64,000 nt of DNA, taken from contig JANHCV010000001.1 in assembly GCA_025594325.1 (NCBI GenBank), positions 1,550,001-1,614,000 on the forward strand. The letters run 5' to 3'. A program made the translations under genes and the position numbers. This DNA comes from Blastocladiella emersonii ATCC 22665. Taxonomy: Eukaryota > Fungi > Blastocladiomycota. The notes below the pieces were generated by a model. The model searched no databases, was not told the origin of the DNA, and saw only the letters and a program-made list of their open reading frames with translations. Positions within the stretch are counted from its first letter, which is position 1, and the number at the start of each line of letters is the position of its first letter. Shown here piece by piece: positions 1 to 64,000 of the stretch.

Positions 1-499
1 GCAAGAGCGAGAATGTGGCGCGGCGCGAAACGTCTCGCGGATCAAGCCTCGCTCTCGCGCCGCACAGGTGAGCGAACGTGACGCAGAGTGTCTCCCGCCG
101 CGCGCGCTATTTCGGGTCTCAGCAGAGTTCGGGCAGCAACCACCTCCGCGCGCCGCGCCTCCTTTCGCGCCCGCGCCGACTCGCTGCAACGCATCGCACG
201 CACGCCAGGGACTGATTCCGCGCTCCCCTTCCGCTTCGGGACGTGAGTGTGATCCCGACCAAGCGACCATCGCTCGCCGCCGTGAGCCACACCACCCGCG
301 ACTACGCCACCCCGCACCTGCTACACCTGCGCCCCCCTTTTGTGGTGTTCCCTGCCGGGTCCCCGAAGATTCCCGTACACTCGCCTGCGCGCCACGGCGA
401 CATTCCCATCGCGGCGAACCCTTCCTCTCTCCCGCACTGCCCCGATCACCACCCGCAACTGCAACGTAACGCACGCAACTCAGCTCCATCGGCGCATCC

Positions 500-3400
500 A
501 TGTCGACGGCCGCACCGCCACTACCGCAACCACCACGATCGCCCGTCGCCGGCGCGCCCGCGGCGACCCCGTCGTCGTCGAGCAAGCGGCAGCGCGATCC
601 CGACGCGGGCGACGCGCATGGCGGAAAGGAGTCTTCGGCCAAGTACGCCTTAAGCCTGCGTAACCGCGATCAGGGATGAACCACGGCTAACCCGTCCCCG
701 ATCGACCGCGTCTAGACGCTCCAGCATCGTCGGTGCTCCGCGGCCCGATGCCGACCCGGAAACCGCGCCCGCACCGTCATCGCGCTCGCTCCGCGGCGCG
801 TCCTCGTCGCGCCTGAGCGTCGGTAAGTCGCCCGCGGCGCTGCGAGCCGCCGCACGCCGCCGGTCCACGCCCGTCAAGGCGGCTGCTGCATCGCCGGCGG
901 CGACGGGTGCAAACCGCATGTCCATGGCGTTCGTGTGGCCCTCGAGCCCCGCGAAACCGTCGCCGCTCGCCAGCGAGTCGGGATGGACCTGGCCCGCGGC
1001 GTTCCCGAGCTCGGCGACGGCGGCAGCAGCGCCCGCATCCTCGTCGGCGCCCGTCAACCCGTTGCCCGTGATCCCCGGGTTCCAGGTCGTCGATGGCGAC
1101 GCCGTCTCGTCGTCGGATGACGAGGACGACGACGACGACGACGACGACGACGAGGCGCTCGCCGCACCACCACTGGTCCCCGCGCCGCCCGAGATCCCCG
1201 CCGAGCTGCCGAGCGACCCCGCCACGCTCGAGGCCCTGTACCGCGCGCAGATGCTGAGCGAGAGCGCCGCCATCGAGGCGCAGGCGCAGCTGCGCAAGTT
1301 TGCGCGCGGCACCGCCGCCGCCACCGCGAAACCCGTCACGCCCGGCCGCCCGCGCGGCTGGCTGATGCGGCCGCGCAGCGGCATGCCCCCGCCGCCGGCG
1401 TCCGAGCCCGAGCACCCGAACGAGCCCGTCTCCGCAGCCGTCGACTCGGCGTACGCGTCGTCGGCCGACATGTCGCTTGAGAGCGCACTGCACCAGCTCG
1501 AGGTGTCGCAGCAGTCGATCCGCGGGCTGACGTCCATGGCGCGCGAGCTGCAGGCGCGCAACGCCGAGCTCGATGCCGCGCACCGCGCCGCCGCCGCCCA
1601 GCTCGTCGCCGCCGAGGCCGACCTCGAGACCATGCGCCGCCGCGCCACCCGCATGGCCGACGCCGAGAAGCGGCTCCGCGGCCACGTCGAGACCCTCGAG
1701 TCGCAGCTCCGCGACAACGACCTCCAGCTCACCTCGGCGTCGTCGGGCGCGCACCGACTGCATGGCGAAACCGCCAAGCTGCGCGCGACCAACGCCAAGC
1801 TGCTCGACGAGATCGAGGAGGCCCGCGCCAGTCTCGCCGCCGCCCAGGCATCGGCCGACGACGCGCGCAAGCACGCCGACGCCGAGGCCGCGTCGGTCCG
1901 CCGCGCGCTCGCCCTCGCGGTCGGCGAGCGCGACCAGTGCTGGCGCAAGGTCGACGAGCTGCGCCAGGAGAACGAGATGCTGCGCCGTAAACTGGCCAAA
2001 GCGACCGCCGCTGTCGCCGCCGCGAGCCAGCCCGCGCTGCCGCCAAGCGGAGGGCTCGGCGAGAAGCGCCGCCGCAACCGCCGCACGCGCATGTTCATCG
2101 AGCAGCAGCAGCAGCAGCAGCAGCAACAGCGCCAGCAGCAGCAGGACGATACCGGGTCGAACGGCAGCGACTCGGCGCCCGCGACGCCCGCCGAGGGGAA
2201 CACGAACCCGCTGCTCGTCGAGACGCTGCAGCTCGAGCTGCGCCAGGCCAAGGAGGCCGCTGCCGAGATGGAGAACGCCAACAAGGAGCTCGCCCAGGTC
2301 GTCGCCGAGCTCACGGACCAACGCGACGAGCTCGCCGAGCTCCTCGAGCAGTCGCGCGTCGCCATCGAGGAGCTCGAGTTCGAGACGGGCACCTCGGCCG
2401 CCGCCGCCCTCGACCGCGCGGGCAGCGCCGACCGGTTCAACGACACGTCGCTCTCGCTCTCGCTCGCCGCCGAGTTCATGCACCCCGCGGGCAAGGTCGA
2501 CTGCGCCACCCAGGTCTCGCCGCCCGCGTCGCCCGTCGTCGAGAGCAAGCGCGCTGACGTCGTGATCACGGCCGCGCCCGCGGTCATGACGGCGTTTGAC
2601 CCGCTCGACCTCACCGGTACCAGTCTCGACGACGTCGCTGCGGCCCAGCGTGCAGGGAAACCCCTCTCGCTCGCGCCCCCGCCGCGGCTCAAGGCCCGCC
2701 CGATCCTCCGCAAGTCGCCCTCCATGCTCAGCACCGTCACCATCCCGGCATCGGTCTCCGAGGAGCCGACGTCGCCGATCTCGTTCACGGGCGGCGGCGA
2801 GGGGATGATGCTCGGCAAGTCGCTCGGCGACGAGCTCGCGGCTGCGTTCCCCGCGCCGCCGGCTGAGGAGGAGGTTTCGCGCGCTTCGCTCGGTGACGAG
2901 CTCGATGCTACTGCAGTCTCGGTGCCCATAGTCGAGTCTGAAGGCGTGGTCGTGACCGGTCCGCTCGGCGACGAGCTCGCAGCAACACTCGCGACACCAC
3001 CCACCACCGACGACGCCGAGCCAGCACCCGCTGTCGACGAGGTTGAGCCTGCTGCTGTATCAATCTCGCCCTCGGCTGACGCTGTTCCTGTTGCCGAAGC
3101 GAGTCCTGCTCCGGTTGTTGATGCGCCCGCCGACAAGGCCACCACTCTGCCGTCACCACCACCAGTACCCCAGCAGCAGCAGGAGCAGCCCGCCGTGCGC
3201 CAGCTCCCCGCGTCGCCGGTCCTCTCGGCTGCCCCGGTCGGGCCCATCGACTACACCCTCCCCTTCTACCGCCCGCAGCAGCCGCTCGCACGGACCAAGT
3301 CGCCCGCGCGCTCGCTCAGCCTCCCCTCGCTGCGCGAGATGCGCCCCTCGTCCGTGTACCGCTCGTCGGGCGTGACGACCGACTCGGTCCTGCGCCGGCC

Positions 3401-6335
3401 GAGCCGGTCGCCGTCGCGTAGCAGCATCCGTTCGGCGGCGCGCCCGCTGAGCACCGTCGACCTCGCCGACAAGCTGCAGGATATCTCGGAGCGCGGCAAG
3501 ACGCTGACGTCGCGCGCGCGCACCGCGTCGCTGCGCAGCTGCGCCGCCATGTCGTGCCTCGTCGAGCGGCCCGTCACGGGCGACTCGCTCGGCGTCCCGC
3601 CGTCGCCCAAGTTCCCGCGCGAGACCGCCGAGCGCATCCTCGACGGGCTCGCCGGCATGTTCGCGCCGCCCGCGCTGCCGACGTTCGAGCCCGCGCCCGC
3701 TGTCGCCGACGTCAAGTCGCCCGAGCTCGACGCGTTGGCGGTGCGCGAGCCGTCCATGATCGGGTCGCCGATCCTCCCGGGCCAGGTCGTCGTTGCGGCC
3801 CCGGCGCCTACCCTCGAAACCGTCCCCTCCACTTCCTCTCAATCCGTCACCCTCCCCACCACGCCCAACGCCAAGACTGCCGCCGCCACCGTCCCGCAGC
3901 TCCCGAAGCTCACCCCCGCGCAGGAGATGGTCGCCCGCGCGCACGCTGAAGAAGCTGCCGCTGCTGCCGTCGCCACGGCGGTCCGCGCGCTACTCGCTAA
4001 ACCCGACCTCCCCGCCGTCGACTCGGGCACCGCCGTGTCGCCGCCCGCCTCGCTCAACCGCCCGCCGCGCGTCTCGAGTATCGCCAACGGGCCGCAGAAC
4101 ACGGCGCTTGACGCCGACGCGATCGTCGCCGCACACGCGGCCATGACCCTCGCTCCGCCGCGCCTCCACGCGCGGACCGAGTCGGCGCCCGCGTCGTCCG
4201 ACGCGCCGACGTGGTCTGCCGAAAACGCCCCGCGCACGATGCAGCAGCAGCGCGCGGAGCTCCCGCACACCGGGTCCGCGTCGTCGACCAAGGGGCTCGC
4301 GAGCACGCCCGCGACGCCCGTGCGGCGCACCGCCGGGTCCGCGCCCGCGTCCGCGATCAAGACGACGCCGCGGCCCGCCAAGCTGTGGCGGTTCGGCGGC
4401 GGCGGCGGCAAGTCGCCGGCGTCTGGCAAGTCTCCGCCCGTCGCGCGCGGCAACTCGGGCAACGGCGGGATCTCGCGCATGGACGGTCTCCCGCGGCAGG
4501 CCGGGTCGATGAGCGTGAGCCCGCTGGCGGCGGCGGCGAGTCGGTCGACGACGTCGCTCGCGGCCAGCACGATGACGGCGGAGTCCGCGGTGCGCGTCGG
4601 GTCGCCGTCGTCGGTGAACCTGACGGCGTACGTCGGGCCCTCGAACCTCCTGCTGCCGCACACGTCGCTCCCCGTCGGGCTCACGCCGGCCGACAGCCGC
4701 GCCGTGCACTTGCCGCGGCTGTTCCTCGGGACGTGGATGCTCAAGACGAACCGGCGCGACCGCAACCCGCAGCCGCGCTTCTTCTGGATCAACCAGACGG
4801 ACCTGCGCGGCGATATCACCGTCATGTGGGCCAAGCGCAACCCGTTCGTCCACAGCGACCGGCCGCCCGGGTCGGCCGCCGACTGGGGCCACGGACACGC
4901 GGCGGCGGCGGTTGGCAATGGCGCCGACCCCGCGGCCGAGGGCGGCGCGGGCGCCATCGTCAAGACGCTCACGGTCATGGACGTGGTGCAGAGCAATCGC
5001 GGCACGCGCAAGGTGGTCCTGCACCGGCCCGCGGCCATCGACGCCCACTCGTCGACGACGCCGCACGCGGTCCCCGCCGAGCGCATGGACGTGACCACCT
5101 TCCTCGTCATCTACACGCGCAACCGGCACCTGCACCTCCAGGCTGCGACGCGCGAGGACCACGAGGCGTGGTTCCTCGGCCTCAGCTACCTCCTCGACGC
5201 GCGGCGCCACTCCATGGGTCTCCGCGCCATGGGCGGCATCCCGCAGTCCGCGGGACCCACGCCGCCGCCCGAGTTTAACGGGATCAAGCGGTCCGGGTCC
5301 CGCGCCGAACGCGGGCTACGCGCGGTCGCGGCTGCGGTCGGCGTTGCGGCGGTCCCGCCCACACCGGCACCGGTTCCCGCGGCGGCGCCTGCCACCAAGT
5401 CGGCGGCGGGTAAGGCCAAGGCGGGCAAGTCGGCGGCACCCGCTACCGCGACGGCGACGCGCGCGACGGGTGTCGCTGCAGCTCGCGCGGCCGCCGCGGC
5501 GCGGAACCAGCCTGCGCCTGCAGCACCAGCGGCCGACTCGTCGCCCCGTGCGGCGGCGGCCGCGAAAAAGGACGAGGCTGCCGCGGCGGCTGCATCGCCC
5601 ATGATGCCCAAGTGGCTCGCGCGGCGGTTGACCAAGGGCAGCAGCGGCGGCAGCACCTCGACGTCGCCCAGCAAGCAGCACGTCCGCTCGCCGCTCGCCA
5701 TGGAGAGCATGACGGCGACGTCGGCCAGCGCTTCGGTGTCGTCTGAGTTGCCGACGCCCGCCACGCCGTCCGAGTCGTCGCTTCCCGCCGCCAACGGCGC
5801 GCCCGCGCACGCCGCCGAGGAGGAGGACGAGGAAGAAGAGGCCGGCGCCACGTCCTTCGCGACGGGGGGCGCGCTGTCGCCGCACATGCCCGCGTCCATG
5901 ACCTCCTTCGTCGATCAGGGGTCCCTCGCGCCGCTGACGAGCGGGAACAGCTCATCGACGTCGCTCGCCCACCACCACCACCACCGCCACCACCGCGGGT
6001 ACAGCCACGGCTCAGCGCCCGCAGTTGCGCGTCCGACGAGCGGCGGGATCACCGCGACGCCGCCCGGGTCGCACGCGTCCATTGCGTCGTCATCCGACGT
6101 TTCGACGGCGTCCACGGGCGGCGGCCCAGGCGACCGCCGCAGCGTGGCCGGGAGCAGCGTCCACAGCGCGGCCGGGAGCAGCGATAAGGACAAGGACAGG
6201 GGCGGGATCTACGGTGCGGCGCGGCTGTTCAGCCTCACGACGCGCAGCTTCGCCAACCTCAAGGACTCGCTGCGGGTCACGCCGCGCGGCGGGAGCGGGG
6301 CGCAGCAGGCGGCGCGCGAGCGGGAGTCGATGTGA
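500..6335 (+). CDS. Num1/Mcp5-like cortical anchor: N-terminal coiled coil, long disordered middle, C-terminal Mcp5-type PH domain. Two exons (500-642, 716-6335).
   Basis: ATG at 500. The intron 643-715 (GTACGC...GCTAAC...TAG) restores the frame into the 918..6335 ORF. PH-like segments LFLGTWMLKTNRR...RFFWIN and LHLQAATREDHEAWFLGLSYLL resemble the Mcp5/Num1 PH domain. Confidence 0.7.
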
Positions 6336-6563
6336 GATGTGCGGCGATCGCCAGAAGATGGATAACACTGTAACCGGTTAGCGAGAACGCGGAAGAGTGA
6401 AGTGTCGAACGAACGGAGGAAGCCACTACCAATACAACTGCGATACCACTCGGGTGAGCGGGCGGGGATGCAGAAGGGAGTGTGTGTATTGAGACGGTCC
6501 AGGACCGCGCGGGATGTGTACAGGATGGAGGAAGACGAGTGTGCAATGATCGGACCACGGCCT

Positions 6564-7063
6564 TTAGTTGACGAGCAGCCACGCCGCCGACTTGTCGGCC
6601 GTGAAGACGGGCTCCATGGGGAACTCGCCCTTGGCCGCGACCTGCTGGACGGCGACCGTGGCGGTCGCGTCGGTGGCTGACCCGCCGCCGACCTTCCAGG
6701 TACGTGACCCGGCGCCCGCGGGGGCGTCCGGGCCCGTGGCCACGGTCAGCGTGCCCGCGTCGGCGGTCCACGTCGCGGCCGTCTTGAGCGACGGGCACGG
6801 CTCGGCAAAGCACACGGACGTGGTGGTCACGGTCGCGGTGCCGTCGGCGCGCAGCGCCAGCGTGTGGAACGCGTCGATCTGGTACGTCGCGGGGACCTTG
6901 ATGAGGGCGGCTACGAGGCGGACGGCAAGGTTAGTCGTAGGCCATCGATGCAAGGGATCGCGCGAGGAGCGGGCGTACGGGCAGTCGGGCCGGCGGGGAC
7001 CGGCGACGCGGTGGCGCCGATGACGGCGGCGGCGGCCAGGGCGGCGAGGGTGAGCGACTTCAT
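6564..7063 (-). CDS. Small secreted protein of about 143 aa, function unknown. Two exons (7063-6979, 6910-6564).
   Basis: Signal peptide MKSLTLAALAAAAVIGATA. The intron 6978-6911 (GTACGC...GACTAAC...TAG) joins two ORF frames. The mature part is Thr/Ala-rich and contains CFAEPCP. Confidence 0.7.
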
Positions 7064-7327
7064 GGTTTCTTGTGGTGGTGTTGATGCTGCAAGATGCGTG
7101 TGCGATCTCTTGCGAGGGAGAGGAGAGGGAGGGGAGAAGCAAGGCAGCGGCGGGGTGGCGCACCGCGCAGCGAATTGCATGAACAAGCGGAAGCGCGGAA
7201 CAAGAAGAGCGGCGCTCACATGATATCGCGACGCGTCTCCTTTACGTTCAAAGCTGTGCGTGTATGCAAATCTTCCACGTTGGCCCAGGTATCCATGTTT
7301 CTCGTTCTTGTACTTCCCTATCGTCGC

Positions 7328-10255
7328 CTACTGCCGGCCGGACCCGAACAGCCGCCAGAACAGCGGCTCGCGGTGCGGCGTGGTCCCCGCGGCGGCGTCG
7401 CGCCCTGGCCGCGGTATCCTTGGCGCCGCGTCGAGGGCGACCTCGGACGTGGTCGTCATGGCGGACCCGGCGGACCCGCTCGACCCGCGCCGCGCGCGCC
7501 GCACCATGGCCATCCCCATGCCCATGTCCGGGTCCATGTCAAAGTCGACGTCCACCTCGCCGTCCGAGTCGCTCCCGCCGCCGCCGCCAAGCCCGTGGTG
7601 GTGGTGGATCGCGACCGACTCGACCTCGTCGGGCATCCCGACATCCGCGAGCGTGCCCGAGAACACCTGTGCCGCGAACGGGTCGCTGTCGAGGAACTGC
7701 GACGAGAACGAGTCGGTGATGTAGTGCTGCACCGCCGCGCTGCTCCCACCCGCACCGCCGGCGCCGGCGTGGCTGCTGGGACTCGTCGCGAGCTCGGCCG
7801 CGCGCGAACGGCGGTACGCGAGCACGTCGGCGGCCGCGTCGTCTGTCTCGCTGCCGCTCGCCGGGTCGTCGGGGTACCACGCCGACTGGTGCGGTCGACG
7901 CCACCGCGCGCGCCCACGCGGACGGTCGCCCGCGGTCGCAGCGGCTGATATTGCCGCGGCGAGCGCGCGTTCCTGGACCGCGTCCTCGTCGGGCGTCAGG
8001 CCGCCCGCGGCGCTGGGCGATGACGCGGCGACCGTGGTCCACGACGACGGGCGTGCTGACGAGGATGAGCCGGAGCCCGACCCAGTGCGGAACACGGAGG
8101 ACAAAAACGACGTGCGGGCCGGGACTGCTGCTGCTGTTGCCGACGCGGTTCGTGCCACCGCAACCGGATCCCCGTCGTGCCGGTCCGGGTCGCTCGGGTC
8201 CATGGGCGTCGGCGACGCCGTCTGCTGGAACCGCGCGTTCTCGGCGTACCCGGACGACAGCGACAGGAGCCGCTGCGGGACCGGCGGGACGGGCGGGACG
8301 ACCGCGGCCGAGGTGCGCCGCGACGCCGCCCCCGAGTCGCTGACCATGAGATCGACCTCGTCGTCCCACGCGCCGCGCGACCCGAGCCCGTAGTACAGCC
8401 CGTCGCCGACACTGCGGCTGCGCCGGTGTCCGTCAAACGAGTCGGACGTCGCCGACCACCGCCGGCCCGTGAACCACGCCGCAATCCGGAGCGCTGATTC
8501 CAGACCCGTCGTCGTACCCGGACTGCTCGACGATGCCGGGCTGCGCGAGTACGAGTGCGGTGGTGGCGTGGGGCGGAGCGGCGCCGCGGGATCGTCAGTC
8601 GCGCGGTACAGCCCGTTCGCCGCGCTGCGGGCGGCCATGGCGGTCACGGACGTGGTGGGCGACGTGCCAGACGCGAGGAGCAGCTGCCGCTGGCCGAGCG
8701 GGCCAGAGTACCGCGGGAAGCTGGACGCCGCGGCGCCCGCGCTGCCGCGACTGGTGGAGCGTAGCGGTGCGATGGGGACTGGGACAGCAGCCGACGTCGC
8801 GGCCGAAGTCGTGGCGCCAACGGTAGCGCCCTGGCGCCACGCCGCGTCGCGTGCCGTGACCTGGCGGTACGAGTCGACGGGGCTCGACTCCATGATGCGC
8901 GTGAGGATGGTCGAAATGTACAGCTGCAGCGCCTTGAGCTCGGACGTGAGCGCCGCGATCTCGGCATCCTTGTCGCGGTCGGCGCGGTCCGCGGCGGCGT
9001 CAAAGTCGCCGTCCACGTCCGACTCGGCGTTCTCGTCGCCGGCTTCTGCAGCGGGAGTGCTGGTAGCCTGCGCGACCTCGGCATTGAGCTCCTCGATCGC
9101 GGACGCCGTCTCCTCGGCGATCGCGTCCGCCTCGGCCGGCGCCACCGAGCCCTCGGCGCGCTCGAGCTCCGACGACAGCGGGCCGATCGTGCGGCGGCCG
9201 TTGGACGTCTGGCGCCGCCACACGCCGCTGCGGCGGCGCGGGGACAGCGACGCGGCGGCGGGCGAGACGTTGCGTGACGCGGTGCGCGACCCGGGCCCGA
9301 AGGCGGTGGCGCTGAGCTGGCTCGAGACCCACTCGTCGACCTGCCACTCGCCGCGCAGCGTGCGCTCCTCGAGCAGCAGGCGGTAGCCCTCGGTCTGGTC
9401 GCGCAGCTCGGCGACCACGGCCTGCAGCTCCTGCACGTCGCGGCGCAGGTGGTCGTTCTCGAGCGACTTTTCGCGCGCGTGCTGCTCGGCGGCCTGCTGC
9501 GACGCCTGGTTGAGGCGGAGGGCGAGGTTGAGCTACATCGACGCAGGCAAAGCGTGAGCTCGGACGAGGGGAAGGAAGCGTAGGGTAAAAAGCGACACAC
9601 CTCCTCGATCTTGCGCTCGAGCTGGCGCTGGTTGGTGATGAGCCGCGCCATAGCCTCCTGCGTCGTCTGGCGCGCGGGGTCCGGTGTATCGGCGTGCGGC
9701 GGCATGGGCGGGCCGGCCGATTGCGATCTCCTGCGTGCCGCGGCGGCGGCGGCGTCGCGCGGGCCGACGCCCTGGCCGAGCACGCGGCCCTTGGCGGGGC
9801 TCATGGCGCGCATGCGCGAGAGGCGGTCCTGCAGCGACTCGATCTCGCGCTCGAGCGTCGACCGCTCCATGGCCCACAGCCGCTCGGCCTCGGCGTAGCG
9901 GACGGCGAGCGCGCGCGCGTGCGACTGTGCGGTGCGGCCCGATTGCTCCGAGTCCTGCAGCCGCTCCGACAGCTCGTCGAGGTGGCTCGCGAGTGTCCGT
10001 GCTGCGTCCGACTTGAGCGAGAGGGTCTAGATCATTGTTTGTGTGAGAGTCGGTCGTCTCGGGTACGAGTGAAGAGAGGCAGCGTACGCGCTTGAGAACC
10101 GCATTCTCGCGGTGGAGGTCGGCGACGTGCGCCGTCACGGCCGGCGAGAGGCCGGGCGATGGTCCCTGTGTGGGATGGCGGTGTGAGCACGGTTTCCGTC
10201 GATGACGGGCGCAAGTCGGACGCACTTCAATGGAGGACGCTGTCGCCATGGACAT
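7328..10255 (-). CDS. Coiled-coil protein with a FIP-RBD-like (Rab11-binding-like) motif and a long disordered tail. Four exons.
   Basis: Exons 10255-10226, 10165-10088, ~10026-9601 and ~9533-7328 are joined by canonical introns. Heptad-rich coiled coils. Motifs EGYRLLLEERTL and ELKALQLYISTILTRIMESSP. Confidence 0.7.
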
Positions 10256-10962
10256 GATGATGTTGCTTAGAAGCCGACGAGGTCAAAGTCCAGGCGACGA
10301 CGTAACGGTCGTGCCTTGCCCAGTAACGAGGGCGTAGACGAGAGAGAAGGCGACGGCGGCCCCTGTCCGCGACCTTGCGGGGGCGGCACAGCAGCAACAA
10401 CCGTGCCGGGACTGGCTTCTCACGGCCGGGCTGCGCGGGACGGACGGGACAAGCACGAGCGCGCGGCGCAGCAGGCGGGCGTGGGAGCGTGGAGACGGGT
10501 GCGCGCCAAATGAAGTCCAGCGCGCAGATCCGCCGGTCGGACTGCTCCGCAAATGAAGTGATCGAGCAAGGCGCGTGTTTGCTGCGGGCTCGCGGAGAGT
10601 GCAGCGTTCCCACGAGGCTAGCGAAGCGGAGGGAGATCGCGGGGACTCGGACGTCTCTCACGCCCGTGCGGCAGGTTGTTGATGCGTTGCAAGGTGTGCG
10701 TGCGAAGCTGCCTAATTAATCGCAGCGTAGTTGGTTCATCGAGCCAGGGAGCGGCGAGGAGAGCGAAGGGATCGGCGCGCGCTGTGACGCTGTGGAGACG
10801 CCACCCGCCACGCGCCGTGACATCAGCGCAGAGTGTCTCGCACGCTGTCTCGCACCTGGACGCGCGATGCGCGACGAGACTCGACGCGTCCGGTCGCGCC
10901 TTCGCTGCCCTATCCGCAAACAGCGTTGACGCAGACCTAAAAACACGTAACTAGACGCAAAG

Positions 10963-11968
10963 ATGATGATGCCGTCCATGATGCTCGAGGGCCCGCCGCC
11001 GCGGAGCGGGCGCCGCATCTTTCCTGCGCGGCCGCGCATGAACACGATCGCGCCTCCGCCTCCGTCACCTCCCCGGACGCGGTTGCCGCCTCCGAGTGAT
11101 TCGCAGCGCCTCACTGTCCCTCCACTACTCGGCGCGCAACCCGCCCTCGCTGCCGAGGAAGTGGCCGGCGCGGGGCTCCCGACCCTTGGCGCTGGAAGGA
11201 GGGCTTCGTCGCGGTCCTCGGAGCAGTGGCCGCGGATCACCAACAACGTGCGCAACACGAGCAGCGACGTCTTCTGGCAGCTCGACCCCGTTCTCGGCTT
11301 CGGCAACGGTTCGCGCTGTCGTGTCGTATCCAACATGATGACTCCTCACGCGTACTACCCGACCGTAGCGGAAGAGCACTACCGGTGCGACGCGGCCGAG
11401 TCGGAGCGGCAGCGTCGGATCGAGGAGCGATCCAAGAAGGAGGCCTTTTGGGTCGCGCGTCGGTACACCTCAGCCTCCTCGACGAGCTCAGAGCGCCCAC
11501 AAACTAACCCTGCCGGACACGTAGGGAACACTGGGATCGCCTCGACTCGGACCGCTGGGTCAAGGTGCGCGAGGCCGACGCCAAGGCCAAGCACCTCGAG
11601 TCGAGCAAACGCCAGCGCAGCCAGCTCGGATCGAGCAGGTACTTCACTGCACACATCACACACATGCCCTCCCACTCATAGTGACGTTCTATAGCGTGGC
11701 GTACGATGCGCTGTCCTCGCACTACCTTCAGAGCCCCAAGGGCGATGACCTCCGCCAGCGCGACCAAGAGGCCTGGGTACGTTGCGCGACTTGGACTCGT
11801 TCCGTCCCACCATGCTGACCTCACGCCTCCTAGGAACATCTCATTCGACGCACTGAGCGGATTCGCGTCCTTAACAACTCGTACGACCCGATCAAGGGCC
11901 AGGACCTCAAGCCGCTGCCCCTCCCGCTGCTGGTTCCGCAAGACGGGCTGCGGCGGACAACCGGTTGA
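10963..11968 (+). CDS. Uncharacterised protein of about 250 aa, possibly flagellum-associated. Five exons.
   Basis: Exons 10963-11308, 11369-11462, 11525-11638, 11695-11776 and 11834-11968 splice in frame through GT-AG introns. C-terminus SVAYDALSSHYLQSPKGDDLRQRD...NNSYDPIKG. AATAAA at 11982. Confidence 0.7.
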
Positions 11969-13132
11969 TGAACCTCTATTGAATAAATTCGAGTCCTTTT
12001 GATATCACTGCAGCCATCAGGCGTGTCTAGTTCCGAACTGAACGGTCGGTAGCCTTGGCCGTGCAGGAGTGCATTGGTGGGGTCTGGTCGATTCCGGGTA
12101 CCTTCGGAGTTGGGGCGCGAGACAGGACCCAGACGTGACGCGAGGGCAGACGCCAGCAAGGGAGCCGCTGTACATAAGCCCCTCCGGCGCGACGCGACAG
12201 GAGGGCGCGAGACAAGACGTGAGCAAGGGAACTGACGTGAGGGAGTGGACGCAGAAAGCGCCACAGCCGCGTGAGGTGGCTGAATGGCTGGGCGCCGCTC
12301 GCTGCCAGCCGCTTCGCTGCCCTCAACTTCCGGCGCCCAACGCCTATCCTGCTCACTCTCCTGTCATCACGTCAGAGTTAACTATTTGACAATGGTCAGT
12401 CATCCATGTATCTCTACACCGCCGCCCGGAACGCTGCGAACTGCTCGGTCCGCCGCACGACGACCAACCGCCGCGACACCTTGCCCGACCTACCGCCCGC
12501 ACGAATCGACGAGGAAACGGACCGCAACGACGGTTTCGATTCCAGCGACGTAGAGGATCGCTGCCGAGCGTTTTCTCGTCGTTCTTGCGACCGAATTGCC
12601 GCCCGAACGGTTGCCGACGTTCCGGTGGTCACGCATGTCCATCCGTCATGCGGTGTGCCGCTGGCCTGTCGCGACGCCAGCCTCGGCCGTCGTGGCATGG
12701 TCGGTTCCCGTGCCGCCGGCGCCACCTCACCCGAACGGATCGTGCTCGCGGGCGAGCGAAACTCGCCCGTCCGTCTGGCTGCACTGCGGACGGCTGTCGC
12801 ACGGCCTCCCGGAGCGGTCCCGCCGGCGAGCCATGCTGTCAGCTGTCCTCGTCGAAATTCGTGTGGGTGGTGGCGTTCGTTCAAGCTGGTGGCTGGTGTG
12901 CTCGTCGGTCACCGTGCTCTTGCAACTGCACCCACCCCCGCACAACCCTCCACACAGCTAGAGCGGTCCCACGCAAGCGAGCGTGTGAGCGTGTGCGCGG
13001 GCTGCAGCGCCGCGATCGCCGTCGTCGTCCGACGTGGCGGTCGTCCCGCGCGACCACCCCACCTCCTCTGGACCACCCCGCTAACGCTCTCGCTCCCCCT
13101 CTCCGCCGTCGTCGTCGTGGTCGTTCTAATAG

Positions 13133-13494
13133 GCCAAGCGGACTAAAAAGGTCGGAATCGTCGGTAAGTACGGTGTCCGCTACGGCGCGTCGCTCCGTAA
13201 GCAGATCAAGAAGATGGAGATCACGCAGCACGCCAAGTACACCTGCGCCTTCTGCGGCAAGGACTCGGTCAAGCGCACCGCTGTCGGCATCTGGACCTGC
13301 AAGGGCTGCAAGAAGACCGTCGCCGGTGGCGCCTGGACCGTTGGGTGCGTTTTCCTCTGTTTGACGCGCTAGTTGTGCTCGGATTCCGCTCGATGCAGGT
13401 CGCTAACTGCTTGTTTTGCGCACTCCACAGCACCACCACCGCTGCCACCGTCCGCTCGACCGTCCGTCGTCTTCGCGAGCTCCAGGAGTCCTAA
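13133..13494 (+). CDS. RPL43: 60S ribosomal protein eL43 (L37a). Coding exons 13133-13344 and 13431-13494; the ATG mini-exon was not located with certainty.
   Basis: Translation [91 protein letters not shown], with a C4 zinc finger. Branch GCTAAC at 13080, acceptor TAG at 13130-13132, intron 13345-13430. Confidence 0.95.
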
Positions 13495-13808
13495 GCGCGC
13501 CCTCTCCGCTACTCCTTCTCGACGTCGTGTTCATTCTCTGCCCCGCACCCTGATCATGCCCCGGGCAATACAAGCCTTGATATTCGAAATTGTTGTTCAC
13601 CTCTGTCTCGACTTTGAGCCGTCTACGTGGTCTACTAGCCTTTGGTTGATGACCGGGTTTGAGTGACCTCACCGCGCGGCAGCGATTCGCTCGCGTGTCG
13701 GTCAACGGTCGGCAACGTGGGTCGAGTCCGCGCGCGCGGAGGTTGCCGACGATACGATGGTGGGCCAGAGCGGCCACATTGGCCACCGCAGCAGTCTGTT
13801 TGGACCCT

Positions 13809-13925
13809 GGGTCGAGCCTGAAGCTCGGGTCAGGTGGCGCCATGTTCCGCGGGTCCGCGGCCGACATGTCTGCCATGCTCGGCCACACATGGAGGAGATG
13901 GAGATCTGTTCTGCGGGGGGTGTCT
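13809..13925 (+). pseudogene. Diverged, frameshifted fragment homologous to the 3' end of the WD40 gene at 34388-34501; mirror copy at 17085-17201
   Basis: GSSLKLGSGGAMFRGSAADMSAMLG+HMEEMEICSAGGV here, versus GSGLRLGSGGSKFRGSAADVSAILGQIEEMGIGSAGV* in the WD40 gene. The two share the DNA core CGCGGGTCCGCGGCCGAC. Confidence 0.8.
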
Positions 13926-14202
13926 CGCAGCGCTCGTGAAGAACAAAACGCGAGACGTGAGACATCACGTGCAAAACGCGTGGCGCCCCCGCGACGCGTT
14001 TTCCGTCGTCGCGTCGCGTCGCTCGTTTTGCTTGAACGGCCTAGCTGTTTCGCGTCAGGTCTTGAATCAAGAGCTAAAACCCTCCGTCGCGATTTGCCTC
14101 GTCTCTTCGCGTCCCTTCGCGTTGTGTCGCGTCGCGTTGGTCACTCCATCGCGGGAAGCCGGCGACTCTCGCTGTTCAACGGGCACACTCCTAGAATACG
14201 TT

Positions 14203-15135
14203 ATGTCCATACACGACGACATGTCGAGCCACCTCTCGCACTTCCCCGCCTTGGTCATCGAAGCGATCTTGGTCCGCGCCGTCAAACTCCACAGCAGCGG
14301 GCTACCAGACCTCCGCGCAATGCATCAATACACGCGCGTCATGTCACGCGAGGCTATTCCTCGCGTGCACAGCGCGCTCTTCAAGCGGGCCACGAGACCC
14401 GTGGACCAAAGCCGGGCGACTGAAAAGGGCATGGTCGGACTGCTTACGCAGTTGGCCGAGCTCGGATCCTCAATTTCGTGCTCACGTCGAGCGCTCAAGG
14501 ATGCCATGTTCCAACGTCACCTCGGCGCGCTCGAGTTTTGGCGCGACCACGGTGCCGCGGCGCAGCTCAAGGCTGCCATCGGCGGCGTGCGCGCCAAGGA
14601 CACGATCGGCTTCTCGGATGGCTTCTTTGAGCCACTGGTACGTTTCTCTTTGACGATCAGAGGGCACCCTACACATCAAACTGACGATGAACGCGCGTGT
14701 AGACGTCCCAGCTTCCTTGGGTGGTCTGACCTCAAAGCCAAGATTCATCGCCAGCTGATGGGCAGCTCGGGCGATTGCGAGCTCGATCTTTCGGGGCTCC
14801 AGCTGACCCGCCGCGCGATTTCCAAGCTCAACGCTCTTATGGCGGGACGCACCAACGACGATCAGCCCCGCACCGACGACGGCAAACCCGTGAAAGCGAT
14901 CGAGACAATCGTCCTTTCCCGCTGCCCACTCGACCTGGGGCGGCTTTTCGACGTGGACTTTCCCGGCTCGGTTCTTCGAGTTGAGGTTGTGAGCTTCTGG
15001 CTCAAGTGGCTTCCCTTGAACGATATGATGCGCCGCGTGCGCTGGCCCGAGCACCTCGGTGAGCTGACACTCAAGTTTGCGCGGCTGCGCGTGTCGCTGG
15101 TGCCTCGCCTGAAAGTCGTGCTGAGGCGACCCTGA
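14203..15135 (+). pseudogene. Degenerate ankyrin-like plus leucine-rich-repeat protein, likely decaying
   Basis: Probable ATG at 14203 (MSIHDDMSSHLSHFPALVIEAIL). Ankyrin-like ALKDAMFQRHLGALEFWRDHG and LRR-like ELDLSGLQL, IETIVLSRCPL, LGELTLKF. The intron-like segment 14638-14702 (65 nt) would break the frame if spliced, and LRR-like remnants past the stop are interrupted. Confidence 0.5.
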
Positions 15136-15874
15136 ATCCAGGTTCTGAGGAGCAGCCGCAACGCAAGCAAGTCGAAGCTCTCGCAAGTAGCAACGCATGA
15201 AGTATTGCCAGATCGGATTCAGAGGACGTGTACATCTTGAGCGACTCGAGATACGGCAGCCAGGAACGGCGCTGCTCTCGCACTGTCAGTAAAACCCGCC
15301 AACATGAAAGCATAAAATTGTCTCCTTGTTCAATGTACTCCATCACAACTATGTAAAATCTGCCTGAGTACCGAGCTGCCGACTGAGCTATCAATTCGTG
15401 TGGTGAGAGACGCGTGGCGCGACGCGTTGCGCCACACCATCAGTTGATCAGAACTGCGATCAGGAAAGCGGCCGTGACCGTTTTGTCTCGCACCATACGA
15501 ACAAGGCACCTACCGGTCCATTACGAAACATTGCATGGCTTTACCAGACAGCACAAAAGTTACAGGACTCAATTGTTCTGGTTCGCGTCGCGCCACGCGT
15601 CTCTCACCACACGAATTGATAGCTCAGTCGGCAGCTCGGTACTCAGGCAGATTTTACATAGTTGTGATGGAGTACATTGAACAAGGAGACAATTTTATGC
15701 TTTCATGTTGGCGGGTTTTACTGACAGTGCGAGAGCAGCGCCGTTCCTGGCTGCCGTATCTCGAGTCGCTCAAGATGTACACGTCCTCTGAATCCGATCT
15801 GGCAATACTTCATGCGTTGCTACTTGCGAGAGCTTCGACTTGCTTGCGTTGCGGCTGCTCCTCAGAACCTGGAT

Positions 15875-16807
15875 TCAGGGTCGCCTCAGCACGACTTTCA
15901 GGCGAGGCACCAGCGACACGCGCAGCCGCGCAAACTTGAGTGTCAGCTCACCGAGGTGCTCGGGCCAGCGCACGCGGCGCATCATATCGTTCAAGGGAAG
16001 CCACTTGAGCCAGAAGCTCACAACCTCAACTCGAAGAACCGAGCCGGGAAAGTCCACGTCGAAAAGCCGCCCCAGGTCGAGTGGGCAGCGGGAAAGGACG
16101 ATTGTCTCGATCGCTTTCACGGGTTTGCCGTCGTCGGTGCGGGGCTGATCGTCGTTGGTGCGTCCCGCCATAAGAGCGTTGAGCTTGGAAATCGCGCGGC
16201 GGGTCAGCTGGAGCCCCGAAAGATCGAGCTCGCAATCGCCCGAGCTGCCCATCAGCTGGCGATGAATCTTGGCTTTGAGGTCAGACCACCCAAGGAAGCT
16301 GGGACGTCTACACGCGCGTTCATCGTCAGTTTGATGTGTAGGGTGCCCTCTGATCGTCAAAGAGAAACGTACCAGTGGCTCAAAGAAGCCATCCGAGAAG
16401 CCGATCGTGTCCTTGGCGCGCACGCCGCCGATGGCAGCCTTGAGCTGCGCCGCGGCACCGTGGTCGCGCCAAAACTCGAGCGCGCCGAGGTGACGTTGGA
16501 ACATGGCATCCTTGAGCGCTCGACGTGAGCACGAAATTGAGGATCCGAGCTCGGCCAACTGCGTAAGCAGTCCGACCATGCCCTTTTCAGTCGCCCGGCT
16601 TTGGTCCACGGGTCTCGTGGCCCGCTTGAAGAGCGCGCTGTGCACGCGAGGAATAGCCTCGCGTGACATGACGCGCGTGTATTGATGCATTGCGCGGAGG
16701 TCTGGTAGCCCGCTGCTGTGGAGTTTGACGGCGCGGACCAAGATCGCTTCGATGACCAAGGCGGGGAAGTGCGAGAGGTGGCTCGACATGTCGTCGTGTA
16801 TGGACAT
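15875..16807 (-). pseudogene. Mirror copy of the ankyrin-like/LRR gene
   Basis: Reverse complement of 14203-15135, with an identical ORF translation. Confidence 0.5.
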
Positions 16808-17515
16808 AACGTATTCTAGGAGTGTGCCCGTTGAACAGCGAGAGTCGCCGGCTTCCCGCGATGGAGTGACCAACGCGACGCGACACAACGCGAAGGGACG
16901 CGAAGAGACGAGGCAAATCGCGACGGAGGGTTTTAGCTCTTGATTCAAGACCTGACGCGAAACAGCTAGGCCGTTCAAGCAAAACGAGCGACGCGACGCG
17001 ACGACGGAAAACGCGTCGCGGGGGCGCCACGCGTTTTGCACGTGATGTCTCACGTCTCGCGTTTTGTTCTTCACGAGCGCTGCGAGACACCCCCCGCAGA
17101 ACAGATCTCCATCTCCTCCATGTGTGGCCGAGCATGGCAGACATGTCGGCCGCGGACCCGCGGAACATGGCGCCACCTGACCCGAGCTTCAGGCTCGACC
17201 CAGGGTCCAAACAGACTGCTGCGGTGGCCAATGTGGCCGCTCTGGCCCACCATCGTATCGTCGGCAACCTCCGCGCGCGCGGACTCGACCCACGTTGCCG
17301 ACCGTTGACCGACACGCGAGCGAATCGCTGCCGCGCGGTGAGGTCACTCAAACCCGGTCATCAACCAAAGGCTAGTAGACCACGTAGACGGCTCAAAGTC
17401 GAGACAGAGGTGAACAACAATTTCGAATATCAAGGCTTGTATTGCCCGGGGCATGATCAGGGTGCGGGGCAGAGAATGAACACGACGTCGAGAAGGAGTA
17501 GCGGAGAGGGCGCGC

Positions 17516-17877
17516 TTAGGACTCCTGGAGCTCGCGAAGACGACGGACGGTCGAGCGGACGGTGGCAGCGGTGGTGGTGCTGTGGAGTGCGCAAAACAAG
17601 CAGTTAGCGACCTGCATCGAGCGGAATCCGAGCACAACTAGCGCGTCAAACAGAGGAAAACGCACCCAACGGTCCAGGCGCCACCGGCGACGGTCTTCTT
17701 GCAGCCCTTGCAGGTCCAGATGCCGACAGCGGTGCGCTTGACCGAGTCCTTGCCGCAGAAGGCGCAGGTGTACTTGGCGTGCTGCGTGATCTCCATCTTC
17801 TTGATCTGCTTACGGAGCGACGCGCCGTAGCGGACACCGTACTTACCGACGATTCCGACCTTTTTAGTCCGCTTGGC
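17516..17877 (-). pseudogene. RPL43: Mirror copy of RPL43 in the right arm, probably lacking its start exon
   Basis: Exact reverse complement of 13133-13494. There is no ATG|GT mini-exon within the duplicated upstream part of the arm. Confidence 0.7.
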
Positions 17878-18302
17878 CTATTAGAACGACCACGACGACG
17901 ACGGCGGAGAGGGGGAGCGAGAGCGTTAGCGGGGTGGTCCAGAGGAGGTGGGGTGGTCGCGCGGGACGACCGCCACGTCGGACGACGACGGCGATCGCGG
18001 CGCTGCAGCCCGCGCACACGCTCACACGCTCGCTTGCGTGGGACCGCTCTAGCTGTGTGGAGGGTTGTGCGGGGGTGGGTGCAGTTGCAAGAGCACGGTG
18101 ACCGACGAGCACACCAGCCACCAGCTTGAACGAACGCCACCACCCACACGAATTTCGACGAGGACAGCTGACAGCATGGCTCGCCGGCGGGACCGCTCCG
18201 GGAGGCCGTGCGACAGCCGTCCGCAGTGCAGCCAGACGGACGGGCGAGTTTCGCTCGCCCGCGAGCACGATCCGTTCGGGTGAGGTGCTTCAAGTATAAT
18301 CC

Positions 18303-18456
18303 CTTAATTGAAAACCTGATACGAAACGACTAGATCGTTCAAACAAAATGAGTGATGCGATGCGATGCGACTCGAAGAGACGACGGAAAACGCGTCGTGG
18401 AGGCGCCACGCGTTTCTCACGTGATGTCTCACGTCTCGCGTTTTGTCCTTCACGAG
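18303..18456 (-). repeat. Diverged third copy of the ~140-bp element at 13933-14071 (mirror at 16939-17077)
   Basis: Translated view LVKDKTRDVRHHVRNAWRLHDAFSVV versus LVKNKTRDVRHHVQNAWRPRDAFSVV. The DNA AAAACGCGAGACGTGAGACATCACGTG is shared. The element ends about 15 bp from the right-arm junction. Confidence 0.85.
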
Positions 18457-18686
18457 TGTTGTGACGTGTATCGGGTCCAAACGCTCAAAAGCACAGCTGT
18501 AAGGGCCGTACGCGCATGCGCAGTTGACGAAACGACTAAGGTAGGCTAGTCTATCCGTTTTGAACACCCTTTTAAACTTCAACTCGCGCGTAAAAAAGTC
18601 GGAACCGTGGGTGGCAATCGCTGGACAACGAAGAATCACACCAAAAATTGTTCATTCATTTATCGTGGCAGCAAATGAACATGCAC

Positions 18687-20176
18687 CTAGACGTAGTGCA
18701 AGGACCGAGAGTCCATGGTCGGCGACGAGTCGGCCGCCGTCACGATCGACGCGGTCCCGTAGCCGCGGCCACTGAGGTTCCCGTTCCGCAACGCGCCGCG
18801 GGTCACGGCCGGTGTTGGTGCTGAGCTGCCGCCGCCGCTCTCCGGCTTGACGTGGACCGATGCGACTAGAATTCGCGTCAAAGGTCAGCGAGGAGGGAAC
18901 GTTGCGTGATGGGGGCAATCATACCGCAGGAGATCTGCTCGGACATGGACGGCACGCCGTACTGAACCGACGTGGACCCGCCGGATGGCCGACCGTTGTC
19001 GCGGCGGCGGTCACGGACGAGGTCGACGACGAGATACCACTCAACCATGGCCGCGAGCACGTAGAGGCGGCCGAAGATGCCCGCAAACTGGTGGCTGAAG
19101 ACCGAGTCCGCGAACGCGTAGGCAACGACGCCCGTGGTGCACGACGCGAGCATAGCAATGAGTGCGGCAAGGATGCGGTACACAACCGTCCGGTACGCGC
19201 GATCAATCGCACGCGCGCGCTGCTGCTGACGGCCCGCTTCGGACAGCGTGATGAAGGACGGGATCGTGATCCCGCCACCCTGCGTGCCGCCGGCCGTGGT
19301 CCAGTCGCCGCCGCGATTCCGCGCGTAGTCGAGCGACATGCGGATGTTGAGCACGATGCGGAAGATGGTGGTGGTGATGACGAGGTCGGACAGCACGAAA
19401 AGCGCCGAGGCGCCGAGGATCGTGATCTTACGCAGCGGGTTTAAATCGACCTTCTTGCCCAGGTCCGTCGACCAGTATGTGCTGATGAGCAGCACGATGG
19501 CCACGACCATGAACGTGTAGACCAGGGCCAGGAGCCGTTTCCGTAACCGGTTCGTGTAGTAGGGCGCGTGCGAGGTTGCTCCGAAGACTAGCGGCAGGAT
19601 CGCGTAATGAGTTTCGTGATCCCAGCGACGCGTCGTCGTGCGCGGAAACGTACTGCGGAACCGCTCGAAGCCGAGCGCCGCAACCTGCGCGCCGCACACG
19701 ATGGGCGAGAAGACGCGCGTGAGCTCCCAAATGTTCTACACGGAGAGGAGAGGCGAGAGCGCGTGAAAATGCGGCAAGGAGTCGACCGCGAGGGGAGGTG
19801 GCGCGATGACAGCATCATCCTTGGTGTTGCAAGCTCCACGCAAGGTGCGCCGATCAAACATCGAGAGACATGGTTGACTTGCTCAACGGCTGGCCCATGC
19901 GGGACAGCTGTGGCGAAGACGACAAGGAGGCGGAAGAGCGAAACTTACGGGCGAATCGTCAGCGGCGAGGACGCCAAAGAAGACGATGTCGTTGACAAAG
20001 AACCCCAGCGCGCAGACGGCGACGCCAATGTGGAAGCGCGTGCGGTGGAGGAGCAGGCGGCGCCCGGCCACGAGCATCAGGGTGGTGCTGAGGATCAGGT
20101 TGAAGATCATCACGGCCATGACCTGCGGCTCGGCATATTTGTTGAGGAGCTTGCGCTCCCACTCTTTCGGTGCCAT
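18687..20176 (-). CDS. Orphan seven-transmembrane, GPCR-like receptor of 405 aa. Three exons (20176-19949, 19735-18925, 18865-18687).
   Basis: Introns 19948-19736 (GTAAGT..TAG) and 18924-18866 (GTATGA..GCTGAC..TAG) keep the frame. Seven hydrophobic segments, ERF at the end of TM3, a long loop between TM5 and TM6, and a Ser/Thr-rich C-tail. Confidence 0.75.
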
Positions 20177-21220
20177 GTCGGGTCGTTCCGTGGTGCCGTG
20201 CTGTCAGTCGGAGCCGATTGCACAATGTGGCAGCGAGGGTATCGAGGTGCAGGGCGCTGGTTGCGAGGTGAGGAGGGGAGGAGGAGGCGGAAGGGATGAA
20301 TGACGAAGAGAAGTTTGCTGGGCAGAAGCGGTGCCCCATGCAGATGCAGGTTCGCGGTCGTGGCGCCGTGGCGGTGGGCCCATGCTCGCAGCCACACGCA
20401 TGGCCCTGAAACAGCTTCTCGATTCCTCGACCACAGACACCACTGACACTTGACCGGGGACGCTCGAGTCGACGTAGAGCCCAGCATCGCGGTTTTGTGC
20501 GATTCAGGTGCTCTAGGGCGTTGAAGGGTTCTCGTATGTGTATCCAAGTACACAGCGGCAGCAAGTTTCGCAGTTTTTCACGTTTTCACTCAAGAAAGCA
20601 CGGAGGGTAATCCATTGGCTTCAAAAACGCTAATGCTGCCAGTTACAAGTGGCCTGTGGAGTGCAGATCCAAGGAAGCGAGCGGGAACGACGGCCTTGAA
20701 GGCGCGATCGGCGAGCATCAGCTGGCTCAGGTGCCAGAGCCGTCACGAGCGCCGATCGCAATGCCAACACCGTCTCGTGTCTCCGACCCACCCAAATCCC
20801 TTGATCTCCGCGACCACCACACTACCACGAAGCTCTGACGTATCAAACCACTTGGCGCAACGGCGGCGCGATCAGCTCTTGCTCTTGTTTGCCCTGCCGG
20901 ACCGAGTTACTCGCTGCCGCTCCGCCCGCTCACGACTTGGGAGGGCTCGGCCGCGCTGCTCGACCTGCGCCACGATGCACCGATGTACCGCGTGCGCTCG
21001 ATCTGCCGCTGGTCTCCGTCTCGCACCTACCCTATCGCTCGGCGCACAGCCGCTTGATGGCCAGCGGAGAAGGCGCGCCGCGATTCCGTCACCCGTCATG
21101 CCTGTTCCTCACGCTCGGGACTACACGAGTTCTCTACCACGGCTCGGTCCCCTCACGCTGACGCCGCCACCACCACGGCTGGTCACCTCGGTTCACGCGC
21201 GCCAGGCCGCGTACTTCCAC

Positions 21221-22661
21221 ATGTCCCCGCCGTGCAGGCGCGACGATCCGCCAAGGCGACCCACGTCCAACACCCCGCTCGTCTTCGCGTCCGAGGACGC
21301 CATGCACGACAAACCGCACGCGTCGTCAACCCCTGCGTCGCCGCAGCCACCGCCACGACCACGCCGCCCGTCCCCACCCGAACCACCACGACCGCCTCCA
21401 CCTCTCGCGCGAGACTCAGACTCTATACCGTCACCCTCACCGAGATCACGCGCTCCATTTCGCGTCACGGTGCAGTCGACGCGGGAAGCCATCGACCCGC
21501 ACCTGCGCTACCTGTACCGCCTGCTCTCGCCCGCGATCCCCCTCGTGTCCGAGAATCGCGCAGCCGACGCGCTCCTCGACCGAAAACACTCGCTCCCGCG
21601 CTACATGGGCGTGCACACACCGGGCAGCGCGGTCCAGATCTCGGGGTTCGCGCCATCCTCGCTCGCCGACGCCGTTGCGCTTCTCGCAGAAGCGGGCTAC
21701 GTCGACGCAGAAGGCGGCGTCAGCTGGAACTGCGCGTGGCCCGTGCGCGCGCGGAGGCGAACCGACGCGCTCGACGCCGTATCCTCGTCGCTGCTCCACG
21801 ACGTGACGCGATTGCTCGACGGCGTGCACGCGATTCGCGACGCCATTGCCGACGACGCGGTCCCAGTATCGCTCGTCCTGCCGGTGTCGTGCTCGCTGTC
21901 GCCGGACCGACCCGCTGCTGCCGTCGCAGACGAGTTTCAGCCCGTCGCCGAGGCCCTCCTCGAGTCGACGGGGCCGGCGGTCGATCGGCTCGTCCTTGAT
22001 CCCGCCGGCTGCACTCCCGCTGCCGTGTCCGAAATCAAGCGGCGGTGGCCCGCGCTCACGGTGGACCTCGACCTCAGCACGCGTGCGTCCGTGTCCATGG
22101 AGACGCTCGCCGGCTACCGCGACGGCGGGCTGCTCGACGGCGTCGTTCTCGGGCGCAGCGTTGCGGCCGACCCGACGTTTCTCCTCCAACTCGAAGATAC
22201 CCAGCACGACGCGGGGTTTCTCGACAACGTCGTGCGCAACTACGCCGGTACGTTCGCCTCGTGGTGGAACGACTACGCGAGCGACCAACTCACAATATTC
22301 TCATGTAGTGTACGCGGACGTGTGCCAGCACCTGTACGGATACCCCTACCGCGCGCAGGAGCTGCTGGCGCCGCTGTTCCACGTGTACGGCGGGCACGAG
22401 GGCCGGTACTTTCGCACGGCGCTGCAGGACACGCTCAAGGCGTACACGAGCAACCGGCTGTACCTTGCGCCACGGGCGTCACCGCTCACAGCCACCATCG
22501 GCGACGCAGGCGACGACGACGCCGAGTACGCGCCGGGCCCCGTGTTCGGGATCATCGACACGGCACTCGAGCTTCTGCAGCACGAGCGCACCGTGCGCGG
22601 GTACCGCGGCCGGTTCAGCGCGCCGTTCCCACGGCGGCCCGTGGTCGGCGCGGGGTGCTGA
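21221..22661 (+). CDS. DusA-like (tRNA-dihydrouridine synthase fold) protein with degenerate catalytic motifs. Start uncertain; intron 22248-22308.
   Basis: DPHLRYLYRLLSPAIPLVSEN, AVQISGFAPSSLADAVALLAEAGY and LDGVVLGR align with DusA DRHCRYFLRLLSRNTLLYTEM, ALQLGGSDPAALAQCAKLAEARGY and DGVMVGR. Confidence 0.65.
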
Positions 22662-24744
22662 CGATGTGCGAATAGACATGGCCGGTTTTGCGCGTTGACG
22701 ACGACGGACATGCACCCTCATCTGGTCTCGACATGACGCGGCGGCGGGCAGGTTCCACGCCGGGCGCGGCGACTTCCTCCTCATGCGCGCGTTGCTCGGA
22801 GCCAAACGCGGACGCCATGATCGTCCTGCACGGCCCCCATGACGCGCATCGCGGTCACCGCCGCCGCCACGCGCGGCCACGAGGGCGACGGGCGCGGCGT
22901 CAGTGGTTCCGCGCCCCGCGTCGCGTTTCCCCATGCGACGCCGCGGCGTCGCGCCACCGTGCACCCCGTGGCCATGGGCTGAAGGAGCGTCGAGCCCAGC
23001 GAGTGGGGCCGGTGAACGGGGGCACGCGCCTGGGTGCGAATGAAATGACGATTTTTTTTTTCCACCCTCTTGGCGGCCAGCCAGCGGTTTTTCCGCGCGT
23101 CAGTCACGTGCGGCCTAGAGATAGGTTTTGCTCGGGCACGGGTGCGATAGGCGGGGCGAGGGCGAAGGCGGGCTTGCCTTCAGCCTGTTTTTGCCTCGGA
23201 GCCGGCGAGGTTGGCAAAAGGGAGCGGGGTCCCTTCGCACCGCCCGTCAACACGCAGGGCAGCAGAAGCAGAGGGACAGAGCACCTCGTGTACGTTGGCC
23301 GCCGCCGCCGTCAAGTTCGGCTTCCATCCTCGCCTTCTCTCTCTCGCTCCGCCGACCCGGTCCGCAGACGCACACATACTCTCCCTCGTCTCCGCCTCGC
23401 CGCTGCGGCCCGCTTCCCCCTCCCTCCCAGCGCGCGCGAACCCCGACCCGCGACCCGCACCCCCTCCCGACTCGATTTGCACGTTTTGCCTCCCTGCGAC
23501 CGCCGACGAGGTCCGTCGCCCCTCCCTCGCCCGCGCGATGATGTCGAGAGTGATGCAAACTCGAGGGCGAGTGCAGTGTGGGGCCATGGGCCCGACCAGT
23601 CCACCCCCGAGCACACTCGTCCAAGAGTTGACCATGGCCGCCGCCGCCGAGGCACCGTGGCCACGTTCGCTCTCGCCTGTTCATCTGCGCCCTCCTTCCC
23701 CCTCTTCCCGCCCAACAACCGCCGCCTCCGCCACTGCCACAACGCCATGGATTCTAATGCAGCCAGTCGTCACCATGTAGCAGTGACTTGCTAGCTTCAC
23801 CCCCACACTTGTACTACTCTGATACCACGCTTGCGCTCGTCGTGCTCTCTGGTACGCTCTCGAACCTCTCCCCGGCAACAGCAGCATGTGGTCGACGAGG
23901 ATCGGCACCGAGTGTTCCCGCGAGCGATCCCCATCCTACCCTGTCTGTCCGCGGCGGCGACCGGCGACGGCCGGCCGACCCGAAACAGCACGGTGCCGCG
24001 CCCCGACCGCCTGTCTCCCTCGCATCCCACCCTTGTCCCACACACACGCGCGCCCCTGCTCTCCCGACCCGCCCCGACCTGCCGTTCTCATCGCCCCCAC
24101 CGCCGCCGTCTCATACCCATGCCTCCCCGGGCCTCGCCAGCCTGAAAATGGCACTCCTGCTGCGCGCAGGGTCGGTCGAAGTGGATCCATCCACGCCGGC
24201 CGGCCCGCTTCCCACTCCACATCGCCGCTCGCCGCTCGCCGCTGCCACTTCTCCCGCGGCCCCAGCGACCACACTCGCTCGCTCGCCCGCGCCGCGTGTT
24301 TCGAGAACGGCCTCCTCGCCGCACACCGTCTGCTGAGACACGCGCGTGCGCCCTGCCATGGCCGCCCGCTCGCGCAGCCCTGATCTGGTCCCACTTGCTC
24401 CCTGCCGCCAACCCATCGCCGCCGCCGCCGCTTTCACGGTCACCGCTGTCGCTGTCGCTGTCGCTGTCGCCGCCGCCCGTACGCGTCCTCGTGGCGTGCC
24501 GTGTCCGATGACGCCCGCGGCCGCCGTGACGCGTCGCGCTGCCTCGCGCCCGGCCCTTCATCTGCGTCACTCTCCCCCCGCCCTCGCCCCGCTGCTGCCG
24601 TCCAGCTCCACAACGTCCTCCCGCCCGCTCGTCCTCGCCACCCCCACCGCTGCTGCTGCTGCTGTCATCGCCGCCGCCTAAGCTCACACGCAACTCACAT
24701 CCTCGCACGCACGCCCACCATCAGCCCCTGCTCCTTCAACCACC

Positions 24745-27465
24745 ATGCTGTCGTCCTTCTCAACCTCCCCGCCGGGCTCGCCCGTGCCCTCGCTCACCTC
24801 CCACCCTCCCGCCGCCCCGGCCATCACCGTCACGGGCACCGCGTCGCCCATACTCTCGGCCGCCCCGTCCCCCATGGGCTCGCCCATGAAGCGCGGCTCG
24901 CCCGTCCCCGGCGCCTCGGCCACCTCGCCCCCGAGCACGGCCCCGTCGGCGCTGGCCGCCGCCGCTGCCGCTGCCGGCGCTGCTCACGGCGTGTTGAGCT
25001 CCGCCAGCAGCATCCACAGCAACCACTCTGGCTCGTCGGTCGTCGTGACCTCGCTCCCCGGCGCCCCGCCCGTCCGCAAGCCGTCCTTCATGCACAAGCT
25101 GCGCGACTCGGTCCAGGACGTGGTGTCGTCGGCCACGGGCCGCCCGCGCGCGCCCTCGTCCAACGGGTCCACGTCCGGCCGCTCGTCGTCGGGCCAGGGC
25201 CGCCCGCGCTCGTCGTCGGGCTCGTCGTCGCCCGTCGCACAGACTACCCCGCCCACCTCGCCTATGCTCGTTCCGTCGCACTCGTCGACCGCCCAGCACT
25301 CGTCCTCGACCGCCGCCGGTATGGCCGCGCTGTCGTCTGGCGGCTCGCCGCTCCTCGGCGCCACGCTCGCCACCCCGCCCACGACTCCGGGCAACGAGGC
25401 GTTCCCGTCGTTCCACCTCATGGGCTCGTCGCCGCCCGCGCCCGCGCCCGTCGCCCCCTCGCACGGCGACGCGTCGCCGCCCTCGACCATGGAGCGCAAG
25501 CCCTCGTTCAAGGAGGTGATGCAGAACCTCAAGTCGCGCACGCTGTCGCTCGGCCGCTCAAAGTCCAACGACCACCCGAACGGGTCCGGCCGCTCCGACA
25601 CGCTGTCGGGCAAGGACGCCAACGCGCCCGGCACGCTCGGCGAAAAGTACGGCGTGTGCGAGAAGGGGTGCATCGGCAAGGGCGCCACGGCCGTCGTCAA
25701 GCTCGTCCACAAGCCCATGATCCCCGGCGACGCCAACTCCGAGGACCGCGTCTACGCCGTCAAGGAGTTCCGCCGCCGTCGCAAGAACGAGTCGGAGCGC
25801 GAGTATATCAAGAAGCTCACGTCCGAGTTCTGCATCTCGTCGTCGCTCAGACACATCAACGTGGTCCAGACCATTGACCTGATCCAGGACGAGAACCAGC
25901 ACTGGTGCGAGGTCATGGAGTACTGCGCTGGCGGCGACCTCTACTCGGTCATCAAGGGCGGCAAGATGACGCGCGAGGAGATTGACTGCTGCTTCAAGCA
26001 GCTCGTCCACGGCGTCCACTACCTGCATACCAACGGCGTCGCCCACCGCGACATCAAGCCCGAGGTGCGTTTGCCCGGTGACGCCGCACGCGTGTCCAGT
26101 CCGACTGACCCTTGCCTTTCTTCCTCGCTCCCAACAGAACCTCCTCCTCGACTCGGACGGCCACCTCAAGATCACCGACTTCGGCGTGTCCGAGGTGTTC
26201 AAGATCTGCTGGGAGACCGAGGCCCATCTCTCCAAGGGTGTCTGTGGCTCTGGTACCGTGTCTCTCTCACGCACACGCGCCGCCCCGGGCGTGCGATGAG
26301 ATTGGTGTGGTGTGGTGTGGAAGTGGTGGCTCATTTGCTCCCCCGCTTGCGTCTCCGCTAGAGCCCTACATTGCCCCCGAGGAGTTTGAGGGCGCCGAGT
26401 ACGACGCGCGCGAGGTCGACGTTTGGTACGCTTTGCTCACTCGCCCTGTCGTCACCGTCCCACATCGCTGACACTCGTACATCACGTAGGGCCTGCGGCA
26501 TCGTCTACTATGCCATGATGTACCAGGGCATCCCGTGGCGCCACGCGACGGCCGACGATCCCAACTACTCGTTTTTCCTTAAGCACCGCGGGCGCAACTT
26601 CGAGGCCATTGACCGGCTCCCCGAGGGCTGCCGCGAGCTCATGTACAAGATCCTCGAGCCCAACCCGCGCAAGCGCGCCACCATCACCGACATCCTCGCC
26701 GACCCGTGGTTCCAGTCCATCACCACGTGCTTCGAGTGCCGCGAGTACGGCACCGACCTGCCCGAGGGCGTCGACGAGCGCCCGTCCGACAACCCGCGCC
26801 ACGTCCACCACATCCAGACCATCTCGCCCCCGCGGTCCCGCGCCAACTCCAACGCCGCCCACCAGGCCGCCGCTGCTGCTGCTGCTGCCGCTGCGGCCGC
26901 CGCGGCTGCCTCGGGCACCGCCCCGCCCATGCCGCCGCCCCCGTCCACGGTGTCGGGCGGCAGCGCCACGGCGACCGCTCCCGCGGCCCGCGAGCCGTCG
27001 AATCGCGGCATGGCGCGCCGCGACGTATCGCGAGAACCCCGCGGCGCCAAGGACCGCGAGAAAGATAAACCGGAGCTCACCCTGCAGCAGCAGCAGTCGC
27101 AACCGGGGCTCGGGTCCGCCACCGCCGGCATGTCGTCGACGGGCTCTCTGCCGCGACCCTCGGGCACCGTGTCGCCGACGGGCTCGTCGGGCGGCCAGCC
27201 CCGCGCCGTGTCCCCGCCAACGTCGATGCCCGGGTCGCCCACGTTCGTGCCCACCACGTCGGCCGACTACGCGGCCATGGTCGCGGCGCTCGGCGGACCG
27301 CCCGGCGCCGGGTCCGGGTCCGGGTCCGGGTCCGGGTCTTCGGGCTCGGGCTCCGCGCGCGGCGGCGCTAGCCCGAAGCGGCGCAGCTCGAGCCCCAGCG
27401 CCGGCGGCAAGGGCGGGCTGTCCAAGATCGAGGCCGCGTTTAAGGACCTCCTCCATCTCCACTAG
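24745..27465 (+). CDS. HAL-family (Hrk1/Prr/Sat4/Npr1-like) Ser/Thr protein kinase. Introns 26065-26137, 26253-26361, 26426-26489; possible upstream exon from 24358.
   Basis: IGKGATAVVKL, YAVKEF, YIKKLTSEFCISSSLRHINVV, HRDIKPEN, ITDFG, GSEPYIAPEEF, DVWACG. Confidence 0.9.
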
Positions 27466-28572
27466 CCTCGGCTTCGCGCCCCGTGCAGGGCGTCCTCGTC
27501 TTCATTACCTCACCCCAACCTCAACCCTATCCTCCCCCGCATGTAAGCCCCATAGATCTCTCTTCTCTCCCTTCGTCTTTGCAATACTCCACCCCTCCCC
27601 ACCCACCTCAGCTGCTCCGCTCCGCCTCGCGCCTCCGCTCGTGTTTGTGTATCGTATGCGATGCATGGTCTTGGTCTGCGTGCTCTCACTTCGTGTCGGT
27701 TGCGTTCAGTCAAGGATTTGTTGGTCAGCAGTCAGCAAGGTCAGGCTCGCTATCAGTTGCTACTTTATCCTCGTGTGGTCGTCGCTTGCGACCGCGTCCG
27801 TGATCATGGCCGTGGTCGCGGAGTCCAGGTCGGCAGCGCGCCCCTGTGCAGATTCGGTCAAACGGAACTTTCGCGCACTGGACAGCGATCGTCGTCCTAC
27901 CTCATCAAGTCAGGCTCGGTGTGATGCTACTCTAACTGTCCGTGGTCGTCGCGCGCGGCCGTGGCCATGACCACGACCATGGCCACGGTCCAGAGCCCCC
28001 TCGAACCGCGCCGATCCCGGTCAACCTTCCTCCTCGTGGCGATACGGGGTCCACAGCCACATCGTACGCACTCCCCGACTCCTCAAACAGGGCGCGGTCG
28101 GCGATCGCCCTGCTCGAGAGCAACCGCGGTCGACGTGAGAGGCGACGGTGGCCAGCAGGCCCGACGCGTCAAGGCCGCGCTTCACCGCGCCGGCCACCTC
28201 GTACACGTCGCCACCGCCGCCCTGCGCCCGTTGCGCCAAGTTGCCAACGTTGATCATCGCGGATACTTCGCGATCCGCTTCACAAAGGGGAGCGCGGATC
28301 CATCACGTGGCGTAGAGTTTCTGCGCGTCTCACGGGAGCGGCGCCGGCCGGCCGGCCGTCCGCGGGCCCGTCGTCGCCCGTTGCATCAGGGGCTCTGCCC
28401 TCCCTCCCCTTCTCTCCCCGCCACATTCACGCAACGCAACGCAACGCATCCAGCAACGTATCGACTGCGCCGCCGCCGCGCTGCTGCTCCCTGAGAATCC
28501 CGCACGCCCGCTCTCTCGGCCCAGCCGGCGCTCCGAGCACCGACGACGCACTCGCGGGTTCTCCTGCCCACC

Positions 28573-31500
28573 ATGGACAACACACCACACGGCAACGGTC
28601 ACGGCAACGGCCATGGCCATGGCAACGACCGCCACCACCATCACAACCAGAATGCGAACGGCGGCAACGAGCACGACCTGAATCTCGGTACGGGATCGGC
28701 GCGCGCGCGGGATCCGCGAGGTGAGCGAAGCTCACCCACCCTTACGATTGCGTGTATGCACAGACGACAACGGGCCAACGCCGCGCCCGCGAAGCTGGAA
28801 CGGCCTCCCCTCCACATCCTCCTCTTCGGCCGCGGGGTCGCGCTCGTCATCGGTCGCTGCGGGCCCGCGGCTCATGTCGCCCGGCGACGACTTTCGGCCA
28901 ACGCGCGAGGTACGGGATCGGCTCTATGTACATCAGAGCAGGCGAAGACTGACGCTCTCGGCTACGCCTAGTTTGAGGAGCTCCGGCGGCAGATTGACCA
29001 GTCCGAGGCCCGCTTTGAGCGCGAGGGCAAGGCCGCCAAGGCCCGCATCGCCGAGCTGTCGAGCCAGATCACCCAGCTCACGCAGGACCGCGTCAACCTC
29101 AAGTCCGAGATCGACCAGGAGCGGGCCAAGGTCGTCAAGTTCACACACGAGCTCAGCATCACGCGGAATGCGGTACGTGATTCTCTTGGCGATTTGCGAT
29201 TTGATCTTGCTCGGGAGTGGCGGAGCTGACGCGACAACTGCGTTTCTCACCGTCTAGTACGACAAGGCCAACAAGCGCCTCGAGTCGTTTGAGAAGAACA
29301 ACGCGACGGTGCAGCAGCGCGCCAAGGAGCTCGAGCGCGCGCGCCAGGAGCTCGGCCGGTGCCGCACCGACCTGCAGGCCGCGCAGGCCGCCGAGCGCGA
29401 GTGCCAGGCGCTCCTGCAGGCGCGCGAGGCCGAGCTCCTGCTCAAGTCGCAGGAGCTCGACAAGCTCGAGAAGCGGTGCGACGCCCTGCGCGGCAACACG
29501 GAACTCGCCATGTCGCAGTACGCGTCGGCCAAGGACCGCCTGACCGCCGTCGAGAAGCAGCACACGGTCGAGCGCGACCGGCTCCTCGAGGACCTCGAGC
29601 GTACCCGCGAGGCCCGCGACCGGCTCCAGGACGACGTCAACAGCTTCTCGGCCGAGCTCGAGCAGCGCGAGCGCATCCTGCGCGACGCCCAGCACGTCCG
29701 CGACAAGGCCCTCGCCGACGTGACGCGGCTCAGCACCGAGCTCGAAATGCGCATCCGCGAAACGCGCGACCTCGAGGCCCAGAAGCGCAAGCTCGTCATC
29801 GAGGCCGAGCGCCTGCAGGAGTCGCTCAACGCCGCCGTCCGCGACCGCGACGCCCTGCGCGACCAGCTCGCGTCGGCCGAGGCCACCATCATCTCGCTCA
29901 ACGCCGCCCGCGACGAGCTCGTCGCCAAGCACAACGCCGCCATCGCCAAGCTCCGCGCCGAGGCCCTCCGCGCCACCGAGCAGCGCGACGCCCTGCGCGA
30001 CCAGTTCCGCGAGATGCGTGACGACCGCGAGAAACTCCAGACCGCGTTCCAGGAGCTCGCCGACCGCAACGCCCGCGAGTTCCAGGCCGCCGAGGCCGAC
30101 CACGCCAAGGCCCTCCGCGACGCCAACGCCGAGCGCGCCGCTGCCGAGGCCGCGTGGGCCCAGGAGCGCGCCCGCCTCACGCAGCGCGTCGCCGCCCTCG
30201 AGTCCGAGGCCCAGGACGCCCGCGGCCAGATCAAGACCGAGCGCATGAAGTGGACCGCTGAGCTCGCCCGGACCGCCGCCGAGCACAACGACTTTGTCCA
30301 GCTGCACCAGGGCTACAAGGACAAGACCACCAAGACCATTGCCGACCAGGGCGCCGCCCTCGCCCAGGCCACCGCCGACCTCGCCGCCGCCCGCGCGTCC
30401 GCCCAGGACGAGCGCAGGGCCGCGCAGTCGGAGCTCGAGGCCGCGCGCGCCGCGTGGGACGCCGAGCGCGAAGCGCTCCAGGCGCAGATCGACGCGGTCG
30501 TGGCGGTCGTGGCGGCTGCCGTCGACGACCTCCCCGTCGAGCGCCGGCCGATCCCAACGGCGCCGCTCGCCGACCACGTCCAGTGCATCGTCGACGCGGC
30601 CAACTCGATCCAGACGCAGCTCCGCGACGACCTCGAGTCGCTCCGCACCCACCACTGCGCGCAGCTCATCCAGGCACAGGAGTTTGCCCAGGCCATGCTC
30701 GTCGGCGCCCGCGAGGAGTCCAAGAAGTCCGGGGCCGAGGCGCGCAAGCTCGCCACCGAGCTTGCCGAAGTCAAACAGGACGCGGCCAAGCGCCGGACCG
30801 CCGCCGCCGCCGCGCTCCAGGCCGAGTCCACCCGCGCCGCCGCCGCCGAGGCCGACCGCGACGCCCTCCGCGACACGCTCTCGGCGCAGATCGCCGAGCT
30901 CCGCGAAGCCGACCGCGTCCGCGCCGCGAAAAAGGCCGAGCTCGAGACCCAGCTCGAGCTCGCCGACCAGCGCATCATCTCGCTCGAGGCCGACCTCGAG
31001 CGCGCCGAGACCCGGCTCCGCGCCCGCGACGCCGAGTTCGCCGCCGCCCTCCCGCCGCTCCGCGAGGAGCTCGACGCGGCTGTCCGCGACCGCGACGCCC
31101 TCGCGGCGCGCCTCGAGGCCGAGACCGGCGCCCTCGCCGTGCAGCTCGACGAGGCCCGCGAGCAGTTCGCGTGCGACCTGTCGAACCTCGAGCAGGCCCG
31201 CGACAACGAGATTGCCCAGCTCCGCGAGGAGCGCGACCAGGCCGCGACCCGGTTCGCCGACGCCGACCGCGCGCGGACCGAGCTCGCGGACCGCGTCACG
31301 GCGCTCGAGACGACCGCTAACGAGACCGCGGCCAGTCTCGCCGAGACCGAGCGCCAGCGCGCCGCGCTGCAGGCGTCGCTCGACCAGACCAACGCCCGCC
31401 TCGAGGACACGGAGCGCCGGCGCGCCGAACTCGAAGCGCGCGCGACCGAGCTCCAGGCGGCCGTCGACCAGGCGGCCAAGGAGAAGGCCGAGCTCGTCGA

Positions 31501-34051
31501 GGTCTCCATGCAGCTCGAGGCGCACTGCTCCGCGTCGGAGGCGCGCGTCGCCGAGCTCCAGACGCTGCTCGACCGCGCCACCGCCAACGCTGCGGCCGCG
31601 CTCGCCGAGGCCGCCGCCAACCACGAGCACGCGCTCGCCGAAGTCACGGCCGCGCACACGCGCACCGCGGCCGAGCTGCGCCAGGAGCTCGACGGCGTCC
31701 GTAACGCCAAGGGCTCCGAGATCGCCGCGACGCAGGCCGAGCTCGCGCAGCTGCGCGCGCAGATCCAGGACATGGAGGCCGCGCACGCGGCCGCGGTCGA
31801 GTCGGTCACGGCCGCGCACGAGGCGCGCACCCGCGATCTGCTCGACGTGGTCGCCAAGACCGAGTCCAGCATCGAGGCGTACAAGCACGACCTGTCGGCG
31901 CTCAACCGCAAGGCCGACGAGCAGCTCCGCAGCATCGAGTCGATGCAGGCCGTCATCGACGCGGCCAACGACGACAAGGCCGCCGCCGCCGAGGAGGTGC
32001 GCGCCGCCCGCGAGCAGGCCGACGTGGTTCGCCAGCAGCTCGCCGACACCGAGGCCGAGCTCGCACGCGTGCGCGCCGCGCTCACCGAGTCGGCCGACGC
32101 GAGTCGCGCGGAGCTCGAGCAGCAGCTCGCGTCGCTCCGCACCGAGCGCGACACGCTCGCCCAGACCCAGGCCGACGCCGAGCTCGCGCTCAACGAGGCC
32201 CGCGCCGCCGCCGCGACCCGCGAGCAGGTCCTCCGCGACCAGGCGCGCGCGCTCGAGGTCGACGTGGTCCAGGCGCGCAAGGAGGCCGCGGCCGCGGCCG
32301 AGTCGCTCGAGACGATCCAGGCGCGGTTCGCCGAGCTCCAGAACGTCGCTAGCGAGGCCGAGAGCCTGCTCGTCATGCAGGACAAGGAGCTCGGCTCGCT
32401 GCGCGAGCGCGTCACCGAGGTCGAGACCGAGCTCGCCACCGCGCGGTCCGCGCACGAGGCGGCGCTCGCCGAGGTCACCGCCGAGCGCACGGCCCACCAG
32501 GCTGCCGTCGCCGAGCACGCGCAGCGCGCGGCGCTTCTCGACGAGCAGCTCGCGCAGGGCCGCGCCCAGCTCGGCGCCATGTCCGAGGCGCACCAGGCGC
32601 AGGCCAACGAGTGGCGCCGCCGCGAGGAGCACCTCGAGACGGTGATCGCGGAGCTGCAGGACGAGCTGTACGACCTCGACGCGCTGGCCGACGCGCACCG
32701 CGACGCGCAGGCTCTTGCCGACGAGCTCAAGGACGGGATCAAGCACTACCGCACCATTGTCACGGAGCAACTCGCCAAGCAGGACACGGCCGACCAGCGG
32801 ATCCGCGACCTCGAGTGGGAGGTGCAGTGCCGGCAGGCGCTGCTCGACGTGGCGCACCACCCGTGGGTCGTCGAGTACCAGCAGTACCTCAACCGGCTCG
32901 CCGATTTCGAGCACCAGATCGCCTACGAGTTTGCCGTCATCTGCAGCTCACTCACGCAGCTCACGGCGCAGCAGATCACGGACGAGCGCGCCAGCTCGGC
33001 CGACGAGCGCATGTTCCTCCGCGTCCTCGACAACCTGCTCAGCACCGAGTCCAACGACCGCGCGCGCGTCGAGTGGGAGTTCTTGCGCCAGTGCGCGCCG
33101 ACCTACTCGTCGGGCGAGGCCACGACCCCCGAGCAGCTCGCGTGGGCCACGGCGACTGACCGTGACGAGGTGCCGCTCCGCATGCACGTGGCTGAGGTGC
33201 TGTTTGGCCAGCGTGACGACATGACGTCGATCCACGAGCAGCAGCTCGCCAACGTTATCGGCGACCTCCAGCACTCGCTGTCGCCCGAGCAGGCCGAGAT
33301 CATCACCCGCGCCAACGTCGAGTACCTCGAGCGCGCGCAGGCCCTCGAGTCCGAATGCCAGGAGCTCCGCAACCACCTCGTTCAGCTGCAGGAGCACCTC
33401 GCCAATGGCGGTGCCGGCGGCAACGGCGGCGGTATGGCCGCGCACCACGAGGAGGAGATTGCGCACCTCCAGGCGCGGCTCGCCGAGATCGACAGCGGCG
33501 GCCTGCTCCCGCGCCACGAGGAGCTGCAGCGCGAGTACGAGGCGCTCAAGGCGCGCGAGGCGCAGCTGACCAAGGAGCTCGGCGAGCTGCATGACATGAT
33601 CAGCTCAGTCGCCGGCCACCACAACGACAAGCAGCGCATCAAGTACCTCGAGTACCTCAAGCAGGACCGCACGCACCTGCGCGAGTCCGCGGCCGCGGCC
33701 CAGGACGAGCTGGCGGCCGCCAAGACCCGCATCCAGCAGCTCGAGGCCGAGCTCGACGCGCTCCGCGCGGTCCCCGGTACCGGCCGCCGCCCGCTCCACC
33801 CGCTCCCGCACCTCGCCCTCAGCAGCACGCCCGCGGGCCAGTTCGCACACCGGTTACCGTCGGCGAGCGTGCCGTCGATCGCGGGACCCTCGTCGCGCAA
33901 GCCGTCGTCAACCGCTTCAGCTGCTGCGATGGCGGCCGCGGCCGCGGCATCGGCGGGCGCGATCCGCCGGCCCAAGACCCCCGGAACGGCGGCGACCGGC
34001 GTCACGTTCGACCTGTCGTCGCTCCCAGAAACGCCCGCGGCGACCGAGTAG
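28573..34051 (+). CDS. Very long coiled-coil protein with an HMMR/KIF15-type C-terminal motif. Four exons.
   Basis: His/Gly-rich first exon. Introns start at 28688, 28911 and 29174 (GTACGG/GTACGT) and lead into the 29309..34051 ORF. Continuous heptads. AGHHNDKQRIKYLEYLKQDRTHLRE near the C-terminus. Confidence 0.8.
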
Positions 34052-34387
34052 GCAGTTTTTCCTTCGACAACGACGACGACCCGTTTTTTTGATCCCCTCA
34101 ACATAAAAGTCTGTATTCAACCCGTCATCCCCCTCATTCCATCATCTCCCTCACCCTGATCTCAATCACGATAAACGCGTATTATCCCTTTCGTTCGTGC
34201 TTTGTCTTCCTCGGAGGTCGGTCTGTGAGTGGGCCGAGCAAGTCGGGAGTTTGGGTCAGGATTCGCGTCGTTCATGTGGCATGACCTGGTTTCCTCTTCG
34301 CCAACTTCTCTCTCGCTCCTCCAACCCACTTTGATGCAGTTCGATCAGATTATGAGTTCTTACACAGCCATCTATTGACGAGTGGTG

Positions 34388-37300
34388 CTAGACGCCCGCA
34401 GAGCCGATCCCCATCTCCTCAATCTGGCCGAGGATCGCGGAGACGTCGGCCGCGGACCCGCGAAACTTGCTGCCGCCAGACCCGAGCCTGAGGCCCGAAC
34501 CGACAGTGGCCATCCCACCGCCGCCACCGCCGCCGCTTCCGCCACGAATCGTGGACGGACGGCGCGAACCGAAGCGGCTCTCGCCGCCCGAGCCGCTCCC
34601 GTTCTCGTCGCTGTTGCCGGACGAGTCGAGCGAGGCCGTCGTCGACTTGCGCCGGCCGCCGGCGCTTCCGTTGCCGTGGTGACCGCGGCCCGTGCTCGCA
34701 GTCGACGCCCCAGCCGCTGCCGTCGTGGCCGCGCCCTCCTCGGCGCCCGCGCCGCCACCGCCGCCGTGCCGCGACCGCTTGCCGCGGTGGTACGCGTTCC
34801 AGATGCGGATCGTGCAGTCCCACGACGACGTGACGTACTGTCGGCGGCCGGCGATGTGGTGTACGGCGCGGATCTCGTCCGTGTGGCCGACGTTGCGCTG
34901 GACGAGGCGGTCGCCGTCAAAGACGCGGAGGACGCGGTCGCGGGCGCCAACGACCACGAGCCCGGCGTCGAGGTCCATGCACATGGCCGTGACGGGGCTC
35001 TCGTTGTTGACGACGATCAGGCACGCGAGCGTGTGCGGGTCCCAGAACCGGATCGACTTGTCCTCGCTCCCGCTCACCCACTGCGCGCGCGCGCCGCCCG
35101 CCCACGCCACCTTGGTCACCTCGGCCTCGTGACCCGCGAGCACCCCGACGAGCGGCATCCGCGTGTCGGTCGTCGCCGCCGTAGCCGTCGTCGAGGTGCC
35201 GCCCGGCGCGTGGAACTGGCGCACGTAAACGAACTTGTCGGCCGACGCGTACGCGAACTGCGGCGGCGCGGCAGCGGACGACCGCGGGCGCACCGCGAGA
35301 TCGAGAACCGGGCCGTCGGCCGCCAGCTCCTCGCGGCCCGCGGCCGACGTCGGGTCCCGGAACGAGTCGACGAGCGTGCCCGTGCGCAGGTCGTAGACGT
35401 AGATGCGGCGGTCCCACCCGCTCGTCAGCTACACGCTCGCTCACTTCTGTCAGCGGTCGTGGCCTGGACCTGAGCGCGTGAAAGAAGCGAAAGAGTACCA
35501 GAAAGTGCCCGCCGGCCTCCTCGCAGACAGCGAGACACGTCACAGCGTCGCGATGGTCGTCGAAGCGGTACCGCAGCGTGAGCCCGGTGATCCGGTTCGC
35601 GATGCTCTCGCCGGCGTGCCCGCTCTGCGCCTGGATCTCGGGCGGGAGCAGCGACGCGTCGCCGTGGTCGTCCTGCTGGTACCCCCACGTCAGCACGCGG
35701 CGCTCCTCAAAGGCGACGACGAGCAGGTCGAGCGCGTCGTGGAACAGCATGGTCGTGGCCGTCAGCTTGGCCGTGCTGGCCACGGCGGACGCGGAGCTGG
35801 ACCGGCCGAGCGACGGGGTTCCGGGCGCCGAGCGGTGCGATAGCGGGACACGGTGCGCCGCCGCCGGCGACGAGGACGTCGACTTGAGCGGGAACGAGAG
35901 CGCGCGCCTACCGGCCATGGACTGCCGCGCCGCGGGCGGGACCAGCTGTTGCTGCTGCTTGGCCGCCATCTTCTTGCCGGCGCTTCCCGGCGCTCCCGCC
36001 GCGGGCGCCATCTGGAGCAGCGCGGCGTGCATCGAGACGGGCTCGCGCGCGTACATGAAGGTGTTGAGCTGCATGCGCTCCCACTGGACGAGCGCGTTGA
36101 TGCCGGAGCTGAACATGAGGACGGGGTCGGACCGCGTGCACGTCAGCGCGTCCACGGCGTCGAGGCACTCGAGCGTGGTGACGGGCGCGGCCGGGTTGAA
36201 CCGCCACGTCACGAGCTGGCGGCGGCCCGTAATGGCGACCACCTCGTTCGTGTCGGGCAGAAAGTACAGGTGCTTGAAGACGGACGCGTTCTTGTCGTGG
36301 ACCTTGTCGTTGTCGGCCTTGACAAAGTCCGAGATCTACAGTTGGGACGGGTCAAGGTGAGCGGGTCGTCACAATCGGGGTAGGCGAGAGCGACCGTACG
36401 TTCACGCCGCTGCGCGGGTCGAGGAAGATGGGGAACAGCGAGTTGCACGAGATCCACAGCGTCTGGATGGGCGGGACGTAGGCGAGGCCGGTGATGGTGT
36501 CGAGGAACCCGTCGAAGCGCTGGAGGCAGTTGCCGTCGAGCGACCACAGCTTGACGCAGCGGTCAAACGACCCGGTGATGAGCCAGGCGTTCTCGGCGTC
36601 CTTGGCGTACGTCATGCAGGTGATGCCGGCGTCGTGTGCGTTGGCAATGGACGTGACGACCTGGACGCGCAGCCCGTGCGGCAGGCTCTCGTAGATGACG
36701 AGCCGCTGGTCGAACCCGCCGCTGTAGAAGCGCGCCTCGCACGAGTGCAGGCAGCTGACAATGTCGGTGTGCGTGCTCCCGCCGCTACCTCGCGAGCCGG
36801 CGGGCAGGTGCAGGTCCTTGAGGTCGAAGACGAGGTCCGGGATGTGCGAGGCGTTGCCCGCGGTGCCCGTCGACGCCTGGAGAATGTGGAAGTCCTCCTT
36901 GGCCTGGTACACGCGCACGCCGCCCTTTTGACCGCACATGAGCTGGTTGCGCCGCGAGTTCCATGCGAGCGAGTAGACGGGGGAGCCGGTCTACAGGGGG
37001 AGTGCGGGTCAGCGTTTGTGAGTCTCGCGGCGCCGGCTGAGCAGGGGTACCTGGATCTTTTGCAAGATTTTGCAGTTGTTGGACCACACGATGATGGTGC
37101 CGTCCTGCGACGACGAGACGAGGCATTTGATCTCCTTGCTTACTTTGCAGCGAGATCAGCGATTCGGCATGTTCAGCGTCAACAGGCCGGAGTCGCACGC
37201 ACCAGTAGACGAGGGCGGTGATCCATCCCGAGTGTCCCTCAAAGGTGGCGGTGAGGCGGCCCGTATCCGTGTCCCAGGCGCGGATGATCGAGTCCTCGCT

Positions 37301-37393
37301 GCCCGAGATCACCTCGCGGCGGCCCGTGTGGTGCGCGATGCATGTGATGGGTTTCGGGTGGGCGTCCTGCGGGACGACGCTCTTGAGCTCCAT
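34388..37393 (-). CDS. Multi-exon WD40-repeat protein with two propeller clusters
   Basis: Repeated GH...WD units (SGSEDSIIRAWD, TGSFDRCVKLWS, GHEAEVTKVAW, SGSEDKSIRFWD, SSWDCTIRIWN) across ORFs 36785..37393, 36352..36939, 34917..36242 and 34388..35293, joined by GT-AG introns. Confidence 0.85.
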
Positions 37394-37608
37394 TGCATCT
37401 TCTTTGTTGCCTGCCCGGGACGGCAGAGGAGGAGGTTAGGGTTTGGGTTGAGAGGCGAGGGTCGCCGTCGCGTCCAACCGCGAGACGCGTCGCGCCACGT
37501 GAAGGGAACGCGTGATCGGCGGGAGACACCTTTGACGATCTCTCGGCCTGATTCTACGTTTCGCCTTCGCTCCATGGCCGAGAGGACGGGAAACTGTACA
37601 CATGTCTA

Positions 37609-38267
37609 TTACTGAGCCTGCGCGGCCGGCGGTGCGCTGAGGGACTGCAGGCGCTGGATGAGGCGCGGCGAGTGGACCATCTGCAGCGAGTCGGGGTCGT
37701 AGAACGGGTTCGTGAGCAGGTCGATGTAGGCCGCGTGCACGACCTCGAACGCCTGTGAGGGCTCAACAGTCAGTACGAGCGATGTAGAGGAGTATCGAGG
37801 CCAACGGACCGACTTGAGCTCCGAGTCCTTGGTGAAGACCGAGGTCGGGAGCATAATGAAGAACTTGATGCGCGTGTTGGTCATGTAGCCGTAGCTACAC
37901 CACGAGCGGCGTTAGCTCGAGCACTCGTGTGTCCAGGGACCGAGAGCCGCACATGTTGAGCCCGTCGATCGTGGCGAGGAGACCAAAGTAAGCGTCGGAC
38001 GGCGGGGTCGGGCTGCGCAGCTTCTCGTCCACGTAGTCGCACGCGACGTGCGACAGGAAGTGGAACTTGAGGTCGACGTCGTGCCCAGACATGGCGTGGA
38101 CCAGCAGCGGGTTGTTCTAGTCCGCGACAGAGCCGTCAGCGGGGGTGCGTTAAACGCGGTCCGTGCGAGAGCAGTCGGACCTGCTTGCCGACAATCGCGA
38201 CGCAGGCGATGCCCGCCGGGTAGCGCGGGAGGGGCGTCTGGGTGACGCTCTGTGGCCGCGAGTTCAT
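37609..38267 (-). CDS. TRAPPC2L: TRAPP complex subunit 2-like (sedlin family). Four exons.
   Basis: IACVAIVGKQ|NNPL, LKFHFLSHVACDYVDEK, YGYMTNTRIKFFI, HAAYIDLLTNPFY. Confidence 0.85.
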
Positions 38268-38473
38268 TGCAGATGGTGAGGTCAAGTGGTTGCTTCGTGC
38301 GCTTCGTGGGCGAGAGAGGGAGATGAGCGTCGCCACACTCGCGGGCTCGCAGGGAGAAACGCGTCGGCGACGGCGGGCGTGAGGTCACGGCGCTCCTCTC
38401 CCCCCTCGACCGCCGATCCCTCTAAACGGCTCCCGCTCTCCCTGACCACGCATCAACGACACTACGCAAACCC
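38268..38473. promoter_or_regulatory. Putative bidirectional promoter for TRAPPC2L and ELP1 (206 bp)
   Basis: Head-to-head start codons are 206 bp apart. The same layout occurs at 44136-44430, 48565-48756 and 50608-50892. Confidence 0.5.
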
Positions 38474-41400
38474 ATGAAATCGCTCGTCCTGCTGACCGAG
38501 CGGGGCACCGACCTCCCAGGCCCGGTCCTGGCCCTCGCGCACGATGCCGTGACCCGCCGCCAGTTCGCCGCCGTGCACCTGCCCGACGACCAGGTCGGCA
38601 TCGTCGTGATCGACGGCAACGCGAGCGAGGTACGCCAATCTCAGCCTTCGCGTTGATTGCACTGAAGGAGAAGGCTCACGCGACGTATTTGATCCAGGAC
38701 TCGGTTTCCGAGATCGCCTTCCTGCCGCCCCCAGCATCCGTGACCGGCAACGAGGACAACAGCGCTAGCGAGCCCGCCGCGCCGACCATCGCGTGCTTCC
38801 AGTACCTCGCCGAGACCGACTCGCTGTACCTGGCCTTCCACGCGGGCGACCTCGTCAGCATCCAGCCCGCCGACGGCACCACGGCGCCCATCGGCAGCAT
38901 CACGGGCGGCGTCGCCGCGTGCGCGTGGTCGCCCGACGAGGAGCTCGTCGTGATCGTGACGGGCCTTGGCAACGTCATGGTCATGACCCGCGACTTTGAC
39001 CTGCTCGTCGAGACGCCCATCGAGACGGACGAGCACGGCGCCCAGGTGCCCGTCTCGGTCGGCTGGGGCCGCAAGGAGACGCAGTTCCACGGGTCCGCCG
39101 GGAAACAGGCCGCGCAGGCCCGCGCCCCGAGCGAGGCGCGGCTCTCGCCCGACGACGACCGCGCCGTGCGCATCGCGTGGCGCGGCGACGCCTCCGCCTT
39201 CACCGTCTCGTCCATTGACATGGCGCGCCCCGCCCACCCGAAGCGCACGGTGCGCGTCTACGCGCGTGACGGTGCGCTGCAGGCCACGTCCGAGCTCGTC
39301 GACATGCTCGAGCACCCGCTCGCGTGGCGGCCCGCCGGGAACCTGGTCGCGAGCACCCAGCGCGCGCCGGGCGGGAAGCACCTCGTGTGCTTCTTCGAGC
39401 CCAACGGTCTACGCCACGGCGAGTTTGCGCTGCGCGCCGATAACCTCGTGGTGCGCGAGCTCGCGTGGAACTCGGACTCGTCCGTGCTGTGCGTGTGGGC
39501 GACCGCGGGTGCCGACGCGGGCGAGGCGACCGACGTCGTGCAGCTGTGGACCATGAACAACTACCACTGGTACCTCAAGCAGTCCATCTCGCTCGGCGCC
39601 GGGTCGCGCATCGCCGCCGTGGCGTGGGACGCGTCGTGCCCGCTGCTCCTGCACCTCGCGGCCACGGGCGGCGACGCCGGCGACTCGCAGTATGTCAGCA
39701 TGCGCTGGACGTGGGACGTGCTCCGCGCCGCGCAGACGGACGCGGCGCACGCCGCCTCGGTCGGCGTCATTGACGGCGCCGCGCTGCTCCACACGCCCAT
39801 GGCCGTCGCCAACGTCCCGCCGCCCTACTCGCTGTCCCGCCTCGCGGCCGCGACCCCCATCAAGGGCGCGGCGTGCTGCGCCTCGCCCGCGTCGCCCGAG
39901 CGGGTCGCCGTTCTCGCTGGTGAGTGGCGCGGCGACGCTACGCTCGCCGTCTATGACGCCGCTGAGGGTAACCCGCGCAAGCTACGGCCCGTCGCCACGG
40001 TCCCCGTGAGCGCGGGCCCGTCCGTGTCGCTGCGCCAGCCCATACTCGTCGATTCGGTGACCGTTGTCGCTCTCGGCTACGACTACCTCGGCTGTACCGA
40101 CCTGCTGGTCCGCGTCTCGCTCGATGTCGAGGCCGGTTCCGCGACCGAGGTTTCCACCACGTTCCTCCCGTTCCAGGCGTACCGCATCGCCGCGAGCAAC
40201 GAGCACGGCGGCGACGCGCCCCACCTCGTCGTCGAGGACGCCTCGGGCCAGGTGTGGCGCGCGACGTGGGACGCGGACATGGGCGAGTACGCGCTGAGCC
40301 CGCTCGTGATGCTGCCAACGCCGTGCCAGTGGCTCGCCGTGTTCCCGGTCCCCGAGACGCTCGACGACGAGGTGCCGGACCTGTACGTCGTGGGTCTCAA
40401 CGAGCGGTCCAAGCTCGTGCTGGGCGACGACCAGGTGAGCGCCGAGTGCTCGTCGTTTGCGCTGCACGCCGACTACCTCATCTACACGACGCTGAGCCAC
40501 ACGGCGCAGTTTCTGCCGCGCGCGCGGCTCGGAATGTCGAGTGCGGTCATGCCCGAGCACTCGCGCGCCGTCGAGCGCGGCGCGCAGATCGTCACGGTGC
40601 ACCCGCGCGGGACCGGGCTCGTGCTGCAGATGCCGCGCGGCAACCTCGAGACCGTGTACCCGCGGCCGCTCGTGGTCGGGACGATCGTCGCGGCGTGTGC
40701 CGCCGGCGAGTGGCGCCGCGCCTTCCTCCTCGTGCGCCAGCACCGCGTCGAGATGAACGTGCTCGTCGACACGGACCTGCCGCGGTTCCTCGCCGCGGTC
40801 CCGGACGTGGTCGACCAGATCGCGAACCCGGACCACGTCAACCTGCTCCTGTCGAGCCTCAAGGAGGACGACGTGATTGCCGCCACGTACCCGGCGCTCG
40901 ACGGCCCCGCACGGCCCGCGGCGACGGTCGACGCGGCGGTCGAGGGCACGACCAAGGTCGGGAAGGTGTGCGACGCGGTGCGCGCGGTGCTCGAGTCGCG
41001 CGCCGACCGCGATGCGTGGATCACGACGACCATCACGACGTACGTCAAGTCGTCGCCGCCGCAGCTCGAGGCGGCGCTGCGCGTCGTCAAGCAGCTGGCA
41101 GCGGGGTCGGCGGACGCGGCGGTCGCGGAGCGCGCGCTCAAGTACACGATTTTCCTAGTCAACGTCGACGCGCTGTACGACGTGGCGCTCGGCATGTACG
41201 ATTTCTCGCTGGTGCTGATGGTCGCGCAGAAGTCGCAAAAGGACCCGCGCGAGTACCTGCCGTTCCTCAACGAGCTGCGGCAGCTGCCCGAGCCGTACCG
41301 CAAGTACCGCATCGACGCGCACCTGAAGCGGACCGACCGCGCGCTCGCGCACCTGCTGCGCGCGGGCGACGCGCACTTTGACGAGGTGCGCAACTTCATG

Positions 41401-42615
41401 GCCCAGCACGACATGCACCCGGCGGTCATCGCGCACTACTCGACCCCCGCGTTCCGCGACGACGCGAAACGCGCGTGCGTCCTCGCCGAGTACGCGGACC
41501 GGCTCGCGGCGTCGGGGATGGCCGCCGACGCCGCGCTCGCGTTCGAGATGGCCGGCCGGCTCGCCGACGCACAGGACGAGTACATCAAGGCCGGGATGTG
41601 GCGCGAGGCGTTTGCCGCAGCCGCGGCGCGCGGGCCTGGCGAGGTCGACCTCCCGCGGCTCGCGTACTCGGTCGCAGGCGAGCTGCGCGACCGCACCGAG
41701 TACGCGGCGGCGGCGACCGTCCTCCTCGAGCACGCGGGCGACATCGAGGCGGCCATGGCGGACCTGGTGCGCGGGTCGTGCTGGGCCGAGGCGGTGCGTG
41801 TGGCGCGGACGCACGACCGCGCGGATCTTGTCGACACACACGTTCGGCCCGGCGTGGCGGCGGCGCACGCGGCGATGCTCGGTCACCTGGGCGAGATCCG
41901 CGGCGACCTCGAGGCGCGCGTGGTGCGGCTCGCCGAGTGCCGCGCCGAGAAGCTCGCGCAGCTGCGCGCGCTCGAGACGGCCGGGTACGACCCGGCGCTC
42001 AACAACGTCGACGCCATGAGCGATACTACGTCCATGCTGTCGACGTTCACGGGCCTGACGCTCGCGTCGGGGACCGTCGTCAGCTCGCGCAGCTCGCGCA
42101 GCAACGCGCGCAGCGGGAAGCAGCGCCGCAAGAACGAGCGCAAGCGGCACGCTGGGCGCAAGGGCAGCGTGTACGAGGAAGAGTACCTGCTCGAGTCGTC
42201 GCGCCGCGTGTTTGAGCGGCTCGCGGGTGTCAAAGACGACGTGGTCGCCCTGCTCCGCGCCCTGCTCGTGTTCGACCACGTCGCGCAGGCTGCCGGGCTC
42301 CAGCTCGCGTACGCTGAGGCCATCGCATATTTCGGGCGGCAGGCCCGCATCCTCACGGCGGTTCCCGAGCAGGTTCGTTTGCACTTTCACTCATTCTCAG
42401 GGTCTGGTACTAACTGAGATGAACGATACGTGTAGCACCCGCTCCAGGCGCAGGTCGACAAGTTCCGTCTGCAGAACGACGAGGGCCTGACGCCCGAGAT
42501 GGCCGACAAGCGGCTGCAGGACATGTCGAGCGCGCTGGTGGCGGCGTTGCCCAAGCTGCCCGAGCCCAACGACTGGATGCTGTCGATGCTCCCGCGGCCG
42601 CCCGCGGCCGTGTAG
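38474..42615 (+). CDS. ELP1: Elongator complex protein 1 (IKI3). Introns 38630-38697 and 42373-42435.
   Basis: WSPDEELVVIVTG, VGWGRKETQFHGS, FFEPNGLRHGEF, NYHWYLKQ, LQMPRGNLETVYPR, AQKSQKDPREYLPFL, and the basic patch RRKNERKRHAGRKGSVYEEEYL. Confidence 0.97.
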
Positions 42616-42656
42616 TGTAGACCAGATGGACTTTCAATAACGATTTATTAGCTTCC
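42616..42656. terminator. 41-bp shared 3' region between convergent ELP1 and the PPR-like gene, with poly(A)-signal-like motifs on both strands
   Basis: AATAAC on + at 42636-42641 and AATAAA on - at 42649-42644. Confidence 0.45.
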
Positions 42657-44135
42657 CTATGCCTCCAGCTCAGACACGGGCGCGGGCCACCTGAACCGCT
42701 CCGTCTTGTCGAGCGCTGCGAGCGTCTCCTCGAACCCAGGGTACTCAAGCTCTCGCGCAATGTCCGCGATCCGCGCCTTGACGGGCTCGCGCAACGTGTA
42801 CCCGGCGGCGACCATCTCCTGGTAGAACCCGAGCGCCTGGTCGAGCAGCAGCGTGTCCTTGTTCTTCGCCGCGCGCTTGGCAAAGTAGGCGACGAGCAGG
42901 GCGTAGTACCGCTCACTCATCAGCCCCTTGACGCGCATCCCGCGGACCCAGCGGTGCAGCTCGCGCACGCCGTCTTCGCGGTCGACAACGACGTGCGCGT
43001 CGAGCAGCGCGTCGACGACGAGCGGCGACTGCGGGACCGTGCCATGGCACGCCTCGAGCAGCGGGCGCGCGGCGCCCACGCGGCCGGCGTCGAGCAGCAG
43101 CCGCGCCGCGCCGTACATCGTGCGCGCGGGGAACGTGACGCCCATGTCGAGCATCGACTTGACGTACGCGTACACGCCGCTCGCGTCGCCCGCGGCCACG
43201 TACAGGGACGCGGGGACGGCGAAGTGGCCGCCGTCGAGCGCGTCGCCGAGCTCGGTGGTCCGGTTGGTCTCGCTGTACAGCTCGCGCGCCATGGCTCCCA
43301 CGAGCGCCGCGGCGGCCGCGGGCCCGCGCGTCGCGCCCGCGACCTGGACCAGGGCGAGGTTGAGGTCGGCGTCGCCCCACGGGTGCGCGAGGAGCCCGCG
43401 CCGCAGCGCGTCCTGGACGATCCAGTCGACGTGGCTGGGCATGCCGAGCGTCGCGGCGGCGGTGGCTGCCAGGCGGTGGTTGGCTAGGGCGTCGGGCGAC
43501 GGGGAGATCCACAGCCCGCGCGACTTGCGTGCCGTCTCGGGGTTGCGCGCATTGGCCGTGAACAGGTTGACGGCGGCAGCGGTGGGGAACCCGGCCGCGA
43601 CAAAGAAGCCGTGCAGGACGTGGAGCGCGCGCGCCGAGACGCGCTGGCGCTCGGCCGCGGCGCACAGGGACACGACGATGCCGGGCTCGCGCTTGATGGA
43701 CTTGGTGATGCCGGGGACGCGGTTAAGGCGAGTGATGACGAAACTGAGGAGGTTCGACCAGTCGTCGTCGGGCAGCGAGTCGTAGTGCGGGATCTTGGCG
43801 AGGACCGCGGCGAGGTCCTTGATGGCGGTTGGCGCCGTGGCCGGGTGCCGCCGCACGTCGAGCAGCGGCCACTCGAGGTCGGCGATGGCTTCGCGGTACC
43901 AGCTCACGATGCCGCGGTTGACGGCGTGTGTCAGGTTCGACAGTGGCAGTTTGCGGGGGGACTGCGGCTCGGATGGGCCGAAGAGGACGGCGGCGGTCGC
44001 TTGAGCCGTCGCTGGCTCGGTGGTGGTGCCCATGCAGCGATGGGGCTTCGCCGCGGCCGCGGCAGAGCGTGGAAGGGCCGGCGATCGCGCCACGGCCGCG
44101 AGGGTGGGAATCCGTCGAAGGGCGATGCGTAACAT
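42657..44135 (-). CDS. Putative mitochondrial helical-repeat (PPR-like) protein of 492 aa
   Basis: Single-exon ORF with coding-type codon use. Arg/Ala-rich presequence MLRIALRRIPTLAAVARS. PPR-like YYALLVAYFAK...DQALGFYQEMVAAG. Confidence 0.6.
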   Translation of the reverse strand: MLRIALRRIPTLAAVARSPALPRSAAAAAKPHRCMGTTTEPATAQATAAVLFGPSEPQSPRKLPLSNLTHAVNRGIVSWYREAIADLEWPLLDVRRHPATAPTAIKDLAAVLAKIPHYDSLPDDDWSNLLSFVITRLNRVPGITKSIKREPGIVVSLCAAAERQRVSARALHVLHGFFVAAGFPTAAAVNLFTANARNPETARKSRGLWISPSPDALANHRLAATAAATLGMPSHVDWIVQDALRRGLLAHPWGDADLNLALVQVAGATRGPAAAAALVGAMARELYSETNRTTELGDALDGGHFAVPASLYVAAGDASGVYAYVKSMLDMGVTFPARTMYGAARLLLDAGRVGAARPLLEACHGTVPQSPLVVDALLDAHVVVDREDGVRELHRWVRGMRVKGLMSERYYALLVAYFAKRAAKNKDTLLLDQALGFYQEMVAAGYTLREPVKARIADIARELEYPGFEETLAALDKTERFRWPAPVSELEA

Positions 44136-44430
44136 GGTTTCTTGTCGATGCGGGAGAAGCAAGCGGGGACTCTAGTGGCAATGCTTTTAGCGCGAGCACG
44201 GCGTGCCCCTGAGCAGCACCCCTGGCTTTGCCCCTGCAGATCCTCTTTGACAAGCGGGTGCCTTGGGAGCGGGCTGGGCGGACGCGGCGCTCATCCACGC
44301 ATGGTGCTCACCTGACGCCTTGGACACAGCTGGCCGAGTCGACTCGTTTTCGCGAGCGACCTCAGCAGCCCGCCCTGCTCCCTCACACCGTGCCTCGACG
44401 CACGACGGCACTCTCGCACTCGGTGCAACC

Positions 44431-46276
44431 ATGTCATCAACGCCCTCCTCGTCCGCTGCGGGCGCCGCGAAACCCGGTCCCGGCACCTCCGCGGCAGCCG
44501 CCGCTCCGCAGCGGGGCCCGCGGTTCCAGCTCAAGGCGGCGCGCAAGCCGCACCCGCTGCACGTCGCGCGGCTGATCTCGTCGACGCCCATCGAGCTGAC
44601 GGCGGACCTGCACGCGCCGCTGTCGCTGGCGCGGCGCGACGCGCGCGATCTGCCGTCGCTCAAGGACCTGGCGCTGGCCGCGAGCGGCGGCGACCCGGAG
44701 GCGGCGGCGCGGGCGGAAGCCGCGGCACGTGCCGAGGCCGAGGCCGTGGCAGCGGCGACGGTCGCGGAGGCCACGATGGGGTCCAACGTCGTGGATCTGG
44801 GCGCGAGCGCGCCGGGCGCCGCGGGTGGTGCTGCGGCGGGAGCTGCGACGGCGGCGGCGGCGGCGGCGATCGCGGCGGCGGGCGGGATCCCCGTCAAGGC
44901 GCAGCCGGACATGTCCCTGGTGGCGCCGTACGGCGGCGGGCGCGAGTCCAAGGCGCAGCTGTTCAAGAAGCGGACCAAGGAGATCCACCTCATGGACGAG
45001 AGCATCCGCCGCGCGCGCAAGGAGGAGATGACGCCGTGGGTGCTCACGTCCAACGACACCAAGGCCGTCAAGCCCGATGCCGATGGGGCCGTGAGTGGTG
45101 CGGGTGCGCCGGGCAAGGTCGGGCCCGACGGCGTCACGCCCATGGACGAGGACGAGAACGAGGACGACGACGAGAACGAGCAGCGCTTCTTCATGGGCGC
45201 GCGCGAGGACCAGAAGAGCGAGTACTTTTTGTTCATCTGGGAGGTCCGTTCGCGACTCTCTTGGTTTCGTTTCCTCTGGACCCCGCACTTACTCGCACGA
45301 GTGCACGTAGGGCGGCAGCAACAACCAGTTCCACCTGATGCCCGCCGACAACTGGTTCAAGTTCATTGAGCGGTCGCGGTACCAGCGGCTGTCGGGCGAG
45401 GAGGTCGAGGCCGAGCTCAAGGCCAAGCGCAACCGCCGCCTGCGCGCCGTGACCAAGGCCGCCGAGGTCGCCGGCACCACGCCCGACGACGCTGCCGCCG
45501 GTGCAGCCGGTGGTCCTGGAAACGGCGGCCCTGCCGCGCGCCGCGCCGGGCCCAGCAACTCGGAGCAGTACGGCGACGTGGACGAGCTCGACTTTGACCT
45601 GAACGAGGCCTTCGCCGACGACGAGGAGGACGTGCTGGGCGACCTGCACGAGGAGCGCGAGGGCGCCGAGCGCCAGCGCAAGAAGATGTTCGAGGTCGGG
45701 TTTTCGGGCACGCGCGAGCTCGGCGACGACGACGACGAGGACGGCGGCATCGTCGCTACCTTCACGTCGGCGTCCGCCGCGGCTCGCAAGAAGCTCAACG
45801 AGGACGGCAAGTCGATCCTCAGCATCCTCAAGGAGCGCGAGGCCGACAAGTACGAGTCGGACGACGACGAGGACGACAGCGAGGAGGACTACGACGACCC
45901 GCGCGCCGCCATGCTGCAGCGCGGGGCCGCCAGCGACGCTGCCGACGTGGCGGCTGCCGCGGCCCTGCTCGGAAAGGCGTCTTCTGGCGCGCGCAAGCGG
46001 GCGGCGCCTGGCGACGCGGCTGATGCCGGCTCGAACAAGAAGGCCAAGACGGGCGCCGGCGCTACTGCTGCGGCCGCGGCCAAGACGGGCCCCGTCACCG
46101 AGGCCGAGATCGTGCACGCGCTGACGACGCTGCCGCCCATGACGGTGGCCGAGCTGCTCAACCACGTCGGGCGGGCCCGCGTCAAGCTCAACAAGGACGA
46201 GTTCCAGACCATGTTCAAGCGGCTCGTGGCCAAGGGCAAGGACGACAAGCTGCGCCTGATCAACCCGCCAAAGTGA
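44431..46276 (+). CDS. TFG1: Transcription initiation factor TFIIF large subunit (RAP74). Intron 45244-45310.
   Basis: PWVL...FMGARE..KSEYFLFIWE|...FHLMPADNWFKF..RSRYQRLSGEEVE, an acidic central region and a C-terminal winged-helix-like domain. Confidence 0.85.
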
Positions 46277-46391
46277 GGTGAGTCAGTTTGCGAGTCGAAA
46301 TGAACTTATCACGCGTTTCGTGTCTCCGAAAGACTTTTTGATCGCCGACGAGCGAGAGGGACGGGTCGCGGCTCCCCGCAACACCACTGCC

Positions 46392-47894
46392 ATGAGTCAA
46401 TCCACGACGCAACTCGATGAAAAGCTCGCCGCGCTGTCCGTGAACGATGCCGCCGACGGCGACTCGGCCGCCTCCGGCTCGGAGTACGCCGAGGACCTCG
46501 ACGGCGCCGGTGCCGAGGCCGCTGCCGACGAGGACGAGAACGACGACCTCGACCCAGAGACACGCCTTCTGCGCCGGCTGCCCAAGCTGACGGTGCCGCA
46601 GATCAAGGCCGAGCTCGCCAAGTTCGGCCTCAGCAAGGCCGGCAACAAGGAAAAGTGCCGGTCCCGGCTGCGCGAGCACCTGCGGACGGTCCTCAATAAC
46701 CGGGCCACCGAGGCGCGCAAGGCCGCTGCCATGGCGGCGATTGCCGAGCGGATCGCGGCGGCCGAGATGGAGAAGCAGAAGCTCAAGGCGAAGCCGGAGC
46801 CCGAGCCGCCAAAGCCCGCGGCGGAGGAGCGGGGGCAGGTGATTCTCGTGATTGATGTCGAAGGTACGCGCTTCGGTTCGGATGGTGACGTCGTGAACAG
46901 ACTAACTCGCCCGTTCTCGCTGTAGCGACGTGCGTCGAGGACGGCGGGTTCGCGTACCGCAACGAGATCATCGAGTTCCCGTGCGTCGCGCTCGACGGGA
47001 AGGGCAACCAGGTCCGTCAACTTCTCTCTCAGTGACGTCGTGGCCCTTACTGACGCAACCGCCCGTGTGTAGCTCGCCGAATTCCACTCGTACGTGCGGC
47101 CGACGCTGAACCCGACGCTGTCCGAGTACTGCACGGGTCTGACGGGCGTGACGCAGGCGGACGTGGACGCGGCGCCGACATGGCCCGAGGTGCTATCCGC
47201 GTTCCAGGCGTGGCTGATCGCGCACGACCTGGTCCAGCCGCTAGCGTTCACTTCGGACGTCGAGTACGGCCAGCTCGACGCGACGGCCGCGCTCGCAGTG
47301 ACCAACGAGCGCAAGCGCGTGCTGGTGGCGACCGACGGTCCGTGGGACGTGCGCGACTTTGTGCGCAAGTCGTGCGACCTGCACACCGTGCCCGCGCCCT
47401 TCTACCTGACGCGGTTCCTGGACCTGCGCAAGTACGTGAAGCGGACGGTGGTGCCGACCGAGCAGCAGCGGCGCGCGCCGACGCGGCCGGGCGAGGCGCC
47501 GCTCCCGCCGCCCGCCACCGTGTTTGTCGGCAAGAAGCCGTACGAGGGCGGCAACCTCGAGTCACTGCTCGAGTTTTTCGGGCTGACGTTCGAGGGCCGG
47601 CCGCACTGCGGGCGCGACGACACGCGCAACATTGCGCGCGTGGTGCAGGCGCTGGTGCGGCTCGGGTACGTGCTCGGGTACAACTGGCAGCGCGTGCGCA
47701 AGTCCAACGACCCGGTCGCACAGCTCGCTACGGGCAAGGACAAGTCGGACGGCCGCCCCACGACGCGCGGGTGGGCGTGCGGCGACGAGCAGTGGGTGTG
47801 GATGGATCTCGGACCCGACGGCAAGCTCGTCGCGCCCGCGCAGAACAACAAGCCCAGGTCGGGGTCGGCCGGGTTCAAGAAGAAGTATTACTGA
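46392..47894 (+). CDS. ERI1: ERI1-like DEDDh 3'-5' exoribonuclease with a SAP domain. Three exons.
   Basis: SAP-like LTVPQIKAELAKFGLSKAGNKEKCRSRL. Nuclease motifs IDVEATC, EIIEFP, YVRP..NPTLSEYCTGLTG, TDGPWD and HCGRDD. Confidence 0.88.
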
Positions 47895-47992
47895 TGATAC
47901 ACGGGAACGGCATCGATTTACACTTTTATCATCGCTGGCGCACAGCGCGCCACGACAGCAACTGTACAGTGAGCGAGGGGGTCGAGAGTCTC

Positions 47993-48564
47993 CTACTTGG
48001 CCTCGTTGACGGTGCCGCACTTCTTGCACGTCCGCAGGGCCGCGTCGCCGGCAAAGCGCTCGATGACGGGCTTGAGCTGGGTGCCGAGGTCGACGCAGAC
48101 AAACGATTCTTCGTAGACGATCTCCTTGCACGACGAGCAGTACCAGCGGAGGCGGTCTAGTCGGTAACGAGATGAGCAACGCGTCCTCGAACGCCACCGC
48201 TTACCGAAGCAGACGACGTACCGAGCGCGCCCGCCGGCCGCTGGCGCTCAATCACGATGCCGATAGTGTCGGCGAAGCGGACCGGGTTGTGCGGGACGCC
48301 GCCGGGCAGGAGGTACATCTCGCCCTCGCGGATGGGAATGTCGCGGAACTCGCCCTGGTCGACGACCTTGAGCAGCATGTCGCCCTTGTACTGGTAGAAC
48401 CACTCCTCGGTCTCGTTGACGTGGTAGTCGGTGCGCTTGTTGGGCCCGCCCACGGCCATGACGACAAAGTCGCCGCGGAAGATGCAGTAGTTGTTGACGG
48501 GCGGCTGCAGCAGGTGGCCGTTCTCGTCGAGCCACTTCTTGAAGTCGAGGGGCATGGGCAGCAT
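47993..48564 (-). CDS. BNA1: 3-hydroxyanthranilate 3,4-dioxygenase (kynurenine NAD pathway). Two exons.
   Basis: [49 protein letters not shown]...CKKC (rubredoxin-like site). Confidence 0.96.
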
Positions 48565-48756
48565 GGTGTCGATTCGTTGCAGTGTACGGTGGTGGATGAC
48601 GGGAAGAGGAAGGACCGACAACGGCGTGCTCGTTGGGGAGGGAGGAGCGGTCGGCAGCCCGCGTGGTCGCGCCAGCACATCGCGCTTCCGCATCCCATCC
48701 GAGGCCCACGGCGCCGACCCCGCGCAACACAACGCAACGCAACGCCATCAACACCC

Positions 48757-49291
48757 ATGTCATCGAGCAGCACCAGCACCTACCGGCCACCGGGGACCGC
48801 GCAGGGGGACCGCCCGGGCTCAGCCCCGTCGTCGTCCTCCTCAAGCGCCGCCTTCTCGATCGGCGCGTCGGCGTCGGACCTGGCGCGCATGTGTCCGCCG
48901 ACGACACTGGCGGAGCGCGAGTCGTACACGGTGTGCGTGGCGCGGCAGACGTGCGCGGCCATCGCCACGTCGCCCGACGAGCAGCTGCTGATGCTGGCGG
49001 CCGCGCGCGGGCCCGTCCCGCCCGAGCTGTGCGCCGGGCCGAACGCTGGGCGGCAGGTGCGTTTAGGGGGGTCTCGGGTCGACGTGAGGAGGGTGTCTCA
49101 CAGTACTGGGAGTGTAGTCGCTGACGGCGATCCGGCTCGCGGCGATGCGCAAGATGAGCGGGATCCCCGTGCAGCCGCCGGGCCCGGGGCTCGCGCTCGG
49201 CGCGTCCTCGGCCATCTCGCTCCCGCACGCGCGCTCGAGCTTGGGAGGCGGCTCGGCCTCGGGCTCGGGGCGCAGCGGGCAGTTCAACTGA
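48757..49291 (+). CDS. Hypothetical 157-aa protein. Two exons (48757-49056, 49118-49291).
   Basis: cccATG start. The GTGCGT...TAG intron keeps the frame. The gene fits exactly between BNA1 and TPC1. Confidence 0.55.
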
Positions 49292-49329
49292 TGATGCTGG
49301 GCAAGTGTGTATACAGATATCTATTTATT
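49292..49329 (-). terminator. Poly(A)-signal-like AATAAA directly after the TPC1 stop, in a 38-bp convergent gap
   Basis: The minus strand reads TGA-AATAAA (49332-49324). Confidence 0.4.
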
Positions 49330-50607
49330 TCACTCCTTGCTGACGTCGAGTGCGAGCTGCGCGGCGTTGTACCGCTCGAACCACCGCTTGGTCGTCTCGT
49401 ACGCCCAGAAGGTGACGGCGGAGCTGGGCCCGGCCTTGAGGAGTCCCGGGACGATGCCGCGGTACAGGGCGAGCGCACCTTCCTGGCGCACAATCGAGGA
49501 CCCGACGCGCCACCACGACCGGTGCAGGTACCGCGGGGTCGCGAGCACGTAGTGGGCGCGCGTCGGGCCCTGCACCTGCACGCGCTTGCGGATCGTGTCG
49601 AACGGGTAGACGCCGGCCTTGGACACGACGCCCGCGAGCCCGCCGCACAGGAAGCTCTGCCACGCGTCGGGCAGCGCCGCCGCCCTGTCGTACGCGCGCC
49701 GCAGCGCCTCGTACGTGCCGAACGTCAGCGCCATGTACGGCAGGATCTGCGCGATGCTGGGCCCGACGCCCTGGTAGAACCCCGCGAGGCCCTCGGCGGT
49801 GTAGATGGTGCGCATCGCCGTCGCTACCGACTGGTACACGCGCGCGTCGCCCGAGCCCTGCATCGCGAACCGCGTGCGCATCAGGTCAAACGGGTACGAC
49901 ACGATCGTCGCCGTCGTGCCGGCGATCCCGCCTGCGACGAATTTTTGGGCCGGCTCGTCGAGCACCGTCTGGCGCGACAGCAGGCGGCATGCGGTCGCGT
50001 ACGACCAGAACTGGACCGCGCCGTACGTCAGGTACAGCAGCTCGGCGGGGATGTTGCCCTTCCAGAACGCCCACACGCCCTCCTCGACCGCGATCCGCCG
50101 GCATGCGTCCAGCACACCAGCGTACTTGAGGTGCCCGCCGCGGTGTGATTGGAGCTAGTGTCGCGGGTGGTAAGTGTGAGGCAAGGATGCGAGGGCGGGG
50201 GCGATGAAGTGTGCGCACCTGGAGCCGGATCTTGACGACGTCGAGCGGCGAGATGACCAGTCTATCAAGGACTCTCGCATCAGCAGGTGCGAGAGTGCGG
50301 GAGGGATCACGGCACAGACGTACCGTGCGATCATACCAGCGGTCGCTCCGCAGACGCCGCTCTGCACGGCAGTCAGGGCGGCCGGGTTGGGCTGCTTCGT
50401 CTTCTTCTTCGCGGGTACAGCAGCATGTGCGGGTGCTGCCGCCGCAGCTACGGGTCACGGTGCTGGATCGGTTGGCGACGGATTCGGGGCGGCATCAACA
50501 AACGTGGACTCACCATGGGCGGTCACTGCAACAGCTGCTGCCGCGGCAGGGATCGCGAGTGCGGCGGCGACGGCGGGCGGGGACGCGGCAGAGGCCGAGT
50601 TTTCCAT
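49330..50607 (-). CDS. TPC1: Mitochondrial carrier, thiamine pyrophosphate transporter-like. Four exons.
   Basis: Three PxDxxKxR carrier signatures (PLDVVKIRLQ, PFDLMRTRF, PFDTIRKR). FWKGNIPAELLYLTYGAVQF is characteristic of Tpc1/SLC25A19. Confidence 0.88.
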
Positions 50608-50892
50608 GAGCTTCGTAAGGTCGATTGATCGAGGGCAAGGGAGAGGGAGCGTTGCAGGGCGAACTGGCGCGAGACAAAAGACGCCGCCGCAACCCGCCCC
50701 GATCGGGGAAAACTCGGCGAATCTGCGGCTGAACGCGGTCACGTGCGCGGGTGCTGCGCGCCACTCGGCGTTCCGCGGGTGGTCGCTCGCACGCGTTCCC
50801 TGCGCGGATCCCCTCCCCTCCCGCCCCGCTGGACCGCCGCGAATTATCAACCCAGAAACACGCAACTCGCCGCAACCGACGCATCGACACCC

Positions 50893-53263
50893 ATGGACGA
50901 CTTTGAGAACATTGACACGTCGCTGCTGTGGGGCGCCGACGACGCGCCCGGCGCCGGCGGCAGCAACCCGCACTCCCGGCTCGCCACCGCCGACCAGATG
51001 ATGGATATCACCGACATGATCGACAGCCAGACCCTCTCGCCCCTGCGCCACCCGCTGCCCGCCTCGGGCGCCGTCAGCCCGGCACCCGTACGTCTCGCCG
51101 TTTGTTTCGGACACTTCTCCTCGACTGCGCGCGCGCCCTCCTCTCTCAAGCACGGTTCCTGATTTCTCGCAACGCTGCCCTCTTCTCCTCCCCGTCTTTC
51201 CTTCCCGAACCCTCCCTCCCCCCAGGGCCGCGCTGAGTCCCCCGACTACGTCATCGACGACTTTCTTACCGTCGCACCCGACATTCCGGACCTCCAGGCC
51301 GCGCTCTCGACCCAGGACTCGGCCTTTGCCGCCCACCCGTCGACCGCCGGCGCGCAGACCGGCTACTACCACCACCAGCAGCAGCAGCAGCAGTCGCACC
51401 ATCACCACCACCACCATGCCGACGACGATGACGATTTCAGCGACGACGACGAGGACGAGATGGCCGCCCACTACGCGCGACACGTCGCTCCTACTACCAC
51501 TACGACGCGCGGCGTCGCCAGCTCCGACCCAACCCCCGAATCGATTGCTACCGCCAGCTCGACGCTCCCTCCATCGCTCATCCCGCCCGTCCTCGAAGTC
51601 CGCCCCATCTCCGCGCCGCAGCCGGGACCCGGCCCATCACCCGTCATCGTGTCCCCAACGCTCCCCTTTGGCAACTCGGTCGGCGGCGGCGGCGGCGGCG
51701 GCGGCACCGCGGACCCGCGTGCCTTCACGTCGTTCCCGCAGATCGTGCCGCGGCGGTCGCCCTACGACATTGCCGTGACGGGCGGGTCCAAGCAGGGCGA
51801 GGGCATCAAGGAGGCGTACGTCGCCTACACCATCGTGACCACCGACGTCGCCCGCAACAAGTCGTCGACCGTGTACCGCCGCTTCACCGACTTTGACTGG
51901 CTGCACGCCGCCCTCGTCGCCGCGTACCCGGCCGTCATCGTGTGCCCGCTCCCCTCCAAGCACCGCAAGGAGTACCTGACGGGCGACCGGTTCAGCGCCG
52001 AGTTCATCGACCGCCGCAGACACTCGCTCCAGCGCTTCCTCAACCGCATCGCGCGCCACCCCGTCCTCCAGGCTAGCACCGACCTCTACCACTTTCTCAC
52101 CGCGCACGACTGGGTACGCTTGTGGACCTCTCGAGTGGTGCGAGGAGGGATTCTGACTTGTCCGCGCGCGCGAGTAGAATCTCGAGGAACTCAAGTCGGC
52201 GTCCAAGCTCACCACGCACCAGCGTAGTCTCACAGGCGGCAGCGCTACGGGCAGCCCCGACGCGAGCGGCAACGGCCTCGCCGTCGGCGCCGCGGCCGCG
52301 GCCCCGTCGCACGACGGCATCATGGACAACCTGTCGGGCGCGCTGACGTCGGCGTTCGCCAAACTCAAGCGGCCCGACCCGCGGTTCGTCGCCATCAAGG
52401 ACGGCGTGCAGCGCCTCGAGGAGCAGCTGACGGCGCTGAGCAAGGTGCACAAGCGCGCGGTGCAGCACCAGGTCGAGCTCGAGTCGGACCTGCACGAGCT
52501 GGGCCGCGGGTGGGCCGCGCTCGCCAACCTCGAGCCCGACATGGCGCCCACGCTCACCGCCGTCGCCGAGCTCCTCTACGAGCTCGCGCGCGCGCGCGGC
52601 GACGCGACCCGGTGCGACGACGTCGGCGTCGGCACCCACATCCGCGACGCCCTCGCCATGTGTGCCGCCGTCCGCGCCTCGCTCAAGACCCGCGACGCCA
52701 AGCAGCAGTCGCTCGAGTCGCTCGCCGACACCCTCGCCGCGTACGAGAACGAGCTCGCGCGGCTCCGCGGCGAGGTCCCGCCGCACGCCGAGCACGCTGA
52801 CGCGTCCGGGCTCGCGCCCGCTGACCGCGGTGGCGCGCCGGGAGCGGGATCGGGCGGCGGCGGCGTCGCGGGCGTCGTCGGCCACTTTATCAAGGAAAAG
52901 TACGACGAGATCAAGGGCGTCGACCACGACCGCGCCCGCGCCGAGCGCGCCGCCAAGCTCGACGGCCGTGTGCGCGACCTGACCGCGCAGGTCGAGGCGG
53001 CGCGCGCCGCGCACGATACCTTCTCGAGCGAGATCGCCAAGGAGATCGACTACGCGACGGCGGCGCGCGCGGCCGATTTCCGCGATATGCTCACGGAGCT
53101 CGCGGACGGGCAGGTCACGTACTTTGAATCGGTGCGTTCTCTTCTCATTTGCTCGCTGCTGCTCTTGCGCTCGCTGACGCGACCGTGTGTGTAGAGTCTC
53201 GGGTACTGGGAGTCCATGGCCGCGGCGTTGGAGACCATGCCGCTGCAGGACCCGTACCCGTGA
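50893..53263 (+). CDS. SNX4: Sorting nexin 4 (Atg24), PX-BAR protein. Four exons.
   Basis: PX domain YVAYTI...RRFTDFDWLH...PLPSKHRKEYLTGDRFSAEFIDRRR..LQRFLNRIARHPVL, followed by a BAR coiled coil (FAKLKRPDPRF). Confidence 0.9.
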
Positions 53264-53472
53264 GGGTCGGGCGGGTCGGAACCGTGCGTGTGTGTAAATA
53301 CGATCTTCATGTCGATGTGTAGCTTCTCTCTCAGTGGTGGAGACTTCAGGTCGGTGAGGAGAGCTGCTCGGTGAGCTGCCCAGTGAGGAGACGGGCCAGA
53401 GTCAGGGAGAGAGAGTCAAGAGGGCACAGCGATCTATTCATGTCCGAAGACGACGACACGAGAGGGAATCCA

Positions 53473-54888
53473 TTACCACCAGTAGTGGGTACTGACCATG
53501 AGGTTGGGCGTCGCGGCCTTGCCCTGGGCGTTGCGGTTGTAGGCGCCGAGCCCCTTGACGACGTTGGGCGTGGCCCAGCGGACGAGCGCGTTCTTGAGGT
53601 CGGCGGGCGAGTTGCCGTTGTAGACGGGGATCGACAGGTAGATGGCGGCGGTGCCCGAGACGAGCGGCGCGGCCATGGAGGTACCGCTGAGCACGTTGTA
53701 CTTGCCGCCGGGCGCCAGCGACTTGATGTCCTGGCCCGGCGCGAACATGGTCACGCAAGGCCCGTAGTTGGACGTCTCGCGGATCGAGTCGTCGCGGTTC
53801 GACGAGGCCACGGTGATGACCGAGGGCACCCGACCGGGCGAGTAGTCGCACGCGTTCTGCGATTCGTTCCCCGCGGCTGCCACAATGTTGCACCCGTAGT
53901 CGGCGACAAGGGAAGCCACCGCTGCATCTACACTGGGACTTTGGCCGCCGCCAAGGCTCATGTTGATCACATGATGGCGATGGCCGAGGCGCTTGCAGTG
54001 CGGGGCGACAAACTCGAGCGCGCGCAGAAGCCCTTCTTGCGTCCCGTAGCCCTCCGCGTCCAAAATCTTCACAGCCACAACACGAGCCTGCTTCGCTGCT
54101 CCGACACCGGAACCGGCAATTGTGCCCGCAACGTGAGTTCCGTGGCCGTGGTCGTCGTTCCAGGTCCAGTCGGGCTCGGCCTTGAAGCCGCGGAAGGCGC
54201 GGCCCTTGAGCTACGAGTCACGTCCAAAGTGTGAGTCACGAACACGGCTGCGCCACAGCTGGCGATCACTTTCGGGCGACCGCCGCGACCATTTTCGCCA
54301 CCCCCAACGCCAAAAACCGTCACAGCGACCACGAGAGAAAGAGAAAACACATACTTCCGGGTGGGTTACGTCGATACCAGTGTCCACGACGAATACGTCG
54401 ACGCCGCGGCCCTGGGCCTTGTCGTCGTAGTTGTAGGCGGCACCGAGGTTGACCTGCTGGCGCTGGTCGGCGCGGACGAGGTTCCAGGGCGCGCCGGGCT
54501 GCGAGCCGTAGGCCCAGATGGGCTTGTCCTCCTCGACGGTGGCGACCTCGGGGTTCTTCTTGAGCTGGTCGACCATGCGGGCCGAGAAGGTGCCCGTGAT
54601 GAACTTGGCGTTGCCGAGCGTCACGTCGTGGCGCACCTCGTCCTTGACGCGCGGCGCGGCGCCCTCCTCCATGGCGCGGAACCGGTTGATGTCCTCGGCC
54701 ATGACGGCAATGCGCTGCTTGGCCGTCGGCACCGACGACGCCGACTTGAGCCGCACAATGTACTTTTTCGGGCGCAGCGCGGCGCCGGCCGCCGACGGGG
54801 TGCCGCCCGCGGGCGCGGGGGCCGGGGCGGCGTTGGCGCACTGGGCCAGGAGGAACGCGGCGACGAGGAGCAGCGGGAGGCGGGCCAT
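53473..54888 (-). CDS. Secreted subtilisin-like serine protease (S8, proteinase K-like) with an I9 propeptide. Intron 54354-54211.
   Basis: Signal peptide and YIVRLK propeptide. Catalytic triad motifs VVDTG, HGHGTHVAG and SGTSMAAP; oxyanion motif AAGN. Confidence 0.95.
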
Positions 54889-56022
54889 GGTGGATGTGGG
54901 TGGACGAGTGCGCGTGTCTCCTTCGTCGTCTAAGTCTAGGTCGGATCGGATCGTCTACACTCCAGCGCGATCGCTGGCGGCCGCGGGGGACGCCGTTACT
55001 TGTACTCGCGGGCGGATCGTCGTCGGCAGGGCCGGTCGGCGGCCGGGCGAGCGGTGGCGCACTGCTGCGGAGTGGCGCCGAGGCACGAGAGCTCGGTCCC
55101 CACGGCCACGGTCGCGGCGGCCAAGAGATTCATGCAGATCCGGCAGAAGGGCGGAGGCGCAGAGGACGGGACACGCGCGGCGACGCGTCGTGACGCAGGA
55201 ACGATGCATAACCGGCGAACATGATTGGACGCCGCATGCTGCGGTTCGCGGGGCGTGAACTCTCGCTAGGGCCCGCGGGCCGGCCGGGCGGGAGCAGCAG
55301 CACGTTGCCCGCGGCCGGCCGGCCGCCGTCACGTTCGCTCTCTCTCTCAGGGCTGCTGCTGCTGCATCAAGTCTCGCGCGGAACGTTGTTCATTCGCTGC
55401 ATGGCGTCGTCGTTAGTGATGGCAGAGGACGGCGAGGACGGCGGGGTTCTTGGCGCTGCAAGGCGAACGTGATCGGAGCGCCGCCGGCAAGGTGGCCGCC
55501 GCCGTGGACCATGAGCGCGTGCGTGAGCGATCGCCGCCCACACGCTCGCGCGGATTCTCACCGCGACCGCGCAGACGGTGGCAAAGGACAGGAGGGAGGC
55601 GGGACGGGACCCTCGTGGGGCCGCCGTTGCTCGCTGGCCGCGGCCAGGTCAGGTCGTTCATGAAGTGCGGCACGCGCGCGTGATGCAAGGTGATGTCGCC
55701 CCGCTTCCGTGCTCAGGGACCAATCCGCTCGCCGTCGCGGCCGCCGAGGACACGGGTGGAGAGCGCACTACGCTCGACGGTGCGAGGGCTCGAGCCGAAG
55801 GCGAGGCGCACGCAGGCTTCCGCGAGGGCCACGCCACGCACGCCGCCGCCCGCCGCTCTCCTCTCGCTCTCTCCTCCCGCTCTCCGCCGAGCTGTGCTTG
55901 TTGTTCTCTCCTTCTTGTTGCCACCATCCCCCACGGGCCGTTGAGCCCCACACGCATCTCCTCGCACTACACTTGCTGCAACGAACGCAGCGCACCGCAA
56001 CGCAGCGCACTCGCCAACCGCC

Positions 56023-57213
56023 ATGACCGCCGCACTCGCCGCCAACGTGGCGTCCGAGGCGGCGCTGCCGACGAGCCCAACATCCCCCACCCACCACCAC
56101 CGCCGCACCGGGTCGACGGCGAGCGTGCCGCTGTCGCCGTCGCCGCGCCCGCCGCCGCTCCCGACCGCCGCCTCGCACGGCGGGCGCCCGGTGCACCACC
56201 CGTCGCTCGAGCGGCACGCGTCGCAGACGACGGTCGGGTCGAGCTCGCAGCAGCCCGTGCTCCCGCTGACGCCCCCCTTTGCGCGGGCCGCGTGGACGCT
56301 GCGGCTGCTGCTGCTGTCCATGGCGGCGATCCTGGTCCTCGAGCTGTGGACGCTGACGATCCTGGGCCTGCGCCAGCGCACGCCCAACAAGTCGCCGTTC
56401 GGCATCGCCGCCGTGATCGCCACGGCCGTCGCCGCCGCCGCCCACCTCTACGGCGCCGCCGTGCGCGTGCGCCCGCGCCTCGTCGTGACCCCCGGCAGCT
56501 CCGCCGGCGGGTTCTGGCCGCTCGTCATCGTCCTGTGCACCACCATGGTCAGCAGCATGGCCGTCGCCCTGCAGGCGTGGCTGCTCGACCGCCAGGGCGT
56601 CCCGCTCGTCTTCGTCCTCGTCCCGCTCGTCCACATCCCCGCCGTCATTCTCGCCGTGCGCGGGTTCACGGCGCTCAAGACGGTCGAGATGCGCGTCAAC
56701 CGCCGCCCCGCCACCGCCTCGGCTAACGCCAGCTCCACGGCGCTGCACGCCGGCATGTCGCTCGCCCCGCCCGCGTCGTCGTCCACGGTCGTCGCCATCG
56801 AGATCGTCTCCGAGAAATCGGTCGGCGTCGCGTCCATGGCCACCTCGACCAACTCGGGCTCGGCCGTCGCCCCCGCCGCCATCGCCATCGCCAAGTCGGT
56901 CGCCTCGCACCCGCCGCCGCCTCCACTACCCGCTGCTACCTCTGCTACCATCTCGCCCTCTGCTGCCCCCATCGCCGCTGCCGCCGTCGAGGGAGGCACT
57001 GCTCTCTCCCTTGCGAGCGCCACGGCCCTGCCCAACTCGCCGCTCTCGGCCCACGGCGCGCTCGATGACGATCTCGACGATCTCGATGCAGCCGACGCCG
57101 ATGCCGTGGCCCGCGGCGAGCGCGTCGCCCTGCAGTCGGTCGTCGTCGTAGGCGGGGGGACGCCCGCGGCCGATGGCCCGCCGCCGGCTCCACCCGCTGC
57201 TTCCTCGTCCTGA
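56023..57213 (+). CDS. Hypothetical membrane protein with about four TM segments and disordered termini
   Basis: 396-aa ORF with coding-type codon use and four hydrophobic stretches between residues ~90 and ~220. Confidence 0.65.
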   Translation: MTAALAANVASEAALPTSPTSPTHHHRRTGSTASVPLSPSPRPPPLPTAASHGGRPVHHPSLERHASQTTVGSSSQQPVLPLTPPFARAAWTLRLLLLSMAAILVLELWTLTILGLRQRTPNKSPFGIAAVIATAVAAAAHLYGAAVRVRPRLVVTPGSSAGGFWPLVIVLCTTMVSSMAVALQAWLLDRQGVPLVFVLVPLVHIPAVILAVRGFTALKTVEMRVNRRPATASANASSTALHAGMSLAPPASSSTVVAIEIVSEKSVGVASMATSTNSGSAVAPAAIAIAKSVASHPPPPPLPAATSATISPSAAPIAAAAVEGGTALSLASATALPNSPLSAHGALDDDLDDLDAADADAVARGERVALQSVVVVGGGTPAADGPPPAPPAASSS

Positions 57214-57404
57214 TGTTTCCGCTTCCCTCACTCTTTTTGCACACCCACACCACACCACACCACACACCGAGAATTCATGTACATACACGCGTTACGGGGG
57301 GACGGGTCTCGACCTTTCGCTCGGTACCCTGCACCTAGACCCATCAGCCGCTCCATCACTATCCCACGAGTCCACGAGGTCAGGGAATGATATTTATAGT
57401 TACA

Positions 57405-60400
57405 CTACACTGCAGGCACCACGCCCGCGACCACGCGCGCGACGAGCCGCCCGATCCCGGCCACGTCGCACCCAACGACCACGACGCCCGCGACCGCAAG
57501 GTACACTACCGCCGACGCTCCGGCGAGCGCCACGACGGCCGCGCGCGGGACGGGCGGGACGCGTTCCGCGGCGTGCCCCTCGCCGCCATGCCGCTTCTTG
57601 TCGCCGCACGTCGGACACCCCCACAGGAGCATGTGGTACGTATGCCAGTGATCCCCTTGCGCGCGCATCGCCGCCGAGACGGGGACGACGAACAGCGCCG
57701 TGACGAGGTGGACACACGTCGCCGCGACGCCGCGCGCCACGCCCTCGACGAGCACCTTGGCCGCGGTCCCGCGCACCGCGCCGTGCACCAGCGCGTCGCG
57801 CACCGAGTGCGTCGCGGTCCACGTGCCCGCCCACCACGCGTCCGCGTCGCCCGGGCTGCCCGTCTCGCGCGAGCCCAGGGAGATAAGTTGGGTCAGCGTG
57901 CGCGACATGGCCGCGTACGTCTGCGCCGCGACCAGGACCGCGACGAGCGGTGCGTCGGCCGCGGTGCCGGCTGCCGCAGCGAGCGCCGCGGCGGCCGTCC
58001 AGCTGAGGAACACGGCGACCGCGCACAGGACGTGGACGACAGGTGCGGCGATCCGGCTCGCTCGCGGACACCGCAGCAGCGTCCCGACGATGAGGACCCA
58101 CGGGATCGCCGCGACGTGCGCGGCCATTGCGACGGGCCACGGGGCGAGCGCGGCGCCGACGACCGCCAGCGTCGCGCGCATCGGGACCGTCGCCGACAGC
58201 CGCCACACGAGGACCGCAAGGAGCAGCCACGCCGCGAGCACGGACCGGACGCGGACGGTCCAGGGGACGGCGAACGCGGTACGGTGGCCGGTCGCGAGGG
58301 ACCGCGCGGGGACGTGCGCGGTCGCGTACCACGCGCCGGGCCCGGTGCCGAACAGCCACGCGACCGTGTCCCAGTAGTCGCGGGCGACGCGGCGCGGGTC
58401 GAACATGTGCGGGTTGAACGCCATGGGCGCCACGACGAGGCTGAAGGCGATGGCAACGACGAAGGCCATGGGCGCGGCCGCGTCGGCGGGGAGCCGCGCC
58501 GCGGCCGCCACGACGAGCGTGCACAGGAACAGGCCGAGGTCCGTGGCGACGCCGTGGTAGGCCGCCCACCACTCGCGCATCGGCGTGCGCGCCGTGGCGA
58601 CGCGCCGCCCCGTCGCCGCGTACCGCGCGAGTTTCCCGCGCAGCCCCTGCACCAGCGTGTGCGCGTACACCTGGGCGACCATGGTCTCGAACACGGGCGC
58701 GAGCGAGACCACCTGGTGCACGAGGCGGCGGACCGCGGGGACCACGCCGTGCTCGGTCACGAGCTGCAGGAGGAACGGCAGGTACGACACAAAGTAGACG
58801 GTGAAGGCGAGCAGCGACTGGCGCAGCCACGCGACGAGGAGCGCGTGGTCGCGGCCGGCGACGGCCGGGCACATGCGCGAGGCGGGCGGGTCGCGCGCGC
58901 ACGCGGCGTCGGTCGGAAAGTACCACGCGAGCAGGCACGCGGCGAGCGCGAACACGCGGATCGCGACCATGGACAGCACGTTGTTGAGGTGGAACCCCGG
59001 GTGCGCGTAGTAGAAGGTCAGCAGCCAGTCGACGGGCAGCTGCGTCCCGAGGTAGTAGTGCTCGCGCGAAATCAGCTGCTCGGCCATGCCGCCGCCAATC
59101 TTGCCCGTGAACTGCAGGATCGACGCGAACCCGAGGTCGCGGCCCTTGCCGCACTGCACGTACTCGTGGTGCGCGATCCGACCCCCGCGCATCGTCGCCG
59201 TCATCCCCGCGTAGATGTCCTCGTTCAGGTGCAGACCGCGCTGCGCCTTGGCGATCCCGCCGCGCGTCGACATGAACACGAAGTGGAGGTAGTCGGGGTG
59301 GCCGTAGTGCTACGCGTTTGGGGGACGTGGCCGCGGTCAGCCTTGTCGGATCATGGCCATGGTCGCGAGAGAAAGAAAGACCGTACCATGCGCGACTGCA
59401 GCCGCGCCATGACGCGCTGCGTGAGCGTCCCAAACGTGTACTCCTTGCCAGCGGCAATGTTGCCGAGCAGGCCGACCGACTCGGAGAAGATGAACTCGCG
59501 GGCGCCGACGATGGCGAGCGGCGACTCGGTGGCGGCCGCGCTCGCCGCCGAGTGCCGCGCAAACTCGGCCAGCGCCGACCGCAGCTTGAGCGCCTCCTCG
59601 AGGTAGTGGTCCTGGTTCGCGTCCATGAGCTGCACCACTTCGCCGCGCTGGTAGATGAGCGCCGTGTTCTGGTTGTCCGACTTGCCGTCGCCCAAGATCG
59701 GCGGGCCCGGCAGCTCGATGCGGTACAGCTCGCGCACGTCGTCGCCCTCGTCGCCGTCGACGCCGGCCTTCTCGCCGAGCCCCTCGCCCAGCGGCGCGAA
59801 CGGGTCGTGGTGGCCAAGGAGCACCGAGTAGTACCGCGGCGGCGCGCTGCCGACCTCGGTCCCGCTGCCACCCGCCTGCACGTCAATGTACGCGATCCGC
59901 AGCCCGCGCTTCGTGTACGCGCGCGTGAGCACCGCGAGATCCGCGCGTTCCTCGGGCGACATGCGTGCGTACTGCTGCATGGCGACGACGAGCCCGAACT
60001 TGGTATCGACGAGCCGCTTGACGTCCTCGTCGACGGGCGGCGCCGCGTCTGGCCCGAGGTCGCCGCCGGCGGCGTGGTGGTCCGGGACCGCGGCGCGGAA
60101 CGCGCGGTGCGCTGCCTCGGGGGAGGCCTCGAGCGACGCCAGCAGCTCGAGCGCCTCGCGGTACTGCATGATCCCGGCCACGGTCCGGTACAGCGTCTGC
60201 GTCCGCGCACTCGCCCACAGACGCGTGCGCAGGACCGCCGCCGGGTGCGCCGCCTGGTACCCGAGCGTCCGGTGCACGCGCCCGCGCACGAGCGAGCCCG
60301 CGGAACGGCTGAGCGCGGCGGCGGCGGCGGGCGGGAGCCGCGTCAGTGGGGTGCGGCACGAGGCCGATGACGAGCCCGCACCGCCGCCGACACCGGTACT

Positions 60401-63143
60401 GGCGCCTGCGAGACTCGCGACGCCGTCCTCGTCCGCGAACAGGCCGGCACCGGCACCCACACCGCCGTCAGCGTCAGGCTCGGTCTCGGCCGCGAGGTGC
60501 GCGGCGGCGAGAAACTGGTCCCAGTCGTCGGGGTACAGCGCCTGGAGGTACTGGAGCTGCATGATGCCGCCCTCGCGCACGAGGTCGCGCACCGACAGCA
60601 GCACCGTCTCGGCGTAGTGCGGGACGAGGACCGTGAAGGCGGGCGTGGCGCGGACCGTCATGGGCGCCGGGATCGTGCGCATCGACAGCGACCGCGCAAA
60701 GAACCGCAGTCGCCGGTCCGCCTCCGAGTCCGGGAGCACCGCGCTGCGGTCCTCGTGCGTGATGAAGTAGTTGGGCGGGACGAGGACTGCGGCGGCGGGC
60801 GCGTCGGCGGTGGTGGCACCGCCGGGACCGGGCGCCACGACGGACGAAGACGACGACGAGCTCGGGAACGCGTCGTCGGGCGCGACGGTGATGGCGACGG
60901 CGCCGGCGGCGTGGACGCGGCGCGTGGTGCGGTACAGCATGGCGAGGTACTGTTCGCGCGACAGGTGGTAGCCGCGGTACAGCGAGTCGACGACGCGGTT
61001 CCACACAGTGGCGACGGCGGCCATGTCGGGGACGTGCACGGCGCCCGTGTCGAGGACCTTGGCGTGGATGCGGTCGGGCAGCCGCGAGAAGATCCCCTGC
61101 CACGGCCGGAACAGCGACGCGCCGTCGACCACCGACAGCGAGAACCCGACGAGCGACGTGGCGATCGTGTACCACAGGTACGTATCGAGGTGGAAGAAGA
61201 TGTACGCGAGCCCGACGAGCACCGCGGCCACGAACGGGCCGTACGCCTGGCACGCGAGGACCGACGCCACGGCGCCGAGCGGAGCACCCGTCGCCTTGGT
61301 CGCGGCGCGCGCTGCTGCGTCGTCAATGTGGCACGCGTTCTGCAGCACGATGCGCACCGGCTCGCCGAGCGGCAGGATCAGAAAGTAGTAGCCCGTGAGC
61401 AGCTTGAGCGCGAGGATCCCGATCCACAGCGCGCGCGCGAGCCGCCGGTCGCTCCACGACCGCGCGGGGAACTGCGCCGTGAACGACGGGTTGGCGTGGT
61501 TGAGCTGCGCGCCCGACACGAAAAAGACGGGCCGCGTCGCGAGCGCCCAGCACGTGCGCCACGACAGGTACACCTGGGCGAGCCCGAGCGCGTACCGGAG
61601 CAGGCCCGACGCCCCGAGCACGGCGCCGAGCCCGCGCTGGAGCGGGGTCAGCACGGGCGGGGCAACGAGGATCCCGAACAGCAGCGGGATGATCAGGTTG
61701 ACGAGGCCGAGCGCCGACACGAGCGTGGCCTTGCGGATGGCGCGGCTGATGGCAGTCGCCGACCACGGCAGGAACTTGAGCTCGAGGAACGCGACGAGGA
61801 ACTGCAGGCCCGCGGCGAACAGGCCGCCGAGGCCGAAGAGCGCGAGGCGCAGCTCACCGCGGCCGAGTGACGGCGCGAACTTGGAGAACACGGGCGGCGG
61901 GCCGCCCTTGTCGCCGGGGAAGTAGGCGTCGAGGACGACGGGCGGGAGCAGCGTGATGAAGGCGCCGAGGTGCAGCGTCCACACGCGGGCAAAGTTGACG
62001 AGGACGTGCTGGAAGGTGCGCTTCTCGAGGAACGTCTTGCACGCGTACTTTTCCCAGGGCACCTGTTGCGGGCGCGGAAGCGGAAGCGTGTCAGCTTGGT
62101 CGCGGTGAAGTGAGAGCGGCAGAGACGTACGTCGGCGAGTTGCGAGTACCAAGTGTGCGGGGCGCACTCGAGGAGCGCAACGTCCTTGCGCGTCTTTAGG
62201 CGCTGGGTGATTGAGGTTCGTGTCAGTTCTGCACCGACAACGCGCGCGCGCGAGGTGAGACAGGAAGCGTACACGTAGCCAGTCGCCGTTCTGAAAGCAC
62301 TCGTTCCAGTCGTCGTAGCCGACAATGTCCTCGTGGTCGCGGTGGCGCGCGCGCGTGGCCGGAGCCGCGCTGGTCGTCGCCGCGGCGCGCGGCTGGTCGC
62401 GGGCCTTGGGGTCCTTGAAGGACGCGTTGCGCAGGACGAGGTAGGTCGGGCGCACGACGTCGGCGAGAAAGGACGGGCGGCCGCCGGCGGCGTCGGGCGA
62501 GGGCGACGCGTCGCCGTGGAGCAGGTCGAGGAGCGCGGCGTGGAAGGTGAAGGCGAGGAACTCGGGGCAGAAGCGCAGGTTCGCGGCCTCGCCCCAGATC
62601 GACAGCCACAGCAGCACCTGGGCGAGCAGGCGCGTCGACGACTGGGTCTCGGGCTGCAGGCTGGCGAGGTGCGCCTCGGCGCGGGTAGTAGGCGTTAACG
62701 CGGGCGCTCCGTCGTCACCGGGTGGCGCAGCAGCAGCGGGCGCGGTGGGTGCGGAAGAGGCCTGCGAGAAGAGGGCCGCAGCAACGGACGGCGAGCGGAC
62801 CCACTGGGCGTAGTTGGCGTGCGGGCCCGAGACGTACTCGCGGTGCACGTCGGCGAGCGCGGCGGCGTCTGAAACCGCGCGCGAGCTGCGCGAGAGCAGG
62901 ATGCTCGTGATGAGGGCGACCTGATGGCAAGGAAGGTGAGTGATCTGTCGGCCACCACGCGATGATGCATGAGCGGCGAGCACGCACCTGGTTGGCGACG
63001 CTGGCGGGCTGGAAGCCGAAGCGCTGGACGAGGTAGGCGGCGAGGTCGCGCAGCTCTTCTCGCCAGTCCATGGCGGGCGTGGCCGAGCCCGTGTGGCCGC
63101 CAAGGCCGCTGTCGACGTCGTTGCGGGACGGCGGGGCCGTCAT
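57405..63143 (-). CDS. FKS1: 1,3-beta-glucan synthase catalytic subunit (FKS, GT48). Five exons.
   Basis: WGEAANLRFCPEFL, RRLRFFARSL, LWASARTQTLYRTV, PILGDGKSDNQN, DANQDHYLEE, GAREFIFS, HYGHPD, LHLNEDIYAG, EYVQCGKGRDLGF. Introns 62987-62921, two in ~62272-62064, and ~59387-59310. Confidence 0.96.
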
Positions 63144-64000
63144 GGTGTATGGGCGCGGCGGCGGGATAGTGTATGCGGGCCAGCGGCGCGCGTGGGGTAT
63201 AGAGCAAGGGAGCAGGTGGCGGTCGAGCGAGGGCGTGCGAAAGTGTGCGATGCTGCCGGGCAGCAGGGGGGCGGCGACGGCGTCGAGGGGGGCGGCGACG
63301 GCGTCGAGGGGGCCGTCGTTCGTGACGGCGAGCCGAGCGGGCGGGGAGCGGCGGGAGCGCGGGCACCCCGCCGTCGCGCGCGCCGTGGTCGCTCGGGCAG
63401 GGCCGCGTGTGTGTCACCGGCATGCCGGCGCGCCGTGTCTCATGCCCACCCACGCGCGATCATGGCGGCGAGACCGGGTCGCGGCCTGGGCCAGGGTGAG
63501 ACCTTGGCGGCGACATGGGTCACGTCGTTGCCCCGAGCGATCGGCGGGGCACGTCGAGGAACACGTTGCGGCGCGGCGCGCGCCTGGTCGCGCGAGGCCA
63601 CCGATGCCGCTGCTGTCGTCGCCGAATGTCTCACGGCGTGTCTCGCGGCGCGAGGGCGCGATCACGCGCGGCGCTTGCAGGTCGAGCCGGCGGGTGAAAT
63701 GCATCAAGTTGGGAGGTGCATGAAAGCGTCTGGAAGAGGCAAGTCGGAGCGTGAAATGGAGCGAAGCGGTCGGGCGGTGTGAATGCGCGAGCCGGGTCGC
63801 GGCGACGGCAGGTGGGCCAACAAAACGCGACCCCACACGACGCGATGCGCCACACGCCCGTGTGCTCACCTGCCTGATCGCCGCGTCGCCGCAAGTCGCG
63901 TTGGTCGGTGGCCAGCGACGGGCGCTTGCCGGCGTGGGACGGAACTTGGACGCTAGCCTCTCGCTCTCACGTACTTGTGTAGTTGGCTGCCGATGAGGGA

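Follow-up and report, generated by a model that had tools for sequence, protein, structure and literature searches.

A perfect 5.6-kb palindrome in the Blastocladiella emersonii genome is a genuine mirror duplication, probably left by DNA break repair

The product of ODIRA is an inverted triplication, arranged forward-reverse-forward and containing a replication origin. Snap-back or fold-back duplications, described in yeast and mammals, are seeded by inverted repeats of 5-9 bp with spacers of 3-12 bp (PMC7999016), and the arms of the human Y palindromes P1-P8 are kept identical by arm-to-arm gene conversion (cited in PMC7999016). A literature search returned no paper tying Blastocladiella nuclear DNA to palindromes, and the genome paper of B. 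emersonii mentions none (PMC9730499). The palindrome at 12723-18287 of the window, i.e., the whole 64-kb stretch of B. emersonii DNA analysed, shares features with each of these systems. Like snap-back and fold-back products, it consists of an inverted duplication with a short centre that is not itself palindromic, and the inner arm border carries a 7-bp inverted repeat (8-nt loop) that falls within the seeding size range (PMC7999016). Yet the symmetry centre lies 80 nt from this hairpin, which is statistically unremarkable, and the spacer of 157 nt is not a hairpin loop. In addition, the 2.7-kb copy has been rejoined to the original downstream DNA, whereas a snap-back event duplicates a whole chromosome arm. 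With ODIRA products it has in common an interstitial inverted copy and a retained distal sequence; a short interrupted inverted repeat lies at the inner junction, offset from the symmetry centre. However, the window holds two copies at a depth of ~2x rather than 3x, and the outer-right junction does not lie at a short inverted repeat. The ODIRA-like origin offered in a preliminary description of this DNA thus lacks a defining feature, the inverted triplication. Finally, the gene-bearing near-identical arms, the unique spacer, and the sharp borders recall the human Y palindromes, but the arms are orders of magnitude shorter and carry no intact duplicated gene, conversion between them is hypothetical, and the host is an asexually propagated fungus.

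The left arm (12723-15426, forward strand) and the right arm (15584-18287, reverse strand) measure 2,704 nt each and are 100% complementary, as determined by repeat search and a direct string test. This agrees with the preliminary description, which had reported two identical 2.7-kb arms around a 157-bp spacer and a pairing of position i with 31010-i from 12723 to 15426. An inverted repeat of 2,704 nt cannot have arisen by chance, and the 64-kb window contains no other long inverted repeat. The spacer (15427-15583) comprises 157 nt of unique sequence with ~50% GC, for which no second match was found in the window. Both borders of the arms are sharp, and a sensitive blastn comparison of 2 kb of the left flank with the right flank gave no decayed symmetry above noise. 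The block is also more AT-rich than the flanking genes, as had been noticed before, with a GC content of 0.51-0.66 vs 0.69-0.75 in the genes at 8-10 kb and 21-23 kb. Scans for tRNAs and Rfam families across 11-20 kb returned no matches.

The outer junctions read GCCGGCGC immediately before the left arm and CTTCAAGT immediately after the right arm, and the reported absence of a target-site duplication is confirmed there. The inner fold point (15410-15435) straddles the border between arm and spacer and consists of paired ACGCGT boxes (15410, 15422) and a 22-nt near-palindrome, GTGGCGC-N8-GCGCCAC, which forms the 7-bp repeat mentioned above. The predicted DNA fold of this site is no better than that of shuffled sequences (z -1.04), and the folds of the fold point, the spacer, the outer-left border, and two copies of an upstream module described below (E1 and E3) range from z +0.3 to -1.8, none beyond shuffles. 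Stems of at least 7 bp occur in 13% of 90-nt windows, and hairpin seeding of the palindrome is not regarded as shown. At the outer-right junction, no short inverted repeat lies within 45 nt on the flank side.

The left arm begins within an intron of RPL43 (eL43/L37ae). Exons 2 and 3 of this gene are found at 13133-13344 and 13431-13494 (forward strand, stop codon included), separated by intron 2, and match Pfam PF01780 (Ribosomal_L37ae) with an E-value of 3.6e-35, while the spliced model of 92 aa is 91% identical to RPL43 of Blastocladiella britannica. A scan for ATG/GT upstream of the exon 2 acceptor gave only two candidates for exon 1, both on the forward strand in the left flank and outside the arm. 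The best candidate (12392-12394) consists of the ATG only, followed by the donor GTCAGT, exactly the exon 1 and donor annotated for B. britannica RPL43; the second (12697-12699) reads ATG/GTCGGT. Because the one-codon exon 1 lies outside the arm, the right copy (exons 2-3 at 17877-17516, reverse strand) has no start exon, and no ATG/GT is found upstream of it before the next gene. Lacking promoter, start codon, and splice donor, it does not form the complete coding sequence with a start codon expected of a functional eL43/L37ae gene. The duplication of RPL43 claimed earlier therefore holds for exons 2-3, which the arm carries, but the start exon stays outside and the mirror copy is not intact, so that one RPL43 copy amounts to a start-less fragment, which is of consequence for annotation. 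The protein database yielded no normal RPL43 model for B. emersonii. On the minus strand, a cryptic ATGCGC/GTACGG at 18517-18506 could offer the right copy an in-phase start exon.

In the left flank, a 1080-aa gene (reverse strand), a 248-aa gene (forward), and RPL43 (forward) follow each other in the same order as in B. britannica locus L001. An exact-protein look-up of a 243-aa ORF of this flank gave no record. Since the gene order left of RPL43 matches that of B. britannica, the left arm, continuous with its syntenic flank, is, as judged from sequence, the ancestral copy, and the right arm would be the derived reverse copy. In B. britannica, the only relative found and one too distant to date the palindrome, RPL43 is single-copy and directly followed by FKS1.

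The remainder of the left arm consists of gene debris on the forward strand. First, the WD40 tail noted in the preliminary description is present at 13809-13925 as a stranded, frameshifted 3'-end fragment with 80-81% nucleotide identity to 34395-34501, belonging to a WD40 gene at 34388-35293 (reverse strand); translations of the two were also compared. It is followed by E1 (13925-14080), a module of ~160 nt from upstream of an LRR-like gene family. It bears a pair of ACGCGT boxes (13976, 13994) and corresponds to the ~140-bp repeat reported before; a weak match to the module core is also seen upstream of a paralog in locus L002. The last piece (14203-15135) had been called an ankyrin-like/LRR gene. 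Its membership of the LRR-like family stands, as its nucleotides are 87-89% identical to L002 9795-10751 and its protein matches P0121, but it is a truncated 5' fragment rather than a whole gene: a conserved 65-nt intron (14638-14702) is followed by a 2-nt deletion, leaving the fragment frameshifted if that intron is spliced, and homology to the paralog ends at 15111. It is a probable pseudogene fragment. An ankyrin identity is unsupported, as Pfam gave no match and an Atlas feature search returned weak LRR/F-box leads alone (0.84); an exact-protein look-up of the 310-aa ORF gave no record. The right arm repeats these pieces in reverse, with the LRR-fragment copy at 16807-15875, a second module copy, E2, at 17085-16930, and a copy of the WD40 fragment beside RPL43 exons 2-3.

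Just beyond the right arm lies E3 (18294-18464, reverse strand), an older, truncated third copy of the module recognised by repeat comparison with E1, to which it is 77% identical over 171 nt and 89% over a 98-nt core. The homology of E3 ends 6 nt short of the outer junction of the right arm. Overall, the WD40 scrap and the upstream module are 77-89% identical to their relatives and represent old debris. The gene pieces differ from their relatives by 11-23%, whereas the arms are identical, and the sequence comparisons thus indicate that the gene mosaic is older than the palindrome. To see gene shuffling in progress here, as had been suggested, is thus an overstatement: the pieces had come together long before the arms were made identical, and the duplication adds merely a start-less RPL43 copy and a second copy of the probable pseudogene fragment.

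The mirror duplication is best read as an ordinary by-product of DNA break repair. We give a probability of roughly 55% to a single inverted duplication of the break-repair or template-switch type as the whole explanation, with the left arm as the original and the copy as a passive scar. Break repair or a replication template switch would have copied 2,704 bp backwards in one event, taking along the remainder of RPL43, the old WD40 scrap, the upstream module, and the truncated LRR-like fragment. Copying would have begun 157 bp past the end of the copied stretch, and the copy may then have been attached 6 bp from the older module remnant E3, using minimal microhomology or none. If the sequence from 18288 onward originally adjoined the spacer, the junction at 15583/15584 has 1 nt of microhomology and that at 18287/18288 has 0 nt, which points to no particular repair pathway. 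The mechanism is inferred from its product. Neither the start-less RPL43 copy nor the LRR-like fragment, which is both truncated and frameshifted, is an intact extra gene, so the palindrome most likely represents a passive structural scar in which the mirror copy would add no working gene.

The inverted duplication is apparently fixed in the chromosome of B. emersonii ATCC 22665. Spacer effects on palindrome stability have been reported in yeast, and by analogy the 157-bp spacer probably helps to stabilise the palindrome. The identity of the arms may reflect youth or ongoing arm-to-arm gene conversion; as conversion also keeps arms identical, identity is no clock for the age of the palindrome. 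Of the very recent fold-back or template switch proposed in the preliminary description, a real duplication of the break-repair/template-switch type stands as most likely, but its very recent date is not borne out, since closely spaced 2.7-kb inverted repeats are expected to be identical via conversion too.

A stepwise history is a tentative alternative to this single event. Here, an old, diverged pair of convergent LRR-family genes, each preceded by its module (E1 on the left, E3 on the right), would already have formed an inverted repeat. The DNA would subsequently have broken between E3 and its gene, and repair would have used the left arm as template, reading outward across E1, the WD40 scrap, and RPL43 as far as 12723 before the ends were joined. 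With the arms kept identical by gene conversion, the palindrome would be old and extended rather than formed in a single step. In favour of this model, E3 is oriented as it should be if its gene had lain to the left, its similarity to E1 breaks off 6 nt short of the arm border, and E2 and E3 form direct repeats at a distance of 1,379 nt, precisely the arrangement that is predicted. However, the older gene body linked to E3 has left no surviving trace, decayed homology is absent outside the arms, and the 11-23% difference between E1 and E3 beside 100% identical sequence would require an abrupt conversion boundary.

More doubtful is the idea that B. emersonii has an active, genome-wide process that makes or keeps letter-perfect, gene-bearing palindromes. 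If so, 12723-18287 would hold the best-preserved footprints of palindromes starting or growing outward from older inverted gene pairs, namely blunt junctions and two borders, one lying within an intron and the other next to a truncated promoter module. Were such a process common, this 5.6-kb unit, all borders of which are known, would be convenient in size for studying how palindromes form, how stable they are, and whether they convert in an early-diverging fungus. Taken alone, it would appear as an ordinary repair scar with no evident function.

A functional hairpin-RNA or antisense locus, producing dsRNA against RPL43 or the LRR family by read-through across the spacer or by transcription from E3 into the right arm, is improbable and a structural speculation. 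While the two copies converge on the spacer, the promoter-like E3 points into the right arm, and the cryptic minus-strand motif could provide an in-phase start exon, no Rfam match was obtained, none of the RNA runs listed contained the stretch, and silencing of an essential ribosomal protein gene would be costly.

It is very unlikely that the palindrome is absent from cells and was created in the assembly by a fold-back chimeric long read or a mis-join, as the preliminary description had considered. Perfect identity and a short spacer are the expected output of chimeric fold-back reads, and one study supplied all reads. The published assembly used HiFi reads with a mean length of 10.5 kb, which span the 5.6-kb palindrome, plus an independent Illumina DNA preparation (PMC9730499); HiFi coverage is ~186x when the paper's bases are divided by the assembly size (PMC9730499). 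All four junctions, and all junction k-mers, are present in k-mer contigs from three separate public runs (X1, X2, and X3), which come from one sample and study, are probably the assembly's own data, and enter here as contigs, not raw reads. The flank contigs of X1 and X2 (12500-12752 and 18258-18490) end exactly 30 nt (k-1) inside the arm, and in all three runs a 217-nt contig (15397-15613) carries the spacer with 30 nt of either arm at about single-copy depth. This bridging of 30 letters is one below the 31-letter rule, and ample bridging is given only by an X3 contig of 2,665 nt (covering 17316-18490), which runs through 18287/18288 with 972 nt in the arm.

Contig depth, a rough measure of copy number, is 58-73 for the arms, 33/29 for the flanks, and 42 for the spacer in X1, and 224-295, 121/132, and 117 in X2, giving arm/flank ratios of ~2.1 and ~1.9, respectively. 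Hence, the arms show not half the average depth, named earlier as a sign of an artefact, but ~2x that of flanks and spacer. The joint 15583 to 18288, i.e., the unduplicated junction, is absent from the run contigs. Furthermore, the runs include both a shallow data set carrying a 454-type adaptor remnant and one of a depth fitting the 65-nt Illumina library, the spacer is unique genomic sequence rather than adaptor, and the two distinct flanks belong to long contigs (6.5 and 46 kb). A chimera is therefore rejected, and a perfect palindrome that looks suspicious in a HiFi assembly proves to be genuine, which matters for annotation.

A mobile element, whether a foldback-type transposon or a transposase-moved cassette, is scarcely credible: long terminal inverted repeats and a ~160-nt repeated module near one border would suit it, but the arms are unique host sequence without target-site duplication, subrepeat structure, or, as the preliminary description had noted, transposase (Pfam gave only Ribosomal_L37ae in the block), and no second copy of the unit occurs in the window. 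Moreover, the left arm begins in an intron of a syntenic host gene, with which it is continuous, and the module comes from upstream of a host gene family and recurs upstream of the L002 paralog.

A minor observation concerns loose ends in X2 at 15583, 17198, and 17905. An alternative junction or an extra RPL43 copy was considered and rejected as their source, as the bin depths indicate that two are ~20-nt matches to GC-rich motifs elsewhere and the third is the WD40 gene at 34499.

The palindrome proposed in the preliminary description is borne out by a repeat search of 10-21 kb and of the whole window and by a direct reverse-complement test: two arms (12723-15426 and 15584-18287) of 2,704 nt each are 100% complementary, are separated by a spacer of 157 nt (15427-15583), and form the sole long inverted repeat of the 64-kb window. 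The arm borders are sharp, with no decayed symmetry found beyond them, and the spacer is unique genomic sequence, not adaptor. Two further properties read from the sequence also stood, as the block is more AT-rich than its surroundings (GC 0.51-0.66, whereas genes located at 8-10 kb and 21-23 kb have 0.69-0.75), and the sequences flanking the arms (…GCCGGCGC on the left and CTTCAAGT… on the right) have no target-site duplication in common. A Pfam search of the arm gave Ribosomal_L37ae and no other family, and no tRNA or Rfam family was found in 11-20 kb.

The palindrome is real. To assess this, Logan k-mer contigs of three public DNA runs (X1-X3), all from one sample and a single study and probably the data behind the assembly, were placed on 12500-18490; the evidence thus consists of contigs, not raw reads, with one depth figure per contig. 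The left-flank contig stops at 12752 and the right-flank contig begins at 18258, each sharing 30 nt (k-1) with an arm, while a 217-nt contig (15397-15613) covers the spacer and 30 nt of either arm, these overlaps being one letter under the 31-letter bridging rule. Arm contigs match both arms, and the breakpoints are exactly those that a de Bruijn graph must give at a true inverted repeat. In X1, depth is 33.2 and 29.3 in the flanks, 42 in the spacer and 57.9-72.6 in the arms (arm/flank ~2.1); in X2, the values are 120.8 and 132.2, 116.6 and 223.5-294.9 (~1.9). X3 is shallow, yet one 2,665-nt contig covers 17316-18490 uninterrupted across 18287/18288; its loose end is presumably a 454-type adaptor remnant. 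A fold-back chimera in the assembly, the other option initially considered, is contradicted by the spacer and flank contigs entering the arms, by the X3 crossing and by the roughly twofold arm depth, and none of the signs named for it (no crossing of the junctions, half depth over the arms, chimeric support only) is seen. The three X2 loose ends are ruled out as alternative junctions: at 15583 and 17905, single-copy contigs only share ~20 nt with GC-rich motifs, as worked out from bin depths, and 17198 corresponds to the WD40 gene at 34499. A joint of 15583 to 18288 is in no contig of the three runs, so no unduplicated allele is visible, and the palindrome appears fixed in the culture. The X1 flank depth agrees with the k-mer depth of ~34 that we calculate for the 65-nt Illumina library, which was made from a separate DNA preparation, and the published assembly of 21 contigs was built on HiFi reads with a mean of 10.5 kb, spanning the entire 5.6-kb unit, at ~186x coverage by our division of published bases by assembly size (PMC9730499).

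The left arm lies in its ancestral context, since gene order is shared with Blastocladiella britannica up to the left-arm RPL43. The RPL43 product has its best relative in that species (91%), followed by Allomyces, and at the B. britannica locus (L001) RPL43 (+) comes after genes of 1080 aa (-) and 248 aa (+). The window has a homolog of the 1080-aa gene at 7.6-9.5 kb (-) and of the 248-aa gene at 10.95-11.64 kb (+), and next to these the left-arm RPL43 (+). Exon 1 of the B. britannica RPL43 consists of a lone ATG, with GTCAGT as donor of the 216-nt intron behind it. Exon 2 in the window starts at acceptor 13132/13133, and the only two upstream ATG|GT candidates, at 12392 (ATG|GTCAGT, the better match to B. 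britannica) and 12697 (ATG|GTCGGT), are both outside the arm, which therefore starts within RPL43 intron 1. On the right, exons 2-3 (17877-17516, minus) are without promoter, start codon or donor, and the stretch between this copy and the next gene upstream contains no ATG|GT. Recognising that one of the RPL43 copies is a fragment allows the annotation to be corrected. A B. emersonii RPL43 of 38-122 aa was absent from a protein search although the database includes the proteins of ATCC 22665, and RPL43 may be missing from the published annotation, or wrongly modelled in it, at the palindrome (12392-13494). A cryptic ATGCGC|GTACGG (18517-18506, minus) could in principle serve the right copy as an in-phase start exon.

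The remainder of the arm appears to be gene debris. The proposed WD40-tail fragment is present at 13809-13925 as a frameshifted piece, 80-81% identical, of the WD40 gene at 34388-35293, of which it covers the final ~35 codons. The proposed ankyrin-like/LRR gene, a 310-aa ORF at 14203-15135, agrees with weak LRR/F-box leads and an LRR-like paralog, but not with an intact gene. The ORF has no Pfam match, and the protein database gave a single relative, B. emersonii P0121, whose 475-aa model weakly matches LRR_6 and has a CHCH domain at its C terminus; the paralog, on the same contig JANHCV010000001.1, is 87-89% identical. P0121, which carries the name 'Mitochondrial copper homeostasis protein' (10001-13857 of the paralog's stretch, L002), is probably a gene model fused from the LRR-like paralog, whose 5' part is frameshifted by 1 nt against the arm copy, and a CHCH-domain exon ~2.3 kb onward. 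A 65-nt intron (14638-14702) is shared with the paralog (63/65 identical in a DNA alignment), and a 2-nt deletion directly after it brings the spliced arm copy to a stop within nine codons, so the long ORF persists only via read-through of the intron. Retention (65 - 2 = 63 nt) restores the frame, which may reflect an exonised intron or, as the genome is GC-rich and poor in stops, mere chance. Together with a 21-nt insertion and complete loss of homology to the paralog at 15111, ahead of the remaining, LRR-rich part of the family gene, the deletion indicates that the ORF is most likely a truncated pseudogene fragment.

Upstream of this fragment lies a module, E1 (13925-14080), repeated as E2 in the right arm and once more outside it as E3 (18294-18464, minus), with an identity of 77% over 171 nt and 89% over a 98-nt core. 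A weak E-core match also precedes the paralog, and E is therefore read as the upstream module of the LRR-like family and not as a mobile element. The orientation of E3 would place its gene to its left, and its homology ends 6 nt short of the outer junction of the right arm; were the cryptic RPL43 start exon used, E3 would fall inside the intron. ACGCGT is a motif of the MluI cell-cycle-box type of yeasts, and E may be a regulatory module. The module (13944-14030) is also quasi-palindromic, with 69% self-complementarity across 90 nt and a AAAACGCGT/ACGCGTTTT stem of 9 bp.

Divergence between the arm pieces and their relatives amounts to 11-23%, against none between the two arms, indicating that the mosaic is old and that the palindrome merely doubled it; the gene-shuffling event in progress suggested earlier is thus overstated. 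The zero differences over 2.7 kb give no date for the duplication, because long inverted repeats lying close together convert one another much faster than they mutate, as known from inverted-repeat recombination and from Y-chromosome palindromes (PMC7999016). FKS1 directly follows RPL43 in B. britannica (L001 5575-11376), whereas the FKS1-like gene of the window (57606-62866, -) is 44 kb away. These ~44 kb (13500-57600), starting with the gene debris, are non-syntenic with the B. britannica locus, placing the palindrome at a synteny break.

Two copies, an ancestral left arm and a right border beside a truncated older module are the basic facts on origin. The best reading, with a probability of roughly 0.55, is a single break-repair or template-switch event, in which the left arm would be copied backwards and the end of the copy joined beside E3. 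Junction microhomology is 1 nt and 0 nt if the spacer originally continued into 18288 onward, and under this assumed ancestral sequence the junctions resemble end joining more closely than annealing. The main rival, a less likely reading, starts from an older convergent pair of diverged family units, of which E3 would be what remains; a break beside E3 would then have been repaired by outward copying along the left arm, with conversion keeping the arms identical. Under this model a direct repeat E2 ... E3 is expected exactly as observed, at a distance of 1,379 nt. The sequence does not single out a hairpin as the seed, as the inverted repeat at 15414-15435 (7 bp, 8-nt loop) is 80 nt off the symmetry centre, a comparable stem occurs in 13% of 90-nt windows, and no local fold exceeds those of shuffled sequence. 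The general likeness to snap-back palindromic duplications is limited, as the palindrome here is an interstitial one of small size whose centre does not coincide with the candidate hairpin. In its inverted junctions the palindrome is similar to the products of ODIRA, one of the origins first proposed, but ODIRA is defined by a triplication (PMC4689423) and two copies are found here. Sex-chromosome palindromes maintained by conversion are alike in form only, and a foldback transposon is rejected.

Nuclear palindromes in Blastocladiella are not mentioned in the genome paper (PMC9730499) or the searched literature. Judged from its sequence, the palindrome seems to be without evident function; if palindrome formation or maintenance proves a general trait of the B. 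emersonii genome, it is a compact, fully delimited test case. Its persistence would be consistent with spacer effects in yeast, where the frequent replication stalling seen at inverted repeats with a 12-bp spacer disappeared once the spacer was extended to 52 bp, and where a pair of 6-kb repeats spaced 280 bp apart was stable in the wild type (PMC7999016). The inner arm border lies at a paired-ACGCGT motif similar to the E core (18 nt, 94%), and the window holds five close ACGCGT pairs against ~1.2 expected. Leaving aside the E modules and the fold point, the only such pair is at 37485-37513, and the motif at 15413-15432 matches 37480-37499 at 90%.

Follow-up and report, generated by a model that had tools for sequence, protein, structure and literature searches.

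[quoted passage not shown] In our view, this is best explained by a competent FKS with an older, proline-type exit gate, in which proline is the ancestral residue and to which echinocandins would bind poorly. We give this explanation a probability of about 0.68. For echinocandins, a first-line class of antifungals, research on resistance hot spots has dealt almost exclusively with Dikarya. Natural hot-spot variants are a known cause of intrinsic reduced susceptibility, and B. emersonii adds one more.

The FKS/GT48 gene lies on the minus strand of the window (the whole stretch of 64,000 nucleotides that was analyzed), where its coding sequence, stop codon included, occupies positions 57405 to 63143 and consists of five exons encoding 1818 aa. 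Exon 1 (62988 to 63143; 52 codons) starts with the ATG at 63143, exon 2 (62273 to 62920; 216 codons) encodes FKS1_dom1, and the short exon 3 (62131 to 62202; 24 codons) is in a frame that differs from that of the long ORF. Exon 4 (59387 to 62062; 892 codons) encodes the transmembrane (TM) region with hot spots 1 and 3 and the first half of the catalytic GT48 domain. The second half of this domain, the TM7-TM8 loop, hot spot 2, and the C-terminal TM bundle are encoded by exon 5 (57405 to 59309; 634 codons plus the stop at 57405-57407, the coding end being at 57408). The four introns, at 62921-62987, 62203-62272, 62063-62130, and 59310-59386 of the same strand, are 67 to 77 nt long and are all bounded by GT..AG. 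The spliced model is an exact match to the 1818-aa NCBI protein, hereafter P0121, which bears the name "Callose synthase 5 [Blastocladiella emersonii ATCC 22665]"; the gene had thus been annotated before. It is present in a single copy, being the sole PF02364 match in the genome (32.65 Mb in 21 contigs). Mechanical ORFs are misleading here because the G+C content of the window is around 70%, with a GC3 of 0.94. Two of them were rejected: a 1250-aa ORF at 59351-63103, which has no start methionine and includes a stretch of 75 aa with no alignable counterpart in yeast Fks1, is a read-through of two introns, and a 936-aa ORF at 57400-60210 is an Arg-rich wrong frame.

Membership in the family is clear from the profile matches. 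The two large exons matched PF02364 (Glucan_synthase) with 352.9 and 331.7 bits (cut-off 37.2), and these matches jointly span positions 4 to 702 of the 819 of the profile. PF14288 (FKS1_dom1) and PF23605 (FKS1_dom2) scored 62.9 and 38.4 bits, respectively, with a cut-off of 27 for each. When searched against solved structures with phmmer, the protein matched those of both Fks1 and Fks2 of S. cerevisiae, and the similarity to Fks1 (7XE4/7YUY) was co-linear over the TM and catalytic parts, with E values of 6e-103 for the ORF of exons 1-4 and 4e-82 for exon 5. The residues of Fks1 that handle UDP, the donor, and the glucan are G1171, F1176, G1177, K1246, R1248, K1261, F1297, Y1424, and R1429 (PMC13249079). 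All nine are identical in P0121. Because these named donor- and glucan-binding residues are all kept, the gene looks functional, and its product looks like a working glucan synthase rather than a relic.

The equivalent of hot spot 1, FLILPLGEP, lies within exon 4 at positions 61358 to 61384 of the minus strand and corresponds to residues 519-527 of P0121 and to F639-P647 of yeast Fks1. The minus-strand translation of 61352-61405 reads KLLTGYYFLILPLGEPVR. In the search of solved structures (whole-query E value 6e-103), the motif falls within a gapless block opposite yeast residues 616-651, with W625 and K632 conserved upstream of the motif and P647-x-R-I downstream. The same columns were recovered in three MAFFT alignments of 39, 157, and 48 sequences. 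Relative to yeast, Ser643 is replaced by Pro523, R645 by Gly525, and D646 by Glu526, which retains the carboxylate of the aspartate on a side chain one carbon longer. F639 and P647 are kept, and E635, just upstream, is a threonine. The best-matching PDB chain was that of the S643P mutant 7YUY (348.8 bits, against 345.3 for the wild type), because the proline of the mutant matches that of B. emersonii. Since hot spot 1 of Candida albicans comprises residues 641-649, of which S645 is the commonest site of resistance (PMC2812698), the three changes are equivalent to S645P, R647G, and D648E. The preliminary description had aligned the motif without gaps to F641-P649 of C. albicans and had named these same equivalents; phmmer and the three MAFFT alignments bear out the former, and the alignment to yeast Fks1, read with the C. 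albicans numbering, shows the latter to be correct. It had also called S645P the classic clinical allele and had linked changes at the R and D sites to reduced susceptibility, in agreement with the literature, where all three types are recorded in clinical Candida. These include S645P and R647G, with R631G, R665G, and D666E in C. glabrata (PMC7557958), and D632E in resistant C. glabrata with a caspofungin MIC >4 (PMC2812698).

Could the motif be an artefact? It might be misaligned, it might stem from an error of assembly or annotation, or it might belong to a decaying gene with drifting hot spots. The high G+C content, which keeps wrong frames open and lets the 1250-aa ORF run through two introns, gives some ground for such a concern. 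However, the misplacement of hot spot 1 that the preliminary description had allowed for was checked, and four alignments agree on the same columns. Furthermore, splicing the model yields the NCBI protein exactly, the gene is single copy and its catalytic residues are all preserved, the motif is kept in three blastoclad genera, and none of the antisense and off-frame ORFs over the hot spot 1 motif has a Pfam match. We therefore consider an artefact exceedingly improbable.

The other two hot spots show a similar mixture of retained and altered residues. The equivalent of hot spot 3, LDTYLWYTIAT (61157 to 61189, minus strand; P0121 584-594, yeast L690-N700), retains D691, Y693, L694, and W695, and has a threonine at I697. 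At the equivalent of hot spot 2, AWLRQSLL (58809 to 58832, minus strand; P0121 1344-1351, yeast D1353-L1360), W1354 and R1356 are retained, the gate arginine R1357 (R1361 of C. albicans) is replaced by Gln1348, and one residue is deleted directly after this column. The TM7-TM8 loop has around 9 residues between its two cysteines, against 16 in yeast; a loop of roughly half the length leaves the K1336 contact without a clear counterpart in B. emersonii.

The functional meaning of these differences can be read from the caspofungin-Fks1-glucan complex (2026), in which the homotyrosine of the drug stacks on R645 by a cation-pi interaction and is hydrogen bonded to D646 and K1336 (PMC13249079). Together, F639, S643, and R1357 make up the roof of the gate through which glucan exits; S643 is hydrogen bonded to R1357, and rotation of its backbone positions R645 and D646 (PMC13249079). 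In purified form, the S643P enzyme is resistant to as much as 200 ug/ml; R645A, D646A, K1336A, and R1357H likewise confer resistance (PMC13249079). With R645 and D646 in contact with the drug, and with resistance shown for the purified S643P enzyme, the insensitivity of the B. emersonii enzyme to echinocandins is a well-founded prediction. The preliminary description had proposed such intrinsic insensitivity, and the complex supplies a structural rationale for it. The motif constitutes the outer tip of transmembrane helix 5 in the sole FKS-type beta-1,3-glucan synthase of this fungus. Here, the glucan exit channel would open through an older version of its mouth, belonging to an active enzyme whose gate would work without the Ser-Arg pair, as in plants. 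In yeast, the groove for caspofungin is made by Ser643, R645, D646, and R1357 together with the emerging glucan. The enzyme of B. emersonii would offer a poor groove, and weak binding of echinocandins to it is the likeliest outcome.

The effects of single residues in yeast and Candida may not transfer to this protein, because its identity to yeast Fks1 is no more than about 30% in the region compared. In Candida, R-to-G or D-to-E alone gives only weak or drug-specific shifts in MIC (PMC7557958, PMC13147539), and R-to-G is micafungin specific in C. albicans and pan-echinocandin in Kluyveromyces marxianus (PMC13147539). It could also be that the hot-spot differences are real and that the enzyme is still echinocandin sensitive, with a pocket that is built differently and in which the interaction between drug and glucan, along with F639, L694, and W695, would be enough. 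The ternary complex leans heavily on the nascent glucan: caspofungin is held largely via glucan, direct protein contacts are few, and many hot-spot residues touch the glucan and not the drug (PMC13249079). F639, L694, W695, and P647 are all conserved, and the glutamate keeps its carboxylate. Yet the proline is here combined with the loss of both the cation-pi partner R645 and R1357, and the loop that bears K1336 is shortened by half, which leaves continued sensitivity unlikely, though not negligibly so. Our literature search found no echinocandin tests (enzyme IC50 or MIC) on Blastocladiella or Allomyces and none on plant callose synthase.

How widespread is this type of gate? The preliminary description had proposed an alignment of FKS proteins across early-diverging fungi, and this revealed the Pro/Gly state in blastoclads and chytrids and S-x-[RK]-D in Zoopagomycota and Mucoromycota. 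The pattern P-x-G-E-P is present in 6/6 sequences of Blastocladiomycota, from three genera. Besides Blastocladiella, these are four sequences of Allomyces (FLLLPLGEP, with Gln at the R1357 column) and one of Sorochytrium (FLLRPFGEP, with Asn). The motif is kept in them despite identities to Blastocladiella of only 36 to 51% over the whole protein. Both chytrid sequences have P-x-G: FLVLPVGKP with Lys at the R1357 column in Cladochytrium, and FVVMPVGRP with Gln in Blyttiomyces. Across an alignment of seven zoosporic sequences, Pro at the S643 column, Gly at the R645 column, and Pro647 are invariant. Among the 29 sequences of Zoopagomycota, Mucoromycota, and Dikarya, by contrast, Ser643 was found in 26, Asp646 in 26, and K or R, both basic, at 645 in every one, with Arg at the R1357 column in 26 of 28. 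A scan of metagenomes with a zoosporic profile from hot spot 1 to hot spot 3 recovered 80 FKS loci (Ser in 77, R/K in 75, Asp in 72, and Pro647 in all 80); these were essentially all of the Dikarya type and therefore added no zoosporic sequences. In C-terminal fragments (n = 112), the R1357 column has Arg in nearly all and Gln in two, one of which reads W-M-R-Q-S, as in blastoclads. Finally, 113 of the 120 callose synthases of land plants have Pro at the S643 column, 112 have Val at the R645 column, and 119 have Pro at the P647 column. Glu is their commonest residue at the D646 column (42/120), and their hot spot 2 is unalignable.

These data alter how the motif should be described. The preliminary description had spoken of three resistance-type substitutions in one motif. 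The types are right, but they are not substitutions acquired jointly: they form a lineage-wide state, and the proline is common to chytrids and plant callose synthases. To polarize the S643 column we built a tree of 48 sequences (LG+G4, quick search, rooted on plants), leaving out the MMETSP protist sequence P0158, whose hot spot 1 could not be reliably aligned. The tree separates chytrids, blastoclads, and a clade, with 100% support, of all 29 sequences from non-flagellated fungi, within which the gene tree tracks the species groups. Its zoosporic branches are long, the blastoclad sequences deviate in composition, and it fixes no order among chytrids, blastoclads, and the rest. The S643 column changes five times: the stem of the non-flagellated clade carries one change from Pro to Ser; Pro returns three times within this clade (in Benniella, in a Pleurotus djamor sequence, and in an ascomycete-like sequence); and a liverwort shows one change from Pro to Ala. 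The Ser/basic/Arg set as a whole has one origin, on the same stem. Co-variation between S643 and R1357 gave a p value of 0.5 from 4 independent pairs, which are too few for power.

On this tree, Pro looks like the ancestral state of the S643 column, an inference for which land plants are the only outgroup lineage and chytrids are represented by two sequences. Because Pro is found in blastoclads, chytrids, and plants, and S-x-[RK]-D with the hot spot 2 Arg in Zoopagomycota, Mucoromycota, and Dikarya, the sensitive-type pocket is probably derived, having arisen on the stem that leads to the non-flagellated fungi and not in Dikarya. An opposite polarity can be considered, in which Blastocladiomycota would have been selected for resistance-type residues by the echinocandin-like lipopeptides of neighboring fungi. 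The three changed positions all coincide with sites selected in the clinic. Furthermore, the change from Ser to Pro is evolutionarily accessible, since there have been at least three returns to Pro within the sensitive-type clade. However, both chytrids have the same Pro and the same Gly, this Pro also occurs in the great majority of plant callose synthases, and parsimony favors one acquisition of Ser, on the terrestrial stem, over parallel acquisitions of Pro. Hence, we regard an acquired adaptation as improbable and retain the older, Pro-type gate as the preferred explanation.

The enzyme can be compared with several known systems. It resembles the S643P mutant of S. cerevisiae Fks1 (PDB 7YUY), a member of the same family that has the pattern FL-x-L-P-L-x-x-P on the same helix, but its Pro is natural, lineage wide, and joined by Gly645, Glu646, and Gln1357. 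Intrinsic reduced susceptibility through natural hot-spot variants has been described for P660A of the Candida parapsilosis group, for F639Y-type changes in Fusarium, and for a paralog of Mucorales with Ala at P647 (PMC13147539, PMC2812698). As in these fungi, the wild-type FKS of B. emersonii naturally bears what in other fungi is a resistance substitution. Those variants are single changes at the first or last residue of hot spot 1, in Dikarya or Mucorales, and some come with enzyme or swap data, whereas in B. emersonii S643, R645, D646, and R1357 are all changed, across the phylum, as known here from sequence. The callose synthases of land plants (CalS/GSL, GT48) share I641, P643, L644, often E646, and P647, and keep W695 and D691. 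They differ in having Val, not Gly, at R645 and Leu in place of Phe at F639, and in lacking E635. In spite of its name in NCBI, the B. emersonii protein falls among the fungal FKS in the tree, away from the plant sequences. Its nearest relatives, the FKS of Allomyces and Sorochytrium (44 to 36% identity), have W-x-R-Q/N in hot spot 2 and, as in Blastocladiella, Thr at E635. They differ in that their hot spot 2 begins with Asp or Glu, against Ala in Blastocladiella, and in that Allomyces has at least two copies, against one.

FKS homologs had been reported in Allomyces and Blastocladiella britannica (PMC7389562), and a screen in yeast has covered a library of hot-spot sequences from orthologs (PMC13147539). 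Our literature search found no paper on the FKS hot spots of zoosporic fungi or on their comparison with callose synthases. Rhizoclosmatium and Batrachochytrium are without FKS and yet respond to caspofungin, the former at 1-50 uM (PMC7341943). Responses of zoosporic fungi to caspofungin, among them that of the FKS-less Rhizoclosmatium, should therefore not be taken as FKS inhibition.

The B. emersonii motif would place the origin of the drug-sensitive pocket on the stem of land fungi rather than in Dikarya. The preliminary description had suggested that the pocket might be a later, Dikarya state: that it is later agrees with our results, but S-x-[RK]-D is already present in Zoopagomycota and Mucoromycota and maps to the fully supported stem of the non-flagellated fungi. 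That the sensitive-type pocket would date to the joint stem of Zoopagomycota, Mucoromycota, and Dikarya is the modestly new point of this work. More tentatively, and at somewhat below even odds, the echinocandin groove of Ser643, a basic residue 645, Asp646, and Arg1357 may have been a single innovation of the exit gate on that stem, with zoosporic fungi and plants keeping an older gate, of the Pro type, in which the drug finds no hold. If so, every FKS-bearing blastoclad and chytrid would be predicted to have an intrinsically insensitive enzyme, and this would be why the drugs act on fungal and not on plant enzymes. B. emersonii is a harmless aquatic saprobe, and there is no clinical consequence. 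A natural FKS with Pro643, Gly645, Glu646, and Gln1357 can serve as a comparator for an exit gate that lacks the hydrogen bond between Ser643 and Arg1357, and as a test of which contacts the drug needs.

Within the Ser-type clade of land fungi (Zoopagomycota, Mucoromycota and Dikarya), proline has returned at the Ser643 column of hot spot 1 at least three times. It occurs in the FKS proteins of Benniella (P0135) and Pleurotus djamor (P0137), in a further database protein (P0157), and in a metagenomic locus (L010:3001-3384), and a basic residue is retained at position 645 in every case. These Pro643 sequences are natural S->P cases.

Variation also affects the last position of the motif in Zoopagomycota, where Pro647 is replaced by Ala in Syncephalis (P0153, FLALSFKDA) and by Thr in Thamnocephalis (P0154, FLALSFKDT). 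Position 647 is also the site of the natural polymorphism of C. parapsilosis. A Mucorales hot spot 1 differing from the yeast sequence by V641A, L644F and P647A was scored as pan-resistant in a yeast library (PMC13147539), a result that points to Ala647 as the cause. Other unusual motifs came from metagenomic FKS loci: FLTSSFSSP in five of them (L054, L055, L076, L081 and L082, matching near 3001-3375) and FLTLLLREP in two (L007 and L008).

In the B. emersonii protein (P0121), the extracellular TM7-TM8 loop region spans residues 1318-1343 approximately (window 58833-58910, minus strand). Its two conserved cysteines are separated by about 9 residues, compared with 8 in Allomyces and 16 in yeast Fks1, whose loop bears the drug contacts R1332 and K1336 (PMC13249079). 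The NCBI label of P0121, "Callose synthase 5," hints at a plant affinity; in the tree, the protein groups among fungal FKS, with Allomyces nearest. A 1250-codon open frame on the minus strand (59351-63103) continues unbroken across the intron at 62203-62272 and the one at 62063-62130, passing a 24-codon exon that lies in another frame. ORF length is a poor guide in this genome, since stops are very rare at a GC3 of 0.94.

Finally, FKS occurrence across Chytridiomycota is patchy: full-length genes are present in Cladochytrium replicatum (P0140) and Blyttiomyces sp. JEL0837 (P0156), whereas FKS has been reported as absent from Rhizoclosmatium and Batrachochytrium (PMC7341943).
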